A stretch of 64,000 bases of DNA from sequence record PP400777. The stretch is one strand, 5' to 3'. This document shows positions 1-64,000 of this stretch, piece by piece. The stretch's first letter is position 1. Each line of letters begins with the position of its first letter. Source of the DNA: Escherichia phage JM10. The notes under the pieces are model-generated. The model made no database searches. It saw only the letters and a program-made list of their open reading frames with translations, and was not told the origin of the DNA. The translations under genes and the position numbers were made by a program.

Positions 1-1810
1 ATTCTTTACGAAGTTCTGAATCATCACCCATCAACATTTCAAAGAGTTCTTTCCAATTTTCAGGAAGTTTAACTACGTCGTACACAGGGTTCTGAATCAT
101 TTCACGATATTCTGACTTTTCAAGGGAGCCCAATCCCTTGATGTATCGAATACTATGCTTAGGCAGTGTATCTTTAACTTCTTCATACTCAGCTACAGTA
201 TAAAACCATTTTTGAGTTTTGCCAATTTGTGCAATAATTACAGGCGTTTTAACAAAGCGAATACGTCCTTGTTCGAACAATTCAGGCCAATTACTAAAGA
301 AAGCAAGCAAAGCCGGATAAATACTTCCAAGACCGTCATGATCGGCATCGGTCATAATTGCAATATTACGATAGTTCGTATTCTCTGCCTTTTCACCAAG
401 AATAAGACCTGTGATAGCACAGATATCAAAGAGCTCTTTGTTCTTCATCATATCAGCATATGACATACCCCAGCTATTCATCACCTTACCACGTAACGGG
501 AATCCGCCGTGTAGTTCACGGTCACGAACATCAATGAGATAACCAATTGCAGAATCACCTTCTGTTAAGAACAATGTCGTATCTGCATCTTTACCACATT
601 GGTTAGCTTTAATATGCTTATGAACCTTAGCTTTAGTTGCCTTTTTAGCTGCTTTAGTTTCTGCAGCCTTTTCTGCCGCCAATTTACGAGCTAATGCTGC
701 TTCAATTATAGGCATTAAAACTGCTTCAGAATTCAAAATATTTTTTGCCAATTTTTTTGTATCTAATTTAATATGCGTCCGAATTTCGCCATAAGGACTT
801 GTTAAACGCTCTTTTGTTTGGGAATCAAAACGAAGGTTCTTCATTCCACGAACGAACATTAAGAGAGTGAGACATTCCTTGATGCGCGCTTTAGTCACGT
901 CGATTTTATATTTGCGTTTAATAGCCGGAATTAATTCTTCGCAAATGTCGTCCATCACACATTCAATGTGATGACCACCGTTTTTGGTATGGATGTTATT
1001 CACATAAGTTAAATGACGGAAGCCATCTGGTGACCGTCCAATGGCAATAGAGCATCCGTCTTGTTCTTGAATGATGGTCTCTTCATCAAATTGTTTAGCA
1101 AACTTCTTAAAGTTACCTTGAATCTTTTTGCCATTAAATTTAAATTCAATACCAGGATAAACAACCGCCAATGTTTGGAGACGGTCTATAGTAATATCTT
1201 GGTATATTTTTTCAAATTGATTCATTTCAAAATGTGAGAAATCAGGAATAAACTCGACCTTAGTACCGTTGTTTTTAGACGGCTTAGATTTCCAAGAAAT
1301 ATTATCAGCGTTATTAGAACAATTAACGGTCAATTCATTTTTACCATCTGAAGTAGTGCCAACAAAAGAGACAGAAAAAATATTTGTTAATGAAGAACCG
1401 ACACCGTTTTGTCCACCCGTAACACGTTCTTTGTCGTCACCAAAGTTGCCACCGGCTTTTGTACGTGTCCACGCCGCAACTGGTCCTGGAATTTCTTCTC
1501 CTTCAGGAGTAATAACTGTTTCTTGAGGAATACCTCGACCATTATCTTCAACAGTCACTTTATTAGAATTTAAATCAATACTAACGGAAATTTTATTAGC
1601 ATATTTGAAATTGGTTCGAATAGCTTCGTCTACTGAGTTGTCAATAATTTCATCAATTAATTTGAGAACACCTGCAACATATTTAACCTTTTTAAATTCA
1701 CCGAATAGGAAACGTTCTTGTTCTTCATTGGCAACACTTCCAATATACATGCCAGGACGCTTCAAACAATGCTCTTTATCAGATAGCATTTCAATTTTAT
1801 TATCAATCAT
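1..1810 (-). CDS. 39: DNA topoisomerase II large subunit (GyrB-like), partial; continuous through the region that is a separate gene 60 in T4
   Basis: Hand translation from ATG at 1810: MIDNKIEMLSDKEHCLKRPGMYIG...DNSVDEAI...EDNGRGIP (GHKL ATPase), later EGDSA and IMTDADHDGLGS (Toprim), open to position 1. Absent from ORF track because it has no stop inside the window. Confidence 0.85.
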   Translation of the reverse strand, partial: MIDNKIEMLSDKEHCLKRPGMYIGSVANEEQERFLFGEFKKVKYVAGVLKLIDEIIDNSVDEAIRTNFKYANKISVSIDLNSNKVTVEDNGRGIPQETVITPEGEEIPGPVAAWTRTKAGGNFGDDKERVTGGQNGVGSSLTNIFSVSFVGTTSDGKNELTVNCSNNADNISWKSKPSKNNGTKVEFIPDFSHFEMNQFEKIYQDITIDRLQTLAVVYPGIEFKFNGKKIQGNFKKFAKQFDEETIIQEQDGCSIAIGRSPDGFRHLTYVNNIHTKNGGHHIECVMDDICEELIPAIKRKYKIDVTKARIKECLTLLMFVRGMKNLRFDSQTKERLTSPYGEIRTHIKLDTKKLAKNILNSEAVLMPIIEAALARKLAAEKAAETKAAKKATKAKVHKHIKANQCGKDADTTLFLTEGDSAIGYLIDVRDRELHGGFPLRGKVMNSWGMSYADMMKNKELFDICAITGLILGEKAENTNYRNIAIMTDADHDGLGSIYPALLAFFSNWPELFEQGRIRFVKTPVIIAQIGKTQKWFYTVAEYEEVKDTLPKHSIRYIKGLGSLEKSEYREMIQNPVYDVVKLPENWKELFEMLMGDDSELRKE

Positions 1811-2486
1811 TAGATTTTCTCTCAAATTGCATGACTATATTTTTGTATGAACCTTCCGGAAATCCACGTTTAATGCTTTCTTTAGCAAATTTCCCAACCT
1901 TTGGTTTATCCAATTCTAACCATAATTTATATAAAGCAGATTCATATTCCCATACAGGACTTTTACGATTTTTAAGCCCACACTTTATAAGTGCTTCCTT
2001 TGTATGTTTCTTATTATAAAATGGATTGTTTTTGCCACTCATTGCTTTAGAATGTTCCGGGCGCTTAATTCCATACATCGGATTAAGATCGCCTTTCTTG
2101 ATAACGGATTGTAGTTCAATAGTTTCTTCAGAGTGATTGTGTCCATAAAATGGATTTAACTCTTTTGAAACATCCATACCAAAGCACCCATCGACTGTGG
2201 CATAAGACATGTTGAAAAATTTTTCAGATTTAACCACATTATGCAATTTCTGGTAATACAACTCACAAAACGTCGCTTCTTCCCGTGTATCAAATTCGCC
2301 AATAATACATGAATCAAATAAATGAGGATTATCTTTTATCTCTTTATCATAAATTTGTTTATATTTTTTCGACTTTACCGTACCATGATAGTGATTGTTT
2401 GTATGTTTATCAAGATAAGTAGACCCTATATAAAACGGTGGCAACTTATCGCCTGTGTATATTGTTAAGTATGTTATGTATTTCAT
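1803..2486 (-). CDS. GIY-YIG homing endonuclease with NUMOD3 repeats (Seg-like), free-standing
   Basis: N-terminus YITYLTIYTGDKLPPFYIGST (GIY...YIG); three NUMOD3-like repeats NPFYGHNHSEETIE / NPMYGIKRPEHSKAMSG / NNPFYNKKHTKEA; stop overlaps gene 39 start. Confidence 0.7.
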   Translation of the reverse strand: MKYITYLTIYTGDKLPPFYIGSTYLDKHTNNHYHGTVKSKKYKQIYDKEIKDNPHLFDSCIIGEFDTREEATFCELYYQKLHNVVKSEKFFNMSYATVDGCFGMDVSKELNPFYGHNHSEETIELQSVIKKGDLNPMYGIKRPEHSKAMSGKNNPFYNKKHTKEALIKCGLKNRKSPVWEYESALYKLWLELDKPKVGKFAKESIKRGFPEGSYKNIVMQFERKSND

Positions 2487-2492
2487 AAAGGT

Positions 2493-2519
2493 ATTCTATC
2501 ATCCGAAATCTAAAGCAAA
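2493..2519 (-). promoter_or_regulatory. MotA-dependent middle promoter (MotA box TTTGCTTTA, 12 nt, -10 TAGAAT)
   Basis: Minus strand reads TTTGCTTTAGATTTCGGATGATAGAAT, 7 nt upstream of the ATG at 2486. Confidence 0.55.
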
Positions 2520-2535
2520 AAGGGCCGAAGCCCTT
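2514..2535 (-). terminator. Rho-independent terminator (6-bp GC stem, UUCG loop, U-tract)
   Basis: Minus strand AAGGGC-UUCG-GCCCUU followed by UUUUUG; directly after stop of 2534..2959. Confidence 0.6.
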
Positions 2536-2959
2536 ATTTAAATTTAATTTTCTGAAGTGCATCAATTGCAGCCAAACGTCCTTGTTCACTTTTAACTGTA
2601 ATGACCACATCGCCTGATACGATCACCGAACCATCAACAAATTCTATAGAGCCTTTTTTGAAATCGACAGCTGTATCTGGTTCCTGAACTTCTTCAAAGA
2701 ATTTAAATTCTGCACCATAAAGCAGAATATCACCTTGCATACTATGAATAGTTCGGCCATAATCGCCTACGGCTTCTACAGCAATAACCGAAACACCGTA
2801 ACCAATCATCTCTTCCACAATAAAATCTTTGGACAATAAAGTAGTATGCAGATTAGTATTAAGACGTTTACCAGTCGTATTAAGAATTCTCAAGAAATTA
2901 TCTTCCTGTCCTTTGATAATACGATATTTCTTACCAACTTCAAAACCTTTAAAAGCCAT
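2534..2959 (-). CDS. hypothetical early protein, 141 aa (position and size resemble T4 goF; not verified)
   Basis: ORF track; ATG preceded by SD; followed by terminator. Confidence 0.6.
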   Translation of the reverse strand: MAFKGFEVGKKYRIIKGQEDNFLRILNTTGKRLNTNLHTTLLSKDFIVEEMIGYGVSVIAVEAVGDYGRTIHSMQGDILLYGAEFKFFEEVQEPDTAVDFKKGSIEFVDGSVIVSGDVVITVKSEQGRLAAIDALQKIKFK

Positions 2960-2962
2960 AAT

Positions 2963-3141
2963 TAACCCTTCTTAAGTAAGTCGTAAAAACCACCATTCAC
3001 ATGTTTAGGAGCAGAAACCCGACGAGTAGACAGATGATGACATTCAGGGCAAACATCGTTTTCTCGTTCAGAAATTCTTTTAATTTTTTCATATTCATGA
3101 CCACAATCTTCAGATTGACATTTATAGTCGTATAACGGCAT
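2963..3141 (-). CDS. small zinc-ribbon protein, 58 aa (FmdB-like CxxC...CxxC)
   Basis: Hand translation [59 protein letters not shown]; start overlaps upstream stop (TAATG); below ORF-track size cutoff. Confidence 0.55.
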
Positions 3142-3572
3142 TATTGTTCCTTAAAATGTGCTTTCAACATTTGATACAAAGACCATGCCTGGTCGTTATT
3201 TTCGATAGTAATTGTCATCACCGGAAATTCAGACAATTCGTCAAGTTCACCAGAATCTTGCTCTTCGGACGCTTGATACGGATTTCCCACTTCGTCAAAG
3301 AACTCTGCTTCATTCGTGGAGAGCCAGATAAAGTTTTCATCAAGAATATCACCGCCTGTTGCGTATCCAACCGTGCCAGTAGATGTCACAATTTTAGTAG
3401 GACGACCAAGATGGTCAACATCTAATACTTTAAATGGTTCCATGCCAAGACGTCGTGCATAAATCCCATTATCAGTGTGGCCTTTAATAAACTCTTCTTG
3501 GGCACGTTTATCTTTAAATTGGTACCATGAGTTAACGCGGAATTTATTAGCCATTAGTAAGTTTCCTTCCAA
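3141..3572 (-). CDS. hypothetical protein, 143 aa
   Basis: ORF track; tightly packed minus-strand operon. Confidence 0.55.
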
Positions 3573-3778
3573 TAAGTTGTACCGTTTTCAGTGATTTCAC
3601 GGAAGATACCATAGATAGGCATTTCATCACCGAGTTTTTCGTAAACGTAAACCACTTCAGTGTAGCATAAAAATTCAGTCCAGTTTTTCTGTACAACAAC
3701 TAAATCAGGATTAAACAGAACATCTTCAAACTCATCGATGTTTGAATCAGTAGTTACGTTTTTAATGATTTGACGTTT
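3554..3778 (-). CDS. hypothetical protein (start adjusted to MKRQIIKN; track ORF 3554..3826 extends into the SD/promoter)
   Basis: N-terminal ...SKQEENIM is a translated SD (GAGGAG). Confidence 0.45.
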
Positions 3779-3838
3779 CATAATATTCTCCTCTTGTTTT
3801 GATATGTCTATAGTATCATAGACCATAGTTGTTGTACA

Positions 3839-4363
3839 TCATTTTAGCAAAATAAAATCAACTTGTTCCGCCAATGAACGTCTGAACATTAATTGACAAC
3901 TTCCGAGGATGAAATCAGGTGCTTCATAGACCGCGATGTAGTATCCTTTAGCTTTCAAGAGTTCAACATCCACCTGGTCATCAAACCATGCATAAACCGC
4001 GTCAACACTTTCAAATCCAAAATAGAACCCTTTAGCCCAATCTTCACTCAATTCAAATGTGTGCTCAATTCTATAGTATCTTAAGATATTTTGTTCAAGG
4101 AGTTTGTCTTCATTTACTGTAGGACGATTAGGGACATTATAGTTGTCGCCGTGATGGTAGAAGTTACCTGAGAGTATTCCATGCTTATCAAGGAACTCCC
4201 ATGTTTCTTCAGAGTTGTCGGTGCCCGACCAACCGTATGGCGAACGAGGTTCTTTATTCCAAGAGGTTTCCCAAATTCTGACGGCTTTACCATCTTCGAT
4301 AGCAATTCCTGGTAATGATTCACGTTGAGTACAAAAACTACGTTCTACGCGGTAAACTAACAT
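3839..4363 (-). CDS. hypothetical protein, 174 aa
   Basis: ORF track; own early promoter and SD. Confidence 0.6.
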   Translation of the reverse strand: MLVYRVERSFCTQRESLPGIAIEDGKAVRIWETSWNKEPRSPYGWSGTDNSEETWEFLDKHGILSGNFYHHGDNYNVPNRPTVNEDKLLEQNILRYYRIEHTFELSEDWAKGFYFGFESVDAVYAWFDDQVDVELLKAKGYYIAVYEAPDFILGSCQLMFRRSLAEQVDFILLK

Positions 4364-4389
4364 ATTATTCTCCTCTGGTTGATATAGTT

Positions 4390-4418
4390 ATATTACCAAA
4401 ACCAGAGGAGAAGTAAAC
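4390..4418 (-). promoter_or_regulatory. sigma70-type early promoter (-35 GTTTAC, 17 nt, -10 TAATAT) with spacer/SD inverted repeat
   Basis: Minus strand GTTTACTTCTCCTCTGGTTTTGGTAATAT; spacer CTCCTCTGGTT complementary to AACCAGAGGAG at the SD. Confidence 0.6.
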
Positions 4419-4422
4419 AACT

Positions 4423-4842
4423 TTATGCGAAAGCAGCTGGGCTATATTTTTTAATTTGGAATTCAGGAACTACCATGAACTGTCCAGCGAAAACGATGTT
4501 ATAAAGCTTAACACCATCTTCTACCCAACGGTCGCTAATAAATCCAGCGATTTGCTTAGTTTTCCACGGTGTTCCATCAGTTGCCGCAGCAATAGTGAAT
4601 TCATGGTCTTTTTCAACAGAAACTGATCTGCATAGTCCCCATTTGAACGCTTTTTCTTCTGGTTCAATGAACTGGCTTGAGACGTAGCCAATATTACCAT
4701 TAGCATCACGAACTTTAACTTGGTTATGACCAAAAACCGGATCACTCACAGAAAGAACTTCAACCAACTTACCGGCAACTTTAGAGCGAGAAGCAACAGA
4801 TACATATACGTAATCACCTGTAGAGAGATTTACAATATTCAT
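4423..4842 (-). CDS. hypothetical early protein, paralog 1 of a tandem triplet (motB-region family?)
   Basis: C-terminal block ISDRWVEDGVKLYNIVFAGQFMVVPE shared with the next two genes. Confidence 0.6.
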   Translation of the reverse strand: MNIVNLSTGDYVYVSVASRSKVAGKLVEVLSVSDPVFGHNQVKVRDANGNIGYVSSQFIEPEEKAFKWGLCRSVSVEKDHEFTIAAATDGTPWKTKQIAGFISDRWVEDGVKLYNIVFAGQFMVVPEFQIKKYSPAAFA

Positions 4843-4851
4843 AATAATTCC

Positions 4852-5307
4852 TTAAGCTTTACGAGGAGACACATAGCGAGTGATTTCAGATTCTTTAACA
4901 ACTCGGAAGTCACCTAAGAATACGATATTGTATAACTTTTCACCATCTTCAACCCATTGGTCACTAATGAAGCCACACATAGTATCAGTTTTGCTTGGAT
5001 AGCCGTATTCATCGATGAAGTCAAATTCTTTATCAGTCTGGAATTCAACACCTTTACACAAGGCCCATTTGAACTGTACATTAGGCTCAGTAGAAGCAAA
5101 AGCACCACTCACACGAGTTTCCAGGAATTTAGGACTTACGTAAGCGTACTGAGTATCCTGATGTCCAAAACTAGGAATGATTCGAACTTTAACTTCTTTA
5201 ATACGTCCCATGCCATTAGTACGAAGTCCTACTACTTCAACCAGCTTTCCTGCAGCTTTAGAACGAGACGCTGTCGATACACGTTTAATTTCACCAATAT
5301 TAATCAT
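4852..5307 (-). CDS. hypothetical early protein, paralog 2 (start adjusted to MINIGEIKRV)
   Basis: FISDQWVEDGEKLYNIVFLGDFRVV; track ORF N-terminus translates the promoter. Confidence 0.6.
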   Translation of the reverse strand: MINIGEIKRVSTASRSKAAGKLVEVVGLRTNGMGRIKEVKVRIIPSFGHQDTQYAYVSPKFLETRVSGAFASTEPNVQFKWALCKGVEFQTDKEFDFIDEYGYPSKTDTMCGFISDQWVEDGEKLYNIVFLGDFRVVKESEITRYVSPRKA

Positions 5308-5337
5308 ATTTTTTCTCTCTTTGTTTAAGTTGAATTC

Positions 5338-5367
5338 ATTATACTCCATCCATCCTTGGATGTAAAA
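5338..5367 (-). promoter_or_regulatory. early promoter (-35 TTTTAC, -10 TATAAT)
   Basis: Minus strand TTTTACATCCAAGGATGGATGGAGTATAAT. Confidence 0.55.
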
Positions 5368-5369
5368 CA

Positions 5370-5864
5370 TTAATTAAGAATATTAACTACTGCACTACGT
5401 GGAACAACACTAAAATCACCAGCATGAACAACGTTAATAAGTTCAACACCATCTTCAATCCACTGATCAGTTACCCATCCACTCACTGGACCTGCGAACG
5501 GACGTCGAATTGAAACAGCTTTACACAACAAATCAGTAGGCTCAATAGGCTTAATCAGAGTACCGTACATACAAGCGATATCCATATCAATACAGATGTC
5601 TTTAACGGGTTCTACTTCTTCAATAAACAGTTCAAAGTCGGTGCTTGGAAGGGCGGTAGTAGAAATTGTACCGTATGAATTTTTAATTTCTAAGAATAAC
5701 CAAGGGCCTTCCGTTTGTTTGATGAAGTTAACAATAGTGAAACTATTACCTTGAGTGGCACCTAAAATTTCACAAAACTTTTCATAAGCTCGCACTGAAG
5801 CACCGTACCAGTTGATTTGTTTTTCGTCTTTCAGGATGTAAGTAGCCGTAGTATTGATATTCAT
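5370..5864 (-). CDS. hypothetical early protein, paralog 3 (start adjusted to MNINTTATY)
   Basis: WVTDQWIEDGVELINVVHAGDFSVVP. Confidence 0.6.
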   Translation of the reverse strand: MNINTTATYILKDEKQINWYGASVRAYEKFCEILGATQGNSFTIVNFIKQTEGPWLFLEIKNSYGTISTTALPSTDFELFIEEVEPVKDICIDMDIACMYGTLIKPIEPTDLLCKAVSIRRPFAGPVSGWVTDQWIEDGVELINVVHAGDFSVVPRSAVVNILN

Positions 5865-5894
5865 AATGTTTTCCTGTTTGGTTAAGATAGAAAG

Positions 5895-5924
5895 ATTATA
5901 CTCCAACCATCCTTGGATGTAAAC
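5895..5924 (-). promoter_or_regulatory. early promoter (-35 GTTTAC, 18 nt, -10 TATAAT)
   Basis: Minus strand GTTTACATCCAAGGATGGTTGGAGTATAAT; same spacer as promoters at 5338 and 47417. Confidence 0.6.
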
Positions 5925-5929
5925 TGGTT

Positions 5930-6607
5930 TTATCGCTGTTTTACACTTAACGGGTCAGGATTCTCAGGGACATCTTCAAGGCCAAGCGCATAACGCTGAG
6001 CATATTTTAACATCAAAATATCTTTAGCACAATCATGAATACTATCATGGGCAACGAATCCTTTTAGCGTACCCATCGGTAATGGACACATACTTAATCC
6101 TCGTGTCAACGAGTAAGCTTCGATTGCCGTACGAATATCGCGTTGAGCCCAGAATTTAACCGGTTCTAATTTATCAGTATCAATCTCTGGTTCAAGAACA
6201 CCTTCATCACGATAGAGGTCACGAATCAAATCGACCAATATTGGGAAGTCAAAGCTCATACCACGGCACCACATCTGTGATTTCCATTGGTCAACTTTAT
6301 TAGCTCGGCAATAGTCTAAAAAGATTTTAATGCCTTCAAGCGTAGTGACATCATCTTCAGACGGAGCCAGGTTTTTACGCGCTTCAGCCGATTGTTCTTT
6401 CCACCATTTCATAGTGGATTTAGCGAAAACTCGCTTCCCTTTCTGAGAAGCTAAATTAAATTTAATTCGCTTACCTCGTTGAACAAGTTCTTCAAATGAT
6501 TCAACAACTTCAGGGTCGGAATTATATGCAATAACCGCAAGGTCAATAACAGCCGCTTTTGATGTATTGCCGAATGTTTCAAAATCTATAATAACATCAG
6601 TGCTCAT
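5930..6607 (-). CDS. dexA: exonuclease A (DEDD-type 3'-5' exonuclease)
   Basis: 225 aa; N-terminal VIIDFETFG; T4 synteny next to dda. Confidence 0.8.
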   Translation of the reverse strand: MSTDVIIDFETFGNTSKAAVIDLAVIAYNSDPEVVESFEELVQRGKRIKFNLASQKGKRVFAKSTMKWWKEQSAEARKNLAPSEDDVTTLEGIKIFLDYCRANKVDQWKSQMWCRGMSFDFPILVDLIRDLYRDEGVLEPEIDTDKLEPVKFWAQRDIRTAIEAYSLTRGLSMCPLPMGTLKGFVAHDSIHDCAKDILMLKYAQRYALGLEDVPENPDPLSVKQR

Positions 6608-6616
6608 AATTTTCTC

Positions 6617-7930
6617 TCAAATAAAATGGACGTCAAACCGACCACGAGTTGTGCCGACATACAATAACTGTTTAGCTAATTCTGAATCGGCATAATGGAT
6701 ACACGGCGTATAAACAAAGGCCGTGTCAACAGACATACCCTGGGCCTTATGGAAGGTTGATACTGGTAGTGCCTTCACCTTAGTGAACATACGTTTAGCA
6801 TCCCAGAATTCGCTCCATGGAGCTTTACCACCTTTATTCCAGAATTTGTATGTTTCTGCGGTCTTAGCCAAAAACAAATTGAATTTATAAAGCTCTTCTT
6901 CAGAAGAAATAACCTTTATATCTTCGCGGATGTATTCTTCATCATCCCCGTATGTTTCTACTGTAAGATTCCAGTATCGTATCATATATTCGCCTGAAAC
7001 ACCGCGTGCTTTAACGAATGTAGACGTTTCTACAGCGTCTCGAATACGAACGAATTGCCCGTTATTGAAAAGCATTTCGGTCATATTTTTACCATCTAGC
7101 TTATATGTCTTAGTAAATGGCTCTTGTAGAACAATGACCTCGTCTTTAATAAATGGTTTTTCTGTTTCAAGAAGTTTTCGGCGAATAATTGAATTTAACT
7201 TGTCCACCGACTTATTTGTGAATGCCATCATTCGATTTTCGAAAAGGTCTTCAGGAGTTTTAACGATGTTAAAATAGTTCATCATATACGATTTAAGGTC
7301 TGTATATCCGTGAACACCGTGTCCATCAACTACTTTATCGTAAATCCATTTGCCATTACGAATATCAGTCGCAACATCAATAATTGGTGCATTGCTACGT
7401 TTAACTTCTGTAAGGTCGCATTGCACAAAGTCTTTGTGAGTGAAGAAAGGACTTAGATACGCAGTTGATTCGCCTGGGTCTACCGGACGAATCTGGCATC
7501 GGTCGCCGATTCCAATTACTGTACACCATTTAGGGATACTAGCTAACATTATTTTAAACAGAGAACGGTCGCACATTGACGCTTCATCAAATAACAGTAC
7601 ACGACACAAGGCTAAGTCGGGAACCTTTTTCTGTTCAAACAATACGTTTTCTTCGTATGTAGTTGGGTTGATTTTAAGAATGCTATGAATAGTCGATGCT
7701 TCTTGACCCGCAAGTTTGCTTAGAACCTTTTTAGCAGCATGTGTAGGGGCTGCTAAAATAATACCTGATTCTCCGGCAGAAATAAGAGCTTCAACGATGA
7801 ATCTAGTAAGGGTTGTTTTACCTGTACCAGCGGGCCCATTAATAGTTACGTGATGTTTCTTTTCTTTAATAGCGTTCATAACAACGTTGAAGGCGTTTTT
7901 CTGGCCTTCAGTCAAATCATCAAATGTCAT
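6617..7930 (-). CDS. dda: Dda DNA helicase (SF1)
   Basis: 437 aa; Walker A GPAGTGKTT; Walker B LLFDEASM. Confidence 0.9.
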   Translation of the reverse strand: MTFDDLTEGQKNAFNVVMNAIKEKKHHVTINGPAGTGKTTLTRFIVEALISAGESGIILAAPTHAAKKVLSKLAGQEASTIHSILKINPTTYEENVLFEQKKVPDLALCRVLLFDEASMCDRSLFKIMLASIPKWCTVIGIGDRCQIRPVDPGESTAYLSPFFTHKDFVQCDLTEVKRSNAPIIDVATDIRNGKWIYDKVVDGHGVHGYTDLKSYMMNYFNIVKTPEDLFENRMMAFTNKSVDKLNSIIRRKLLETEKPFIKDEVIVLQEPFTKTYKLDGKNMTEMLFNNGQFVRIRDAVETSTFVKARGVSGEYMIRYWNLTVETYGDDEEYIREDIKVISSEEELYKFNLFLAKTAETYKFWNKGGKAPWSEFWDAKRMFTKVKALPVSTFHKAQGMSVDTAFVYTPCIHYADSELAKQLLYVGTTRGRFDVHFI

Positions 7931-8238
7931 CGTAAAGTCCCTGCAATTGGAATACTAACAATACGGCCTGTGTCCAGAATTCGTTGATACAATCTTTGCG
8001 TCTCCGCATCTAGTTTAATGTGTTTCATTTCAAGCTTATTAAACCAGAACTTACGCGGAGTTTCGACCATTCTTAGAACTCCCATTTTTAAATCTGTTTT
8101 ATACTGCGTTTTCAAAGTATCGAAAACTTTATCTGCAATATCCTTTCTAAAAAATACTGCAGGACGATGCTCATCAAGTGGAACCGGGACAGTAAATCCT
8201 TCCATATCTCGATAAACTATTGCATATACATAAACCAT
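7927..8238 (-). CDS. hypothetical protein, 103 aa (dda.1 position)
   Basis: ORF track; start overlaps dda. Confidence 0.5.
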   Translation of the reverse strand: MVYVYAIVYRDMEGFTVPVPLDEHRPAVFFRKDIADKVFDTLKTQYKTDLKMGVLRMVETPRKFWFNKLEMKHIKLDAETQRLYQRILDTGRIVSIPIAGTLR

Positions 8239-8240
8239 AA

Positions 8241-8987
8241 TTAACCTTTAATCAGTTGGAATAATGATGCGCTAAGTGGTAAGCCACGTTTCAATTTTAA
8301 TTTACCAATGAAACCAATCTTTTCAAAACGTTGCAGACCTTGGATAACTTTATCATATGTATCGAAAAGCGATTCAGCGTCAGTTAATTTAGTTTTAGTT
8401 TTCCAGTCAGAGCCTTTAAGAAGAACGTTGAGTTTAGTAAGTTCATGGCCTTCTGCTTGATGTGAGCCATTAATGCGTGCTTTCAAAGCAACAATTCTAA
8501 GTTTAGATTCGTTAGATAAAGGTTGATTTTTCATCATGTTCGCCATATGCTTAACACGATTTTCACGTTTTGCTCGGATTTTTAAAATAGTACCATAAAC
8601 ATTTTTAATTTGGGCCCATTTCTTCTCGTCGAGATTAAGTTTCTCTACTTTACGGGCAGAAGGATTAGCGATACGTCTTGCAATGGCATCACGTTTCACA
8701 ATAAGTTCTTCTAATGTTAAATCAGAACGAGCCGTGTTATATTTTTTCTTAACTGGGATAACATTACCTTTAATGTAGCCTATATCGTTATTAAAACGTT
8801 CTAAGGATAATTTCTCACCTTCAACAGAGTTATTGAAAGATTCGCCTGAGTAAGCGCAGACCTTTTGATCAAGAATGTTTTTAAGGTAATTAAAGTCTAA
8901 GTTAAAATCCTTAGAGCGTCTCTTCGCAGAAGCTCTGGTGTGGTCAAGACGACGATTGATTTTGTTAATTTTATTATTTGATAACAT
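8241..8987 (-). CDS. srd: hypothetical basic protein, 248 aa (T4 srd position)
   Basis: Size and synteny only. Confidence 0.45.
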   Translation of the reverse strand: MLSNNKINKINRRLDHTRASAKRRSKDFNLDFNYLKNILDQKVCAYSGESFNNSVEGEKLSLERFNNDIGYIKGNVIPVKKKYNTARSDLTLEELIVKRDAIARRIANPSARKVEKLNLDEKKWAQIKNVYGTILKIRAKRENRVKHMANMMKNQPLSNESKLRIVALKARINGSHQAEGHELTKLNVLLKGSDWKTKTKLTDAESLFDTYDKVIQGLQRFEKIGFIGKLKLKRGLPLSASLFQLIKG

Positions 8988-9139
8988 AATATTTTCCTCT
9001 GTCTTACGGACGTTAGGTCATTTAGCTGATAAGCTTATAGTATCATGCCCTCAGGTAGTGTACACTCTTTTTTCATAAAATGCTTTAATTTTTTATGTGT
9101 TATAATGGTTCTGAGTTCCATCCGGTTATTCCAATTCAG

Positions 9140-9748
9140 TCAGTAACTGACAATAGACAGATTCCAGATTGTATAACGTCCATCTTGAATAATAGAATCT
9201 ACACGCAGTGTAGTCCCTATAGGGAGCATAAATTCACATTCGTCGGATATAAGTCTAGCATTAGACCGTCTTGTAGCTTCAGGGAAAGCTCCATTGAACT
9301 CACAAGATGGCGCAGCCAGAATCATGTTAAGCATATGTTCACGGAAGTTGAAAGCAAATGGTGCATCTTTGATGCAGAACATATTAAATGTTCCGTAAAA
9401 ATTATACGAAGCAAAGTTACGTGCTACACCGAACACTGGACTGAAGCTCATTACTCTGTCAAATTTAATAATACTACCAATGCCTTTATCATCAAGTGTG
9501 GCCATAGTTTTCTTAGAGATTCCACGATACATTGTCTCAGGAACAGAAGACGTCCAATTTCTACGAACGATTGAACTTAACTCCTGTTGAATACAGTCTG
9601 GCTTGTTTTCCATACACTGCCACAGTACACTTTGTTCAATGTCGCTGAATTGACTATCAATTTCGTACTGCAATACATCTTGATATTCGGGGTTTTGAGC
9701 ACGACGAACCATTTCTTCAATTTCACACTCGTTATACGGCATAAACAT
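9140..9748 (-). CDS. modA: ADP-ribosyltransferase, ModA/ModB family
   Basis: 202 aa; ...TSSVPETMYRGISKK... paralogous to next gene; synteny. Confidence 0.65.
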   Translation of the reverse strand: MFMPYNECEIEEMVRRAQNPEYQDVLQYEIDSQFSDIEQSVLWQCMENKPDCIQQELSSIVRRNWTSSVPETMYRGISKKTMATLDDKGIGSIIKFDRVMSFSPVFGVARNFASYNFYGTFNMFCIKDAPFAFNFREHMLNMILAAPSCEFNGAFPEATRRSNARLISDECEFMLPIGTTLRVDSIIQDGRYTIWNLSIVSY

Positions 9749-9805
9749 TTAGGTTTCTCCTGTGGTTGATAAAGGTATAGTATCATCATCGGAAGAGTTT
9801 GTACA

Positions 9806-10387
9806 CTAAAAATTCAACATTTTCAAATGAATGATTTTGTATAATCGAGATAAAGGGTCATATTCTAAGTCTTCAATTTCCACAATCTCAAATCTAGAGA
9901 TACCTGAGACCATGTACTCTTGTTCAGATTCAATCATATCTAGGACGTCAACACGCGTTTCTTCCATAACATGCTTAGGGTTCTTTCCGGCGAGTACAAT
10001 GTTAATCATGTTTTGGTAGTAATCAAAAATGAATGGAGCATTCCTGAGACTAAGAATAGTGTACGTCTGATATTCCCATCTCCCAGAGAATTGACGAGCT
10101 GTACTGAAATCAGTTGTGAACGATGTTACTCGTCCAGGAGACCAATGGCATCCAACAGAAAGAAGGGAAAGACGTTCTACTTCTTCTGGAGTTACACCAC
10201 GGTAGAGTTCTACTGGTACTGTAGAAGTCATATGCTTACGAACAAGATGGTCTAATCCATAGTGGAAATCCGGGTCTTCCTTAGAATCGGTGCAAGCCCA
10301 GAGAATGTTTTGTTCTTGGCGGGTGAATTTGCTATCAATCAGATTTGTTAGGTATTCACGTTCTTGAAGTTCAGATTGACATGTCAT
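9806..10387 (-). CDS. modB: ADP-ribosyltransferase, ModA/ModB family
   Basis: 193 aa; ...TSTVPVELYRGVTPE... Confidence 0.65.
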   Translation of the reverse strand: MTCQSELQEREYLTNLIDSKFTRQEQNILWACTDSKEDPDFHYGLDHLVRKHMTSTVPVELYRGVTPEEVERLSLLSVGCHWSPGRVTSFTTDFSTARQFSGRWEYQTYTILSLRNAPFIFDYYQNMINIVLAGKNPKHVMEETRVDVLDMIESEQEYMVSGISRFEIVEIEDLEYDPLSRLYKIIHLKMLNF

Positions 10388-10414
10388 GATAGACCTCCAT
10401 TTAAAGATAAGCCT

Positions 10415-10443
10415 ATCATAACACGAGAGGAGGGAATGTAAAC
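10415..10443 (-). promoter_or_regulatory. early promoter (-35 GTTTAC, 17 nt, -10 TATGAT)
   Basis: Minus strand GTTTACATTCCCTCCTCTCGTGTTATGAT upstream of modB. Confidence 0.6.
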
Positions 10444-10603
10444 TACTTTTTAAGCTTTCCTACTAAAGGTCCATCAGGGCCAGGTTGTTCTAACATGAAT
10501 AAGGACGCTTTAAAAAGCAATGTCAACCCTTTCACCATTCGATACCATGTCTCAAAGTCTTTTTCCTTGATTTCTAGTAAGAATTTCTCTTTCAATTTCT
10601 CTT

Positions 10604-10792
10604 TCATTTCCATGGACTCCATGGTGGAGGGTCGTCATAATAAGATGCAAGGTCTTTCAGGGCTTCAACAGGTAAACTAAAGCCGTGACGTTGTATAATA
10701 CTATCTAGTTCATCAACAAGTTCACTACGATGCACTTTAGGAGCCTCAACTTCAGGCTCGCCAAACATACTCATAAGGTCCATATTATTCAC
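10604..10792 (-). CDS. hypothetical protein, 62 aa
   Basis: ORF track. Confidence 0.4.
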   Translation of the reverse strand: MNNMDLMSMFGEPEVEAPKVHRSELVDELDSIIQRHGFSLPVEALKDLASYYDDPPPWSPWK

Positions 10793-11249
10793 CTAAATAA
10801 AAACTAGGCTGCTCGGAGAATGTTTCTAGCGCTACACCTTTTGTCTTAAAAAATTTCCAAATAGCTCGTTGCAAATGGATTAAATCTGCTAATGATGTAA
10901 TAAAGTATTTTTTGGCAAAATACTTATGGTCTCGCTTTTCAAACAAGTCTAAACGCTTTTCAGGATTCACATAAACGGCATTTTCCGTAGATTCATAACC
11001 TAAGTCCTTTATGCCTTCTTCAAGACTAAACGGAGAATTTTTAGAACGAGTAATAGCTCCAACTCGCTCTACACGAATTTTGTAACCTTTAGGAATCTGC
11101 AATTTGCAGAATTCTTCTACGATATATTGCGGATTATTTAGACTTTTGTTAATGAGAATAGCTATTTCTAGTGGAGTCTTATCTTCTACTGGTATATGTT
11201 TAAATGACTTGGCTTCAAGCAAATACATTTTAAATAACATAGCATCCAT
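10785..11249 (-). CDS. hypothetical protein, 154 aa (mrh region)
   Basis: ORF track; synteny. Confidence 0.5.
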   Translation of the reverse strand: MDAMLFKMYLLEAKSFKHIPVEDKTPLEIAILINKSLNNPQYIVEEFCKLQIPKGYKIRVERVGAITRSKNSPFSLEEGIKDLGYESTENAVYVNPEKRLDLFEKRDHKYFAKKYFITSLADLIHLQRAIWKFFKTKGVALETFSEQPSFYLGE

Positions 11250-11424
11250 TATAATTTCCTCGATGGTTCACCCATATAAAGTTTTACAATACGTTCGCCT
11301 TCATCTTCGACGAGCTTCTCTTCATGTTTCTGGAGTTCTTTGACCATTTTCTCTTCAAAAACATCTAACCAATCTTCTGGTTCGACTCCATCATTCCAAC
11401 TTTTAAACCATTTTACTATTCTGT

Positions 11425-11625
11425 TCATTCACAGCTCCCTGAGCTTGAACCACAATCAGAATAACTTGACCCAGAATCACCAGGCCAAGACGATACGTAT
11501 GAATGATTATAACTTGAAGAGCTTGAAGCATTAACCTGTTTTGTTTTTGGACGAATAACTTCTTCCATCATGCCGTCACCAATGTATTCCCAACTTTTTT
11601 CGTGTGTATCAGGAATAGGCATCAT
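11425..11625 (-). CDS. hypothetical protein with Ser-rich C-terminal tail (start uncertain)
   Basis: ...SSSSSYNHSYVSSWPGDSGSSYSDCGSSSGSCE; track ORF 11425..11748 overlaps the upstream ORF. Confidence 0.35.
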   Translation of the reverse strand: MMPIPDTHEKSWEYIGDGMMEEVIRPKTKQVNASSSSSYNHSYVSSWPGDSGSSYSDCGSSSGSCE

Positions 11626-11638
11626 ACCTTCGCCTGGT

Positions 11639-11866
11639 TTAACAGCAAACAACTTCTTCAGCATCGTAAGCATTAATTGTTCCTCGAACAAAACGAACAC
11701 CACCGTCATCCCAACGGATTTCGGCATTAAATTTGACGTCTTCACCATCCATCATGAATGAGTGTACGACTACATCATCATAATATCCAAGACCGTATTT
11801 CAACGAAACTTCTTGAGCAATCAAAGCACCTAATGTGTTATTAGGTTTAATCCAACGATTTAACAT
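11639..11866 (-). CDS. hypothetical protein (start adjusted to MLNRWIKP)
   Basis: Track ORF 11639..11935; N-terminus translates the SD region. Confidence 0.4.
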   Translation of the reverse strand: MLNRWIKPNNTLGALIAQEVSLKYGLGYYDDVVVHSFMMDGEDVKFNAEIRWDDGGVRFVRGTINAYDAEEVVCC

Positions 11867-11933
11867 ATTGTTCTCCTCTTGAGTAAGTAAAAATATCTTA
11901 ACACAGTTTTTAGTTGTTGTAAACTGTAGAAAC

Positions 11934-11962
11934 AAAAAAAAAAAGGAATCCTTCGGGATTCC
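11934..11962 (-). terminator. Rho-independent terminator downstream of soc
   Basis: Minus strand GGAAUCC-CGAA-GGAUUCC followed by 11 U. Confidence 0.8.
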
Positions 11963-11971
11963 TTAAATTAT

Positions 11972-12208
11972 TTAACCACTTACTGGTGTAGGGGTAAACA
12001 TTGCAGCGTTCTTAGTTTTCCAGTCAGCTGCATCAGAAACTACAGTAGAATATGCAGCCTTTTCAGAAGGAAAGGTCTGATAATGAGAATCTGCAATCCG
12101 ATGTTCGTTTGAATAAATTTCAAACGGTACAGAAACTTCCATACCTTTAACTTCTTTGCCTTCACCAGCCGGATGTGTAAAGGTTTTGATATTAACGTAA
12201 CCACCCAT
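11972..12208 (-). CDS. soc: small outer capsid protein Soc
   Basis: 78 aa; GYVNIKTF...HYQTFPSEKAAYSTV matches T4 Soc from memory. Confidence 0.85.
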   Translation of the reverse strand: MGGYVNIKTFTHPAGEGKEVKGMEVSVPFEIYSNEHRIADSHYQTFPSEKAAYSTVVSDAADWKTKNAAMFTPTPVSG

Positions 12209-12239
12209 AATTAACTCCTTTGTTGTTTAATTACAGGTG

Positions 12240-12247
12240 TATTTATA
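12240..12247 (-). promoter_or_regulatory. late promoter TATAAATA upstream of soc
   Basis: Plus tatttata; 32 nt upstream of soc ATG; SD AAGGAG. Confidence 0.7.
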
Positions 12248-12253
12248 ACTTAA

Positions 12254-12775
12254 TCAGTAACCATTATCCTGGCGTTCAAAGTTGTGTTGGTTTTTCAAGT
12301 AGTAAAGTTTAAAGATTTCTTCAGCGGAAAGACCCAGACCTTGGAACATATTCAGAACAAAGTGGAGGATATCAATCATTTCGAATTTAATTTCAAGCTG
12401 GTCTTCAGGAGACAGTTCATCGATACGACGATTTCGATATTCAGCATGTTGTGCTTTCCATGGCTTCCATACACTGCTGGCGGCTTTTTCACCATTGCTC
12501 ATACCACCAAGTGAAGTCAGCAGTTCACGGAATTCATCATCAATATAATCTTTCTGATTACGCAGCCAATCAACAACATCGCCAGCAGTGGCCAATTCAT
12601 CAGGATGTTTGTTATGTTCAGGCTTGTCATTTGCCAGACGAACCTGTAAAGATTTCTGCATATCAAGCATTACCTGCAGTGGGTCTTTATCTTCGTGAAT
12701 CAGAGCATTAAAATAAGCTTCTTCTGCTTTATCAACACCAGAAATAAGTTGGGAACATTCGTTAAAGTGTGCCAT
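12254..12775 (-). CDS. 56: dCTPase/dUTPase gp56 (MazG-like), start at MAHFNECS
   Basis: Synteny soc-56-61; size ~173 aa. Confidence 0.7.
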   Translation of the reverse strand: MAHFNECSQLISGVDKAEEAYFNALIHEDKDPLQVMLDMQKSLQVRLANDKPEHNKHPDELATAGDVVDWLRNQKDYIDDEFRELLTSLGGMSNGEKAASSVWKPWKAQHAEYRNRRIDELSPEDQLEIKFEMIDILHFVLNMFQGLGLSAEEIFKLYYLKNQHNFERQDNGY

Positions 12776-12864
12776 TATTTTTCCTTTCAATTCAGTATAA
12801 GAGAGTTAATTCTAACATTAATTTTATAAAGCGTAATAAATAATAAGGTAACTAAGGAGATATT

Positions 12865-13062
12865 ATGTTTAAACTTCCATCGTTAATCAACGCTATTAAA
12901 GGCAATAAAAAGAAAACTGCTATCGCTGCAATAGTTGTAGGTGGCATTATTTCATGGAACTTCGGGATTGCACCATTGTTAGTTGCCCATGGTGTTATGG
13001 TTCCTTCTGTTCCATTGGATACTGTAGTTGACCTAGCTTTTGCTGTTATAGGGCTGGTCTAA
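12865..13062 (+). CDS. small hydrophobic membrane protein, 65 aa, plus strand
   Basis: SD ctaaggag 7 nt before ATG; fills the only gap between 56 and 61; TM-like AIAAIVVGGIISWNFGIAPLLVAHGVMV. Confidence 0.55.
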   Translation: MFKLPSLINAIKGNKKKTAIAAIVVGGIISWNFGIAPLLVAHGVMVPSVPLDTVVDLAFAVIGLV

Positions 13063-14081
13063 ATTTTAGAATACTGAGATAATCTCATTTTAGCATGCAA
13101 CCCACTTGAAATATTCTGTTTCATATATTCTAAAATTTCTTGTGGTGTTGCATTTTCTTTCATTACCATATCATTCACATCCTTTGATCTCCATGGAGCT
13201 CGATCCCAGAACATGACACGTTCGCCCGCATCAACTAATCGCTTCATGCGAGCTATAGTATCTGGATGCCTAGGTTCATTATCCATTACCCATACCCGAC
13301 GTTCTTTAAATGGTACCACATCTAAATCTATTGAGCCGCCTGTAATAGCGATTGCATTGGGTATGAATAAACTATCAATAGGGCCTTCCATTACCCAGAC
13401 GTCCCCTTCCTTAACACGTTCAACACCATAAATTTTTGTTGCAGACTCAAACGCTTTAATAGTGATATATTTCTGAGGAGCATCTTTACGAAGTGCACGT
13501 CCTTGGAATGACTCGGCCTTCCCATCTTTATTAAAAATAGGAATCACTAAACGTGGTTCAGGAATCTCTTTCTTATATGTGCCAGGTTGAATCTTGTTGA
13601 CCAATTTAGGCCATTCTAATGTGAACCATAATCTGTTCCATGATTCTTTAGGAATACACCGAGACTTAACATATTTCACAATAGGATGCTCTTCAGGCAA
13701 CTTGTCTAGACGAGAACAAGACGGCAAAGAATTTATAGTCTTTTTCTCCGGTTCTGGTTTATGTTCAGGAACCTTTTCAATTTTTGGTTCCATTCTAGCT
13801 TTTTCTTTACGAACTTCCATTAGATATTCGCGATAAAGCTCTTCATCATACTCCTTTAAGTATCCGGAAATTGTATTGTGGTATTGACAGTTATAGCAAT
13901 GTACATTACCAGGAGTACCGCCATAATACCATCCGCGAGCTTTCATTGCATCTGTCTGGGAGTCGCCACAAACTGGACATCGAAATGTTAATTTAAATGT
14001 GCTTGAATTATTGATTTGTCTAAAACGAGGTAGGTGAGAAAACGCACGATAAGCAAATTCATTATCTATCCATTCAGCCAT
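13059..14081 (-). CDS. 61: DNA primase gp61
   Basis: 340 aa; zinc ribbon CPVCGD...CYNC; TOPRIM-like C-terminus. Confidence 0.9.
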   Translation of the reverse strand: MAEWIDNEFAYRAFSHLPRFRQINNSSTFKLTFRCPVCGDSQTDAMKARGWYYGGTPGNVHCYNCQYHNTISGYLKEYDEELYREYLMEVRKEKARMEPKIEKVPEHKPEPEKKTINSLPSCSRLDKLPEEHPIVKYVKSRCIPKESWNRLWFTLEWPKLVNKIQPGTYKKEIPEPRLVIPIFNKDGKAESFQGRALRKDAPQKYITIKAFESATKIYGVERVKEGDVWVMEGPIDSLFIPNAIAITGGSIDLDVVPFKERRVWVMDNEPRHPDTIARMKRLVDAGERVMFWDRAPWRSKDVNDMVMKENATPQEILEYMKQNISSGLHAKMRLSQYSKI

Positions 14082-14120
14082 AGTATTCTCCAGAGGCCTT
14101 AAATTAATAAGGCCATCTTA

Positions 14121-14615
14121 TCACAACTTATTAATATTTACTTTAATTCGCTTTCTTTTCTTGGAATGAATTTGTTCGGGGCCTTTATTTACGACTGCAC
14201 CTGTAGTTGTTCCTGATGCAATAGCTTGAGGGCTGCCACCTGAATCGCCAGCAACCATATCCTCAAATAAAGGGAGCTCTTTAAATATTTCTTTCTGTTG
14301 TTCTTCCGTAATGTTATAGCGTGAAGCTACAGCACTCCAGGCAGACATCATTGAGGCCATTCCATTAAGACCTGGAACAGTGCTCATCATTCGCTTCATT
14401 GAACGAACTGAAGCATGAAAAGGTGTATACGCCGCTTTCTCTTCGGGAGTGGAAGGGCGTTTAAGAACACTTCCACGTTCATCGATGATTTTGGCTTCAT
14501 ATGCTTTCCATTCGGTAAAAGGTTTTTGCATTAGTCGAATAAACTTATATGCGTAAACAGAATCTATTGCAGTGTTAATAATACCCATAGGTACCTCCTG
14601 AGTATATTTAATCAA
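14121..14615 (-). CDS. hypothetical protein, 164 aa (61.1 position)
   Basis: ORF track. Confidence 0.55.
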   Translation of the reverse strand: MIKYTQEVPMGIINTAIDSVYAYKFIRLMQKPFTEWKAYEAKIIDERGSVLKRPSTPEEKAAYTPFHASVRSMKRMMSTVPGLNGMASMMSAWSAVASRYNITEEQQKEIFKELPLFEDMVAGDSGGSPQAIASGTTTGAVVNKGPEQIHSKKRKRIKVNINKL

Positions 14616-14805
14616 TTACAAAGATTGCTTTGTCGCCATTTATATCTGTGACTTCATATGTAGTGCCTTCATACTGTGGAATATTCCAAATTACACCATC
14701 ATTAGCTTTTACGCTAATATGGTATTGGTGTTTTGAAACAACTTCATAATCTTCAAAACTTGTAAAAACACTAATTTTAGAACCAGTGCAAATTGCAGTA
14801 GTCAT
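14608..14805 (-). CDS. hypothetical protein, 65 aa
   Basis: ORF track. Confidence 0.45.
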   Translation of the reverse strand: MTTAICTGSKISVFTSFEDYEVVSKHQYHISVKANDGVIWNIPQYEGTTYEVTDINGDKAIFVID

Positions 14806-14806
14806 T

Positions 14807-15466
14807 TTAACCTCGATTCATAAATGCATTAAATATTTGGTCATCAACAGAAATTTCTAATTCGACTTCAATTGCTTCAGCCTTTTCTTCAAGTGGTAAT
14901 TCGTATCCACACACTACAATTTTTTCATCGATATCAAAATATACAGAAGCAATACGATTAATGTTATTTTCAGTTAAGTCTAAATCAACATCAACATCTT
15001 TTTGACCTACACTTAAAGGATAACTAATACGGGTTATTTTATTATCTTTAACAAAGAGACCACCAACATACTCTGTACTACGTTTGAAGTTTACACGTTT
15101 CCGAAATGAAAGATATGAGGCATCTTTACCATGAGCCCTGCTCATAGGACATAATGAATAGCTAGAATAAGAGATGTCAAATCCTACACCTTCAATATGA
15201 GCCAACGCGCCATGATTAAACCAATTATAATCATATGCCAAATCCATTATATTGTAATATGTGAAAGGCACAGGATTAACATCATATGTTGTACCTTTAA
15301 AATCTGCCCAGGCAACGATTTCGTTATCTTTAACAATTACAAAAATTACACCAATATGGTATCCGTTATTATTTTCATTCGGCGTTATATTATAACATTG
15401 CGCATTAGGAAATTTACCATATTTAAATGGCGCATTTTTGTGCATATAATAAATCATATTATTCAC
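14807..15466 (-). CDS. hypothetical protein, 219 aa (61.2 position)
   Basis: ORF track. Confidence 0.55.
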   Translation of the reverse strand: MNNMIYYMHKNAPFKYGKFPNAQCYNITPNENNNGYHIGVIFVIVKDNEIVAWADFKGTTYDVNPVPFTYYNIMDLAYDYNWFNHGALAHIEGVGFDISYSSYSLCPMSRAHGKDASYLSFRKRVNFKRSTEYVGGLFVKDNKITRISYPLSVGQKDVDVDLDLTENNINRIASVYFDIDEKIVVCGYELPLEEKAEAIEVELEISVDDQIFNAFMNRG

Positions 15467-15752
15467 CTGTGATTTCGGTTACGATATCTTTGTTATCGAA
15501 ATTAGGGTCACAATACAAAACATAGTTGTACTGCATGATACCGCCAGACTTAAGTTGTTCAACAACTTTATTAACCATATTAGGACGGTCTCGTTTAGTG
15601 ATGTTCATGATATCAGAGAAGATTTGTTGTTCAACATCTTCTTGATTTGCAGTCATTGACCACTCACAGAGGTCTTTATCATAACCTGCCGTAACTGGAG
15701 CCGGTGCACATGATACTGCAAGTAAGATTGCTGCCAATGATAACTTTTTCAT
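15459..15752 (-). CDS. sp: periplasmic protein with signal peptide, 97 aa (spackle-like by size and position)
   Basis: MKKLSLAAILLAVSCAPAPVTA signal peptide. Confidence 0.55.
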   Translation of the reverse strand: MKKLSLAAILLAVSCAPAPVTAGYDKDLCEWSMTANQEDVEQQIFSDIMNITKRDRPNMVNKVVEQLKSGGIMQYNYVLYCDPNFDNKDIVTEITGE

Positions 15753-15815
15753 TTTAACTCCTTAGTTGATTTGATAGGACTACTATACTATAGTCCATCT
15801 ATAATGTAAACAAGT

Positions 15816-16064
15816 TTATTCTTTTTCGCGAATAATAATTACTTGTTGAGGCTGCTGAGCAGATTTCTTTTCGGCAACGATAGACCAAATTAAAGTTCCA
15901 ATCCAACCAATCATCGTCCAGTTAAAGAGTAAAGATACAAAGAAGATTGCTGTTGTGCTTTTTGTGCCACGAATAAGTGCGATTACCCAAGGCAACATGT
16001 AAATGATGATTGAACCAATACCTGCGATTAAAACTGCTACTGAACTAGCTACGAATAATTCCAT
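15816..16064 (-). CDS. small membrane protein, superinfection-immunity (Imm)-like
   Basis: 82 aa, two TM; WVIALIRGTKSTTAIFFVSLLFNWTMIGWIGTLIWS. Confidence 0.5.
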   Translation of the reverse strand: MELFVASSVAVLIAGIGSIIIYMLPWVIALIRGTKSTTAIFFVSLLFNWTMIGWIGTLIWSIVAEKKSAQQPQQVIIIREKE

Positions 16065-16125
16065 GTTAATTTCCTCTTGATTTGTTATGTTTATAGTATC
16101 TTATTTTAACTTTGGTGTAAACCAA

Positions 16126-16494
16126 TTAATTAAATTTGTTTAAACGTTCAATACACTGGACGTAGTTATTCGCGATTTGTTTCTGGGTAGGCTCTTTACC
16201 AGTTGTTTCAACATAGCGAATGAATGCGATTTCAGTAGCCTGTAAGCAATGTTCTTTAACGCGTTGTTCTTTTGACAATGCTACAGTATCAGAGTCACGA
16301 TAACGTTGAGCATGGGCATCAGCTTGAATCATTCGATTACCTACAGTAACCGGGTCTTCCACTTCAACTTTAGGTTGTTCATATTGTTTAACATTCGGAT
16401 TGTAAATCAGTTGGCCAACGTTATTAGGAATAAAGCCATGGGCACCACATCCGGTTAATCCGAACACCATTGCTAAAGCGATTAATTTTTTCAT
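16126..16494 (-). CDS. lipoprotein, 122 aa
   Basis: MKKLIALAMVFGLTGC lipobox. Confidence 0.6.
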   Translation of the reverse strand: MKKLIALAMVFGLTGCGAHGFIPNNVGQLIYNPNVKQYEQPKVEVEDPVTVGNRMIQADAHAQRYRDSDTVALSKEQRVKEHCLQATEIAFIRYVETTGKEPTQKQIANNYVQCIERLNKFN

Positions 16495-16554
16495 TTCAAT
16501 TTCCTCTGTAGTTGATAGAAAGATAGTAACACAGTATGTGGTGCTTGTAAACAG

Positions 16555-16806
16555 CTATTTTAAACTTTTGCGAAATTTGCGTTTTTCTTGACGAATCTGT
16601 CGTTTAGTAGGACGTACAGCAAATTTAACGAAGTCTACTTTGCCGTGTGGAAACTTTTCAGATGCTTCACAGTCCATCATTAGTTCCCATCCTTCCAGAA
16701 TAAGAGCTTTCCATTGTGTAGTTGATGCAAATTCATATGTTGATGGTTTAAACACAGTTGAATACATATTATCCTCTGAAATCAGCTTCAAAAACTTTCT
16801 CGTCAT
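16555..16806 (-). CDS. small basic protein with C-terminal VRPTKRQ-R motif
   Basis: ...FAVRPTKRQIRQEKRKFRKSLK; paralog at 44823..45020. Confidence 0.5.
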   Translation of the reverse strand: MTRKFLKLISEDNMYSTVFKPSTYEFASTTQWKALILEGWELMMDCEASEKFPHGKVDFVKFAVRPTKRQIRQEKRKFRKSLK

Positions 16807-16960
16807 TAATAAATGCTTTAACTAATGTTTTGTTCACTTCAGCAAGTTGTACCGTAACCCACTCGATTTCTTCGCGATCACCTGATAACATCATATCTTT
16901 AGTGAACATCTCACCGCTTTTAAACCAACCGATAAAAGTAACTTTAGTTAATTTGCTCAT
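16769..16960 (-). CDS. dmd: small protein, 63 aa, Dmd-like (antitoxin gene 61.5 of T4) by size and N-terminal sequence
   Basis: MSKLTKVTFIGWFKSGEMFTKDMM...; from memory only. Confidence 0.45.
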   Translation of the reverse strand: MSKLTKVTFIGWFKSGEMFTKDMMLSGDREEIEWVTVQLAEVNKTLVKAFINDEKVFEADFRG

Positions 16961-17274
16961 ATTTCCTCACAGAATGCCCATTCAGCATGATAAACTGTAG
17001 CACCTTTAGTATCATTCATTTGAACTACATCTACCGGAGAAATTACTCGATAGAGACGTGGTTCACCTCCATAAGAGCGTGCTGCTCGTCCTGCATAAAT
17101 CTTTGCTAAACCGATATCTTCAGTAAAGAATACACGATCCAAGTTTTTCTTACGTCCAGTTTCAGACAGAACTCCTGTTTCTTCAGGAGGACAAAGCATG
17201 TTTTCGATGTTAGCTGAACTACTTGAGCCGTGATAAAAAATCTTAAATTCTGCTTTACAATCGATGGTTTTCAT
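16957..17274 (-). CDS. hypothetical protein, 105 aa
   Basis: ORF track; early promoter and SD upstream. Confidence 0.55.
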   Translation of the reverse strand: MKTIDCKAEFKIFYHGSSSSANIENMLCPPEETGVLSETGRKKNLDRVFFTEDIGLAKIYAGRAARSYGGEPRLYRVISPVDVVQMNDTKGATVYHAEWAFCEEI

Positions 17275-17300
17275 TTTGTTCTCCAGTAGTTGATAGGTCT

Positions 17301-17329
17301 ATAATAACACAACTACTGGAGAAGTAAAC
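17301..17329 (-). promoter_or_regulatory. early promoter (-35 GTTTAC, 17 nt, TGnTATTAT) with spacer/SD inverted repeat
   Basis: Minus strand GTTTACTTCTCCAGTAGTTGTGTTATTAT; CTCCAGTAGTTG (17281-17292) complementary to CAACTACTGGAG (17311-17322). Confidence 0.65.
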
Positions 17330-17704
17330 TTAAAAACGTAATTTAGATATATCTGCGTTGATTTCGTTTTGGTTTGCGTCGTATGCAATTAAACGAACCG
17401 CTTTAGATGGGTCATTCAATGCATAGAAATGATGGAACATTGCTCGAACGATATCACCATTTACGAGTTCTACCTGGATAGGAGAACCTTTTTCGAGTTG
17501 GAAATGTTCATAAGCTTTGATGGTTCGTAGATAATCAAGTTTTTGATTTCCGGCTCCAACAATTTGTACGATACGTTTGCCAATGTTTTCCATACGAGAT
17601 ACAATAGTTTTAGGAGCAAGAATAACGTAGGTTGCCAGCGGAGAAACTACTTCAACAGTTGTGTTTTCGGTGATTGCAGTAAAAATTGCTTGAGACATAT
17701 TCAT
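17330..17704 (-). CDS. hypothetical protein, 124 aa
   Basis: ORF track. Confidence 0.55.
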   Translation of the reverse strand: MNMSQAIFTAITENTTVEVVSPLATYVILAPKTIVSRMENIGKRIVQIVGAGNQKLDYLRTIKAYEHFQLEKGSPIQVELVNGDIVRAMFHHFYALNDPSKAVRLIAYDANQNEINADISKLRF

Positions 17705-17733
17705 AATGTTTTCCTCTTGGTTGGTGTAAGTAC

Positions 17734-17763
17734 ATCATATCATGCCTAGAGGAAGATGTAAAC
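17734..17763 (-). promoter_or_regulatory. early promoter (-35 GTTTAC, 18 nt, -10 TATGAT)
   Basis: Minus strand GTTTACATCTTCCTCTAGGCATGATATGAT. Confidence 0.5.
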
Positions 17764-17767
17764 CCCG

Positions 17768-17792
17768 AAAGGAGACCGAAGTCTCCTTTTTA
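17768..17792. terminator. GC-rich hairpin after gene 41; U-tract is on the plus-strand side (orientation ambiguous)
   Basis: Plus aaaggagac-cgaa-gtctccttt then tttatt; on minus strand the loop is UUCG but 3' flank is UUUCGGGG. Confidence 0.4.
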
Positions 17793-19235
17793 TTAAAATT
17801 TTAGCTCATTGGCTAAGCTATCTAGGTCAGCCCGTGTTGCTTTGGCTTTACCTACGCGTTCCGTACGATTCACCTCTGCCTGACGCATCTGAGCACCTGC
17901 GTTTTCATTTACTGTGTTAGGTGTGTTCATGCCTTCTTGCTCAATCTCAATCCATTTCTGGTTGCCTTTACGTACACCCATCAGGAATTTATTCCACTTA
18001 TTCTTATCACCGTATCGTGATTTGATTTGTTTGATAAGTTGTTGTTCAGCTTGTGCAAGTTCTTCGGTTTCAATTACAGCCAACATGAAATCTGCCGTTG
18101 CTGGTAAACCTGCTGATTCTGCGATATCACTCATGTTCATGTCTGAAGCATCCCATGCTGCACGTCCTACTTGAGCTGCGGTCCATAGAACTGTTTCAGA
18201 TTCTACTGCTAATGCACGAAGTTCTTCTGCGATAGCTTTAACTAAGGTGTAGCTATTTTCAGTGTAAACTCTGATACGACAAGACCCACAAATACCTAAG
18301 TAATCAACCATGATTACAGATGGCACAAAGTTCTTCTTAAGTTTTAACTCATTAAGCAATGCACGAAATGTATTAGCGTTAGCTCCACCAGTAGGATACT
18401 GTTTAACTACTAAACGTCCTAATGTGGATTTTGAACGCCATTTTTCCATCTTGGCTTTATATTCAGCATAAGATACGTTACCATCATCGATATCATCGAG
18501 TGATACGTCAAGCATGTTTGCATCTATACGCTTAGCACAAACTTCTTCAGCCATTTCCATGGAAATATAAAGAACATTATGACCTGTTTGAAGATAATCT
18601 GCAGCAAGTGAACAAAGGCCTAAAGATTTACCAACGTTAACACCGGCCATTAAAACATTTAGTGTACCTGTTTCAGCACCACCTTTAGTGATTTTATTCA
18701 AAATGTTTAATTTGAACGGGACCTTACGTGCTTTATTTAGATAAGAAAGCCAGCGTGCTTCATAGTCTTCCATCCAGTCATGTCCAACATAACTATCGAA
18801 CGAAATTGAAAGTGCTTGACGCATAATATCAGGAATAGCTCCTACGTCAGGCATTTTCTTGTTACGTTGTTCTGGAGGTAGTTCAGCATTAGACTGAATC
18901 TCAATGATTTTGGACGTAGCATTATACATCGCTTTTTGCTGGACATATTTCTCAGTTTCTTTAACCAACCATTCGTGGTCTTCAGGAGTATCAGCCAATT
19001 TTTCAATTAGGTCTGAAGTTCCTTTATATTCGGCTTCAGTTAAAGAACTGTTATCTAAAGCCACCTTTAACGCATTGATAGATGGCATTGCATTATATTC
19101 GTTAACGTGGCTCTTTATAATTTTAAAGACATTTTTTGCCGGTCCACGCTCAAAGTAATCAGAATCCATATAAGGCCAGACCTTAGAAAAATAAGCCTGA
19201 TCATATACGAGATGAGACAAAATAATTTCTACCAC
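17793..19235 (-). CDS. 41: replicative DNA helicase gp41 (DnaB family)
   Basis: 480 aa; Walker A AGVNVGKS; synteny. Confidence 0.9.
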   Translation of the reverse strand: MVEIILSHLVYDQAYFSKVWPYMDSDYFERGPAKNVFKIIKSHVNEYNAMPSINALKVALDNSSLTEAEYKGTSDLIEKLADTPEDHEWLVKETEKYVQQKAMYNATSKIIEIQSNAELPPEQRNKKMPDVGAIPDIMRQALSISFDSYVGHDWMEDYEARWLSYLNKARKVPFKLNILNKITKGGAETGTLNVLMAGVNVGKSLGLCSLAADYLQTGHNVLYISMEMAEEVCAKRIDANMLDVSLDDIDDGNVSYAEYKAKMEKWRSKSTLGRLVVKQYPTGGANANTFRALLNELKLKKNFVPSVIMVDYLGICGSCRIRVYTENSYTLVKAIAEELRALAVESETVLWTAAQVGRAAWDASDMNMSDIAESAGLPATADFMLAVIETEELAQAEQQLIKQIKSRYGDKNKWNKFLMGVRKGNQKWIEIEQEGMNTPNTVNENAGAQMRQAEVNRTERVGKAKATRADLDSLANELKF

Positions 19236-19244
19236 GATAACTCC

Positions 19245-19607
19245 TTAAAAGAATTTAAATTTTTTCTTGGTTCGTTCATTAAAAGCTTGTTGTACTTGCA
19301 TTGTAACACATTTTTCAACATGTGGTGCAAGTTCTGCTTTTCTGTCCTGGTCAAGAACTGCAAAGTCCATTACGATTTTACCATCAACCCAGTCTAGTTT
19401 TGTAATATAGACTATATGATGAGAACCGTCTTCAAGTGTAATCAGAATCTCTTGAATGACATTTTCCATTGCTGAACGGATAATTTTAAGAGATTCATTA
19501 AACACTCGTTCTTTGCGAATGTCTTCCCCTTCCGAAGAAGGGGATTCATCAACGATTTCTAGATTTAAATCATCGAGATTATTCATCGAAATCTTCCATT
19601 TCGTCAA
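19245..19607 (-). CDS. 40: hypothetical protein, 120 aa (gene 40 position)
   Basis: Synteny between 41 and uvsX. Confidence 0.5.
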   Translation of the reverse strand: MTKWKISMNNLDDLNLEIVDESPSSEGEDIRKERVFNESLKIIRSAMENVIQEILITLEDGSHHIVYITKLDWVDGKIVMDFAVLDQDRKAELAPHVEKCVTMQVQQAFNERTKKKFKFF

Positions 19608-20751
19608 GGTCGTTTTCTATATCTGCTGCAGACGGAGCATCAGAAGTTTTAACCGGAACTTTAGTTGTTGCTTTGCAATTAATAAGGTCGTTAACAGCGT
19701 CATCAACTTCTTTAATAGAAGAGATAGCACCTAGTTTATATTTAGTTTCAATTGCATCTCGGAAAGGCTTATGTTTAAACAACGGCCCCCAGAATTCTAC
19801 ACAATCAGTAGCTTTAGCACGCCATGATTTTTCTTCACGAATCATTTCACCTGTTTCTTCGTCAAGGAATTCACGAGCATACCACCCGGCTTTAGGCTTA
19901 ACTACAAAACCAATTTCAGTTGCCATTTCTAACAAGCCACTGAATGGGTCAATACCGCCATCAAAATTAACCGTGATCGGGAAAGTAGATTTTTCTTTAA
20001 CAGTACGAGATTTTTCAGCTTTCAACGTGAAGTCATAACCGGTCAATTCTGTACCTTCTTTAACCTGACGTTTAGAGATAAAAAATACCGTGTTGGCAGA
20101 ATAAAGAATACCTGTACCACCGCCCATAATCTCTTTAGGATACAATCCGCCGATTTCCATTGCGGTATGGTTAATTGCAACACACGGAATATCTTTAATA
20201 GTCAGATACGGGGTCACAATACGGAAAAGAGATTTAAGTGCCTTAGCACGAGACATATCACCTACAACTTTCTCGTTCAACGCATCTTCGGTTTCTTTCT
20301 TAGATGCAGTATTACCGATTGAATCGATAAAGATAATAACTTTATCACCACGTTCAATCGCGTCAAGCTGATTAGTCATATCGACTTTAAGTTGTTCGAC
20401 AGATTGAATCGGAGTATGAACTACACGGTCTAAATCAACACCCATTGAACGAAAATAAGATTCTGAAGCACCGAATTCTGAGTCATAAAACAAACAGATT
20501 GCATCTTTATATTTCTTCATATACGCTGCAACCATAGTTAGTCCAAACAATGTTTTAAAATGTTTAGAAGGTGCAGCAAAAATAGTCAAGCCTGATTGCA
20601 ATCCTGCATTCAGAGCACCGCCTAGTGCAATATTCAACATCGGAATACGAGTAGGGACTTCATCACGATTATTAAACAGCTTAGACTTAGTCAAGTCTGC
20701 AGTCATTTTAGAAGTAGAAGCTTTAATCAGACGAGATTTTAAATCAGACAT
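19579..20751 (-). CDS. uvsX: UvsX recombinase (RecA family)
   Basis: 390 aa; RecA-like core; synteny. Confidence 0.9.
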   Translation of the reverse strand: MSDLKSRLIKASTSKMTADLTKSKLFNNRDEVPTRIPMLNIALGGALNAGLQSGLTIFAAPSKHFKTLFGLTMVAAYMKKYKDAICLFYDSEFGASESYFRSMGVDLDRVVHTPIQSVEQLKVDMTNQLDAIERGDKVIIFIDSIGNTASKKETEDALNEKVVGDMSRAKALKSLFRIVTPYLTIKDIPCVAINHTAMEIGGLYPKEIMGGGTGILYSANTVFFISKRQVKEGTELTGYDFTLKAEKSRTVKEKSTFPITVNFDGGIDPFSGLLEMATEIGFVVKPKAGWYAREFLDEETGEMIREEKSWRAKATDCVEFWGPLFKHKPFRDAIETKYKLGAISSIKEVDDAVNDLINCKATTKVPVKTSDAPSAADIENDLDEMEDFDE

Positions 20752-20850
20752 TGTATTTTTTCCATAGGCATCATTATATTTTACTCATGTTTAAAAGATA
20801 AGACGATTATATACTAAGGGTTATACAGCATTTAAAACTTTAAATGGCTC

Positions 20851-21399
20851 TTAACGAGCCCATTTGATGATTTCTGTAATCAAATCATTACGTTCGCTTG
20901 CATTAAATCCTATAACTTTGTTAGCACCATCATGATTAAGTAATTGATACGTTTGGATTTTGTTATGAATTGCAAACTCTTCAAAATGTGAAATGACTGT
21001 ATTAAAACCGAATGAAGACAAAGTAATAAGATCGTCTTCAAAACTTTCAGTCATTTCGTTACGTGTTAAAATAATTGTGAACACATCATGGTTTTGGCAA
21101 AGACGAACATAATCCTGTTCATAAACGTCAAGAACCGAGTCCGCATCTTGTCGAATACGTCCATAAACCCAGTTACTAATATATCCACGGTCTAATAGAT
21201 AAATCTTAGTAGGGTCTAAATAATTCAACATCGTTTCGAAACAGCCAACTTCATTTCGAGACTTAACATCGAAACGTCCATCAACTGTTCGTTTAGGGAA
21301 ATCAATCTTTACATATCTTTCACTAATTTCCATTATGTCATTAATGAAAGTTGTTTTACCAGCATTATCCGGGCCATCTACTAAAATAATTTTAGCCAT
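20851..21399 (-). CDS. thymidylate-kinase-like P-loop nucleotide kinase
   Basis: 182 aa; P-loop ILVDGPDNAGKTT; DRY-like motif LDRGYISNWVYG. Confidence 0.55.
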   Translation of the reverse strand: MAKIILVDGPDNAGKTTFINDIMEISERYVKIDFPKRTVDGRFDVKSRNEVGCFETMLNYLDPTKIYLLDRGYISNWVYGRIRQDADSVLDVYEQDYVRLCQNHDVFTIILTRNEMTESFEDDLITLSSFGFNTVISHFEEFAIHNKIQTYQLLNHDGANKVIGFNASERNDLITEIIKWAR

Positions 21400-21400
21400 T

Positions 21401-22300
21401 TTATTCCTCGATTACGACATCTTCGTATTTAGGTATATTATACGGTGAAGAAATTAAAGCGTTAAAGTAGATGAACTCACCAAGACCTGGATGGAATACT
21501 TCTTCAGGATTTTCGAAATATTGAATCTTCGGACGTCCTTTAAGAATTTGATAGTACTCAGTTTTAGTTGGTTTAAAAATTCGAATCAACGCTTCTTCAG
21601 GATACTTATTTCTGTCGAAGCTATTATTTGGATCGGTTATATAAAGCGGTTGGCCTAATTGAATTGCACATTCAACCACTTGTTCAAAACGATAGCACGG
21701 GTCACTAATTCGAAATGGATGAAAAATACCATCTAGATGAATAGGAGCCAAATCACCTACAAGACGCTGCATGATGGAAGGACGTATAACTTTCTGCGTT
21801 ACGATAATCTTATTACCATCTGCACCTGCGTTAACCAGCACTTCTTTTTGACGTTCATTCAACACAGTAGTTTGAAGTGAACGATTAACCGACAACATAT
21901 CAGTTTTTAAGAATTCGTCAATATAAAAACGTGGTTTATTAGGGTCTGCAGTGATATTGAAATTGAATTCCACATCAAAAGCGCCGTCATATCCGGTGAT
22001 ATCTGTGATTAGAAAATCACAATCATAATAAGCAATTAATGAATCAACCACAAATTCATTTTCAGACCAGAAATATTTACGAGTGTTATACGCGTTATCT
22101 TTATACCATAATGGAACAAACTTAAATTCTGGGAAAAGACGTTCGCATTCTTTAATATCGGATGCATTACGTGGATATGTAATCACATCGCCTGGATTAG
22201 CACGGTGCAAATGAAGTTGGAAGTTGCCATCCTTAAGGATAGCATACTGTCCAGTTTCATAAGACCGCATACTCAAAATAGGTACGCGGAAAATAGCCAT
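21401..22300 (-). CDS. hypothetical protein, 299 aa, at the T4 beta-gt position; candidate sugar transferase (inference)
   Basis: No motif recognised by eye; translationally coupled between gene 42 and the Tmk-like gene. Confidence 0.5.
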   Translation of the reverse strand: MAIFRVPILSMRSYETGQYAILKDGNFQLHLHRANPGDVITYPRNASDIKECERLFPEFKFVPLWYKDNAYNTRKYFWSENEFVVDSLIAYYDCDFLITDITGYDGAFDVEFNFNITADPNKPRFYIDEFLKTDMLSVNRSLQTTVLNERQKEVLVNAGADGNKIIVTQKVIRPSIMQRLVGDLAPIHLDGIFHPFRISDPCYRFEQVVECAIQLGQPLYITDPNNSFDRNKYPEEALIRIFKPTKTEYYQILKGRPKIQYFENPEEVFHPGLGEFIYFNALISSPYNIPKYEDVVIEE

Positions 22301-23016
22301 TAGTCAAGGAATCCTTTAACATAATCAAAATCACGTTCAAACACATGGGCACTTACCATGGTATGAGTATAATCACCAACTTCTACACCACATTCGTTAG
22401 CGATATAATGAAGTAATTTTCCTTGGAGATAAAAATCCAACTGCATAACAACAGCACAGTTCTGAGAACGCATATGACAGTGGGTATAAAGCTTACCATC
22501 ACGAATATAATAAGTCACTGAGTCAGTACATGGATATTCAAGCGTTTCGTCTGAATCAAGCAAAGCCTGATCAGAACTTTCTAGAATTTGGAACACAACT
22601 CTTCGAGAGTTAGGCTTCTCTTTAAGTTCTTTTAGAAGAGTTGGTAATTGGGCCGCAATGCGAGGACCATAGAAAGTGTTGAAGTTCGCCGGCAAAACAT
22701 CTGATTTTGGTTTAGAAATAAATTTAGCGACATTAGGATATGCCTTAAACGCTTCTTCTGCGTTGGTACCACCAGAAATCATAAACTTCCAGAAGTCTTC
22801 GGCATATTCATAAGAGATGCGGTTAATACGTGGGTCGGTCATTTTGAATGATGATGGAGTGTCAACAACTACTGTCATAGACCCAATTTCATTACAACGT
22901 CCAATACGAGAATCAGTTACGAATTCCGGGTTTTCTAAAATTTCACGATTGACTGCTTTAAATGCGGTTTGAAAATCTGCGGCTTTGATATATTTCATTG
23001 TGTTATGTTTTCCCAT
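22300..23016 (-). CDS. 42: dCMP hydroxymethylase (thymidylate-synthase fold)
   Basis: 238 aa; PCTDSVTYYIRDGKLYTHCHMRSQNCAVVMQLDF...CGVEVGDYTHTMVSAHVF parallels TS PCH..FQFYV.DGKL.CQLYQRS.D; synteny. Confidence 0.75.
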   Translation of the reverse strand: MGKHNTMKYIKAADFQTAFKAVNREILENPEFVTDSRIGRCNEIGSMTVVVDTPSSFKMTDPRINRISYEYAEDFWKFMISGGTNAEEAFKAYPNVAKFISKPKSDVLPANFNTFYGPRIAAQLPTLLKELKEKPNSRRVVFQILESSDQALLDSDETLEYPCTDSVTYYIRDGKLYTHCHMRSQNCAVVMQLDFYLQGKLLHYIANECGVEVGDYTHTMVSAHVFERDFDYVKGFLD

Positions 23017-23058
23017 GTTTACCTCAATACAATTTATTATATACTCAATTCGTAAAGC

Positions 23059-23298
23059 TTATTTGAATTTCTTGACAATGTTGATATAACGTAAAGCTTC
23101 AGCATCGATACTTCCAAGAACACTATGAAGAAATGCATCAGCGTAGTATTCCAATTGAACAGGTTCTTTAATCACTTTAGCCGCTTTAGTTTCAAACAGG
23201 CCCATCAGGGCCTGTTTAAGAATTTGTTCATTAGTGTTCAGTTTCATAGTCAAAATCTCTTCATTAAGTTGGTGGTTAAAAGTTTTTCTAGAAATCAT
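23059..23298 (-). CDS. hypothetical protein, 79 aa
   Basis: ORF track. Confidence 0.45.
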   Translation of the reverse strand: MISRKTFNHQLNEEILTMKLNTNEQILKQALMGLFETKAAKVIKEPVQLEYYADAFLHSVLGSIDAEALRYINIVKKFK

Positions 23299-24455
23299 TC
23301 CGGGTACCTCAAAGCGTCATCAGAGTTAGTTATATCAATAATAGATATAGAGTTTTCTGCTAACCCGTTTTTAGATAATTGACGTTTATAATATCTTTCA
23401 CAATATGTACACGTCGTCCCGCAGATTTCATTAGCACAATCGAAATCTGGATGTCTGAACCACCTTTTTTCTAAAAAGCCATCTAACAAAGAGGTTTCAA
23501 TATTTACTGTATGTGAAAACTCAGTTTCGTTTTCAAGAGTGAAAATAGTCTCTAAAGGCTTCCACAGTTCTAACAAATTACCTTCAAACTTTTCAGAAGC
23601 GTATGCTTCAAGAACTTTCAAAATGTAGTCTGTACTACCTGTACGTCCTGAAACTTTGAATTGAGTGATACCAATATCATTATAAAGTTTCAAATCTTGA
23701 GGACGAACAAAACGAGTTCTCAACCAGTTAAATGGGTCTGTATCACGAGCTTTAATACAGTGCTGCATAGGATATCCGTTTAAGGATTTAGCATCATCAG
23801 CTGTAACATCAGTACTATGGAAAATATAGCAAGAGTCACGATAGCTACAATGTGTTGTATACCCTTTACCAGCATTAGAACAGAACTCATTTACAAGAAC
23901 TTCAAATATTATATTGTTCTTATTGCAAAACTCTGCTGCACGCTTCAGGAAAGAAACTGAACGGTTCTTATGAATTCCACAGCAGACCTTTTTGATATTA
24001 TATTGGTCATGCAAGTATTTGATTTGAGTTACAGCATCGACATGTAGAATTGTTGAAACTTCAATCTCAATGTCTTTATTGACTTCACGAACAATTTCCA
24101 TAACAACAGGGTTAGCGATAGTAATACGCCATACGCCTATTGACCAAAGATACTGAACATAATCCTGAATAGCTTTCTTCTTCCACTCAACTAGTTCTCT
24201 TTTTGAACCAGGATTTATCGTGTTGAGTGTATAGTTAAAGCAAATACCTAATTCGTTACAACGTTTAACGTAATCTTCTAACATCTTTTTGTCAACGTCA
24301 GGAAGCCTAAAATCAGGTCTGGCTGCTACAAAAGCCATTTCTCTTGTAGAGCCGTATACTTCGTTTATCAAGCTATTAGGATAAGTTTTATTGAGCTCTA
24401 CGATTTTATCAAGAAGAGCTAAATCAAAATTCGTTCCGATTTTAAAAGTATTCAT
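23295..24455 (-). CDS. hypothetical Cys-rich protein, 386 aa; candidate modification enzyme (inference)
   Basis: C-terminal cluster DFDCANEICGTTCTYCERYY (contains CxxxCxxC); inside the sugar operon. Confidence 0.5.
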   Translation of the reverse strand: MNTFKIGTNFDLALLDKIVELNKTYPNSLINEVYGSTREMAFVAARPDFRLPDVDKKMLEDYVKRCNELGICFNYTLNTINPGSKRELVEWKKKAIQDYVQYLWSIGVWRITIANPVVMEIVREVNKDIEIEVSTILHVDAVTQIKYLHDQYNIKKVCCGIHKNRSVSFLKRAAEFCNKNNIIFEVLVNEFCSNAGKGYTTHCSYRDSCYIFHSTDVTADDAKSLNGYPMQHCIKARDTDPFNWLRTRFVRPQDLKLYNDIGITQFKVSGRTGSTDYILKVLEAYASEKFEGNLLELWKPLETIFTLENETEFSHTVNIETSLLDGFLEKRWFRHPDFDCANEICGTTCTYCERYYKRQLSKNGLAENSISIIDITNSDDALRYPE

Positions 24456-24511
24456 TTTTTTGCATCTCGCGTTAATTGATGCGATGGTTTTTGCAGGTCT
24501 TACTTAAATTA

Positions 24512-24898
24512 TTATAGATTAGGTTTATATGATTTAAATGTTTCGAATTCGCCTTTATTCATAAGAGCTTTGAATTCGTCAGGACGCATAGCTTTGTCGT
24601 CGATAATCCAATCATATACTGGTTTATGTGTTAGCAAATTATGGTACTTCAAGCCAATGTTTGCCAAGTTCTGAATCAGACTTGGGAGAATGTCAATTGC
24701 TATACGTCCAGGACCTACTGACTTCATACCGCGAGCAGTGTAAAGCGTTATTGTATGCCCTGCATCATACAGAGCATTAATGGCAGACACCATTTCGACG
24801 TCTGGTTTGAAGTTCACGTAATCACGATTGTTATTCCACTCTGTTATACAATCATCGACATCAAAACAAAGATTAAGCATGTTTTCTACACGGTGCAT
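24512..24898 (-). CDS. HAD-superfamily phosphatase (sugar-phosphate phosphatase-like)
   Basis: Motif I LCFDVDDCIT near N-terminus; start probably at an internal Met overlapping the upstream stop. Confidence 0.6.
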   Translation of the reverse strand: MHRVENMLNLCFDVDDCITEWNNNRDYVNFKPDVEMVSAINALYDAGHTITLYTARGMKSVGPGRIAIDILPSLIQNLANIGLKYHNLLTHKPVYDWIIDDKAMRPDEFKALMNKGEFETFKSYKPNL

Positions 24899-26583
24899 TA
24901 GATTCGTTCCCATTGATGAGTGATATCGCCACCGATTGGACGATAGGAAACACCAGTTTCTTTATCAGTTAGTACCCATTTACCAGGATTTTTTGTAATC
25001 AGAGTAGCCGTTACAGGTTCTGCTACGTCATAACTAATAGAGCCGTCCTGAAGTACACGGCCCATGTTACGTAATTGCTTAGTCAGAAGTTCCATACCTT
25101 TATAATATGCGGCTACCGCTTTAAGTGGATTATTCTTGAAATAACCACCTAATGCAATCCAGATAATTGCCACTGCCAAATGATGATACTCGTTAAACGA
25201 ACTCATCTTTCCATATTTGTAAACTAATGGATTGATGTTAATAGTCACATTACAAGTTGTTTCATCAATAGTAAACTGTCCCCAGGTCGGATTAGCATTG
25301 AATTCATCATAACCTGAAACAGCATAAAGCACTTTAGCTTCATCATACAATTTTGGCCCGTAAATCTTGGTTTCGCCAAAATATCCACGAGGGTCGATAA
25401 ACTTGACTTCGCCGTTATCAGTAATCATAGTATTACTGAAGTTCGGGTCACCGTGAATAACAGAGTACTGCCCCTGAGAACGGTTATGATAACGAATAAG
25501 GTGTTCTAAAGCTTGTTTCAGCATTGGCTTCAGACGTCCAATCTTAGTGTAGTTCACATGTGTGATTTTACCAAATGAATCAATCAATGGTTGAATGCTT
25601 TCACAACGATCAATAACTTTCGTATAGAATTCTTTAGTGAAATCACGACGAACAGTTTCAGGACTTACAAAATAAGTGTCTGTGCTGAATTTCAGTGCAT
25701 CTAAAATTGCATCAACAATTTGTGGACGAGCAAGACTTGATTTGGATTTAATATATTCAAATGCCGGCTTACCTTTAATGCGTTCCATTTCAAAGTTATT
25801 TTCATTAACAGAAACTAACTGAGGAACTGAATCTGATTTCACTTTAAGATACCATGAAATCTCATCTTTCTGAAGAGCTCGACCTTGTTCAGTTAATGCG
25901 AATTTAGTTACAGTTTCTTCACCAATTTCAACTGCATTAAAACTACGATTAAGTTCACGAACTTCATGAGCTTTTTCAAGTTTAGGCATATCACCTAAAT
26001 CAATTATATTCATAAGCTCTGATTTATTGAATGCGCCGCTGTAAAGGAATTCTACAAAATCACGTCCTTTGCAGTATTCATGAATTTCCTCATCGGTAGA
26101 ACCCATATAGAATTCCCAGTCTTTGAACTGATAAATTCCTACAACATTACCACCTGTTGAACCTACGTTAGTGATATTTTCACCGTCGAAATTATAGCGA
26201 CATTCGTCACCCTTAACATAGATTGCGTTGACATTCCAAGACCATGAACCAAAATCAGGAATAATATCGCACCAGTTAACAATTACGTTATGGCCATCTA
26301 AATCTTTGTGTAATTTAGCAAGAGCATAAGCAGATCCGTATGCTTCATCAACTGTACGAATAGTCACATTGAACCCTTCTTGCTCACAATAAGCTCGAAC
26401 AGTTTCAGCAAATTTTGAATGAACTACTACAATAATTTCATCTGCGCCAAGGTCAGAATAAATTGTATACAAATTGCTCAGAATAGTGTCTTGTTTATAG
26501 TTAACAAGCACCTTAGGAATATGATGCGTTATTGGATACAAACGAGTTGCCAGTCCAGCACCAAGAATAACAGCTTTTTTCAT
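24898..26583 (-). CDS. bifunctional sugar-1-phosphate nucleotidyltransferase (N-terminal) / protein-kinase-like sugar kinase (C-terminal)
   Basis: 561 aa; N-terminus MKKAVILGAGLATRLYPIT (RmlA-like G-x-G-T-R-L); C-terminal HGDPNFSN (HGDxxxxN) and FIDPRG (APH/choline-kinase family). Confidence 0.7.
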   Translation of the reverse strand: MKKAVILGAGLATRLYPITHHIPKVLVNYKQDTILSNLYTIYSDLGADEIIVVVHSKFAETVRAYCEQEGFNVTIRTVDEAYGSAYALAKLHKDLDGHNVIVNWCDIIPDFGSWSWNVNAIYVKGDECRYNFDGENITNVGSTGGNVVGIYQFKDWEFYMGSTDEEIHEYCKGRDFVEFLYSGAFNKSELMNIIDLGDMPKLEKAHEVRELNRSFNAVEIGEETVTKFALTEQGRALQKDEISWYLKVKSDSVPQLVSVNENNFEMERIKGKPAFEYIKSKSSLARPQIVDAILDALKFSTDTYFVSPETVRRDFTKEFYTKVIDRCESIQPLIDSFGKITHVNYTKIGRLKPMLKQALEHLIRYHNRSQGQYSVIHGDPNFSNTMITDNGEVKFIDPRGYFGETKIYGPKLYDEAKVLYAVSGYDEFNANPTWGQFTIDETTCNVTININPLVYKYGKMSSFNEYHHLAVAIIWIALGGYFKNNPLKAVAAYYKGMELLTKQLRNMGRVLQDGSISYDVAEPVTATLITKNPGKWVLTDKETGVSYRPIGGDITHQWERI

Positions 26584-26624
26584 GTTGTGGTCCTCATTGG
26601 TAAGTAGGAGTATTGTACACTATT

Positions 26625-26768
26625 CTAGTTAAAGCATTCATACTTCGCTTGTAGTCCAATCATAATCCATCCGATTATAAGAGTCGGAACCATTACTGGA
26701 GCCGTTAAGCTCCAGTAGATAGTCATGACAAGCATCAATAGTAAAAGTCCTATTGTTATTGCTTTCAT
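26625..26768 (-). CDS. small membrane protein, 47 aa
   Basis: Hand translation MKAITIGLLLLMLVMTIYWSLTAPVMVPTLIIGWIMIGLQAKYECFN; ATGA start/stop overlap with the SIS gene; SD GAGG. Confidence 0.45.
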   Translation of the reverse strand: MKAITIGLLLLMLVMTIYWSLTAPVMVPTLIIGWIMIGLQAKYECFN

Positions 26769-27400
26769 TGCTCGCCTCGTAACATGGCACCTAGTGCACC
26801 GCCTGGATGGAACTTAAGGAAGTCATTAGAGGTAAATCCACGTTCAGACGAAAGGTTGATAGCAAACGTATCGATAAGCGCTAACAACAATGTAGTGGAC
26901 ATAGTCGGAGCCAGAGAATTCTCATCAACCTCTACTGCGATGCCTGTACAGAACGTATAATCAAAAAGAGCTTCGTATTCTTGTGGAATGTCAGGGTTAC
27001 AATGTAACAGAATCTGTTTAACCTGAGGACGAATCATACGAAGATGTTTAGCAACACCTATCATTTCTTCAGTCTTACCAGAACGACTGATGTGAACTAA
27101 TACATCATTAGGTGCAATAAATCCTGCGTCACCATGAGAATAATGCCCGGTGTTCAAATACATGCTAGGAATACCGAGTGAAGCAAAAGTCTCGGAAGCT
27201 TTAGTTGCGATATTAGCATTCTTACCAACACCTGTAATAATTACTCGGCTTTCATAATTACTAAGTCCCGGGCGTCGAAGAGTTTCTAGAATAGCATTAT
27301 AACGAGCAGGGTTTTGACTAATTACTTTGGCCATAGCGGCCAAAGAAGAAGCTTGTTTTATGATTGCGTCAATAGCGATAGTAATAGGAGTAGTTTTCAT
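26765..27400 (-). CDS. SIS-domain sugar-phosphate isomerase (arabinose-5-phosphate isomerase KdsD/GutQ-like, no CBS domains)
   Basis: 211 aa; VIITGVGKNANIA, SRSGKTEE, HPGGALG. Confidence 0.7.
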   Translation of the reverse strand: MKTTPITIAIDAIIKQASSLAAMAKVISQNPARYNAILETLRRPGLSNYESRVIITGVGKNANIATKASETFASLGIPSMYLNTGHYSHGDAGFIAPNDVLVHISRSGKTEEMIGVAKHLRMIRPQVKQILLHCNPDIPQEYEALFDYTFCTGIAVEVDENSLAPTMSTTLLLALIDTFAINLSSERGFTSNDFLKFHPGGALGAMLRGEQ

Positions 27401-27440
27401 ATTTCTCTCATTTAATTAGTTTACCGTCCATGACATTATA

Positions 27441-30152
27441 TCAAAAATCGAACATATCGAACAGAGATGCTTTCTTCTCGTAATCGAGTTTCGCTGCTGA
27501 TGTGAATCCTTCAAGTGGTTTAATAAATGTCTTCTCAAGGAGAACAGTGTAGTCCATCCAATGAAGTACGTCGTCTTTAATTAAATCTGTGATTTCAGTG
27601 CCAGAAGGCCATGCGATACATTTATCACCGAATGGGTTTCCTTCACGTAAAGGCAGAACATATACTTTTTCACCTTCTACAACTTGCGGTGCATCGATAT
27701 TACCTTTGATAGCCCGGTTATACGTCAGAATTCCACGAATATGGAACGGGCATTTGGGACCAGGGAATCCACCGACATCATATTTAGCAATGTTATTCGC
27801 AGAAGATACCGACGCGATGCTAATATAATTCAATTGACGGAATTCTTTTTCAAACTCTTTAAAATATTCTTGTAATGATTCTTCACCTTCTTGAAGCATA
27901 CGACGAATACATTCTTTAAGAGCTTTCTGTACTGCTTTAGGGGTCGAAGATTTCTGAGTCTCTAGACCCATGATTTTGAGTTTAGGCTCAGCGTAACGAG
28001 TGCCTTCCATATCCCACACGTTTAATGCATAACGTTTCTTACCAGTCCAGAATCCACCAATACCTTTAGAACCGAGCGGAGGACCAGCGATAGCTTCTCG
28101 GTCCATGAACATTAAGTGTTGTTTATTGTTCATGTATTCACACATTTCACGGAAACCTCTATCAATAGCAGGTTCCATACGTTCACGAGCGAACTTATCT
28201 AAGAAGTCTACCCAATGGTTGGTATCACGGAATTTAGATTCACCAACCTTATCGATAATTTTATCAGCAGATACGTAAATAGAGTCTGTATCACCATAAA
28301 GAACGAAAGCTTCACCTTCTGTACCACAAACTTCATTCAGATATTCATTAACTTTACGTTCAATCCACTGTAAAGCCATTTGCCCGAATGTTGTGATTGC
28401 AGTAGCATTACGCAAATCATAATAACGGAACCAAACGTTTCCAAGTGCACCATAAAGCGAGTTGATGAGCAATTTACGGTTAATCTGTGCAGTCATACCT
28501 GCAACTTCAGTACGTTGAGCTCTAAACAACATTTCATTAAGAGATTTAGCAGACAACTTTTTAATCTTTTCTTTAATCTCAACGCTGAAGTCGAAACGAT
28601 AATCAACATCTAACGGTTCGTCAACAGAAAGATTAGGATTATGCAATGCCTCTTTAATTATTTCACCATTACGTTGAGCTGCAAGCATGTAACCTTTATG
28701 TTCTTTACGTTGATTAAAGACCTTAGTGATTTCAGTTGGAACTACACCATCACGGTCTTTATAATACATCATGCCGTTAGGAGAACAACTGTACACATCT
28801 GAAGGACGTTCAGCGATTGCGTTAATATAATCATGCAGTGGAGCTACTTTAAACGTTCCTGCTATTGTTTCCGGGCTAATATTCACTTGGCGAATAATAC
28901 TTGGATACAGAGATGTAAGGTCGAAACTCATTACATATTTGTATCGATTTGGAATAGGTTCCTTAACAAAAGCGCCAGGATAAGGTTGAACTGGGTGAGA
29001 ACGACCTTGTGGAATCACCTTGTTCTGTTCTTTAAGGCTATTAAAAATAATAGCATCCCATGTTTTAATTGGGCTAAACACAGATTGAATCTGTATCTTA
29101 GCATAATAACCCATGTCCAAACTCAAGTTGATGAACTGACGCTTAGCATCAATTTGCAATACACGATACACGTCGATAATGTTATAAGAAATATATCGTT
29201 GGTGATTGCTTTCACGAAGCTTAGAAATAGGGCCGTCATATTTCAGTTTACCAACGTTCAATTCAAATTCTGAAATGTAATCCAGAGAATACGACGGTTG
29301 ATTGGTAAAAGAGAATTTTTTGTAAAGGTCAATGTAATCAAGAACAGAGATACCGAACAATGTAATGATTTCACGAGAACCATACATGTTTTCGATAACT
29401 TTAACACGAGTTTTACGATGTGGTGATAAACGTTTCGCAGTAGATTCGCCAAAAATATTCTTGATTCGGTTATACACATATGGAATATCAAATGACTCAA
29501 CGTTCCATCCAGTCAAAATGACAGGAGTTTTCTGTTGCCAGAAGTTGAGATATTCCATCAACAATTCTTTTTCGTTATCGAACGGCATATAAATGATTTT
29601 ATCAATAATTTCGGATGGAACTTCATCACCGCCTTGTTCTTGAAGCTTAGCCGCAATTTCGATAGACCATTCTTCTACATTACCATACGGAGAATTCAAT
29701 AGATCAAATACGTAGAACCTGTCGTCAATTGAGTCATAATGGGTGATAGCATCAATCGGATGTTTTGCTTGTGACGGCTCAGGGAACCCATCCGGAGATG
29801 TTACTTCGATGTCGAAGTTAGCCACACGAATTTTTGTATGGTCGTATTTGATTTCATAGTTATAAGTGTCAGACAAATACGCCAATTTGAAATCGTCCAT
29901 GCCAAGTGCTTCAAGTCCGATATCTTCCATGCGTTTAATCCATTGGGAGGCATCACGCATATTAGCGAACAACTTACGAGTACACGGCTTACCGTAGATA
30001 TCGAAATATTTCGTAGCCTGACTTTCTGGACAATGAGCAAACAGTGATGGTTTATATTCTACTTCACGAGTACGTTCACGGCCATTAGAATCGATGTAAC
30101 GTTCAAAAATTGAATCACCAATCTGTTCAACCGTTAAGTAAAATTCTTTCAT
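27441..30152 (-). CDS. 43: DNA polymerase gp43 (family B)
   Basis: 903 aa; exonuclease and polymerase motifs (YGDTDS); synteny. Confidence 0.95.
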   Translation of the reverse strand: MKEFYLTVEQIGDSIFERYIDSNGRERTREVEYKPSLFAHCPESQATKYFDIYGKPCTRKLFANMRDASQWIKRMEDIGLEALGMDDFKLAYLSDTYNYEIKYDHTKIRVANFDIEVTSPDGFPEPSQAKHPIDAITHYDSIDDRFYVFDLLNSPYGNVEEWSIEIAAKLQEQGGDEVPSEIIDKIIYMPFDNEKELLMEYLNFWQQKTPVILTGWNVESFDIPYVYNRIKNIFGESTAKRLSPHRKTRVKVIENMYGSREIITLFGISVLDYIDLYKKFSFTNQPSYSLDYISEFELNVGKLKYDGPISKLRESNHQRYISYNIIDVYRVLQIDAKRQFINLSLDMGYYAKIQIQSVFSPIKTWDAIIFNSLKEQNKVIPQGRSHPVQPYPGAFVKEPIPNRYKYVMSFDLTSLYPSIIRQVNISPETIAGTFKVAPLHDYINAIAERPSDVYSCSPNGMMYYKDRDGVVPTEITKVFNQRKEHKGYMLAAQRNGEIIKEALHNPNLSVDEPLDVDYRFDFSVEIKEKIKKLSAKSLNEMLFRAQRTEVAGMTAQINRKLLINSLYGALGNVWFRYYDLRNATAITTFGQMALQWIERKVNEYLNEVCGTEGEAFVLYGDTDSIYVSADKIIDKVGESKFRDTNHWVDFLDKFARERMEPAIDRGFREMCEYMNNKQHLMFMDREAIAGPPLGSKGIGGFWTGKKRYALNVWDMEGTRYAEPKLKIMGLETQKSSTPKAVQKALKECIRRMLQEGEESLQEYFKEFEKEFRQLNYISIASVSSANNIAKYDVGGFPGPKCPFHIRGILTYNRAIKGNIDAPQVVEGEKVYVLPLREGNPFGDKCIAWPSGTEITDLIKDDVLHWMDYTVLLEKTFIKPLEGFTSAAKLDYEKKASLFDMFDF

Positions 30153-30199
30153 TTAATTTCCTTTAGACGAGTTATTGTCTTTTGTTTGTTGATGAACTT

Positions 30200-30230
30200 A
30201 TTATACTCCAAATGGGACCGAAGTCCCATT
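30200..30230 (-). promoter_or_regulatory. stem-loop (UUCG loop) plus TATAAT-like element in the regA-43 intergenic region; candidate gene 43 regulatory structure
   Basis: Minus strand AAUGGGAC-UUCG-GUCCCAUU then UGGAGUAUAAU; about 50 nt upstream of gene 43 ATG. Confidence 0.35.
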
Positions 30231-30233
30231 GCT

Positions 30234-30602
30234 TTAATTACCAATTGTATATTTTGCTTTCAAAGTCCAGTCATCTTTCTGTTTAAAAGAGATAACACGG
30301 AAGTTATTAGTAAGGCCAAACAGATCTTCACGAGCAGAGTCTTCAATAACAATCAATCCCCAGTCTTCAAGCAACTGGGCAATCGAATCACGTCGCTTAT
30401 AGTCTTCACCGTCAATATCAACCTGACGTCCATCCATACGCAACATTTCTTTAAAGTGGACGATGTAGTATTTACCTTGCTTTTGGAGGATATGACAGGA
30501 CTGATAAAGAACTTTATCCTTGTTATTAGCGATGCCCATACGGGTCAAAGTCTCTTTGACTTTCAGAAAATCTTCGGGGTTCTTCAATTTAATTTCAATC
30601 AT
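30234..30602 (-). CDS. regA: translational repressor RegA
   Basis: MIEIKLKNPEDFLKVKETLTRMGIANNKDKVLYQSCHILQK matches T4 RegA from memory. Confidence 0.9.
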   Translation of the reverse strand: MIEIKLKNPEDFLKVKETLTRMGIANNKDKVLYQSCHILQKQGKYYIVHFKEMLRMDGRQVDIDGEDYKRRDSIAQLLEDWGLIVIEDSAREDLFGLTNNFRVISFKQKDDWTLKAKYTIGN

Positions 30603-30604
30603 TT

Positions 30605-31168
30605 TTACCATTCCAATGCTAATTTTTTAAATTGTTTTTGTTCTTTCACATTTTTTGTAACTTCTTTGAGAAACTCATCAGTGACCATGGCCTTCAGTTC
30701 TTTAAGGACTATTGACAACTTGTTATTTTTTTCAAGGAGCCGCTTATACTCAGTAGCATCATTCATGTTGATTGTGTAATGTTTCATCAACAGTTTGATA
30801 ACTAGTAACTCTGAAGTGTCTTCGACTAGTTTAGCCCATTTAGAGAATCGACGACCACGAGGAATTGCCGCCATCATATAGTTGAAGTGTGCTTCATCAC
30901 TTAATTCGGAACCGACTAAGTTCATCATGTAAACAGCTGGCATACATTCTGGGAACTGGGATAATGAGTTCTCAACCATAAATTTTGAGTAGTCGACCTG
31001 AGCAATTGACATAGATTTCTTTTCATTAATAGCATTAATGATTTTAAAGAATTCATTCTCAGGTTTTTCTTTAAACATGTCAGCACATTTTTGAATCGCA
31101 TCAGCGTCATTAGACTTCCATGCAATTTGGTGCTCGTTAAGCTGGACGTCATCATCGAATAAGTTCAT
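30605..31168 (-). CDS. 62: clamp loader small subunit gp62
   Basis: 187 aa; synteny 44-62-regA. Confidence 0.8.
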
Positions 31169-31169
31169 A

Positions 31170-32132
31170 TTATTTCCAAGTCAGTTCGCAGGTCAGTTGA
31201 AGAAGCATATACATAACATGTAATTCAATATTACTTGCTAGTCCATGAAACTTATTGTTTTCGCCTGCAATTTCATAAAGCGAAATAATACTTTTACCAG
31301 GTGCAACTTGGTCATAACATTCTGAAACTAATTTATCGATGAACCATGAATAATCTGCGGCATATTTTGGAGCTAATGCACGAAGCTGTTTGATATCTTT
31401 GTTCTTCATTGCTTCGATAACATCAGAGACTGTGCCACGGTCATTAGTTACGATAGACAAAATACCCGCATCAAGAACACCTTTAGACGAGTACTGGTCT
31501 AATTGACCAATTGTACGACGAAAGTCCGGGAAGTTCTTTTTAACCAGAGCTGCAACAACTTTCATATCAGCGATTTCGATATTTTCGTTCTTACAGATTT
31601 CAACCATGCGATGAATCATTTTCTTCATCATTGAGATTTTATCTTCTTCGGTTGGACGTCCGAATTCGATAACTCGACAACGACTGCGTAACGGTTCGAT
31701 AATTCCATCGATGTTGTTGGCAGTAATAATAATAGAACAGTTACTAGAGAATTCTTCCATGAATGTACGAAGGTGCCGTTGTGATTCAGCAAGGCCACTA
31801 CGGTCAAATTCATCGATAACGATAACTTTCGGCTTGCCTTCCATTGAGACTGAACGAGCGAATGCAGTTAACGGACCACGCACAAAATCAATCTTACAAT
31901 CAGAACCGTTGACGAACATCATTTCGGCATTGATATCATTACATAATGCTTTTGCTACGGTTGTTTTACCTGTACCAGGAGAAGGAGAGTGCAAAATAAT
32001 ATGAGGAAGTTTTCCTTTAGATACTAAAGACTTGAATGTTTCATGGTCATACGCAGGCAGAATACATTCGTCAATGGAAGAAGGACGATATTTCTGTTCT
32101 AGAATGTGTTCTTTGGAATTGATAGTAATCAT
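31170..32132 (-). CDS. 44: clamp loader ATPase gp44 (AAA+)
   Basis: 320 aa; Walker [11 protein letters not shown]; Walker B VIVIDEFD. Confidence 0.9.
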
Positions 32133-32207
32133 GTAATTTTCCTCATTATCATTAAACTGGAGGATTTCTCCTCCATAATCGTATCACAATAAACGTAAAG
32201 CTTTGAC

Positions 32208-32894
32208 TTAGAAGTCGTGAGTAGAATCGGCTTCCATCGCAATAACATAACTTACTTGAGAGCTTTCAAACTTAGCTGCAACTTTATCACCAGATCCCCA
32301 CAACATTACTTTATAGTTACCTGGCTGGATTTTCATATTAGCCATATTGATTACGAAGTTAAAGTTATTAGAACCGTCATAATCAGTAAGAGTCAAAGAA
32401 TACTTAGGACGAGTTAGTCCGGAATCTTCAACTTTATTATAGCCATTGATAACAATTTTACCATCTTTATTTGTAATAGCAATTGTATCAATCTGAAGAC
32501 CACGTGAAACTCGAAGTAATTGTTGAAGGTCTTCGGCTTTAATTTCAGTAATCACAGAAGCCACTGGGAATTGAATTGGCTTATTAGGAAAAACAATGGT
32601 GCTCTTGTCAGCGGCAGGCCAATAAACTGTGGAACGTGTATCTGCAATTTTAATATTGCCATCAGTGTGCATTGAAATTTCAGCATCATCAGACACTAGA
32701 CTCAAAATGCTTAAGAAGCTATTCAAATCATAAAGTGCTACGTCAAAATCAATTTCATCAGAGATATTTGCTTCCGCATAAGTGGTGCCATTAACTGCAC
32801 GAGTCATAATAAATTTACCTTGACTCAGCAGAATGCCGGAGTTAATAGAGGCAAAGTTTTTCAGAATAGCGATAGTATCTTTAGACAGTTTCAT
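32208..32894 (-). CDS. 45: sliding clamp gp45 (start at MKLSKDT)
   Basis: Near-identical to T4 gp45 from memory (FIMTRAVNGTTYAEANISD...EADSTHDF). Confidence 0.9.
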   Translation of the reverse strand: MKLSKDTIAILKNFASINSGILLSQGKFIMTRAVNGTTYAEANISDEIDFDVALYDLNSFLSILSLVSDDAEISMHTDGNIKIADTRSTVYWPAADKSTIVFPNKPIQFPVASVITEIKAEDLQQLLRVSRGLQIDTIAITNKDGKIVINGYNKVEDSGLTRPKYSLTLTDYDGSNNFNFVINMANMKIQPGNYKVMLWGSGDKVAAKFESSQVSYVIAMEADSTHDF

Positions 32895-32936
32895 TTTATT
32901 TCCTTTCAAGACAATTCAAAGTTTATAACAAATTTA

Positions 32937-33353
32937 TTATGCAGCAACCATCTGCTTTTTAATAGCTTCAGGCAGTGATTCAATATATTCTGGAATTTTA
33001 GAAGCAACAATTTCGCCAGCTGCAATTAGTTGTTCGTCGGCATCAACACAGTAGAAATCTTCAAGGCGTTCAGAACCGTCTTTATCAAGAACGATTTTAG
33101 CACCTGCTTCGATAGAATCTTTATAGTGCTTACGCATCAAATGAATCCACATATCAGACACATCGTTATCAATAAAACCATAAATCATAAAACGAGTTTC
33201 TTGTGGCAAAGATTGGAGTTTTTTAGCACTTGCGTCATCACAATGCAGGACCCATGCTTTACGAACACGATTATGGTTATGCGGGTTAGCGTCAGTACGG
33301 ATAGAAGTAACTTTCAGATCAGCAGCAGTGAAACCTTTAGCAGTAGTAAACAT
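32937..33353 (-). CDS. rpbA: hypothetical protein, 138 aa (T4 rpbA position)
   Basis: Synteny between 45 and 46. Confidence 0.5.
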   Translation of the reverse strand: MFTTAKGFTAADLKVTSIRTDANPHNHNRVRKAWVLHCDDASAKKLQSLPQETRFMIYGFIDNDVSDMWIHLMRKHYKDSIEAGAKIVLDKDGSERLEDFYCVDADEQLIAAGEIVASKIPEYIESLPEAIKKQMVAA

Positions 33354-33365
33354 ATTATTTCTCTC

Positions 33366-33566
33366 TTATTCGTAGAAGTCGGTAACTGTCCATGCGGAAT
33401 TGCGATTAGACATTATTTTATTATACTCATCTTTAAAAGCAGATTTGAGCATTTGTTCAGTAACAATATGTTCTTCACCTGAAAACGTATTGGTCAAAAC
33501 ATATTTTTTAATTTCAGGGACAACTAGAAGATGTTGGCCAGTTGAATACTCCATGTTGTTCTCCAT
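33366..33566 (-). CDS. hypothetical protein, 66 aa (45.2 position)
   Basis: ORF track. Confidence 0.45.
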   Translation of the reverse strand: MENNMEYSTGQHLLVVPEIKKYVLTNTFSGEEHIVTEQMLKSAFKDEYNKIMSNRNSAWTVTDFYE

Positions 33567-33608
33567 TTAATTTGATGTGGTCATTATAACCACATCATGT
33601 TAAAGCGT

Positions 33609-35297
33609 TTATGAAACAGTCATTACCGTAAATCGTCCAACTTTGCTCATTTGAAGATGTTGTCCATAAGCTTGTGGGTCATGGTCTCTGTGACTAATTA
33701 TAAACACGTTTGCATCGGTTAGAGAGTTAAGAATTGTTGAAATAGCTTTAATACCTTCAGAATCAGTCGCGGAATCCATGACTTCGTCCATAATTAATGT
33801 ATTGATTCTAACACCAGAGACCTTTTCAGCGATATCTCGCCATGTAAACAACAATGCGATATCGATACGTGCCTTTTCACCTTGACTAAATGAAGCATAA
33901 CTGAATTCTTCACGTCCACGTGATTTTATAGATTCATTGAATTCTTCGTCAATAGAAAACACATAATCAGCTTCCATGATTTTAAGATAATGGTTAATCT
34001 GCTTGTTGAACAGAGGCACATATTTTTTAATGATAGCACCTTTAATACCAGAATCTTTTAACATATCTGTGATAATACCACGATGGTATTTTTCAAGAAC
34101 GATATCCGATTTTGTTTTAATGATTTTATCAAGTTCTTTTTGAAGCAAAGCTATCTCATCGGCATGGTCGATAAATTCCGCCGAGGCTTGTTCTATTGCA
34201 GCTTTAACTTTCTTAGCTTTATCAATAGTGGCAATCATTGCTTGTTTCTTGGTACGAATATCAGATGCAAGGTCCTGTTTAGTCTTAACATTAGCTCTAT
34301 ATTCGTCCACTAGGACACTCAGATTATCTCTGTGACATGTAAGTTGCTCGAATGAGTGATTACATTCGTGAAGCTTATCGGTAATCTTAGAGACAATAGG
34401 ATCACCCTGGTGCAACTGCGATGCACAAGTAGGACATGTACCACCATCATGATACATCTTAATAACTTTGTTATACGAGTCAATTTTAGATTTAATCAAG
34501 AATGCTTCTTGTCCGATCTTGTTGAATGCCTCAGTAGGGTCTTCATCAAGAACGATATTAAGTAGACGCTCGTTAGCTTCTTCGATTTCTGCTTTTAATG
34601 AACGAGCTTCTTTGGCTAGGTCGTCATACATATTCTGTAGACGCGCTACATTATCACCAGATAATTTCTTTTGACGTTCGATATTCTCGTTATAAATCTT
34701 AATTTGTTGGATAATACCATCTTTCTTGGCATCGAGAACTTGTCCCTGGGAATTAAGTTCTCGAACTTGAGACTTATTGATTTTATCCATTTCAGCGAGT
34801 GTGCCGACTTCTAAAAGGTCTTCGACAAGTTTTCTACGAGCAGGGGTGCTAAGAGCCATGAAAGGGGTATACCCTGCCGTCCCAAGCACAACGATTTGTT
34901 TAAAAGACGCGTATGACATTCCGATGCTACGTTCAAATTCTTCTTGGAAGTCACGACTGCTGGCAGATTCATCGAGACGAACACCGTCAACGGAGATTTC
35001 GAAAATATTGGGCTTTTGGCCACGTCTAATGAAGTATTTTTTATCATCGAATTCCATCCAAAGCTCAACTAAGAGCTCTTTCTTGTTCGTGCTATTAATG
35101 ATTTGTCCTTTCTTAACATCACGAAATGGTTTACCGAAAAGTCCGAAAGTAATGGCTTCTAACATCGTAGATTTACCACCGCCATTTTTACCAGTGATTA
35201 ATGTCTTTTGGACTTTATCTAATTGGATATCAATAGGATTCCCACCTACCGACATGATGTTTTGATAACGAACACGATTTAATTTAAATGATTTCAT
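33609..35297 (-). CDS. 46: recombination endonuclease subunit gp46 (Rad50/SbcC-like ATPase)
   Basis: 562 aa; Walker A GKNGGGKST; coiled-coil middle; C-terminal ABC signature region. Confidence 0.9.
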   Translation of the reverse strand: MKSFKLNRVRYQNIMSVGGNPIDIQLDKVQKTLITGKNGGGKSTMLEAITFGLFGKPFRDVKKGQIINSTNKKELLVELWMEFDDKKYFIRRGQKPNIFEISVDGVRLDESASSRDFQEEFERSIGMSYASFKQIVVLGTAGYTPFMALSTPARRKLVEDLLEVGTLAEMDKINKSQVRELNSQGQVLDAKKDGIIQQIKIYNENIERQKKLSGDNVARLQNMYDDLAKEARSLKAEIEEANERLLNIVLDEDPTEAFNKIGQEAFLIKSKIDSYNKVIKMYHDGGTCPTCASQLHQGDPIVSKITDKLHECNHSFEQLTCHRDNLSVLVDEYRANVKTKQDLASDIRTKKQAMIATIDKAKKVKAAIEQASAEFIDHADEIALLQKELDKIIKTKSDIVLEKYHRGIITDMLKDSGIKGAIIKKYVPLFNKQINHYLKIMEADYVFSIDEEFNESIKSRGREEFSYASFSQGEKARIDIALLFTWRDIAEKVSGVRINTLIMDEVMDSATDSEGIKAISTILNSLTDANVFIISHRDHDPQAYGQHLQMSKVGRFTVMTVS

Positions 35298-35548
35298 ATG
35301 TATTCTCTTCGAATGAAGTCCTCTACATATTTTAACATGTCATCCCTATCAGCAAAATATTCATCTAGTTCTGCATACATAACAACACCTGGTGCGTACT
35401 CACAGGTAACATATATTGTTCCAAAGAAACGAGGAGTTGATTCCTCGTAATTCTCAGTCCATTCAACGATACCAATATAACCGTCACCAATACTAAATTC
35501 ATGACGATGGATTTCATAATCAGTCTTCGTCATTATACGCATCCTCAA
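35294..35548 (-). CDS. hypothetical protein, 84 aa (46.1 position)
   Basis: ORF track. Confidence 0.45.
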   Translation of the reverse strand: MRMRIMTKTDYEIHRHEFSIGDGYIGIVEWTENYEESTPRFFGTIYVTCEYAPGVVMYAELDEYFADRDDMLKYVEDFIRREYI

Positions 35549-35774
35549 TACACGCTTCAGCCATTTTAAGAATAGAGCCGGGAGTATCGTTGTCCATTAT
35601 ATTAAAGCTAAATTCAATAGCCCAGTCGGTGCAGACATGAACTGCTTTAACTTCATTGCCTTCAACACGTAATGGTTCAATCCAATACTTGATAGTGTTC
35701 TCGAATCCATCATCTTTAACGTCTATTTCAACTTCAAGCCCAAGACCAGCATTATTAAATTCATCTAAAGTCAT
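35520..35774 (-). CDS. hypothetical protein, 84 aa (46.2 position)
   Basis: ORF track. Confidence 0.45.
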   Translation of the reverse strand: MTLDEFNNAGLGLEVEIDVKDDGFENTIKYWIEPLRVEGNEVKAVHVCTDWAIEFSFNIMDNDTPGSILKMAEACIEDAYNDED

Positions 35775-36790
35775 TGTGTCGCCTCAATATAAAGTTCGTT
35801 GGAATATTTGACCAGCGCTTCTCTGTCTTCGTCTGAGATATCTGGAATCGCGTCAATATATTCTTTAATGATATCTTGAAGTGATTTAATCTCGATTTCC
35901 TGGTCGTCATCAGATTCAACACTGTTATCAACTTTAGAAACCATACGAAGAGAGTGAACTACTTTTTCAAGTTCAGATTCAAACTTAGTCAACTCTGAAT
36001 CAATTTCTGATACTATAACACGTACGGCTAGATTAGTATAATCAGAATAATTGATTTTGCCTTTAAATGGATAAGTGATTCGTCGATGCCATGTTGTTTC
36101 ATTAGGAATAAATTCCATACGTTCAACATCAGTGTCAAATACCCAGAATCCGCGAGGGTCGTTCTCATCACCTGCAGTAAGGGTCCATGGTGTCCCAATA
36201 TATTTGACGTTAGCCGCTTCAGAGATTGTGTGGAAGTGGCCGGACCAGACTTGTTTATAGGTCTTTAAGAAATCAGGTTCAAGCCCGTGAGACTTCATCC
36301 CTTTATAGAAATAAAAGCCATTCAGTTCCCAATGACCAACACAATACGCGGCAGAAGAAGTCTTGATGTGCTCTAAGATTTCACCTGTATTTTCTTCGCA
36401 CATCCATGGAACGATATCAATCAGACATCCGTCAAAATCTACAGTAGTCGGATGCTCGTAAATAGTAAAGTTTTCAAATTGAGTTAACAATTCAGAAACA
36501 GTGTTAGGTGTTATTGTATTCTTAAACGCCATGTCATGGTTTCCTATCGTGACATGAACGTGAATGCCTGCTTTAGAAATCATATCAACGATTTCACGAT
36601 TGAATTCCATTGTACGATGTGTTATTGCTTTACGGACGTCAAACCAATCACCGTACTGAATCCAAGTTTTAATCCCGTGTTTCTTAGAGTATTCAATTGC
36701 TTGACGAATACCGTCACGTTGAATATCTTGAACCCATGGGTCGTCTTGTTTGACTCCGATATGGAAGTCGCCTAAGTGCAAAATTTTCAT
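35771..36790 (-). CDS. 47: recombination nuclease subunit gp47 (Mre11/SbcD-like phosphoesterase)
   Basis: 339 aa; MKILHLGDFHIG; GNHD. Confidence 0.9.
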   Translation of the reverse strand: MKILHLGDFHIGVKQDDPWVQDIQRDGIRQAIEYSKKHGIKTWIQYGDWFDVRKAITHRTMEFNREIVDMISKAGIHVHVTIGNHDMAFKNTITPNTVSELLTQFENFTIYEHPTTVDFDGCLIDIVPWMCEENTGEILEHIKTSSAAYCVGHWELNGFYFYKGMKSHGLEPDFLKTYKQVWSGHFHTISEAANVKYIGTPWTLTAGDENDPRGFWVFDTDVERMEFIPNETTWHRRITYPFKGKINYSDYTNLAVRVIVSEIDSELTKFESELEKVVHSLRMVSKVDNSVESDDDQEIEIKSLQDIIKEYIDAIPDISDEDREALVKYSNELYIEATQ

Positions 36791-36813
36791 ATTATTTCCT
36801 CATTAGTTAATTC

Positions 36814-36839
36814 ATTCTATCATCCGTTTATAAAGCAAA
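36814..36839 (-). promoter_or_regulatory. MotA-dependent middle promoter upstream of gene 47 (TTTGCTTTA, 11 nt, TAGAAT)
   Basis: Minus strand TTTGCTTTATAAACGGATGATAGAAT. Confidence 0.6.
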
Positions 36840-36860
36840 AAAGGAACTCCGAAGAGTTCC
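36837..36860 (-). terminator. Rho-independent terminator (UUCG loop, U6)
   Basis: Minus strand GGAACUC-UUCG-GAGUUCC-UUUUUU. Confidence 0.65.
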
Positions 36861-37033
36861 TATCCACATAGTACACCGTACAAAGGCTCATTTGAACTTT
36901 TAAATCGAATGGGCTTGTATGTAATAGTTCCTTCGGCTTTAGCTTTATCGTAAGACTCTTTAAAACGTCTCATTCTTTCTGCTTTGCCTTTACGGATTTT
37001 ATCGAAATTTTCAGAGGTCAGGTCGTTCGTCAT
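36860..37033 (-). CDS. small basic protein, 57 aa
   Basis: Hand translation MTNDLTSENFDKIRKGKAERMRRFKESYDKAKAEGTITYKPIRFKSSNEPLYGVLCG; ends at the terminator; below track cutoff. Confidence 0.4.
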   Translation of the reverse strand: MTNDLTSENFDKIRKGKAERMRRFKESYDKAKAEGTITYKPIRFKSSNEPLYGVLCG

Positions 37034-37072
37034 GCATAATCATCTCTCAGAAAATACCTAAACCGATTTCTC

Positions 37073-37294
37073 TCATCGTTTCCACCATTTCTTAACTTGA
37101 AATGAATCAACCCACACGAGTTGTTTTGGGTCAGCCTTTACAATAGGCGGACAAATTTCTGTAATAGAACCGTCGTGATATTCCTTTTCAGAGATTTTAA
37201 CACAAAGAGGACCTCCCAATTTAAGGGTGAACCCTGCGTTCAGCTTCAGACGTTTAAACTTTGTTTGAACTAGCGCCATTAATGATGTCCTCAA
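37073..37294 (-). CDS. hypothetical protein, 73 aa
   Basis: ORF track; overlaps next ORF, start uncertain. Confidence 0.35.
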   Translation of the reverse strand: MRTSLMALVQTKFKRLKLNAGFTLKLGGPLCVKISEKEYHDGSITEICPPIVKADPKQLVWVDSFQVKKWWKR

Positions 37295-37577
37295 TAGCCT
37301 GACGTGTAGTAACCCACTGGATTTTAATTAACTTGTCATTATATGGTTGTCGTAGAATATCCCGAGATTTCTTAATAGCATATTCGTAAGCTTCGAAGTT
37401 GTTTTTAATTGCTGCTTCTTGAGCATGAGCATAAAGACGGTTTAGTTCAAAACGATTCTTTTTAAGAATCTTTTCGGATTTTTTACGTGCTTCAGCTTCA
37501 TTTTTCTTTTGGATTTCTTGTAGCATTTTAGCTACTGCATCTTCTGCTTCTTTATTTTCAATAATCTCGGTAGTCAT
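37254..37577 (-). CDS. hypothetical helical, Lys/Glu-rich protein, 107 aa
   Basis: ORF track. Confidence 0.45.
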   Translation of the reverse strand: MTTEIIENKEAEDAVAKMLQEIQKKNEAEARKKSEKILKKNRFELNRLYAHAQEAAIKNNFEAYEYAIKKSRDILRQPYNDKLIKIQWVTTRQAIEDIINGASSNKV

Positions 37578-37578
37578 A

Positions 37579-37794
37579 TTATCTCATTAAATTAAAATAA
37601 AAACGTCCATCCTCTTCAATACAGAACTCATACTCAACCGGAGTCCCATTTATCGAAAATGACACGTCATGTGGGTTCAAAGGGTCGATGTCAAAATTAA
37701 TTTTAAATTCACGACCCAACAATTTTACCAAATAAGGGATTGCTTCGTCAAAAGGTTCTTCTAAGTAGTTAGAGATGTCAATTGTCATCCTCAT
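37579..37794 (-). CDS. hypothetical protein (start adjusted downstream of gene 55 stop)
   Basis: Track ORF 37579..37872 overlaps gene 55 by about 95 nt. Confidence 0.4.
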
Positions 37795-38353
37795 ATAAAA
37801 AATCCAAACTAGGCGAATCGCTAACAACTTCCTTCTTTTCAGCCCCAGGAGCTTTATAAGCGGATTCTTCATAACGCGTCATTTTATCGTAGATGTCTTG
37901 AATAAACGTTTCATCTACCAACGCTACCATATCATCGTCATGACTGTCGTAGACATTATGAACGAAGTAACTATATTTCTTTGCAACTTCCTTACGTTCT
38001 TTTTTGATACGTTGGACAAAAGCATTAAAACAAGCTCGAGTTATGTATGCATGTGGGTTATTGTACTTAGTTTCGTCGAAATTATGAAGTCCCTTAATAG
38101 AGGCTTCAATACCATCTGCAATCATCTCCTGCTTCCAAGACTGGGTATATCCTGAAAAGTTGAAACGTTTGGACAGGCCTTCGGCGATAAGCATAATTGC
38201 TAAACCGATGGTATCATTCTGACGAATAATTTTGTTTGGGTCTTTATTATTTAAGAGCTCCTTTTTCCACTCGATTATAGCGGCGAGAAGCTCTTTATTA
38301 TTCACATAGTTATTTTTATGTTTTTGTTCAGTCATAAGTACCTCTTGGCTCAA
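37778..38353 (-). CDS. 55: late-transcription sigma factor gp55
   Basis: 191 aa; synteny; sequence pattern recalled from T4 gp55. Confidence 0.85.
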
Positions 38354-38490
38354 TTCATAGGTCTATTATATCATAATATTTAGAGACCTATCTTAAAGCA
38401 CGAGATACTATCAAAGATACGTAACTTTCATAAAGTTGTCGACTTAAAATTCACTAAACTTTTCTTCGGTTATAGCGATTCAAGATAGTT

Positions 38491-38718
38491 TCATTCTATT
38501 TCCTTTGCTGCAAATAAGGCAGCATCCAACGAATCAAATTGGTCAACAAAATCAATATTTAACGCATCGTCAACCGTAGCATATAACCACCATTGTTTGA
38601 ATTCATATTCAAGAATAAATCCAGGACCTTCAATCTGAGGAAGACCTAGGCTATTTGTACCAACTTCGTAACCAGCTAGACGCAGGTCATTAATCAAAGT
38701 TTCTGTTAATACGCTCAT
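38491..38718 (-). CDS. hypothetical protein, 75 aa (55.x region)
   Basis: ORF track. Confidence 0.45.
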   Translation of the reverse strand: MSVLTETLINDLRLAGYEVGTNSLGLPQIEGPGFILEYEFKQWWLYATVDDALNIDFVDQFDSLDAALFAAKEIE

Positions 38719-39086
38719 TTTGCCGCCTTAACAATTTTCAGGTCAACGAATTTTTTCTTACGCTGATTTTTCATACGACGGATAGTCTTTTCAGAGATTT
38801 CATGTTTCTGATAAGCTTTAGATTCAACACCAAATGCAGCAACGTCAAATTCAGAAAGAATATATTGTACTAGAATTTCGCGAATAGAATTACGTCCAAT
38901 TTTCTGGTCGTGTTTTTGCATGATTTCATAAAGACGGAATTCCCACGCGTCAAGAACTTGAGGAGTAACAATATTGCCGGATTCCAGAAGAGCAACAACT
39001 TTATCGAAAGCGAAAGAATTAACTACGTTTTTGATTTTAGTAGACATATTATTTTCCTCGGTTATTTTATTATCCAATGAGAGCAT
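38715..39086 (-). CDS. hypothetical protein, 123 aa
   Basis: ORF track. Confidence 0.5.
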   Translation of the reverse strand: MLSLDNKITEENNMSTKIKNVVNSFAFDKVVALLESGNIVTPQVLDAWEFRLYEIMQKHDQKIGRNSIREILVQYILSEFDVAAFGVESKAYQKHEISEKTIRRMKNQRKKKFVDLKIVKAAK

Positions 39087-39116
39087 TATACTCTGCTCTC
39101 AAGAGTTTGTAAATCG

Positions 39117-39329
39117 TTATCCGAACTTTTTAGCGCCTTTCCAGCCTTCGTACATAACTGCACAAGTCAGTAGTACAGCGTGCTGGCATTCTTTGTATTT
39201 GTAAATCCAGAACCAGCGTAAGAAGTCTTCATCCTCAACACCGTTGAGTTTCATATTGGCAAAGAATTCGGCACGTTCTTCACGAAGCTTTTGCGATAAC
39301 ATAGATTCAGGATTCATTTTGTGTTCCAC
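39117..39329 (-). CDS. hypothetical protein, 70 aa
   Basis: ORF track. Confidence 0.4.
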   Translation of the reverse strand: MEHKMNPESMLSQKLREERAEFFANMKLNGVEDEDFLRWFWIYKYKECQHAVLLTCAVMYEGWKGAKKFG

Positions 39330-39541
39330 GCCCCATTTTCATCGATGAACTTAATCCAGTCATTTACAGACCATTTAGTTGTATCACCCTTTGAATTAAC
39401 ATTTAAAGTATATAATCCATGCTTAAAAAGCATTCGTTTTATATTCATAATTTCCTCAACTGTAACGATAACATTCGTTAGCTTTACGTTTGGCTTCAGT
39501 ATGAGAAGTATTATAATCATAATCTTCTTTACTGTAAACAT
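39314..39541 (-). CDS. hypothetical protein, 75 aa
   Basis: ORF track. Confidence 0.4.
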   Translation of the reverse strand: MFTVKKIMIIILLILKPNVKLTNVIVTVEEIMNIKRMLFKHGLYTLNVNSKGDTTKWSVNDWIKFIDENGAWNTK

Positions 39542-39776
39542 CTTTTTTCAACTTACGAACTTCTTTGCGGAGTTGTCGATTCATTTCGTTCTTGACTTCA
39601 GAATCAACGCCTTTCATACGTTTCCATTTATCTGAGCGGAAAATGTTTTCAACCATGTCTTTGTGGCTAACACCGTCAGGAGCTTTACGTTTACCAAAAT
39701 AGTCATAATCACGAACTTTCAAATCTTTACGACGATACGTTTTACCCATAAGTACCTCAGAGGTTGATTGATACAA
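39456..39776 (-). CDS. hypothetical basic protein, 106 aa
   Basis: ORF track; overlaps neighbours, start uncertain. Confidence 0.4.
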   Translation of the reverse strand: MYQSTSEVLMGKTYRRKDLKVRDYDYFGKRKAPDGVSHKDMVENIFRSDKWKRMKGVDSEVKNEMNRQLRKEVRKLKKDVYSKEDYDYNTSHTEAKRKANECYRYS

Positions 39777-40005
39777 CGCGTTTGATAAAATTCACTTCAC
39801 TTACTGAAAGGTCTTTAAGACCGATTGATTCTAAACGCTGAATAAAAGTCAACATTGGGATATAGTCCCAATGTGTTTTAGACGTTTGATAAGTACGGAC
39901 GCCATTAGCAATTTCAACGTTCAAATCGGAAATGGTAACGAATACCGGTCGCTCATCATTAACTTTAAGGGTTAGAACAACTTTCTTTGAATCTAAACTA
40001 ATCAT
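39757..40005 (-). CDS. hypothetical protein, 82 aa
   Basis: ORF track. Confidence 0.45.
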   Translation of the reverse strand: MISLDSKKVVLTLKVNDERPVFVTISDLNVEIANGVRTYQTSKTHWDYIPMLTFIQRLESIGLKDLSVSEVNFIKRVVSINL

Positions 40006-40304
40006 GGCTTAATTTCCTTCGCAATTGAACAGAAGATACCACGGTCACAAAGCATTTCACCAATTTCTGGATATTTGATTGAACGGTACCAAACATCCAG
40101 GCTTGAAACTCTGGTTATCTGTACTGCATTACCGTTGACAGAATAGTACTGGTCAACCTTAATTTCTTTATCTTCAATTGTCATTTTATTTTCCTCTATA
40201 GTAGATGGTTTAATCTTAACACATCTATTGAGGATGTAAACTGTTTTATGAAAATATTTTTGTTTTGAGAGGGGCACAAGGAGATAGTGAAGTGAAGATT
40301 CCAA
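40002..40304 (-). CDS. hypothetical protein, 100 aa
   Basis: ORF track. Confidence 0.45.
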   Translation of the reverse strand: MESSLHYLLVPLSKQKYFHKTVYILNRCVKIKPSTIEENKMTIEDKEIKVDQYYSVNGNAVQITRVSSLDVWYRSIKYPEIGEMLCDRGIFCSIAKEIKP

Positions 40305-40349
40305 TGGATTATATTAGAAATGAGATAAAGAAGACCAGGCGGCACCTGG

Positions 40350-40658
40350 TCAATCTTCTATGATATCAGAGTCATATCCTAATGAAATCAAGGACTTTTT
40401 AAACTCTGCAATATTCTTTTGTTTCTTATCATTTAAAAATATGACAGGATAACGAATATTAAGTGAAGTGAATCCTGCACGTTTAGCAAGAGATACGATT
40501 AAAGGACGGTCATATTCAATCTTACCATTATTAGTGAGGACTTTATAAAATGTATAAGGAGCATTGAGTTCCTTTAAAAGTTTTGTAACAGTATAACATC
40601 CTGGACAACGTCCAACTTCTTCAGGGATGCCATAAATTTCAATCTTGTTGTGTTCCAC
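40350..40658 (-). CDS. nrdH: glutaredoxin-like protein NrdH
   Basis: 102 aa; CPGC redox motif near N-terminus; synteny with nrdG/nrdD. Confidence 0.7.
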   Translation of the reverse strand: MEHNKIEIYGIPEEVGRCPGCYTVTKLLKELNAPYTFYKVLTNNGKIEYDRPLIVSLAKRAGFTSLNIRYPVIFLNDKKQKNIAEFKKSLISLGYDSDIIED

Positions 40659-40660
40659 AA

Positions 40661-40873
40661 TTATTCCTTGCCAAGAACAGAATTCAGTTTATTAGTAATT
40701 TTGTCCAAACGTTCATTGAATTCGCTGGAGGATAAACCCTTTTCCGGAGAAATTAAACTAATCATGAAAAATACAACAGTAAAAGGAATAAGAAAAATAG
40801 CTCCAACTGCCATAAACAAAAAGAACGTTACAGTTGTAAGAAAATCAGCTAAACCTTTACGAAATTTATACAT
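40661..40873 (-). CDS. small membrane protein, 70 aa
   Basis: TM segments FLFMAVGAIFLIPFTVVFFMISLI. Confidence 0.45.
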   Translation of the reverse strand: MYKFRKGLADFLTTVTFFLFMAVGAIFLIPFTVVFFMISLISPEKGLSSSEFNERLDKITNKLNSVLGKE

Positions 40874-40983
40874 ATTTACCCTTAATTAACTAAGCATTGA
40901 TAAGCACTAAACTATATTGCGAATAAAATTCTGGACCAAAACGAAAAATCATATCATTTATAGTATCCATAATGTAATTCAAT

Positions 40984-41454
40984 TTAATCATGTTTCCACA
41001 CCCCATCAGTATTTGACCAAAGTCGCTGATTATCTGATCCTCGCCACAGCTTTTTAGTCGGAAGATTTTTCTCATACTTCCCATCAATAATAACATCAAC
41101 ATATTTAAGCATTTCTAGTTGTTTAATATCTTCAAACTTATATCCTGTCCACAACCAAATGCTTTTATTTGGATAAAGATTTTTAATAGTTTGAACCACA
41201 GAGTGAATCACATCTCTGTTATCAGGATAGAGAGGGTCACCTCCGGTTATAGTCAATCCTTCTATATAATCATTATTCAAACATTCAATTAATTGTTCTA
41301 GTGTTTCACCAGTGAATGGAATACCATTTCTAGCATTCCATGTTGATTTATTATAACACCCTTCGCATTTATGCAAACAACCTGTGACGAAAAGAACGAC
41401 CCTGCAACCAGGGCCATTCACAAAATCGCAAGGATAAAATCTATCATAATTCAT
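40984..41454 (-). CDS. nrdG: anaerobic ribonucleotide reductase activating protein NrdG (radical SAM)
   Basis: 156 aa; CDFVNGPGCRVVLFVTGCLHKCEGCYN. Confidence 0.9.
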   Translation of the reverse strand: MNYDRFYPCDFVNGPGCRVVLFVTGCLHKCEGCYNKSTWNARNGIPFTGETLEQLIECLNNDYIEGLTITGGDPLYPDNRDVIHSVVQTIKNLYPNKSIWLWTGYKFEDIKQLEMLKYVDVIIDGKYEKNLPTKKLWRGSDNQRLWSNTDGVWKHD

Positions 41455-42756
41455 TGGTGTTTAACCCTATGCATGATTTCTTTATTTTTACCAAGATTAA
41501 ATCCGCGTTCGTTCGGATTTCCCAAATAACCGCATGTTCTTCTTATGGTGTTCATCTTTTTAGGATCACTTTCTCCACAAACTGAACAAACAAATCCGTT
41601 TTCAGTAGGAGTCATTTCATGGGTACTTCCACATGTAAAACATTTATCTACTGGCATATTAACACCAAAATAATCTAAATGTTGTGCAGCATAATCCCAG
41701 ACAGCCTCAAGTCCCTTTAAATTGTTTTTCATATCTGGAAGTTCAACATAAGAAATGTGACCACCTGTCGCAATGAAATGATATGGCGCTTCACGAGAAA
41801 TCTTTTCAAACGGAGTAATATTTTCTTCTACTGAAACATGGAAACTGTTAGTGTACCAGCCTTTATCGGTGACATCCTTTACACTTCCATATTTTTCTGT
41901 ATCAAGTTTACAGAAGCGATAACAAAGGTTTTCAGCAGGAGTAGAATATAAACTAAAAGCAAATCCAGTTCTTTCAGACCACTGTTTAAGATGAGCATTC
42001 ATTTTAGTTAAAATTTCTTGTCCAATATCACGACCGACAAGAATATTCAATTCGTGAATACCGATGTATCCCAAAGACACTGAACTTCTACCGTTTTTAA
42101 ATAACTCAATTATGTCGTCATCAGGTTTAAGACGAACCCCGAATGCACCTTCTTGGTAAAGAATAGGAGCTACAGTTGCTTTAACACCCTTTAAAGAACT
42201 AATTCTACACATCAAGGCTTCAAAACACAGATCCATTCGTTCATTAAATAGCTCAACAAATTTCTGTTCATTGAACTGTGTTCCAATATAAGAATCTAAC
42301 GCAATACGAGGAAGATTCAATGTTACAACACCAAGATTATTACGTCCGTCAAGAATTTCATTTCCAGTTGAATCTTTCCATACACTCAAGAAACTACGAC
42401 AGCCCATTGGAGAAACTGGAACTGAAGAACCAGTAATAGCTTTATTATTCTTAGCTGAAATAATATCAGGATACATCCTTTTGCTTGCGCACTCTAAAGC
42501 AAGTTGCTTAATGTCGTAATTCGGATCGTCTTTATAAAGATTAACGCCTTCTTCAACGAACATAACAAGCTTAGGGAAAATAGGAGTTATCCCATCACGT
42601 CCAAGACCTTTAATACGATTTTTCAGAATTGCTTTCTGAATCATTCGTTCGGTCCAGTCAGTTCCCGTACCAAATGTAATTGTTACAAAAGGAGTCTGTC
42701 CGTTTGAACTGAAAAGTGTATTTACTTCATCATTATATTCAGCATGAGTCGCAAAT
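41451..42756 (-). CDS. nrdD: anaerobic ribonucleotide reductase NrdD, exon 2 (5' boundary approximate)
   Basis: C-terminal zinc ribbon CFTCGSTHE...CSVCG and glycyl-radical region; ends KNKEIMHRVKHQ; upstream exon separated by about 1 kb. Confidence 0.8.
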
Positions 42757-43527
42757 TCATGCCCGTTTATATGAAACAACAAAATTTGGATAGTCCATAG
42801 ATATGCAACGTTCTTTTATAGTGCTAGGATGAAAATTTAGCGCTTTAGCTGCTTCTATATAAGACGTATACTTAATACCGTCAACAACCACATATTCAGG
42901 AACTTTATGAATAGTAGTCTTAATACTCAAAACAAGAGGATGAGTTTCGACTTCACTTTCAGTGCAATTTAAATATTCCGCTGCTTTTTTAAAACTTCTA
43001 AAAGTTTTATTTTTAAGCTTTATCGATACTTGTTTTTTACTTTTTCGACTATTGATATTATTTTGCACATGTTCCTTAGATCTTCCGTTTTTAGCATAAT
43101 ATTCAGCTACAGAAGATTTTATATTGTTTTTATGAGATTCGGATAACACTTTACCCTTATGAGCATCTCTTAATTTTTGAATATGTTCTTCAGTATCCGG
43201 ATGCTTATAAAACTTTTTACCGCCTATGGATTTATTTAAACATTTTTTGCTATAAAAATATTTACGTATGACCTCTTCTTCATGTTTTAATGCATCTTTA
43301 TAACTATCAAATGTTTTTAAAATTATCCATTTAGTAGGTGTATCAGTTTTTAAGCGTTCATTTATATACTTAGATGACGTTGTGTAAGTTTTCCAGTTTG
43401 TGGGCTTGTTTTTAATTGTTCTAAATTTTTTATAACCGATATAAATGTCGCCATTAGAAAACTTAACTAAGTATGTAAATGCGTCTTTATCTTTTATTTT
43501 AGTACAACGTCTTTTTATCCATTTCAT
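42757..43527 (-). CDS. intron-encoded GIY-YIG homing endonuclease (I-TevII-like)
   Basis: 256 aa; DAFTYLVKFSNGDIYIGYKK (GIY-YIG); NUMOD3-like AHKGKVLSESHKNNI; inside the nrdD intron. Confidence 0.75.
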   Translation of the reverse strand: MKWIKRRCTKIKDKDAFTYLVKFSNGDIYIGYKKFRTIKNKPTNWKTYTTSSKYINERLKTDTPTKWIILKTFDSYKDALKHEEEVIRKYFYSKKCLNKSIGGKKFYKHPDTEEHIQKLRDAHKGKVLSESHKNNIKSSVAEYYAKNGRSKEHVQNNINSRKSKKQVSIKLKNKTFRSFKKAAEYLNCTESEVETHPLVLSIKTTIHKVPEYVVVDGIKYTSYIEAAKALNFHPSTIKERCISMDYPNFVVSYKRA

Positions 43528-43790
43528 TGTTTCACCTCGTATTCATAAGATAATCTTATTTATACAAGATGACTGCTGCATGTCGCCATGCAGATTAGAC
43601 TATATCTTCATCTTTCGATGCCGGCCGTTTCGAATAGCATTAGCTTCTATTCTACACCGCTACATTCATCACGGTTAGTCGTTAGGCATTTAGTTCAAAA
43701 GAACATTTAGCACGGGATTGTCTACTAGAGAGGTTCCCCGTTTAGACCGGTTTTACATGAGCCTGAATTAAATTAACTCATACGCCTGGA
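42757..43790 (-). mobile_element. group I self-splicing intron interrupting nrdD (boundaries approximate)
   Basis: NrdD reading frame broken between 42782 and 43768; intron RNA contains CUAAACGGGGAACCUCUCUAGUAGACAAUCCCGUGCUAAAU, recalled as T4 nrdD (sunY) intron core. Confidence 0.75.
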
Positions 43791-44313
43791 ATGCATCGTA
43801 TACATCTTTTTCTGTTTTAGATTGAGCATAATTCAACGCATCAGCGATTTGCCATTTTTCTGCATCCTCAATATGTTTTGCATAGGTGCGTTTAACATAA
43901 GGAGAAAGAACTTTATCTACATTCGCAAATGTAGTTCCGCCATACTGGTGTGAAGCAACTTGTGCGGTAATTTGTGCCATAATTGCAGTAGCAACACCAA
44001 TAGATTTAGGCGTTTCAATTTGAGCATTGCCTAATTTAAATCCATTCTCAAGCATCCCCTTTAAATCGACTAAACAGCAATTGGTAAACGGAAGAGCAGG
44101 AGAATAATCAATATCATGCATGTGAATGATTCCACTTTCATGCGCATTCATAATAAAAGACGGGACCATATTTTTGGCAATGTGCTTAGACACAATACCA
44201 GCCATAAGGTCCCGTTGAGTTGGAAAAACACGAGAATCTTTATTAGCATTCTCGTTTAAAAGATCTTTATTAGTTTTATGAATCAGTCCTTCAATTTCTT
44301 TTTCAATTTTCAT
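43768..44313 (-). CDS. nrdD: anaerobic ribonucleotide reductase NrdD, exon 1 (3' boundary approximate)
   Basis: 181-aa ORF ending inside the intron; exon 1 plus exon 2 total about 605 aa. Confidence 0.8.
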   Translation of the reverse strand: MKIEKEIEGLIHKTNKDLLNENANKDSRVFPTQRDLMAGIVSKHIAKNMVPSFIMNAHESGIIHMHDIDYSPALPFTNCCLVDLKGMLENGFKLGNAQIETPKSIGVATAIMAQITAQVASHQYGGTTFANVDKVLSPYVKRTYAKHIEDAEKWQIADALNYAQSKTEKDVYDAFQAYELI

Positions 44314-44783
44314 TTTAAACTCTTTCTAAGCTGCTTTTTGAATGAAGCTATTAATTGTGTTTTAGTATCAGATTCATTATATTCAAATCCTCTTTGAAGC
44401 ATCTCAGCCATCATTTCCTCTTTACCTAGTCTTGAGAACTCTTTAGTTTTGTCTGGAACAAAATTAGGATGGATATTATTATCAGAATAATCTTGTTTCA
44501 AATAAGCAAGAAGAGCTTCAAGCCATTCGAGGTAGTCAACATCACGTCCTTTAAGACCGGAACGGTTGAACTTATGCTTCATTTGACCTTCTGCTGCGTT
44601 GCACAGATTACAGAGTAATCCACGAACTCTACCGGCTTTTGGCCCGTTTAATTCGTGGTCGTGGTCAAGATGGTTACCTTGAACATCAGGGTCTAATTCA
44701 CGGTGGCAAATAGGACACTTACCGTTCTGTGCATCATAAAATTTTTGTTTTTCTTCTTTATATTTTGCGCCTGATAATAACAT
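44310..44783 (-). CDS. 49: recombination endonuclease VII (Holliday junction resolvase) gp49
   Basis: 157 aa; KCPICHRELDPDVQGNHLDHDHELNGPKAGRVRGLLCNLCNAAEG; near-identical to T4 gp49 from memory. Confidence 0.95.
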   Translation of the reverse strand: MLLSGAKYKEEKQKFYDAQNGKCPICHRELDPDVQGNHLDHDHELNGPKAGRVRGLLCNLCNAAEGQMKHKFNRSGLKGRDVDYLEWLEALLAYLKQDYSDNNIHPNFVPDKTKEFSRLGKEEMMAEMLQRGFEYNESDTKTQLIASFKKQLRKSLK

Positions 44784-44822
44784 GATAAACCCTTACCTTA
44801 AATAGATAAGGGTATTTATAAT

Positions 44823-45020
44823 TTAGTAAACGTTATAAAAGTTACGATGAGAACGTTTAGCTTTGCGAAGCTGACGTTTAGTAGGACGAACTGTAAATGG
44901 TTGTCCAGAGAAAAAATTCGGATCGGTTTTAATAAGCAAATACCAATCATGCTTGCCATTTTTTAATAAACGGTACAATAATTTAACTTGCATAATAATC
45001 TCTTCCCATTTCCATGTCAA
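44823..45020 (-). CDS. small basic protein with C-terminal VRPTKRQ-R motif, 65 aa
   Basis: ...FTVRPTKRQLRKAKRSHRNFYNVY; paralog at 16555..16806. Confidence 0.5.
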   Translation of the reverse strand: MTWKWEEIIMQVKLLYRLLKNGKHDWYLLIKTDPNFFSGQPFTVRPTKRQLRKAKRSHRNFYNVY

Positions 45021-45121
45021 TTAATTCATTTATTGAAGGCTCATCATAACATGTTTCTTCGTCGTTGTAAACTGTTTCGACGTCTGGCTCGACAGTCTCC
45101 CATCGAGCCGAATACCACGGT

Positions 45122-45457
45122 TTAACCGCGGAGTTTATTGAGCTCTTCATAATCAATCCAGGATTCTAGTCCGGATGGCAAAGCTGATTCAATGTTCCAC
45201 AGAAGCTCTTCGATGGCTTGTAGGCGATTATATTCTTCAACAGTAATAGTAACCATTGTTTCAGGCTTTTTAACCAACATGTCATTCATCAGAATATACA
45301 GGTCTTCACAAACAGCCGGGTCGTCCCATGTCCATATTTCAGCATCTCGAACCAATGAAGTCGGAATCGAATTTAAAACTTCAAGCTTAGTAGGAGCGTC
45401 AGGGCCAAGAAGAGTTGCTACAAATTTATATGCTTTGGCGAAATCAATATTGTTCAT
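45122..45457 (-). CDS. hypothetical acidic protein, 111 aa
   Basis: ORF track. Confidence 0.5.
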   Translation of the reverse strand: MNNIDFAKAYKFVATLLGPDAPTKLEVLNSIPTSLVRDAEIWTWDDPAVCEDLYILMNDMLVKKPETMVTITVEEYNRLQAIEELLWNIESALPSGLESWIDYEELNKLRG

Positions 45458-45717
45458 TTAAAATATTCTCGCAGTTGGTCAAATCCACCAATATGACTTC
45501 CGTCAGGAGCAAACACTTGAGGCATAGTCAATCCGACTTGTGATTCACGCCCAAGCTTAACCAGAAGCTCAGCAATTTTCTCATCATCGAACACACCTTT
45601 TTCTGGCATAACATTAATGAATTCGAACGGCTGTTTCTTAACAGCCAGCAATCGTTTCGCATTATCACAATAAATGCATTTATGAATAGTAGAGTCATAA
45701 CCGTACACTTTAAACAT
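45454..45717 (-). CDS. nrdC: glutaredoxin/thioredoxin NrdC (start at MFKVYG)
   Basis: YGYDSTIHKCIYCDNAKRLL...GGFDQLREYFK matches T4 NrdC from memory. Confidence 0.9.
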   Translation of the reverse strand: MFKVYGYDSTIHKCIYCDNAKRLLAVKKQPFEFINVMPEKGVFDDEKIAELLVKLGRESQVGLTMPQVFAPDGSHIGGFDQLREYFK

Positions 45718-46123
45718 TATTTTTCCTTTCATCGATTAAATATGCAACACCAAATACAATACATGTAATAAAACCTGTGATACCGATAGAGAACATCAAC
45801 ACTGTACCAAAGAACCAAATCAGGTTATCTTTAGTAGTTTGTTTGATATCCATCTCACGAATTTCTATAGCTATCGTATCACCTTTATTCAGAAGCGTAT
45901 AAAATGATGGAGATACATGCCTGTCAAAAACTCGTCCTTGTTCATCTTTATAAACTGCAATAAATTCTAATTTAGAATATTTTCCTGTAGATTGTCCTGA
46001 GATTAGCTCTACTACCTCCACAGGAATTACTTTAGTTTCCATATAAGTATTCTGGCTGTTCCAAATGAATGGAATAATGGCAAAAACTAAAGCTGCGATA
46101 AAACAACGAAGGCTATATCTCAT
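45710..46123 (-). CDS. membrane protein, 137 aa
   Basis: N- and C-terminal TM helices. Confidence 0.5.
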   Translation of the reverse strand: MRYSLRCFIAALVFAIIPFIWNSQNTYMETKVIPVEVVELISGQSTGKYSKLEFIAVYKDEQGRVFDRHVSPSFYTLLNKGDTIAIEIREMDIKQTTKDNLIWFFGTVLMFSIGITGFITCIVFGVAYLIDERKNNV

Positions 46124-46428
46124 TATAATGTTCTCTCAAATTTGTGGAAGCATTTACGACATTTCAATTTCAAGTTATCAGTGGTCCAGTTAACCAGTTG
46201 GACTTGGATAGTTCCACATTCCGGACATGGGTGTTTTGCTGCCGATTTGGCAGCATTTTCACGTCGTTCAACCATTTTCATTATTTCGTCCCATGCCGGA
46301 GGAACGAACTCTTCTTCACCGTGGATTTTATTTCTCTGAACAAATTCAATCTTTGAACTATCGTCAATAAACTTAACCAAGCGGTGACTAGTGTTCATAT
46401 CAATATCCTCTAAAAGACGTAGGTTCAT
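46123..46428 (-). CDS. zinc-ribbon protein, 101 aa
   Basis: CPECG...CRKC. Confidence 0.5.
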   Translation of the reverse strand: MNLRLLEDIDMNTSHRLVKFIDDSSKIEFVQRNKIHGEEEFVPPAWDEIMKMVERRENAAKSAAKHPCPECGTIQVQLVNWTTDNLKLKCRKCFHKFERTL

Positions 46429-47378
46429 TATAACACCTCAATGGCATTTCGTAAACCATCCGCTTTCGCATTCAGAGCTTTTAACGATTTAGTCTGTTCT
46501 TTAATCTGAGCTTCGACTTCTTTCAGACGAGATTTGAGATATTCGCGTTCTTCTCTTAAGTTATCAACTTTTTCTGCTTTAGGCTCTTTAATAGGCTTAG
46601 GTTTATACGTATTAGGGTTCTTCAGCTTAATTTGAATACGAGAACTGAATAACATTGAACCGTTATCTTCGGATTCGTCGAACGTTTCAACAACATCCAT
46701 AGTCTCTAACAATGTAATAAGTTTATAAGACAACGAACGAACGGTTTTGTTATGCTTATTAATTTCTTCGGCTTTCATGGTACCGAGATTACGTGAGTAG
46801 TAATAAGGAACCTGGATATCAATTGACAATGATGCGTTACCATTACCAGTTGGTTTGAATACTGCAGTAACCCAATCTTTAACATGAACTTTATTTGTAC
46901 GACCATCACCGCCTGTGAATAATTTACGAGAATGTTTAAAAAGCATATTCACTTGGTTATTGAATTCACAAGCAAATTTATCAGCAAATTTAGTTTCAGG
47001 AATGGTAGAGAACCAATCAGCCAAATGAGCCTTTTTAACATCATTAACAATAGTGAATTCAACCAAATCGGTTTTAGATGTCACAGATTTAATAAAGCTC
47101 GGCTTCATAAAGTTTTTGATGTTATCACGAGCTACAGTAGAAGATAATAAACGAGAACGTTTGAACCATTGAAGCAGTGTCCCTAATGAATGAGAATATG
47201 CATTCTGAGTATCTTTACAGATATGATTTTCTTGGCCTGTGTATGTACCAAAATCGCGAAGAATACCACTTACTACATCTCGGTGTGGAACATCAAATCC
47301 TAGTGCACCAGAAGCGCGCTGAGCATGAACGTTAGCGATAAGACCGGCAAAGTATTCAATGTAATGTGAACGTGTCAT
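46428..47378 (-). CDS. hypothetical protein with C-terminal coiled coil, 316 aa
   Basis: ORF track; own early promoter. Confidence 0.6.
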   Translation of the reverse strand: MTRSHYIEYFAGLIANVHAQRASGALGFDVPHRDVVSGILRDFGTYTGQENHICKDTQNAYSHSLGTLLQWFKRSRLLSSTVARDNIKNFMKPSFIKSVTSKTDLVEFTIVNDVKKAHLADWFSTIPETKFADKFACEFNNQVNMLFKHSRKLFTGGDGRTNKVHVKDWVTAVFKPTGNGNASLSIDIQVPYYYSRNLGTMKAEEINKHNKTVRSLSYKLITLLETMDVVETFDESEDNGSMLFSSRIQIKLKNPNTYKPKPIKEPKAEKVDNLREEREYLKSRLKEVEAQIKEQTKSLKALNAKADGLRNAIEVL

Positions 47379-47416
47379 AATATTTTCCTCTCGTTAAGAT
47401 AGAAAGATTATACTCC

Positions 47417-47445
47417 AACCATCCTTGGTTGTACATCATTCCTTA
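47417..47445 (-). promoter_or_regulatory. early promoter (-35 TGTACA, -10 TATAAT), same spacer cassette as promoters at 5338 and 5895
   Basis: Minus strand TGTACAACCAAGGATGGTTGGAGTATAAT. Confidence 0.5.
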
Positions 47446-48431
47446 AGAAGTTTTACTACCTGAATAAGATTAGCTCGTTCTGTTTTATTTTTACCATTTA
47501 AGCCTGCTAATCGTGAGATTTCATAGTCAGTCTGTTGAATAGTTACATTAAGTTCGTTAATCAAAGCTTCAAAGTATTTGATTTGCTCAGCATGTTTTGA
47601 TTCAAATTTCTGAACCGGAATAACGTCTTGGTTCAGTTCATCAATAAGGTCTTTAAGAGCATCTTCTTGGTTGATATCATATTCAACTTCTTTTATTTCT
47701 TCAGCGAGCTCGTCTTTATATCTAACGTCTTTTAGTCCTGGTGCTGGTCCTGAAATCTCTTCTTTAAGAGTACAAACATATCCAATACGGTATCCAATGC
47801 CGTCTCGCTTGATATCAACTTCGTCGATAAATCCACAATGTTTAAGACCGGAGCCGATTAGGTCAAAATATCCTTGACGTCGTCCTTCAAACGTTACACG
47901 AACTACTAAAACGGTTTTACCTGCAACCTTTTGAAGCTCGCATTTATAAAAGTCTGTTGAACCTGAATAACGCGGATGAGTTTTAAAGTTCATCTGACGA
48001 TCTAGACCCATTTGTAAGCGTGCTGATACAGCCAGAAAACGTGTTTGGTTCTCGTTAAGATGAGCAACAATCCATTTCAAAGGCATTTTACCCTGTTCAC
48101 GACCGAACAAATCAGTACGTCCTAAATTACGCAGGATATTGTTAGAGTTAATCATCGACAGAATGTTAAGTTTATTCAGCGCGCTGAAGATTCCATCGGC
48201 CATTGATTTTCCGTAACCTTTACACGCTTTAATAAGTGCTCGCGGTAGATTAGTATAGATTTCAGGCGGCATATGAAAATCAAATTTACTAACCAGTAAT
48301 TGATGAACTTGGATAGCAATTTGTTCATAATTAAGTGCTCTGCGATCGTTATGGTCTTTAAACCACACTTTAATCTGTGAAGCACATAAACCGTTAATTT
48401 CATGTTTTACCGCATCAGATGTAATGCTCAT
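47436..48431 (-). CDS. hypothetical protein with C-terminal coiled coil, 331 aa
   Basis: ORF track. Confidence 0.6.
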   Translation of the reverse strand: MSITSDAVKHEINGLCASQIKVWFKDHNDRRALNYEQIAIQVHQLLVSKFDFHMPPEIYTNLPRALIKACKGYGKSMADGIFSALNKLNILSMINSNNILRNLGRTDLFGREQGKMPLKWIVAHLNENQTRFLAVSARLQMGLDRQMNFKTHPRYSGSTDFYKCELQKVAGKTVLVVRVTFEGRRQGYFDLIGSGLKHCGFIDEVDIKRDGIGYRIGYVCTLKEEISGPAPGLKDVRYKDELAEEIKEVEYDINQEDALKDLIDELNQDVIPVQKFESKHAEQIKYFEALINELNVTIQQTDYEISRLAGLNGKNKTERANLIQVVKLLKE

Positions 48432-48493
48432 AACTATTTCCTCAGATTGAATTGGAACTCAAAACCATTATAACCCGTCCTTGGGTAAAGCGT

Positions 48494-49021
48494 TTATGCG
48501 TGAACCGTCTTTAAACGTTCTTCAAATTTCCGAAGAGTACTAATACGTTCTGCTTTCTGTTTTGTATAGTTTGCAATACGTTCTGAAGTGAGAGCGTATC
48601 GTTCGTTTACTGTTTCTTTCATGAAGTCAGGGATTTCACGAGAAGCTTTAATTTCATCAAACTTATCGAGTACTGCCTGGTCTTCAGCGATTAAATTTTC
48701 GTACATCTCGATATCTTTCTTGATAAACTCGATATCTTCCTGGGTTACTTTGGATAAATGAGATGCTTTATCCTTTTTGTACTGCTCGTTAGTTTCACGA
48801 GACCAGAATAATGTACGTTTTTTGTTAGTGTTTTTGTAGACTTCCACAATTCCAACCGAATCGATGATAACAATCCAATTCCAGCGAGATTTGAAAATCT
48901 GACCTCCGTCCACGGTAATCTCGTTACCATAAGCAACGTCATTAAAGAACTTGCTTTGTGCTTCAGATTTAAATTTACCGTCGTTATAATTTACCAGGTT
49001 GAAAATATCTTTAGCGTTCAT
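48494..49021 (-). CDS. hypothetical protein, 175 aa
   Basis: ORF track; early promoter and SD upstream. Confidence 0.55.
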   Translation of the reverse strand: MNAKDIFNLVNYNDGKFKSEAQSKFFNDVAYGNEITVDGGQIFKSRWNWIVIIDSVGIVEVYKNTNKKRTLFWSRETNEQYKKDKASHLSKVTQEDIEFIKKDIEMYENLIAEDQAVLDKFDEIKASREIPDFMKETVNERYALTSERIANYTKQKAERISTLRKFEERLKTVHA

Positions 49022-49048
49022 GTTTTACCTCCAGTAGTTGATAGGTCT

Positions 49049-49077
49049 ATAATAACATAACCGTAGACCTTGTAAAC
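49049..49077 (-). promoter_or_regulatory. early promoter (-35 GTTTAC, 17 nt, TGTTATTAT)
   Basis: Minus strand GTTTACAAGGTCTACGGTTATGTTATTAT. Confidence 0.6.
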
Positions 49078-49079
49078 AA

Positions 49080-49367
49080 CTAAAAGAAACTTTTTTCGGT
49101 ATTTTTTCCACTGAACCAAACAGACTTCGGGATTTTTTGTAATTTTTCAGATTTAAGTTTCTCTTCCTGTTCTTTCTTATATACACCCTTGTCGTACTGG
49201 AGCATCTCTATGGCATTCTTTTGCAAACGATCTAAGGTAATTAAGGCTTTAGTTTTTCCTTTCAAGGAAGAGTCCTGGCGAACCTCCTCACTATATTGCA
49301 TCGTAGAACTAACCATACGATGAGCATAGAGTTCGACTGCGGCTTTAATTTTTTGCATAAAATCCAT
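49080..49367 (-). CDS. hypothetical protein, 95 aa
   Basis: ORF track. Confidence 0.45.
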   Translation of the reverse strand: MDFMQKIKAAVELYAHRMVSSTMQYSEEVRQDSSLKGKTKALITLDRLQKNAIEMLQYDKGVYKKEQEEKLKSEKLQKIPKSVWFSGKNTEKSFF

Positions 49368-49505
49368 AACATATCCTCTTTGATTTGTACATCATTATTT
49401 TTAAATATTTCTATGCCCTCAGTAGGTTCCTGGTGTCCTTCTTTGAGGTAAGCCATATGATTATTCATCTTTATGGCTTTTGTTACCTCAGAACTTCCTA
49501 TAAGC

Positions 49506-50507
49506 TTATTTCAGTAAAGTTACTTCAGAGATTTCCTCCCAACCATCTTTATCAGTTGAAATAAAATCTGCTACATAAAGAGCCGTACGTAATGATACAT
49601 TGCGAAGACGAGATACGTTAGCCTTCATCCAGGACAATGCTTTATACGTTTCTGCATCCGTCAGACCACGTTTCTGCATCATGTCAGTAGATAATATTAC
49701 ATCTTCAACTCGAACCATAATCTCTTCATTAGAGTGTACTCCAAGGTCCAAATACACTGAACGAGATACTAAAGCTTGAAGGTGTGGAGCAAGTTTAGAA
49801 CCGCGTTCTAACTCTTTATCGATATCAACGTTTGTAATGAAAACGATAGTACCTTCAAACTCAAATTCTTTATCAATACCCTTATCATCGAGATAAGATG
49901 ACGCAGTGCTCCAACAAACTTTGCGTTTATCTCCGGTATCTAATGCTGCTTTAAGAAGGTTCAAGATGTCCATATCTGAGAATACGTCAACGTCGTCGAT
50001 TAAGAGAACGCTGTCTGCATCACGGTTGAGCCAAAGTTGTTCGTAAAGGCCGATACCAGAGATTTTACCATTAATGCTTTTGTATTTGATGAAACCATTA
50101 TCATTAGCATTATTAAGCGCTTTATCCAGAGAATACGTCTTACCAATACCGGCTGCACCTGAAATAATGAGTGAACGAATTTTGCCATCAATAATGCCAT
50201 TCGTCATCATGTTCATTACTTTAAAGCGTTTGTTGATACGAGTTTTCATATCTTCAGTGCTTTCAACAACTGCAACCGGTGACGTCTCAACTCCTTCCAT
50301 TACGATGTCTGATTTGAAGACCCATACTCCACGTTCAGAACCATCAATCATAACGAAAATTTTACCATCACCTAAGTGGGAACATTCAGGATTAAGCTTT
50401 GCCGGGAACCAGGTCTTTGTGGCGACATAAGAACCAGAGATTTCGTTATTACGGTAGATACCTTTTTTGATTTGAACGTTGAACATTTTATTCTCCAATT
50501 TACTCAT
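49506..50507 (-). CDS. P-loop ATPase (AAA-like), 333 aa
   Basis: Walker A ISGAAGIGKTYS; Walker B VLLIDDVDVF. Confidence 0.6.
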   Translation of the reverse strand: MSKLENKMFNVQIKKGIYRNNEISGSYVATKTWFPAKLNPECSHLGDGKIFVMIDGSERGVWVFKSDIVMEGVETSPVAVVESTEDMKTRINKRFKVMNMMTNGIIDGKIRSLIISGAAGIGKTYSLDKALNNANDNGFIKYKSINGKISGIGLYEQLWLNRDADSVLLIDDVDVFSDMDILNLLKAALDTGDKRKVCWSTASSYLDDKGIDKEFEFEGTIVFITNVDIDKELERGSKLAPHLQALVSRSVYLDLGVHSNEEIMVRVEDVILSTDMMQKRGLTDAETYKALSWMKANVSRLRNVSLRTALYVADFISTDKDGWEEISEVTLLK

Positions 50508-50524
50508 TTCGTTTCGATAGGTCT

Positions 50525-50553
50525 ATAATAACATGTTTAAAGCAAAAGTAAAC
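50525..50553 (-). promoter_or_regulatory. early promoter (-35 GTTTAC, 17 nt, TGTTATTAT)
   Basis: Minus strand GTTTACTTTTGCTTTAAACATGTTATTAT. Confidence 0.55.
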
Positions 50554-50555
50554 AA

Positions 50556-50774
50556 TTATTTGCGACGAGATTTTTTGGTAAGAGGTTGAAAGAACACTGC
50601 TTTACCGGCTGGGGTTAAGGTGACTCGTAACGCATTACCGATTCCTAAGGATGCTTTAACTAGACCTTTAGCTTTCAGTTCACCGAATGCTTGACGTTGG
50701 TCTGCATCACGAGTGTTAACCATAAGACCTTTATCACCAGTTTCACGAATCATTTCTAACATTTTGGTTTTCAT
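50556..50774 (-). CDS. small protein, 72 aa (start adjusted to MKTKMLEM)
   Basis: Track ORF 50556..50831 N-terminus translates promoter/SD. Confidence 0.45.
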   Translation of the reverse strand: MKTKMLEMIRETGDKGLMVNTRDADQRQAFGELKAKGLVKASLGIGNALRVTLTPAGKAVFFQPLTKKSRRK

Positions 50775-50882
50775 TTTGTTCTCCTCTTGTTTTGATAGGT
50801 CTATAATAACATATCCTAAAAGCATGTACACTACTTTTTAAAAATATTTTGACCCCCTAAAGGGACCCGAAGGTCCCCACAT

Positions 50883-51164
50883 TTACTTATCGCACTTAGC
50901 AACATAATTAGGCATATCACAGAATACGGAGCGAGTAACTACTCGACCCTTTGACCATGCTTCAGTTGCTTGTCCGGCCGTGCTATTAATATAGCTTGAT
51001 TTAATGTTCTCAATACCCTGAGAATGTGATGCATTTACCGAACCATTAGAAGGCCCAGAAGTCTGGTTACCACCAGCTCCTGTACTACCGTTGGCTGCAC
51101 CCGTGGTAGCACCAACAGAGAATGCCATCATTACTGCGAATAAACCAATTACTAATTTTTTCAT
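50883..51164 (-). CDS. secreted Gly/Ser-rich small protein with signal peptide, 93 aa
   Basis: MKKLVIGLFAVMMAFSVGA signal; late promoter TATAAATA 33 nt upstream. Confidence 0.55.
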   Translation of the reverse strand: MKKLVIGLFAVMMAFSVGATTGAANGSTGAGGNQTSGPSNGSVNASHSQGIENIKSSYINSTAGQATEAWSKGRVVTRSVFCDMPNYVAKCDK

Positions 51165-51195
51165 ATTTACCTCAAGTTAATGGTTATTTATCTAT

Positions 51196-52182
51196 TTATT
51201 TATAGTAAGAATTATGATTTTCGAGATAGACTTGCTCAAGGAAATCATCCCAGAAACTCATATCTACTTTTTGTTGCATACCATTCTTGGCAGCTTGTTC
51301 CGATGCTTGTTCAACTTGGTCAACGATATCTTCTAGGAATTCTTGTACAGTTTTAAACGTATGTTTACCAAGCTTAACATCGAGAATAAATGGAGCATCC
51401 TGAAGTGGGTAAACCAGGTCGCCGGTTTTGTAAATTTCCAATAATTGAAGTCCACCACGACATGCATGACTCAATGCTTTCCAGTCAATACCTTCGTTGG
51501 CTTCAGCCTTACGAGCACGTTCGCCATAGTTCTCTTCCAGTTTAACCAGGATGGCATTGAACTCTTTATTGGTTAACGTATCTTGGAATTTACGGTCTAA
51601 CAGATTATAGAATGTTTGCTTACCTGTTTTCTCGTTTTCGGTTTCAACCCACGAAGCAAATTCACCTACAGGCAGAACATTCTTCATATGTGATAAACGA
51701 ATTACTGCACCATTATCAAAGTATTGTCCCCATTCATTAGAACGTTTAAGGGCTTGACGAAGAACAGCCAGTCGAGAACCCTTGACACCGTATTTAGAAG
51801 CTTGCTTACGGACATACCCTAAATAAGATTTCATGTTAGTGGTATAGAAACGAGACCTGTTATCTTGAATATACTTCCATACATCAGGCAAATCAGATTT
51901 AACTACTAGACTTTGTGGAGTGTGAAGCATATCTAATGCGACGGTTTCACCATCCGCAGCTAGTTTAAAGAAATATTTGAGACTATATAACTCATGGTCC
52001 ACGTCGTCTTTTGTGTTCTTAGAAGATGTGTTATTCGTGTTCTTGCTCATGTGTTCTTTAACGTTACCGGACAAGATATCACGAGCATGAGGGACATAAA
52101 TTTCTTTAAAATCGACGTCAGATTCAGGAGTAGACGTTCCATAAAGGTGGCTACCAAAGTAAGCCTTAACAATCGTTTTCAT
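51196..52182 (-). CDS. nucleotidyltransferase (Pol-beta superfamily) with C-terminal helical domain, 328 aa
   Basis: N-terminal YFGSHLYGTSTPESDVDF (G-S...D-x-D) and third acidic residue in VALDMLH. Confidence 0.55.
   Translation of the reverse strand: MKTIVKAYFGSHLYGTSTPESDVDFKEIYVPHARDILSGNVKEHMSKNTNNTSSKNTKDDVDHELYSLKYFFKLAADGETVALDMLHTPQSLVVKSDLPDVWKYIQDNRSRFYTTNMKSYLGYVRKQASKYGVKGSRLAVLRQALKRSNEWGQYFDNGAVIRLSHMKNVLPVGEFASWVETENEKTGKQTFYNLLDRKFQDTLTNKEFNAILVKLEENYGERARKAEANEGIDWKALSHACRGGLQLLEIYKTGDLVYPLQDAPFILDVKLGKHTFKTVQEFLEDIVDQVEQASEQAAKNGMQQKVDMSFWDDFLEQVYLENHNSYYK
51197..51204 (-). promoter_or_regulatory. late promoter TATAAATA upstream of the secreted-protein gene
   Basis: Plus tatttata at 51197-51204. 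Confidence 0.5.
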
Positions 52183-52580
52183 TATTTAGCCTTATATTCA
52201 AGAGTAGGACAGACTTTTTCTTTACGAGCTTTAAGGTATTCACCTATTAATGATTTCTTACGTTCAATAGGCTCAAGTCCATTTTTAATTCGTTCTTGGT
52301 TTTGCGCAATGAGCTCAATTTCTTTATAATATTTTCTGTCGTTATATTTGTCTAACAACCAAGACGGACCAATTACTAACCCGGTAGCAATAAAATCCAT
52401 GACTGCTACAATTAAAATGCCTAAACCAATTGAAGCCGGAACTAATGTCCATAGACTGCTAAAAACAAAGAATTTAGTTAAAATTTCCTGGCAAATGATT
52501 GTGACTGCTGCTAAAATCACAAATCCAATAATTGAAGCAGCCAATACCGGGATTAACGTTTTCCAAAAATAAGCACACAA
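52182..52580 (-). CDS. membrane protein, about 3 TM; start codon uncertain (track ORF begins at TTG)
   Basis: TM segments LIPVLAASIIGFVILAAVTIIC and LGILIVAVMDFIATGLVIG; stop overlaps the NTase start. Confidence 0.4.
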   Translation of the reverse strand: MCAYFWKTLIPVLAASIIGFVILAAVTIICQEILTKFFVFSSLWTLVPASIGLGILIVAVMDFIATGLVIGPSWLLDKYNDRKYYKEIELIAQNQERIKNGLEPIERKKSLIGEYLKARKEKVCPTLEYKAK

Positions 52581-52664
52581 CGTTTTCGGACGATTCTATG
52601 TACTATTGAACGCGGTATAAAGTTTAAAGTGCCAAGAGTTTTCATTGATAATCATAATAATTCC

Positions 52665-53207
52665 TTATTTCAAAGTTGGGATAATAGAATCGAGATAAGC
52701 TTTAAGAGCAACTGCCTCATCTTTGTCTAATGTAATGATATGTTGACGAAGGTCATCAATTTGGCGAATAACTACGACATCACCATCTTCATAAGAAGGA
52801 TTAACGCCTAGGACTGTTGTATAGTCAGGGCGGTCCTGATTTGTAATAAAAGCATTACGGCATTTAGCCCATTGAAGTTTGGCCTTTTTGGCTGTTTCAG
52901 ATTCCATGAATTCTTTCACCTTAGTGACAAATGTTTTCCAATTATTAATAGAAAAACATTCATCTTCGGTTTCGATATTAACCCCACTATAAAGTCCGTG
53001 ATAAAAACGAACTTGAAGGTCTTCATCAATGTTAATTACAGATGCATGACCCGGTGGATTGAGTTTCAAAATCTTGTCTAGTTCCATAGGAAGAATAGTA
53101 ACAACATCATCTTCTTGCGTCAGAACGTACGCATAACCACGTTTTTCGATACATAAATCACCAAACAACTCAGTCGTTTCAATTACAGTTTTCATATTAT
53201 TCACCAA
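52665..53207 (-). CDS. hypothetical protein, 180 aa
   Basis: ORF track. Confidence 0.55.
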   Translation of the reverse strand: MVNNMKTVIETTELFGDLCIEKRGYAYVLTQEDDVVTILPMELDKILKLNPPGHASVINIDEDLQVRFYHGLYSGVNIETEDECFSINNWKTFVTKVKEFMESETAKKAKLQWAKCRNAFITNQDRPDYTTVLGVNPSYEDGDVVVIRQIDDLRQHIITLDKDEAVALKAYLDSIIPTLK

Positions 53208-53295
53208 TTAAAGTTTCAACAAAATTCACCAAATCATTCTGACGAGCATCAACCTGATTTCTATAAAAATTAAATAAGATTAGCTTGTTCACAGG

Positions 53296-53406
53296 TCATT
53301 TTACCATACTCGCTTCAATAAGATTCATTACACCATTTACCATGTTATACGTAAACATCGGATAATTGTATTGTATCACAACGTATACGATAAGCAAAAG
53401 TTTCAT
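53296..53406 (-). CDS. possible small hydrophobic peptide, 36 aa
   Basis: Hand translation MKLLLIVYVVIQYNYPMFTYNMVNGVMNLIEASMVK; SD GGAG; own early promoter; below track cutoff. Confidence 0.3.
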   Translation of the reverse strand: MKLLLIVYVVIQYNYPMFTYNMVNGVMNLIEASMVK

Positions 53407-53425
53407 TTTGTTCTCCATTTGTTTT

Positions 53426-53464
53426 GGTAGGACTACTATAACATAGTCCTACCAAGTTGTAAAC
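53426..53464 (-). promoter_or_regulatory. early promoter with perfect 10-bp palindrome flanking the -10
   Basis: Plus ggtaggacta-ctataaca-tagtcctacc; -35 GTTTAC at 53459-53464. Confidence 0.5.
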
Positions 53465-53697
53465 TACCGATTGTGTTTTAAATGTTGATAAAGTTCTTCA
53501 ACTTGTTTAGGGTCCAAAACAATTAAGTCATTTTCTTGACGAAGATAAATCCATCCCTTATCCCCAGGACCATTTTTACAAAACATCACCACCATATCAT
53601 CATCTTTAGCGCTTTCAGGTAAAAGTTCAAGTACACCGTCTTCAGATTTTCCAGTATAATCGTAAAGCATAATATCCTCACATAATCTCGTTAACAT
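53464..53697 (-). CDS. hypothetical protein, 77 aa
   Basis: ORF track. Confidence 0.45.
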   Translation of the reverse strand: MLTRLCEDIMLYDYTGKSEDGVLELLPESAKDDDMVVMFCKNGPGDKGWIYLRQENDLIVLDPKQVEELYQHLKHNR

Positions 53698-53926
53698 ACA
53701 TTTGCAATTCGGTGTGGGCGTCAGCCATCTTTTTCATAGCTCTGTTAATGTCGATGTCTCCATCTTCGCAACCATGAGCATTTTCCCAATCAGATACCGC
53801 ATTAGCGTACTCTTCAATCAAAAACATTAACTTAGAAATTTTTTCTTTACGTGACATAACGTTCTCCTCTAGTAAGTAAGGTTTACTATAACACAACCTG
53901 AGGAGAAGTAAACTGATAGATGCCAA
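53678..53926 (-). CDS. hypothetical protein, 82 aa
   Basis: ORF track. Confidence 0.45.
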   Translation of the reverse strand: MASISLLLLRLCYSKPYLLEENVMSRKEKISKLMFLIEEYANAVSDWENAHGCEDGDIDINRAMKKMADAHTELQMYVNEIM

Positions 53927-53958
53927 AAAGCCCCAACCTTTCGGAAGGGGCTAGTAAA

Positions 53959-54261
53959 TTAGATAGATGTAGGCTCTAATTTTATTTTCATGAACTCAGC
54001 AAATTGTCTGGCAGTTTTTATGCCTTGTTCATGACATTCAAATGCATCATCACAGGGGCTATTTTTGTAATGCTTTGCCATATACTTATAGAATTTTTCA
54101 GAATTCTCGACATTTTGAATTTCAAACAAAGTATATACGTTTTTAATCCCTGATTCCATAAAGTTATCAAAATATGGGTCGATATATGCAGTACCAACGA
54201 TAGGAGTTGTTGCTGCAAAAAACCACAGCATCGCCATGACAGCTATCGCTCTTAAGGCCAT
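53959..54261 (-). CDS. rI: lysis inhibition regulator RI (periplasmic antiholin-like)
   Basis: 100 aa; N-terminal signal-anchor; DPYFDNFMESGIKNVYTLFE...NSPCDDAFEC matches T4 RI pattern from memory. Confidence 0.8.
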   Translation of the reverse strand: MALRAIAVMAMLWFFAATTPIVGTAYIDPYFDNFMESGIKNVYTLFEIQNVENSEKFYKYMAKHYKNSPCDDAFECHEQGIKTARQFAEFMKIKLEPTSI

Positions 54262-54273
54262 ATAGGCCTCCTG

Positions 54274-54486
54274 TTAATTTTGGCCAGTATTTATTTTTCG
54301 CCTTTGGACGGCCTTAACATCTGTGAGGTATTTTTCCAGCTTGCGCTTGCGTGTATAATCAGCTTTAGAACCAGTTTGACGGATATCCTCGTTTAAATGA
54401 GAAATAGAATGTCCTAATTCTCTTCGGATTTCATCCAATTGGGTTACAGTAAGATTACGAAGTTGTCTTTCGTTTAATTGCTGCAT
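54274..54486 (-). CDS. hypothetical protein, 70 aa
   Basis: ORF track; between rI and tk. Confidence 0.45.
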
Positions 54487-54513
54487 ATATACCTCTTGGT
54501 TAGATATTAGTAT

Positions 54514-55095
54514 TTATAACAACCCTGTCAAATCATTCCAATGCTTCCGGCATAATGACACGTATCTATCGGTATCACCAATTTCAATTTGACTGCCATC
54601 TGTAATTGGAAGTCCGTCTTCCGTGACTCTAGCTACCATTGTGGCCTTTTTACCGCAATGACAGACACCTTTAAGTTCAACAAGCTTATCGGCAATAGCC
54701 ATTAATGCTTGAGAACCTTCAAATAGATTACCTTTAAAATCTGTTCGTAGTCCATATGCCATTACCGGCACATTGTATACGTCAACAATACGACTAAGTT
54801 GATACACCTTTTCAGTAGTTAAGAACTGAGCTTCGTCAACAAATACACAATGAATATCCTTTTGTGCTGCAGCCCATTTATAGAATTCAAAGATATCCAT
54901 GTCTTTTGTAATTATATTGGCATCCTGACGAATACCAATACGAGAGACTATTTCACCTTTTGAATCACGAGTATCAATAGCCGGTTTAAGAACTAATACA
55001 CCCATGCCACGTTCTTTATAGTTATGTGCGGCAGTAAGTAATGAAGCAGACTTACCGGCGTTCATAGCGGCATATGTAAAAATTAAACTAGCCAT
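54514..55095 (-). CDS. tk: thymidine kinase
   Basis: 193 aa; P-loop MNAGKS; C-terminal zinc motif CHCG...CRKH. Confidence 0.9.
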   Translation of the reverse strand: MASLIFTYAAMNAGKSASLLTAAHNYKERGMGVLVLKPAIDTRDSKGEIVSRIGIRQDANIITKDMDIFEFYKWAAAQKDIHCVFVDEAQFLTTEKVYQLSRIVDVYNVPVMAYGLRTDFKGNLFEGSQALMAIADKLVELKGVCHCGKKATMVARVTEDGLPITDGSQIEIGDTDRYVSLCRKHWNDLTGLL

Positions 55096-55104
55096 AAGAG
55101 TCCC

Positions 55105-55287
55105 TTATAGTGAATTCACGTAGTCAATGAGTTCTTGTTCTTTCCTGTCAAATGATTCCATCAATGCGTGATATTCTTCGTCCGTCAAAGGAGCATATTC
55201 ATCGTACGCATTGGTGGCTGCTTGTTCATCCAATAGGTCATGGATAAGTTCGAACAGTTTAGCTTTCTCTTCTTTAGTTAATTTCAT
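55105..55287 (-). CDS. hypothetical acidic protein, 60 aa
   Basis: ORF track. Confidence 0.45.
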   Translation of the reverse strand: MKLTKEEKAKLFELIHDLLDEQAATNAYDEYAPLTDEEYHALMESFDRKEQELIDYVNSL

Positions 55288-55778
55288 TTAGGTTCCAAAT
55301 CAACAATCACAATTTCTAGTTTAGTGGAATACGTATCTAAAATCTCTTCGATGACATCCCAGTTTCCACCACCAATACCTGCACCAATTCTTGGCATATA
55401 AATTACAGGCTTTGTTATCTTATTCTTTCCGAATTCATTTAATTCTATTATACAATTCATTAAAGCAGAGTACTCAAAATTAGGTCCCGGCTCAAACTGT
55501 GTATAAAGATTAAAGCAATAAGCTTTATGGGTCTTAAAATATTTTTCATAAACCGAATAAGACCCGAGTTTAGACTCATCTCCGAATTCGGTTTGAAGTT
55601 TATCGGCTTCCAGAATTTTTGGATAAGCCTTTGCTAATTGTCCTGCTACACCAGCGCCCATTGTATGAAAACAATTACACCCATGCGCAATATTATTACC
55701 TTTAGAAAACAGGGCGACAATATCGCCCTTGATATAGTTTTTAATCACTTGCTGCAAGTCCTCTAGTATAAGAGTCAA
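55284..55778 (-). CDS. macro-domain protein (ADP-ribose binding/hydrolase-like)
   Basis: 164 aa; NIAHGCNCFHTMGAGVAGQLAKAYP and GAGIGGG. Confidence 0.6.
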   Translation of the reverse strand: MTLILEDLQQVIKNYIKGDIVALFSKGNNIAHGCNCFHTMGAGVAGQLAKAYPKILEADKLQTEFGDESKLGSYSVYEKYFKTHKAYCFNLYTQFEPGPNFEYSALMNCIIELNEFGKNKITKPVIYMPRIGAGIGGGNWDVIEEILDTYSTKLEIVIVDLEPK

Positions 55779-56088
55779 CTAGGCGGTCCACCATAGAATT
55801 GCATGCTGCCTTATCTTTAGGTTCCGCCACCGAGCATTCTAATATTTGCCATTTTTTATAGTATCTTTTAATTAAGGTAGACGCCTTGAACCTACTAGAC
55901 GCCCCATCTTTTTCTCCGTCTTTATACGCATATAACAATTTTTGTGAAAAATCTACTTTACACTCTTGACTTTTACCACAATAATCAGACGCCGTTCTGT
56001 TTGTATACTCCGTTACATCAGTATATGTAGTATTAGCAAGAGCGTTAAATGAAACCAAGCCAACTATTAAAGCCAACATTTTGGTCAT
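55741..56088 (-). CDS. vs: secreted protein, 115 aa (T4 vs position)
   Basis: Signal peptide MTKMLALIVGLVSFNALA; synteny. Confidence 0.5.
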   Translation of the reverse strand: MTKMLALIVGLVSFNALANTTYTDVTEYTNRTASDYCGKSQECKVDFSQKLLYAYKDGEKDGASSRFKASTLIKRYYKKWQILECSVAEPKDKAACNSMVDRLVDSYTRGLAASD

Positions 56089-56627
56089 TCTTTTATTTCC
56101 AGTAGTTTATTTGATTTAAGGTAATTAGCCTTTTCTAGGACTTCAGAAGCATATTTACTTCCAGCACTTGTCTTCCATCCTGCATTATATGAGGATATAG
56201 CTTTTCTTATATCCCCGTTATGTATATTTAACCAATAAGAAAATTCGATATAAGCCCATCTGGCTGAATTAGACCGCTTAGATAGCATTTTCTTAATTTG
56301 GGCATCAGTCATATTATAACCAAGCTGGTTAATTCTTGCCCTCATTGTCGGTAGATAATTTTGGAACATTCCATACGCATGGTGACCTTTCTTATCTTTA
56401 AGATTAATACCGGCAGATGATTCCTGCCATAGTATTGCGGCCATTATGTATCCAAGTCCTTTCTTATGCATATTTTCATGCGTTTTAAATTTTCCGTCCT
56501 TAGAAAACTGTTCCCCAAACTGATAAGCATAATTCAAGTTATCGAGTTGGACATTACTAAAAGTATGCTCGGAGCTATGTGCTGATAATGAAAGAGCAAA
56601 TAGACCAGCGAGTAGTGCTTTTCTCAT
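56085..56627 (-). CDS. secreted lytic-transglycosylase-like protein (vs.1 position)
   Basis: Signal peptide; AAILWQESSAG catalytic-Glu context. Confidence 0.55.
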   Translation of the reverse strand: MRKALLAGLFALSLSAHSSEHTFSNVQLDNLNYAYQFGEQFSKDGKFKTHENMHKKGLGYIMAAILWQESSAGINLKDKKGHHAYGMFQNYLPTMRARINQLGYNMTDAQIKKMLSKRSNSARWAYIEFSYWLNIHNGDIRKAISSYNAGWKTSAGSKYASEVLEKANYLKSNKLLEIKE

Positions 56628-56635
56628 GTTTACCT

Positions 56636-57094
56636 CTAGATTTTAATCACTGCTTTAGAAGCTTTTCCTGGTAGTCGTTTATTGTTAATAATAGCCATTC
56701 TGCATTGAAGAGACTTCATTTTGAATGCTGGATTTTCGCGACAAACTGTAAGTCCTAACCAAAGATTTCCATCAGTTATTTCTAAACGGCCTGGGCGATA
56801 TTCGACACCTTCGACAAAATCTTCATCAACATCTGGACGTGCCGGCATTGATAAAAATTCTGCAACTTCTTTAACATGATTTTTTACTTTATGAAATAAT
56901 TCAAAAACGTAATTCTCATCTATTTCTCTCTGGATGGCACGATCTAAGAGATGTTGAGAATACTTGATATGAAAGCCTGGTAGTCCAAGAGACTTTGCAG
57001 CATCTTTTATACTGGCATTTATTTTGCGGAACTCCGTTTCAAAGATTCGACGGAGTTTATTACGGCGGATAAAAACGTCTGAATTGATAGTCAT
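56636..57094 (-). CDS. regB: endoribonuclease RegB
   Basis: 152 aa; MTINSDVFIRRNKLRR...YSQHLLDRAIQREIDE...LQCRMAIINNKRLPGKASKAVIK matches T4 RegB from memory. Confidence 0.9.
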   Translation of the reverse strand: MTINSDVFIRRNKLRRIFETEFRKINASIKDAAKSLGLPGFHIKYSQHLLDRAIQREIDENYVFELFHKVKNHVKEVAEFLSMPARPDVDEDFVEGVEYRPGRLEITDGNLWLGLTVCRENPAFKMKSLQCRMAIINNKRLPGKASKAVIKI

Positions 57095-57122
57095 TTTGAT
57101 TTCTCCTCTAGTTGACAGGTCT

Positions 57123-57151
57123 ATAGTAACACAACTAGAGGAGAAGTAAAC
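57123..57151 (-). promoter_or_regulatory. early promoter upstream of regB with perfect 12-bp spacer/SD inverted repeat
   Basis: Minus strand GTTTACTTCTCCTCTAGTTGTGTTACTAT; CTCCTCTAGTTG (57103-57114, SD) complementary to CAACTAGAGGAG (57132-57143). Confidence 0.65.
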
Positions 57152-57155
57152 TACT

Positions 57156-57371
57156 TTATTGATAAAATGGAGTTAAAGCCCAAGATTCTTTAGATACTAT
57201 ATTGGCGAAATGCCTCATCTCTTCGATTTGGCGACGACGCTGGTCAGCATAGTCTTCTTCGCCTTCTTCCTTACAATCTTCAAGGTCTTCTTCAAGATAC
57301 TTTAAGTATTCACTACAAATTTTGTTGACCTTTTCTTGAAAGTCCAATAACCCAGTAATAGTAGAAGCCAT
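57156..57371 (-). CDS. hypothetical acidic protein, 71 aa
   Basis: ORF track. Confidence 0.45.
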   Translation of the reverse strand: MASTITGLLDFQEKVNKICSEYLKYLEEDLEDCKEEGEEDYADQRRRQIEEMRHFANIVSKESWALTPFYQ

Positions 57372-57373
57372 TA

Positions 57374-57637
57374 GTATTTTTCCTCAGGTCGAAATACTGC
57401 ACGACATGCCCACATGCTGGCTTCTTTTAGATGTTGCTTAGCATACTTAAGAGCCTGCACTGCATCCATATCTTCTTTGGTTTGTTGCTCTGTTTCATTT
57501 TCTTTCAAGATATATGCTTCTTCAATCAGAGCATCAAACAACAATCCAAGACGGACTTCGGCATCTTTAATAGCGTTCACTTTACCGATTTTATCATCGG
57601 TATGCGGCTTGTAGCCTTTGATGTCTTCAATCGACAT
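57374..57637 (-). CDS. hypothetical protein (start adjusted to MSIEDIKGYK)
   Basis: Track ORF 57371..57805 overlaps next ORF. Confidence 0.4.
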
Positions 57638-57851
57638 AAGGAATTTCCTCATCAGTGGCAAGGTCATATTCGACCAATTGGATAGGCTCATTAATACCAT
57701 ATCCACGTACAGTGATATCAGTTGACGGATATTTTCCAGTAATATCACCCGTTCTAAATGCTTCAATGAATGATTGCTCGCCTGAGCAACTAAACCAGGC
57801 GGCAAAACATTTTAAAACATCTTCAGACCCTTCTATAATCAATTTAGCCAT
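57627..57851 (-). CDS. hypothetical protein, 74 aa
   Basis: ORF track. Confidence 0.45.
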   Translation of the reverse strand: MAKLIIEGSEDVLKCFAAWFSCSGEQSFIEAFRTGDITGKYPSTDITVRGYGINEPIQLVEYDLATDEEIPYVD

Positions 57852-58213
57852 TATAGACTCTCAGTAAAGGTACGAGCGATAACGTCGCGCTGCTGTTCCG
57901 GAGTCAGAGAGTTAAAGCGAACTGCATAACCGGATACACGGATGGTCAGCTGCGGATATTTTTCCGGATGCTTAACTGCATCTTCCAGAGTTTCACGACG
58001 CAGAACGTTAACGTTCAGATGTTGACCACCTTCAATTTTAACTTTAGGTTGATGTTCAATTTCAATTTCACGGGCATGCAAACCGTAGAAAATTTCCGGG
58101 TCTACAATAGCGTCTTCTTTAAAAGTCTTAGAGACAATAATCCGGGCTTGAGTACCGTCTTCAAAATAAATAGTGCCTTTATGCGCACCTTCAAGAATTT
58201 GATATGCTTTCAT
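57851..58213 (-). CDS. autonomous glycyl radical cofactor (GrcA/YfiD-like)
   Basis: 120 aa; C-terminal half [59 protein letters not shown] recalled as essentially identical to E. coli GrcA, including RVSGY. Confidence 0.8.
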
Positions 58214-58219
58214 ATAACC

Positions 58220-58528
58220 TCAATTAGAAAATAAATTTATCCAAGTTTTTTCTTTAATCAAAAATGGGTCGGAATTAAACGCCATTAAACTTTGAGTGAT
58301 TAATCCCTTAAATGGCCCATCAATAAATTCCATTTTGAAATGCGGAATACTAGTCATCAACCGTGCATTAGGAGCAGTACAAAGAACCTGCTGCCCTGCG
58401 AACGGACCTTTAGTCAAACGATATCGTTTAGGTTTAAAATGGTAAATCTCGTAATTTTCTACAAGAGCCCTTTTATTGCATACTGGGCTGTTATAACAAT
58501 ATTCAAAAACTTCAATAGTGGTCATCAT
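58220..58528 (-). CDS. hypothetical protein (start adjusted to MMTTIEVF)
   Basis: Track ORF 58220..58591. Confidence 0.4.
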   Translation of the reverse strand: MMTTIEVFEYCYNSPVCNKRALVENYEIYHFKPKRYRLTKGPFAGQQVLCTAPNARLMTSIPHFKMEFIDGPFKGLITQSLMAFNSDPFLIKEKTWINLFSN

Positions 58529-59064
58529 TGCATTCCAATCACAAAAAATTGAGGACGAGCAATACCGCCGATGCAATATTTGCTTTTGCAACAGTGTTGG
58601 ACTGTTTTAATATGGACATTGTAAATCTTATCCATATCAGGAGCTTTAATAGGCTCGTCAATTATGTACAGAATACGAGAAAGCGTTAATCCACGGAATT
58701 TAGAACCTTCATTGCCAATAAAACTACGAACAGAATCAGTAAATAAACGGAATCGAATATCATCGCTAGAATAACGAGAAAATTCTTTTTTAATGTTGCC
58801 AGCAGAAATTTTAGCATAAGCTGAAGTATTAGAAAGAACAATAACAGTTCCGCCATCATACAACCAATTAGCAGCGAAGTTAGTCACAGCAATTGATTTA
58901 CCTGATTGTCTGCCGCCGTCTAAACGAAGTGTACAGTACTGCTTGAGTACATCTTCAAATGGTGGGACATAACCGTTCTTACAAATTTCTTCTACTCTAG
59001 CATCAGAATGGTGTGTAAAAGCATTCATCAGGGATAGATAAGGTCCAGTTAAAAATGTTCTCAT
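58525..59064 (-). CDS. P-loop NTPase, 179 aa
   Basis: Walker A DGGRQSGKS; Walker B ILYIIDEP. Confidence 0.55.
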   Translation of the reverse strand: MRTFLTGPYLSLMNAFTHHSDARVEEICKNGYVPPFEDVLKQYCTLRLDGGRQSGKSIAVTNFAANWLYDGGTVIVLSNTSAYAKISAGNIKKEFSRYSSDDIRFRLFTDSVRSFIGNEGSKFRGLTLSRILYIIDEPIKAPDMDKIYNVHIKTVQHCCKSKYCIGGIARPQFFVIGMQ

Positions 59065-59177
59065 TTAGTTTCTCTTTTAGGTTGGGCCATTCCGTGGCGC
59101 ATGAATTGTCCATTTCTGTATTTACCCCTCCAAGTAATTATGAATATACTATCACAATTCTAGGAGAAAGTAAACTG

Positions 59178-59480
59178 TTATTTACCTTTAATTACTTTAG
59201 CTGCTTCGATAGCCGCTTGCTGAAGGTCATCCATAGACATACCGAATTTAGAAGCAAAGTTATCAATTTTCTTTTCGACAGCATTCAAAGGCTTTGCCTG
59301 TTTACCTTCATTAGCGCCAGGAAGAGCGAGAATACGCTCTTTGTCAATATAAAGGCTTACAAGTTTCTTACGGTCTTTATCGGACAAATCATGAAATGAA
59401 TGGGCCTTTTTATTTATAGCGGCTTCTAATTTACCTGCACTCACTCGCGCTTCAGTAATAAATTCTTGATAGGTTTTCAT
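59178..59480 (-). CDS. internal protein (IPII-like) with capsid-targeting N-terminus
   Basis: 100 aa; starts MKTYQEFITEA. Confidence 0.7.
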   Translation of the reverse strand: MKTYQEFITEARVSAGKLEAAINKKAHSFHDLSDKDRKKLVSLYIDKERILALPGANEGKQAKPLNAVEKKIDNFASKFGMSMDDLQQAAIEAAKVIKGK

Positions 59481-59508
59481 GTGTTTCCTTGTTTGTTTTG
59501 ATAGAGTA

Positions 59509-59538
59509 ATTATACCATATTAATACTTAAGCGTAAAC
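59509..59538 (-). promoter_or_regulatory. early promoter (-35 GTTTAC, 18 nt, -10 TATAAT)
   Basis: Plus attata 59509-59514 and gtaaac 59533-59538. Confidence 0.5.
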
Positions 59539-59541
59539 CGT

Positions 59542-59804
59542 TTAAGCTTTACCGCCAGAAATAATTCCGAAGTTGTTAAAATCATATCCAATATCGTCAA
59601 CATCTACTTTAGGACTTGCTACAACATAAGCAATTTCACTACGTTTTGCATAGGTGTTTTGATTTCTTTACCATCGCCACCTAAGAAAGAATACCCATTA
59701 CGTTTTAATGAGCCAAAGTCTTCCGCATCACCAATGAAAGCTTTAACTTTAAATTTAGGACCTTTGGCATCTGCTTCAACGATAAATTCTTGATACATTT
59801 TCAT
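59542..59804 (-). pseudogene. internal-protein paralog interrupted by an apparent frameshift
   Basis: 61-aa ORF begins MKMYQEFIVEA and stops at 59619; an adjacent frame is open from 59667 to 59542 (RNQNTYAKRSEIAYVVASPKVDVDDIGYDFNNFGIISGGKA); A/T runs near 59643-59660. Confidence 0.4.
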
Positions 59805-59971
59805 TTTTCCTTAGTAAATTGATTTACCAAAGTATTTGTACCAAGTCGGGCGTTGAGCAATTTTTTATCTAAGCGTGCTTGACTTATCGCAATGGACGCT
59901 TCGGACGGGTCATAATTTCCTCCAAGTAGTTGATGAATGTATAGTATCAAAACCCTTGGAGGAAGTAAACA

Positions 59972-60253
59972 CTATTTTTCTGAAGCGCCTGAAATATATT
60001 TTTCAAGACGTTGTTTCATCAGCGAGCCGTTCTTAGCAATTTCTTCCGGTTTATCGCACATACGCAACAAGGCTTCAAGCTTAACGATATCACTGGTGCG
60101 CTCAAATTTGCGAGTATCTATCTTACTAGCAAGTTCAGAAATACGTGCTAATAGACTTTCAGCTTCAACCAAAGCTGCACCTAGCTTAGTTGCAAATGTG
60201 TCAGTAGCTTCGTTAAGAATAGATTCTGATAAAAATTCACTATATGTTTTCAT
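59972..60253 (-). CDS. internal protein (IPIII-position) with capsid-targeting N-terminus (start at [11 protein letters not shown])
   Basis: MKTYSEFL; synteny adjacent to e. Confidence 0.6.
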
Positions 60254-60738
60254 ATATACGCTTTCCAAGTTCCTGTTTTAAATGTTGAGATTACGCGTTT
60301 CGCGCGATTAGGTGTCTGACGATACCATTTAGATTGGGCTAGATTTACTGCCGCCTCGTCCCAACGTTTCTGTTGAAGCATACGAAGAGAATTAGTAAAA
60401 CCGGCGACGCCTGCTACACCCATTTGGAAGACCATATTGACCAATGCACATCGACGAACCGCATCTAAAGAATCATATACCGGTTTAAGTTTAGCATTAC
60501 CCAAGATTCCGCGAACGGCTTTATCAACGTCTTCATTAAATAGCTTTTCAGCCTCATCAAGGGTAATTGTACCGTTGCATTTACGACCGATAATTCTGTC
60601 AAGTTCAGCTTTAGCTACGGCTAAAGACGGGTTCTTTGTTACTAAATGGCCTATGCCAATCGTCCAAAAGCCTTCAGTGTCTTTATATAAAGTCAGTCTA
60701 AGACCTTCGTCATTACGAAGCATTTCAAATATATTCAT
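60250..60738 (-). CDS. e: lysozyme (endolysin), start at MNIFEML
   Basis: [31 protein letters not shown]...[29 protein letters not shown] matches T4 lysozyme from memory. Confidence 0.95.
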
Positions 60739-60740
60739 AA

Positions 60741-60764
60741 TACCTCCCACGTTTATAGGAGGTA
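60741..60764 (-). promoter_or_regulatory. SD-sequestering hairpin with embedded late-promoter-like TATAAACG upstream of e
   Basis: Minus strand UACCUCC-UAUAAACGU-GGGAGGUA; 3' arm is the SD GGGAGG. Confidence 0.6.
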
Positions 60765-60772
60765 TTTATTAC

Positions 60773-61231
60773 TTATAGGAGGGTAGTGAGCACCTTATAT
60801 AATGATTTGCCCATTACATATTCCCATTGAGAAGGTTTAATTAAAGCGAATGCATCAAATTCAGGAATCTGTCGTCCGTCTGGGAATGTATGATAGGAAT
60901 TACAAACACTGTTTCTGAATTGCTCGTGCTCTACAGGGATGGTATATTGGAACAGATGAATATTCTTATTGTCTGAGTAATGATGTTCACCTAGGTCTTT
61001 CAGGAAGGCAGGGTCATATTGTGTAAACCCAGTTTCTTCTTCGCATTCACGAATAGCGGCTTCAATAGGAGATTCGCCAGGTTCGACACGGCCTTTAGGA
61101 ATATCCCACCGATGGGCTAATGCACCTTTAGGACGAGAACCAGTTACACGCCCCATGAATAATTCTTTATCTTTGGTAAGGAAAATAATACCGGCTGATA
61201 GTTCTTTCACTTTATTTTTCTTACTCATCAT
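60773..61231 (-). CDS. nudE: Nudix hydrolase
   Basis: 152 aa; Nudix box GRVEPGESPIEAAIRECEEETGF. Confidence 0.85.
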   Translation of the reverse strand: MMSKKNKVKELSAGIIFLTKDKELFMGRVTGSRPKGALAHRWDIPKGRVEPGESPIEAAIRECEEETGFTQYDPAFLKDLGEHHYSDNKNIHLFQYTIPVEHEQFRNSVCNSYHTFPDGRQIPEFDAFALIKPSQWEYVMGKSLYKVLTTLL

Positions 61232-61472
61232 CTCGGTCCAATGATTTGGCCATTAATTCGGACATAAATTCTTCAAGGCGCGTTTCTTTAGATGGACTTT
61301 CACTATTAGAGATCGCAAGTTTGTAATCTGCAATAGGACAGAACATATCAAGGTCCATATTAAGGTCGTCTTTGATTTTTTCTTCTGACACATCTTTATC
61401 GTATGTGTACAGATAACTATCACATGATTCTGATTTAATGTAAATTGCTATACTCATCTCAAATTCCTGCAT
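61221..61472 (-). CDS. hypothetical acidic protein, 83 aa
   Basis: ORF track. Confidence 0.45.
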   Translation of the reverse strand: MQEFEMSIAIYIKSESCDSYLYTYDKDVSEEKIKDDLNMDLDMFCPIADYKLAISNSESPSKETRLEEFMSELMAKSLDRDDE

Positions 61473-61945
61473 TCGGTAATAAAACGTTCAACTTCATTAT
61501 TCTTGGCTTTTATCTTGTCTTTATGTTCTTGTAAACTACTTTTAATAAGATTAATAATGATGCCTACAGTACCTCCACCAATAATACCACCAATAATACT
61601 TACAATAGTAGATGATAATAAGATAGCGATAATATCTAGTACAGCAAAGGCACTTACTTTAGTACTAAAAAACCATACCGACGGTACAAATATAATCCAT
61701 CCTGTTATCCATTGGCACTTATTGAAAAACTTTTCAAGCTCAGCTTGGGTTGTTCGTATTACTTCATCGATAGGTTGATATCCATTAATGTATCTGTTCA
61801 CGATAATACCTGCTGGTTTGTCGATTTTAAATGCTTGACAATGGTGTTTCACTAAGTAGGATGGACATCCTGTCCAATCTACTGAATAGTATGAAATACC
61901 TTCGTCGCCATCGCCCATGTTTGACCAGTGAATTTTCTGTATCAT
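61454..61945 (-). CDS. membrane protein with Gly-zipper TM region, 163 aa
   Basis: TM IIFVPSVWFFS... and IIGGIIGGGTVGIIINLI. Confidence 0.5.
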   Translation of the reverse strand: MIQKIHWSNMGDGDEGISYYSVDWTGCPSYLVKHHCQAFKIDKPAGIIVNRYINGYQPIDEVIRTTQAELEKFFNKCQWITGWIIFVPSVWFFSTKVSAFAVLDIIAILLSSTIVSIIGGIIGGGTVGIIINLIKSSLQEHKDKIKAKNNEVERFITECRNLR

Positions 61946-62631
61946 TACCAGCCTTCCATAGGGAATTCCAGATAAACTTGGGCATTGACACGAATTTCAT
62001 TGGTAATCTTTTTAACTCGGTCTGTACTACGAGATACACGTCCGAACCAACGCCATCCGTTACTAATTGCACGAGAACCAGTGTGCCATGTTTGCCAATC
62101 AAACTGAAGAAGAGTACGATCTGGAGCTTCCCATTTCTCTAGTTCACCTTTTTCAATTTTTTCGAGGACTTCTTTGTGCCACTGACGATAGATAAGTTCG
62201 CCATCAGGAATCTGACTGAACTCTGCAGTTCCTGTTGCAAAATGAGTAGGACACACATCAGCGTTAACAAGACCAAGAATATGTTCAGACAAATAGCGAG
62301 GATTGTCATAGTCAGGTTGTCCTGCAGTAATAAAGTGTTGACCAACTGGAATATCAGGGCGAGGAACATCATCATGGTGATATCCAGGAATAGCAGGGTA
62401 CCAGCCAGGCATCAGCATGTGGACTCGTGAATCAAATACTACATCCGAGTCTTTCCAATCGTCAGGAAGATTTTGGATAAAGCTACGAGTAATTGGGCCG
62501 CCATTATCAAAAGCAAAATTTAAATCGCAGTTAAAGAACATAGGCTCGTTTTTAATCTGGTCGTTTTTAATCGCATGAGCAAAACCACCTACTGCACGAG
62601 CTTGACTATTAAACACTTTAGAACTATTCAT
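61945..62631 (-). CDS. hypothetical protein, 228 aa
   Basis: ORF track; coupled start/stop. Confidence 0.55.
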   Translation of the reverse strand: MNSSKVFNSQARAVGGFAHAIKNDQIKNEPMFFNCDLNFAFDNGGPITRSFIQNLPDDWKDSDVVFDSRVHMLMPGWYPAIPGYHHDDVPRPDIPVGQHFITAGQPDYDNPRYLSEHILGLVNADVCPTHFATGTAEFSQIPDGELIYRQWHKEVLEKIEKGELEKWEAPDRTLLQFDWQTWHTGSRAISNGWRWFGRVSRSTDRVKKITNEIRVNAQVYLEFPMEGW

Positions 62632-62632
62632 A

Positions 62633-62938
62633 TTATTTTCCTCGGCATTCTTTAATGAAATTTTCTAGATTGGTAGATTCAATAGCTTTTTTACGAGCTT
62701 CTGCGTGTTCTTCTTCGGACAATTTACATTTATAATTGACCCAGACATTATGGTCAAAACTAGTCGTGGCATATAATAACAAAGCTCCGACGAATAATAA
62801 AAACGGTGATAAGAATACAAAACCAGGAACACCATCCATACTGTAAGCCTTTTGTAATACTGCAACAGAAAGAGCTACGTAAAAAGGTGTTGCAAATATT
62901 GTAAAAAGACCGATTCGATTGGTTTCGCCTAATTTCAT
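62633..62938 (-). CDS. membrane protein, 101 aa
   Basis: Two TM helices; palindrome-containing early promoter upstream. Confidence 0.5.
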   Translation of the reverse strand: MKLGETNRIGLFTIFATPFYVALSVAVLQKAYSMDGVPGFVFLSPFLLFVGALLLYATTSFDHNVWVNYKCKLSEEEHAEARKKAIESTNLENFIKECRGK

Positions 62939-62959
62939 AATATTCTCCTCATGTTTTAA

Positions 62960-62996
62960 TAGGACTACTATAACATAGTCCTATAATTGTGTAAAC
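62960..62996 (-). promoter_or_regulatory. early promoter with TAGGACTA/TAGTCCTA palindrome flanking the -10
   Basis: Plus taggacta-ctataaca-tagtccta; -35 GTTTAC at 62991-62996. Confidence 0.5.
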
Positions 62997-63008
62997 AGTT
63001 TTGCGAAA

Positions 63009-63965
63009 TTATTTGAAAGGTTTTACAATATTGAAATTTTGTTTGAAACGTTTGACGTAATCATCATGTCCTAAGCTTTGGTACATACTTACTACTTTGC
63101 TGTAGTTTTCCCAGGCATACTCACGGAACCAACCGGAGGTTATGCTTGTACAGACTTTTTCCAATGCCATCATGAAACTGGCTTCAGGGTTAATTTTAAA
63201 GTCATTAGGAATCTGAGAACGTTCTAATGCTAGTACACATGATTCTTCATATACACCGGCCAATTTGACCATTTCTGGTAACGATTCGAACTTCTCGCGT
63301 GAGGTCATTACTTCAGAACCATCTTTCATGTAAAATGTATAAGCCGGACGGTCTGTTAGTGCAATGGCTTCGTGAATAGTATCGTGGTCATATGTATAGA
63401 TGTCATCTTTAAAGAACGCACTTTTAGAAGTGTCAAGAACCGGGTGAGCATAGTTCAAGGTTTCTTTCTGGCGTTTCAGCATAATTTCGGTAAGTTCATC
63501 GTTCAGTGTAACACCTTTACCACGAAGATACTGAATATGGTTCATAGTCTTTAAAAAGAATGGATTATTTTTCTTGAAACGATGAGACATCTTAATTGCA
63601 AGACATATCTCAGGAGTTGCCCAGTAAAACCCGTTCAAACGGTCTTTAGTCAAATTTTTCTTGGCGTATTTTAAAAGGTCATAAGAAGACGTGAAATCTT
63701 CAGGAGTGAGTTCACCGACTAATTCACGGACATTAGTGATTGCCGGAACAATATATGCTTCAAAATGAGTTTCGCGTCCATTATGGAAGCATTTGAAAAC
63801 TTGGACATCAGGGTTATCTTGGTGAACATATACACCCATCATTTGATTTTTGAATGCATTCCAAGAACATTGGTCCGCAATAAAGTCCCAATCACTATTT
63901 TTAATAGCGCTAGAATCAATAAGACCGTGATAGTGAAGTGCACGAGAACCAATAACCAACATCAT
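63009..63965 (-). CDS. hypothetical protein, 318 aa, N-terminus weakly nucleotidyltransferase-like
   Basis: MMLVIGSRALHYHGLIDSSAIKNSDWDFI (G-S...S-D-x-D); speculative. Confidence 0.5.
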   Translation of the reverse strand: MMLVIGSRALHYHGLIDSSAIKNSDWDFIADQCSWNAFKNQMMGVYVHQDNPDVQVFKCFHNGRETHFEAYIVPAITNVRELVGELTPEDFTSSYDLLKYAKKNLTKDRLNGFYWATPEICLAIKMSHRFKKNNPFFLKTMNHIQYLRGKGVTLNDELTEIMLKRQKETLNYAHPVLDTSKSAFFKDDIYTYDHDTIHEAIALTDRPAYTFYMKDGSEVMTSREKFESLPEMVKLAGVYEESCVLALERSQIPNDFKINPEASFMMALEKVCTSITSGWFREYAWENYSKVVSMYQSLGHDDYVKRFKQNFNIVKPFK

Positions 63966-64000
63966 AATATTTTCCTCGGATTAATTCATTAACTTAAATT

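Follow-up and report, generated by a model that had tools for sequence, protein, structure and literature searches.

The window analyzed here, a stretch of 64,000 nucleotides from Escherichia phage JM10 (record PP400777), carries on its minus strand an e-denV-ip locus in which a small internal head protein gene, referred to below as IP86, is split between two reading frames. Read along this strand, the gene order is nudE, the e lysozyme gene (60750-60250), a gene for an Ip5-like internal head protein, a remnant of denV (endonuclease V), IP86, ipII, and a vs.8-like gene (59064-58525). The order in T4 is e, ipIII, ipII, denV, vs.8, with neither the Ip5-like gene nor IP86. No ipIII is found in the window, and ipII directly follows IP86. 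Lying between the denV remnant and ipII and downstream of e, IP86 occupies the position of a T-even internal head protein gene. The Ip5-like gene upstream (59972..60253, minus strand; phrog_3499) is intact and encodes 93 aa, and ipII downstream (59178..59480, minus strand; phrog_7857, E = 4.5e-55) is likewise intact and encodes 100 aa. The initial annotation had taken these neighbors for intact paralogs of about 100 aa flanking the disrupted gene. They are indeed intact, but their likeness to IP86 is limited to the leader, and the intact size of the disrupted gene is 86 aa rather than about 100 aa. With the window ipII only the first 18 residues align, and beyond the leader no likeness to the window Ip5-like protein was found either, the leader shared by IP86 and its neighbors spanning 10-18 residues. 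When IP86 was compared with the window ipII, no homology to a GmrSD inhibitor appeared in the mature region. A promoter-like site of the sigma-70/T4 early type is located between IP86 and ipII (59509..59537, minus strand; TTTACG, 17-nt spacer, TATAAT; 10/12 matches with an extended -10 TG), and the equivalent junctions in the record of phage Lutter carry annotated promoters. The site is one of the promoter-plus-leader junctions that recur through the cassette array. At the far end of the locus, the 179-aa vs.8-like protein (58525-59064, minus strand; phrog_1488, unknown function) gives weak P-loop/terminase-like matches (phrog_2 large terminase, 6e-5; Pfam Terminase_6N and AAA_14, E ~0.05) and is labeled "DNA packaging protein" in the Shinka record.

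IP86 begins with the capsid-targeting sequence MKMYQEFIVE (59775..59804, minus strand), with Y4 and F7 as targeting residues and I8-x-E10 as the motif for gp21 cleavage, which is predicted to occur before A11. In the leader of IPIII, positions 4 and 7 direct targeting to the prohead and positions 8 and 10 (L/I-x-E) direct processing by gp21 (PMC9026906), and MKMYQEFIVE has the residues expected of a T-even internal head protein leader both at targeting positions 4 and 7 and in the L/I-x-E motif at 8-10. A regular-expression scan of the 64-kb window returned only three ORFs with this leader pattern, all of them in the e-denV-ip locus. Apart from the leader, the T4 proteins Ip1, Ip2, and Ip3 have no homology to one another (PMC12373910), and each of them blocks a single type IV restriction enzyme of the GmrSD type (PMC12373910; PMC3012670). 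Ip genes are non-essential and diverse and act as specific GmrSD inhibitors (PMC12373910; PMC3012670); the other Ip proteins of these loci have been proposed to act likewise against GmrSD enzymes (PMC12373910).

The truncated IP86 ORF (59619..59804, minus strand), which reads MKMYQEFIVEADAKGPKFKVKAFIGDAEDFGSLKRNGYSFLGGDGKEIKTPMQNVVKLLML, has 61 codons and then a TAG. Homology to the intact protein covers codons 1-48, and codons 49-61 form an out-of-frame tail, KTPMQNVVKLLML. The -1 frame (59542..59667, minus strand) is open for 41 sense codons from 59667 to 59545 (RNQNTYAKRSEIAYVVASPKVDVDDIGYDFNNFGIISGGKA), ends with a TAA at 59544-59542, and encodes the conserved C-terminal part from YAKRSEIAYV... 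onward; no ATG, GTG, or TTG start of its own was found in it. TPMQNVVK is a peptide of the frameshift tail, and SEIAYVVASPK and VDVDDIGYDFNNFGIISGGK are peptides of the native frame. Direct reading agrees in these respects with the initial annotation, which had described an ORF of 61 codons with a capsid-targeting start, a neighboring frame open for another 41 codons to 59542, and A/T runs near 59643-59660. The runs are two A4 stretches on the minus strand, at 59657-59660 and 59644-59647, and the lesion lies in the former. Alignment to intact alleles identifies the causal change as a 2-bp AA insertion at 59657..59660 (minus strand), where ATCAACACC in the intact alleles becomes ATCAAAACACC in the window through two extra A's (AA to AAAA). 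In codons, GAA ATC AAC ACC TAT/TGT GCA AAA CGT of the intact alleles compares with GAA ATC AAA ACA CCT ATG CAA AAC GT of the window, and ATCAA[AA]CACC is the sole frame-changing difference in the alignment. The insertion may have been templated by a nearby CAAAAC repeat. Because the window is nucleotide-identical to intact alleles 3′ of the insertion, the insertion is young and has been followed by no further decay. Without both extra A's, the window yields an 84-aa sequence (read from the second Met, Met3) that occurs exactly in public assemblies (P0028, 4 contigs). The 41-codon open stretch alone is weak evidence for a broken gene, since 7% of windows of this length in shuffled sequence are stop-free by chance (20% across the six frames of the window). 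What settles the frameshift is homology rather than frame length: relatives have an unbroken 86-aa protein, of which one piece is the N-terminal and the other the C-terminal part. The suggestion of an internal-protein gene interrupted by a frameshift is thus upheld, the interruption being a +2 insertion relative to intact 86-codon homologs.

The intact form of the gene is widespread. IP86 is one 86-codon ORF in G4498 and Shinka, where the annotated 84-aa "internal head protein" (YP_010070226.1) starts at the second Met, and it is intact in JM17, FL18, PTE-Eco05, and G2469, which are the closest relatives of the window. A tblastn search with the intact protein found IP86 in ~217 phage records, nearly all as one 258-nt piece, with homologs ranging through Tequatrovirus, Mosigvirus, and Gaprivervirus at identities down to 64%. 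Profile search of the intact protein matched phrog_2667, "internal head protein," over residues 1-84 (E = 1.9e-19), and no Pfam family was matched. The ortholog in VR20 (YP_009207298.1) lacks a gene name and is flanked by ip10 and ip7. Five loci, all intact, were returned by a scan of IMG/VR, and their sequences were used for dN/dS estimation. Pairwise dN/dS among intact homologs is 0.05-0.39, from which we conclude that IP86 is a real coding gene under purifying selection. In a small alignment, the invariant residues of the C-terminal half are E56, I57, A58, K65, V66, D67, D70, D74, F75, F78, G79, and G84. The AlphaFold model of the intact family, computed from a five-sequence alignment, has a pLDDT of 53.7 and a pTM of 0.40, values too low to support a fold search or a judgment on whether the truncation breaks a fold. 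Separately, the last 23 residues of intact IP86 hit a 38-position profile of "unknown function," phrog_35655 (E = 8e-25). This profile appears to have been built from 3′ fragment ORFs of frameshifted copies and would then be an artifact of annotation.

The same +2 allele is present well beyond the window. An exact 70-mer containing the insertion was found in 7 of 147 matching records, namely FL23 and FL44 (pig faeces, Denmark) and Pu-Krd-SF1/2/5/6/7 (piglet faeces, Russia), which come from two laboratories. Three NCBI phage proteins are identical to the truncated product, which is also encoded on a MEGAHIT contig from ENA assembly ERZ27280748. The e/Ip5 flank of this contig shows only 91% identity to the window, and across the backgrounds that carry the allele, identity to the window outside the gene is 91-96%. 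In the Pu-Krd phages, the denV gene beside the allele is intact, and the haplotype differs slightly (TCT/CAT as opposed to CCT/CGT in the window). With at least two haplotypes represented, either recombination has carried the allele between backgrounds or it has originated repeatedly.

The initial annotation had left three explanations standing, a decaying gene in a variable locus, a sequencing error, and a slippage site. If the window sequence were a sequencing or assembly error, the true genome would have an intact 86-codon gene; the lesion does fall within a short A run, and the perfectly kept downstream frame is what an error would also leave. A change from AA to AAAA is, however, a 2-base insertion and untypical of homopolymer miscalls, and the same allele recurs in seven GenBank genomes of Danish and Russian origin, as well as in an independent Illumina/MEGAHIT metagenome contig, on backgrounds 4-9% apart. 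Since seven phages from two laboratories and an unrelated metagenome contig share it, the +2 allele is not put down to sequencing error, a reading that we consider highly improbable; checked against these other datasets, the window allele is real and naturally circulating. The remaining alternative is that programmed -1 ribosomal frameshifting or transcriptional slippage restores the full-length protein and that the two-frame arrangement is itself functional. A -1 shift anywhere in the 16-codon overlap of the two frames (59667-59622) would restore the native C-terminus, and the overlap holds two A4 runs. Against this stands the absence of every signal that was sought. No X_XXY_YYZ slippery heptamer occurs at any of the 16 zero-frame codon positions in the overlap, no A/T homopolymer of the length associated with slippage (~8 or more) is found in the gene, where the longest runs are A4 and T4, no stimulatory RNA structure was detected downstream (MFE -17.4 kcal/mol compared with a shuffle mean of -18.95, z = +0.51), and there is no Rfam match. 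Nor is the arrangement conserved: the gene is an unbroken ORF in more than 90% of relatives, and the remaining broken alleles differ in where the frame shifts and in its direction. We regard recoding as extremely unlikely, and the slippage site does not survive this comparison. The explanation that gains support is the decaying gene, in the form of a real, circulating +2 allele whose denV neighbor has also been deleted.

Other phages have broken IP86 in other ways. G2133 has a -1 change in the second A4 run and is annotated with a 58-aa CDS, UFV13 has a -2 change in the TATTCTTTC stretch (split CDS pair g127/g126), and Lutter has a +1 change in the same T-rich TATTCTTTC stretch (split CDS pair KMC16_gp126/gp125). 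The protein collection adds further frameshifted forms (P0006, P0007, and P0009), some of them from short contigs that may contain assembly errors, as well as in-frame deletions between 8-nt direct repeats (P0004 and P0011) and a denV-IP86 deletion fusion (P0012), where short contigs may likewise carry assembly errors. A 91-aa protein from a 1650-bp Logan contig (P0010) was rejected as an allele: it is a frameshifted copy with three stops read as Gln (TAG/TAA; LMLQQVLKQML) and most likely results from gene calling under an alternative genetic code and is not a real product. Disrupted copies are thus carried by viable phages (FL23, FL44, Pu-Krd-SF1/2/5/6/7, G2133, UFV13, and Lutter), and because different phages carry different lesions, IP86 is dispensable in viable isolates. 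In an evenly spaced sample of 60 records, IP86 was split in 4, and the Ip5-like control was split in 1 of 29 close matches; with no clear excess over the control, the claim that IP86 is unusually prone to disruption was dropped.

Recurrent disruption raises the question of whether truncation is selected and not a product of neutral decay. One version holds that the 61-aa leader-bearing product is itself functional or selected, for example, in escape from a host defense that senses the Ip protein. In its favor, four independent frameshifts in isolates cluster in 45 nt of the central region, and all of them leave the leader and 38-50 N-terminal residues in place. In addition, divergent backbones carry the +2 allele, and Ip genes are in an arms race with host defenses (PMC12373910). 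The broken alleles are nevertheless rare, at ~5-7% of records, which is not clearly above the Ip5-like gene (1/29 split). Other lesions remove different parts of the protein, including the N-terminus (P0011 and P0012), the out-of-frame tails differ among alleles, and the intact homologs are under purifying selection over their whole length, so that a function for the 61-aa product is very doubtful. A related view looks to the pattern of loss as a whole: cultured phages show at least four different lesions, metagenome-derived proteins add ~6, and the +2 allele sits on backbones 4-9% apart. On this view, repeated independent disruption would reflect selection to lose or truncate IP86, with a host defense perhaps sensing the C-terminal domain while the leader-bearing N-terminal peptide is still packaged. 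We give this only a slim chance.

The locus around IP86 has its own history of loss and exchange. Alignment with the intact denV of G2133 indicates that the denV remnant (59811..59913, minus strand) runs from the start codon and two further codons directly into the last ~33 codons, which are out of frame. Approximately 309 bp of denV have been lost between two imperfect direct repeats that match at 12 of 13 positions, one at the start codon (ATTATGaCCCGT) and the other 103 codons further on (ATTATGtCCCGT). What is left is a 9-codon ORF (MTRPKRPLR, then a stop) and an out-of-frame 3′ end with a further 1-bp deletion. G4498, Shinka, FL23, and others share the deletion, and denV is intact in G2133, Pu-Krd-SF, UFV13, and Lutter. 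The ip cassettes downstream of IP86 also vary: ipII alone in the window and Pu-Krd, ipIII and ipII in G2133, ipIII and a 157-aa Ip gene in G4498, ipIII alone in Shinka, and a 104-aa Ip gene with ipIII at this position in another relative. This variation fits cassette exchange at repeated promoter-plus-leader junctions. Over the 481 bases around IP86, the window matches FL23 and FL44 at every position and many other Tequatrovirus genomes at 97-98% identity. FL23 is only 95.6% identical in the surrounding 2.8 kb, and the best match over 7.9 kb is 97.9% (PTE-Eco05 and JM17). Because identity with FL23 falls from 100% to 95.6% in the flanks, the frameshifted IP86 can be placed in a short mosaic tract (480 bp, 59480-59960), and by these alignments the window phage is a distinct Tequatrovirus mosaic.

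Fused denV-IP86 reading frames were encountered in two other phages. In the wild-type layout, the denV TAA is in frame with the IP86 start and 9 nt upstream of it. In G53 (364-1044 of the locus) and vB_EQ1 (481-1161 of the locus), denV and IP86 form one 226-codon ORF. The denV stop of vB_EQ1 has been replaced by Gln, presumably by a TAA-to-CAA change judging from the protein (...KSIYQGKMKMYQ...), and the denV 3′ end of G53 reads ...YYGNQFTKEKMKMYQ, apparently by way of small compensating indels. A large protein search returned 12 clusters, the counts of which are unusable as an allele census. The main 90%-identity cluster (P0017, 475 members) mixes IP86 with the unrelated denV and has a 137-aa denV protein as its representative. 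Such merging was probably caused by denV::IP86 fusion ORFs, and because the cluster mixes both families, cluster-level statistics for either denV or IP86 are unreliable.

Taken together, these results lead us to read the window copy, at a probability of roughly 0.9, as a recent +2 allele, null or truncating, that amounts to a young pseudogene of a dispensable internal head protein gene in the variable e-denV-ip locus. The family is known but uncharacterized, and the window copy is most likely an ordinary loss-of-function allele and very unlikely to be a recoding site. What the gene product would normally do can be sketched by analogy with the T4 Ip proteins, on which the packaging, cleavage, injection, and anti-restriction role proposed here for IP86 are modeled. 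As in T4 IPI-III, an intact IP86 leader would take the protein into the prohead core, where the gp21 protease would remove the leader after I-x-E10 to leave a 76-residue mature protein with the N-terminus ADAKGPK..., and mature IP86 would presumably be injected with the phage DNA. The AA insertion after codon 48 would add 13 wrong codons before the TAG and give a 61-aa precursor, or 51 aa once the leader is removed. The truncated mature product would then comprise 38 native and 13 foreign residues and would lack the conserved C-terminal 38 residues. With its complete leader and 38 native mature residues, truncated IP86 could still be packaged; it is most likely non-functional, and we infer a loss of function. 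Such a loss would be tolerated if, as expected for Ip genes, IP86 is dispensable on hosts without the cognate defense.

Seen in this way, the locus is an example of turnover at the T-even internal-protein locus, with a 2-bp knockout beside a deleted denV and neighboring ip cassettes that have been swapped between phages. There is also a consequence for annotation: the window ORF should be marked as a frameshifted pseudogene of the 86-aa family, and so should the proteins of 58-61 aa labeled "hypothetical" or "internal head" in FL23, FL44, Pu-Krd-SF, and G2133. Moreover, the natural null alleles and their near-isogenic intact relatives (JM17 and FL18) provide material for finding the host defense that IP86 counters.

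Comparison with known systems places the window copy among the internal head proteins. Programmed -1 sites, such as A_AAA_AAG of dnaX and the G/GT sites of the tail-assembly chaperones of tailed phages, resemble the window in having two overlapping frames for one protein, but the window has no slippery heptamer, stimulatory structure, or conserved arrangement. Closer counterparts are the frameshifts in Lutter, UFV13, and G2133, which are independent lesions of IP86, represented in each record by one or two short ORFs, and differ from the +2 insertion of the window. The 84-87-aa "internal head protein" entries of phrog_2667 (G4498 YP_010070226.1 and VR20 YP_009207298.1) are orthologs of IP86, with 96-99% protein identity once the frame is restored. 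Like the window copy, they lie downstream of denV; theirs are intact, whereas the window copy carries the +2 change and ends at 61 codons. Compared with T4 Ip1-3, each of which inhibits a specific GmrSD enzyme (PMC12373910), IP86 is an uncharacterized Ip that is frameshifted in the window. The T4 genes ipI-ipIII are, like IP86, small non-essential genes of the e-denV-ip locus, and in the window IP86 adjoins one of them, ipII. Finally, T4 IPI, IPII, and IPIII share with IP86 the same N-terminal leader, M-K-x-Y-x-E-F-I-x-E, cut after E10.
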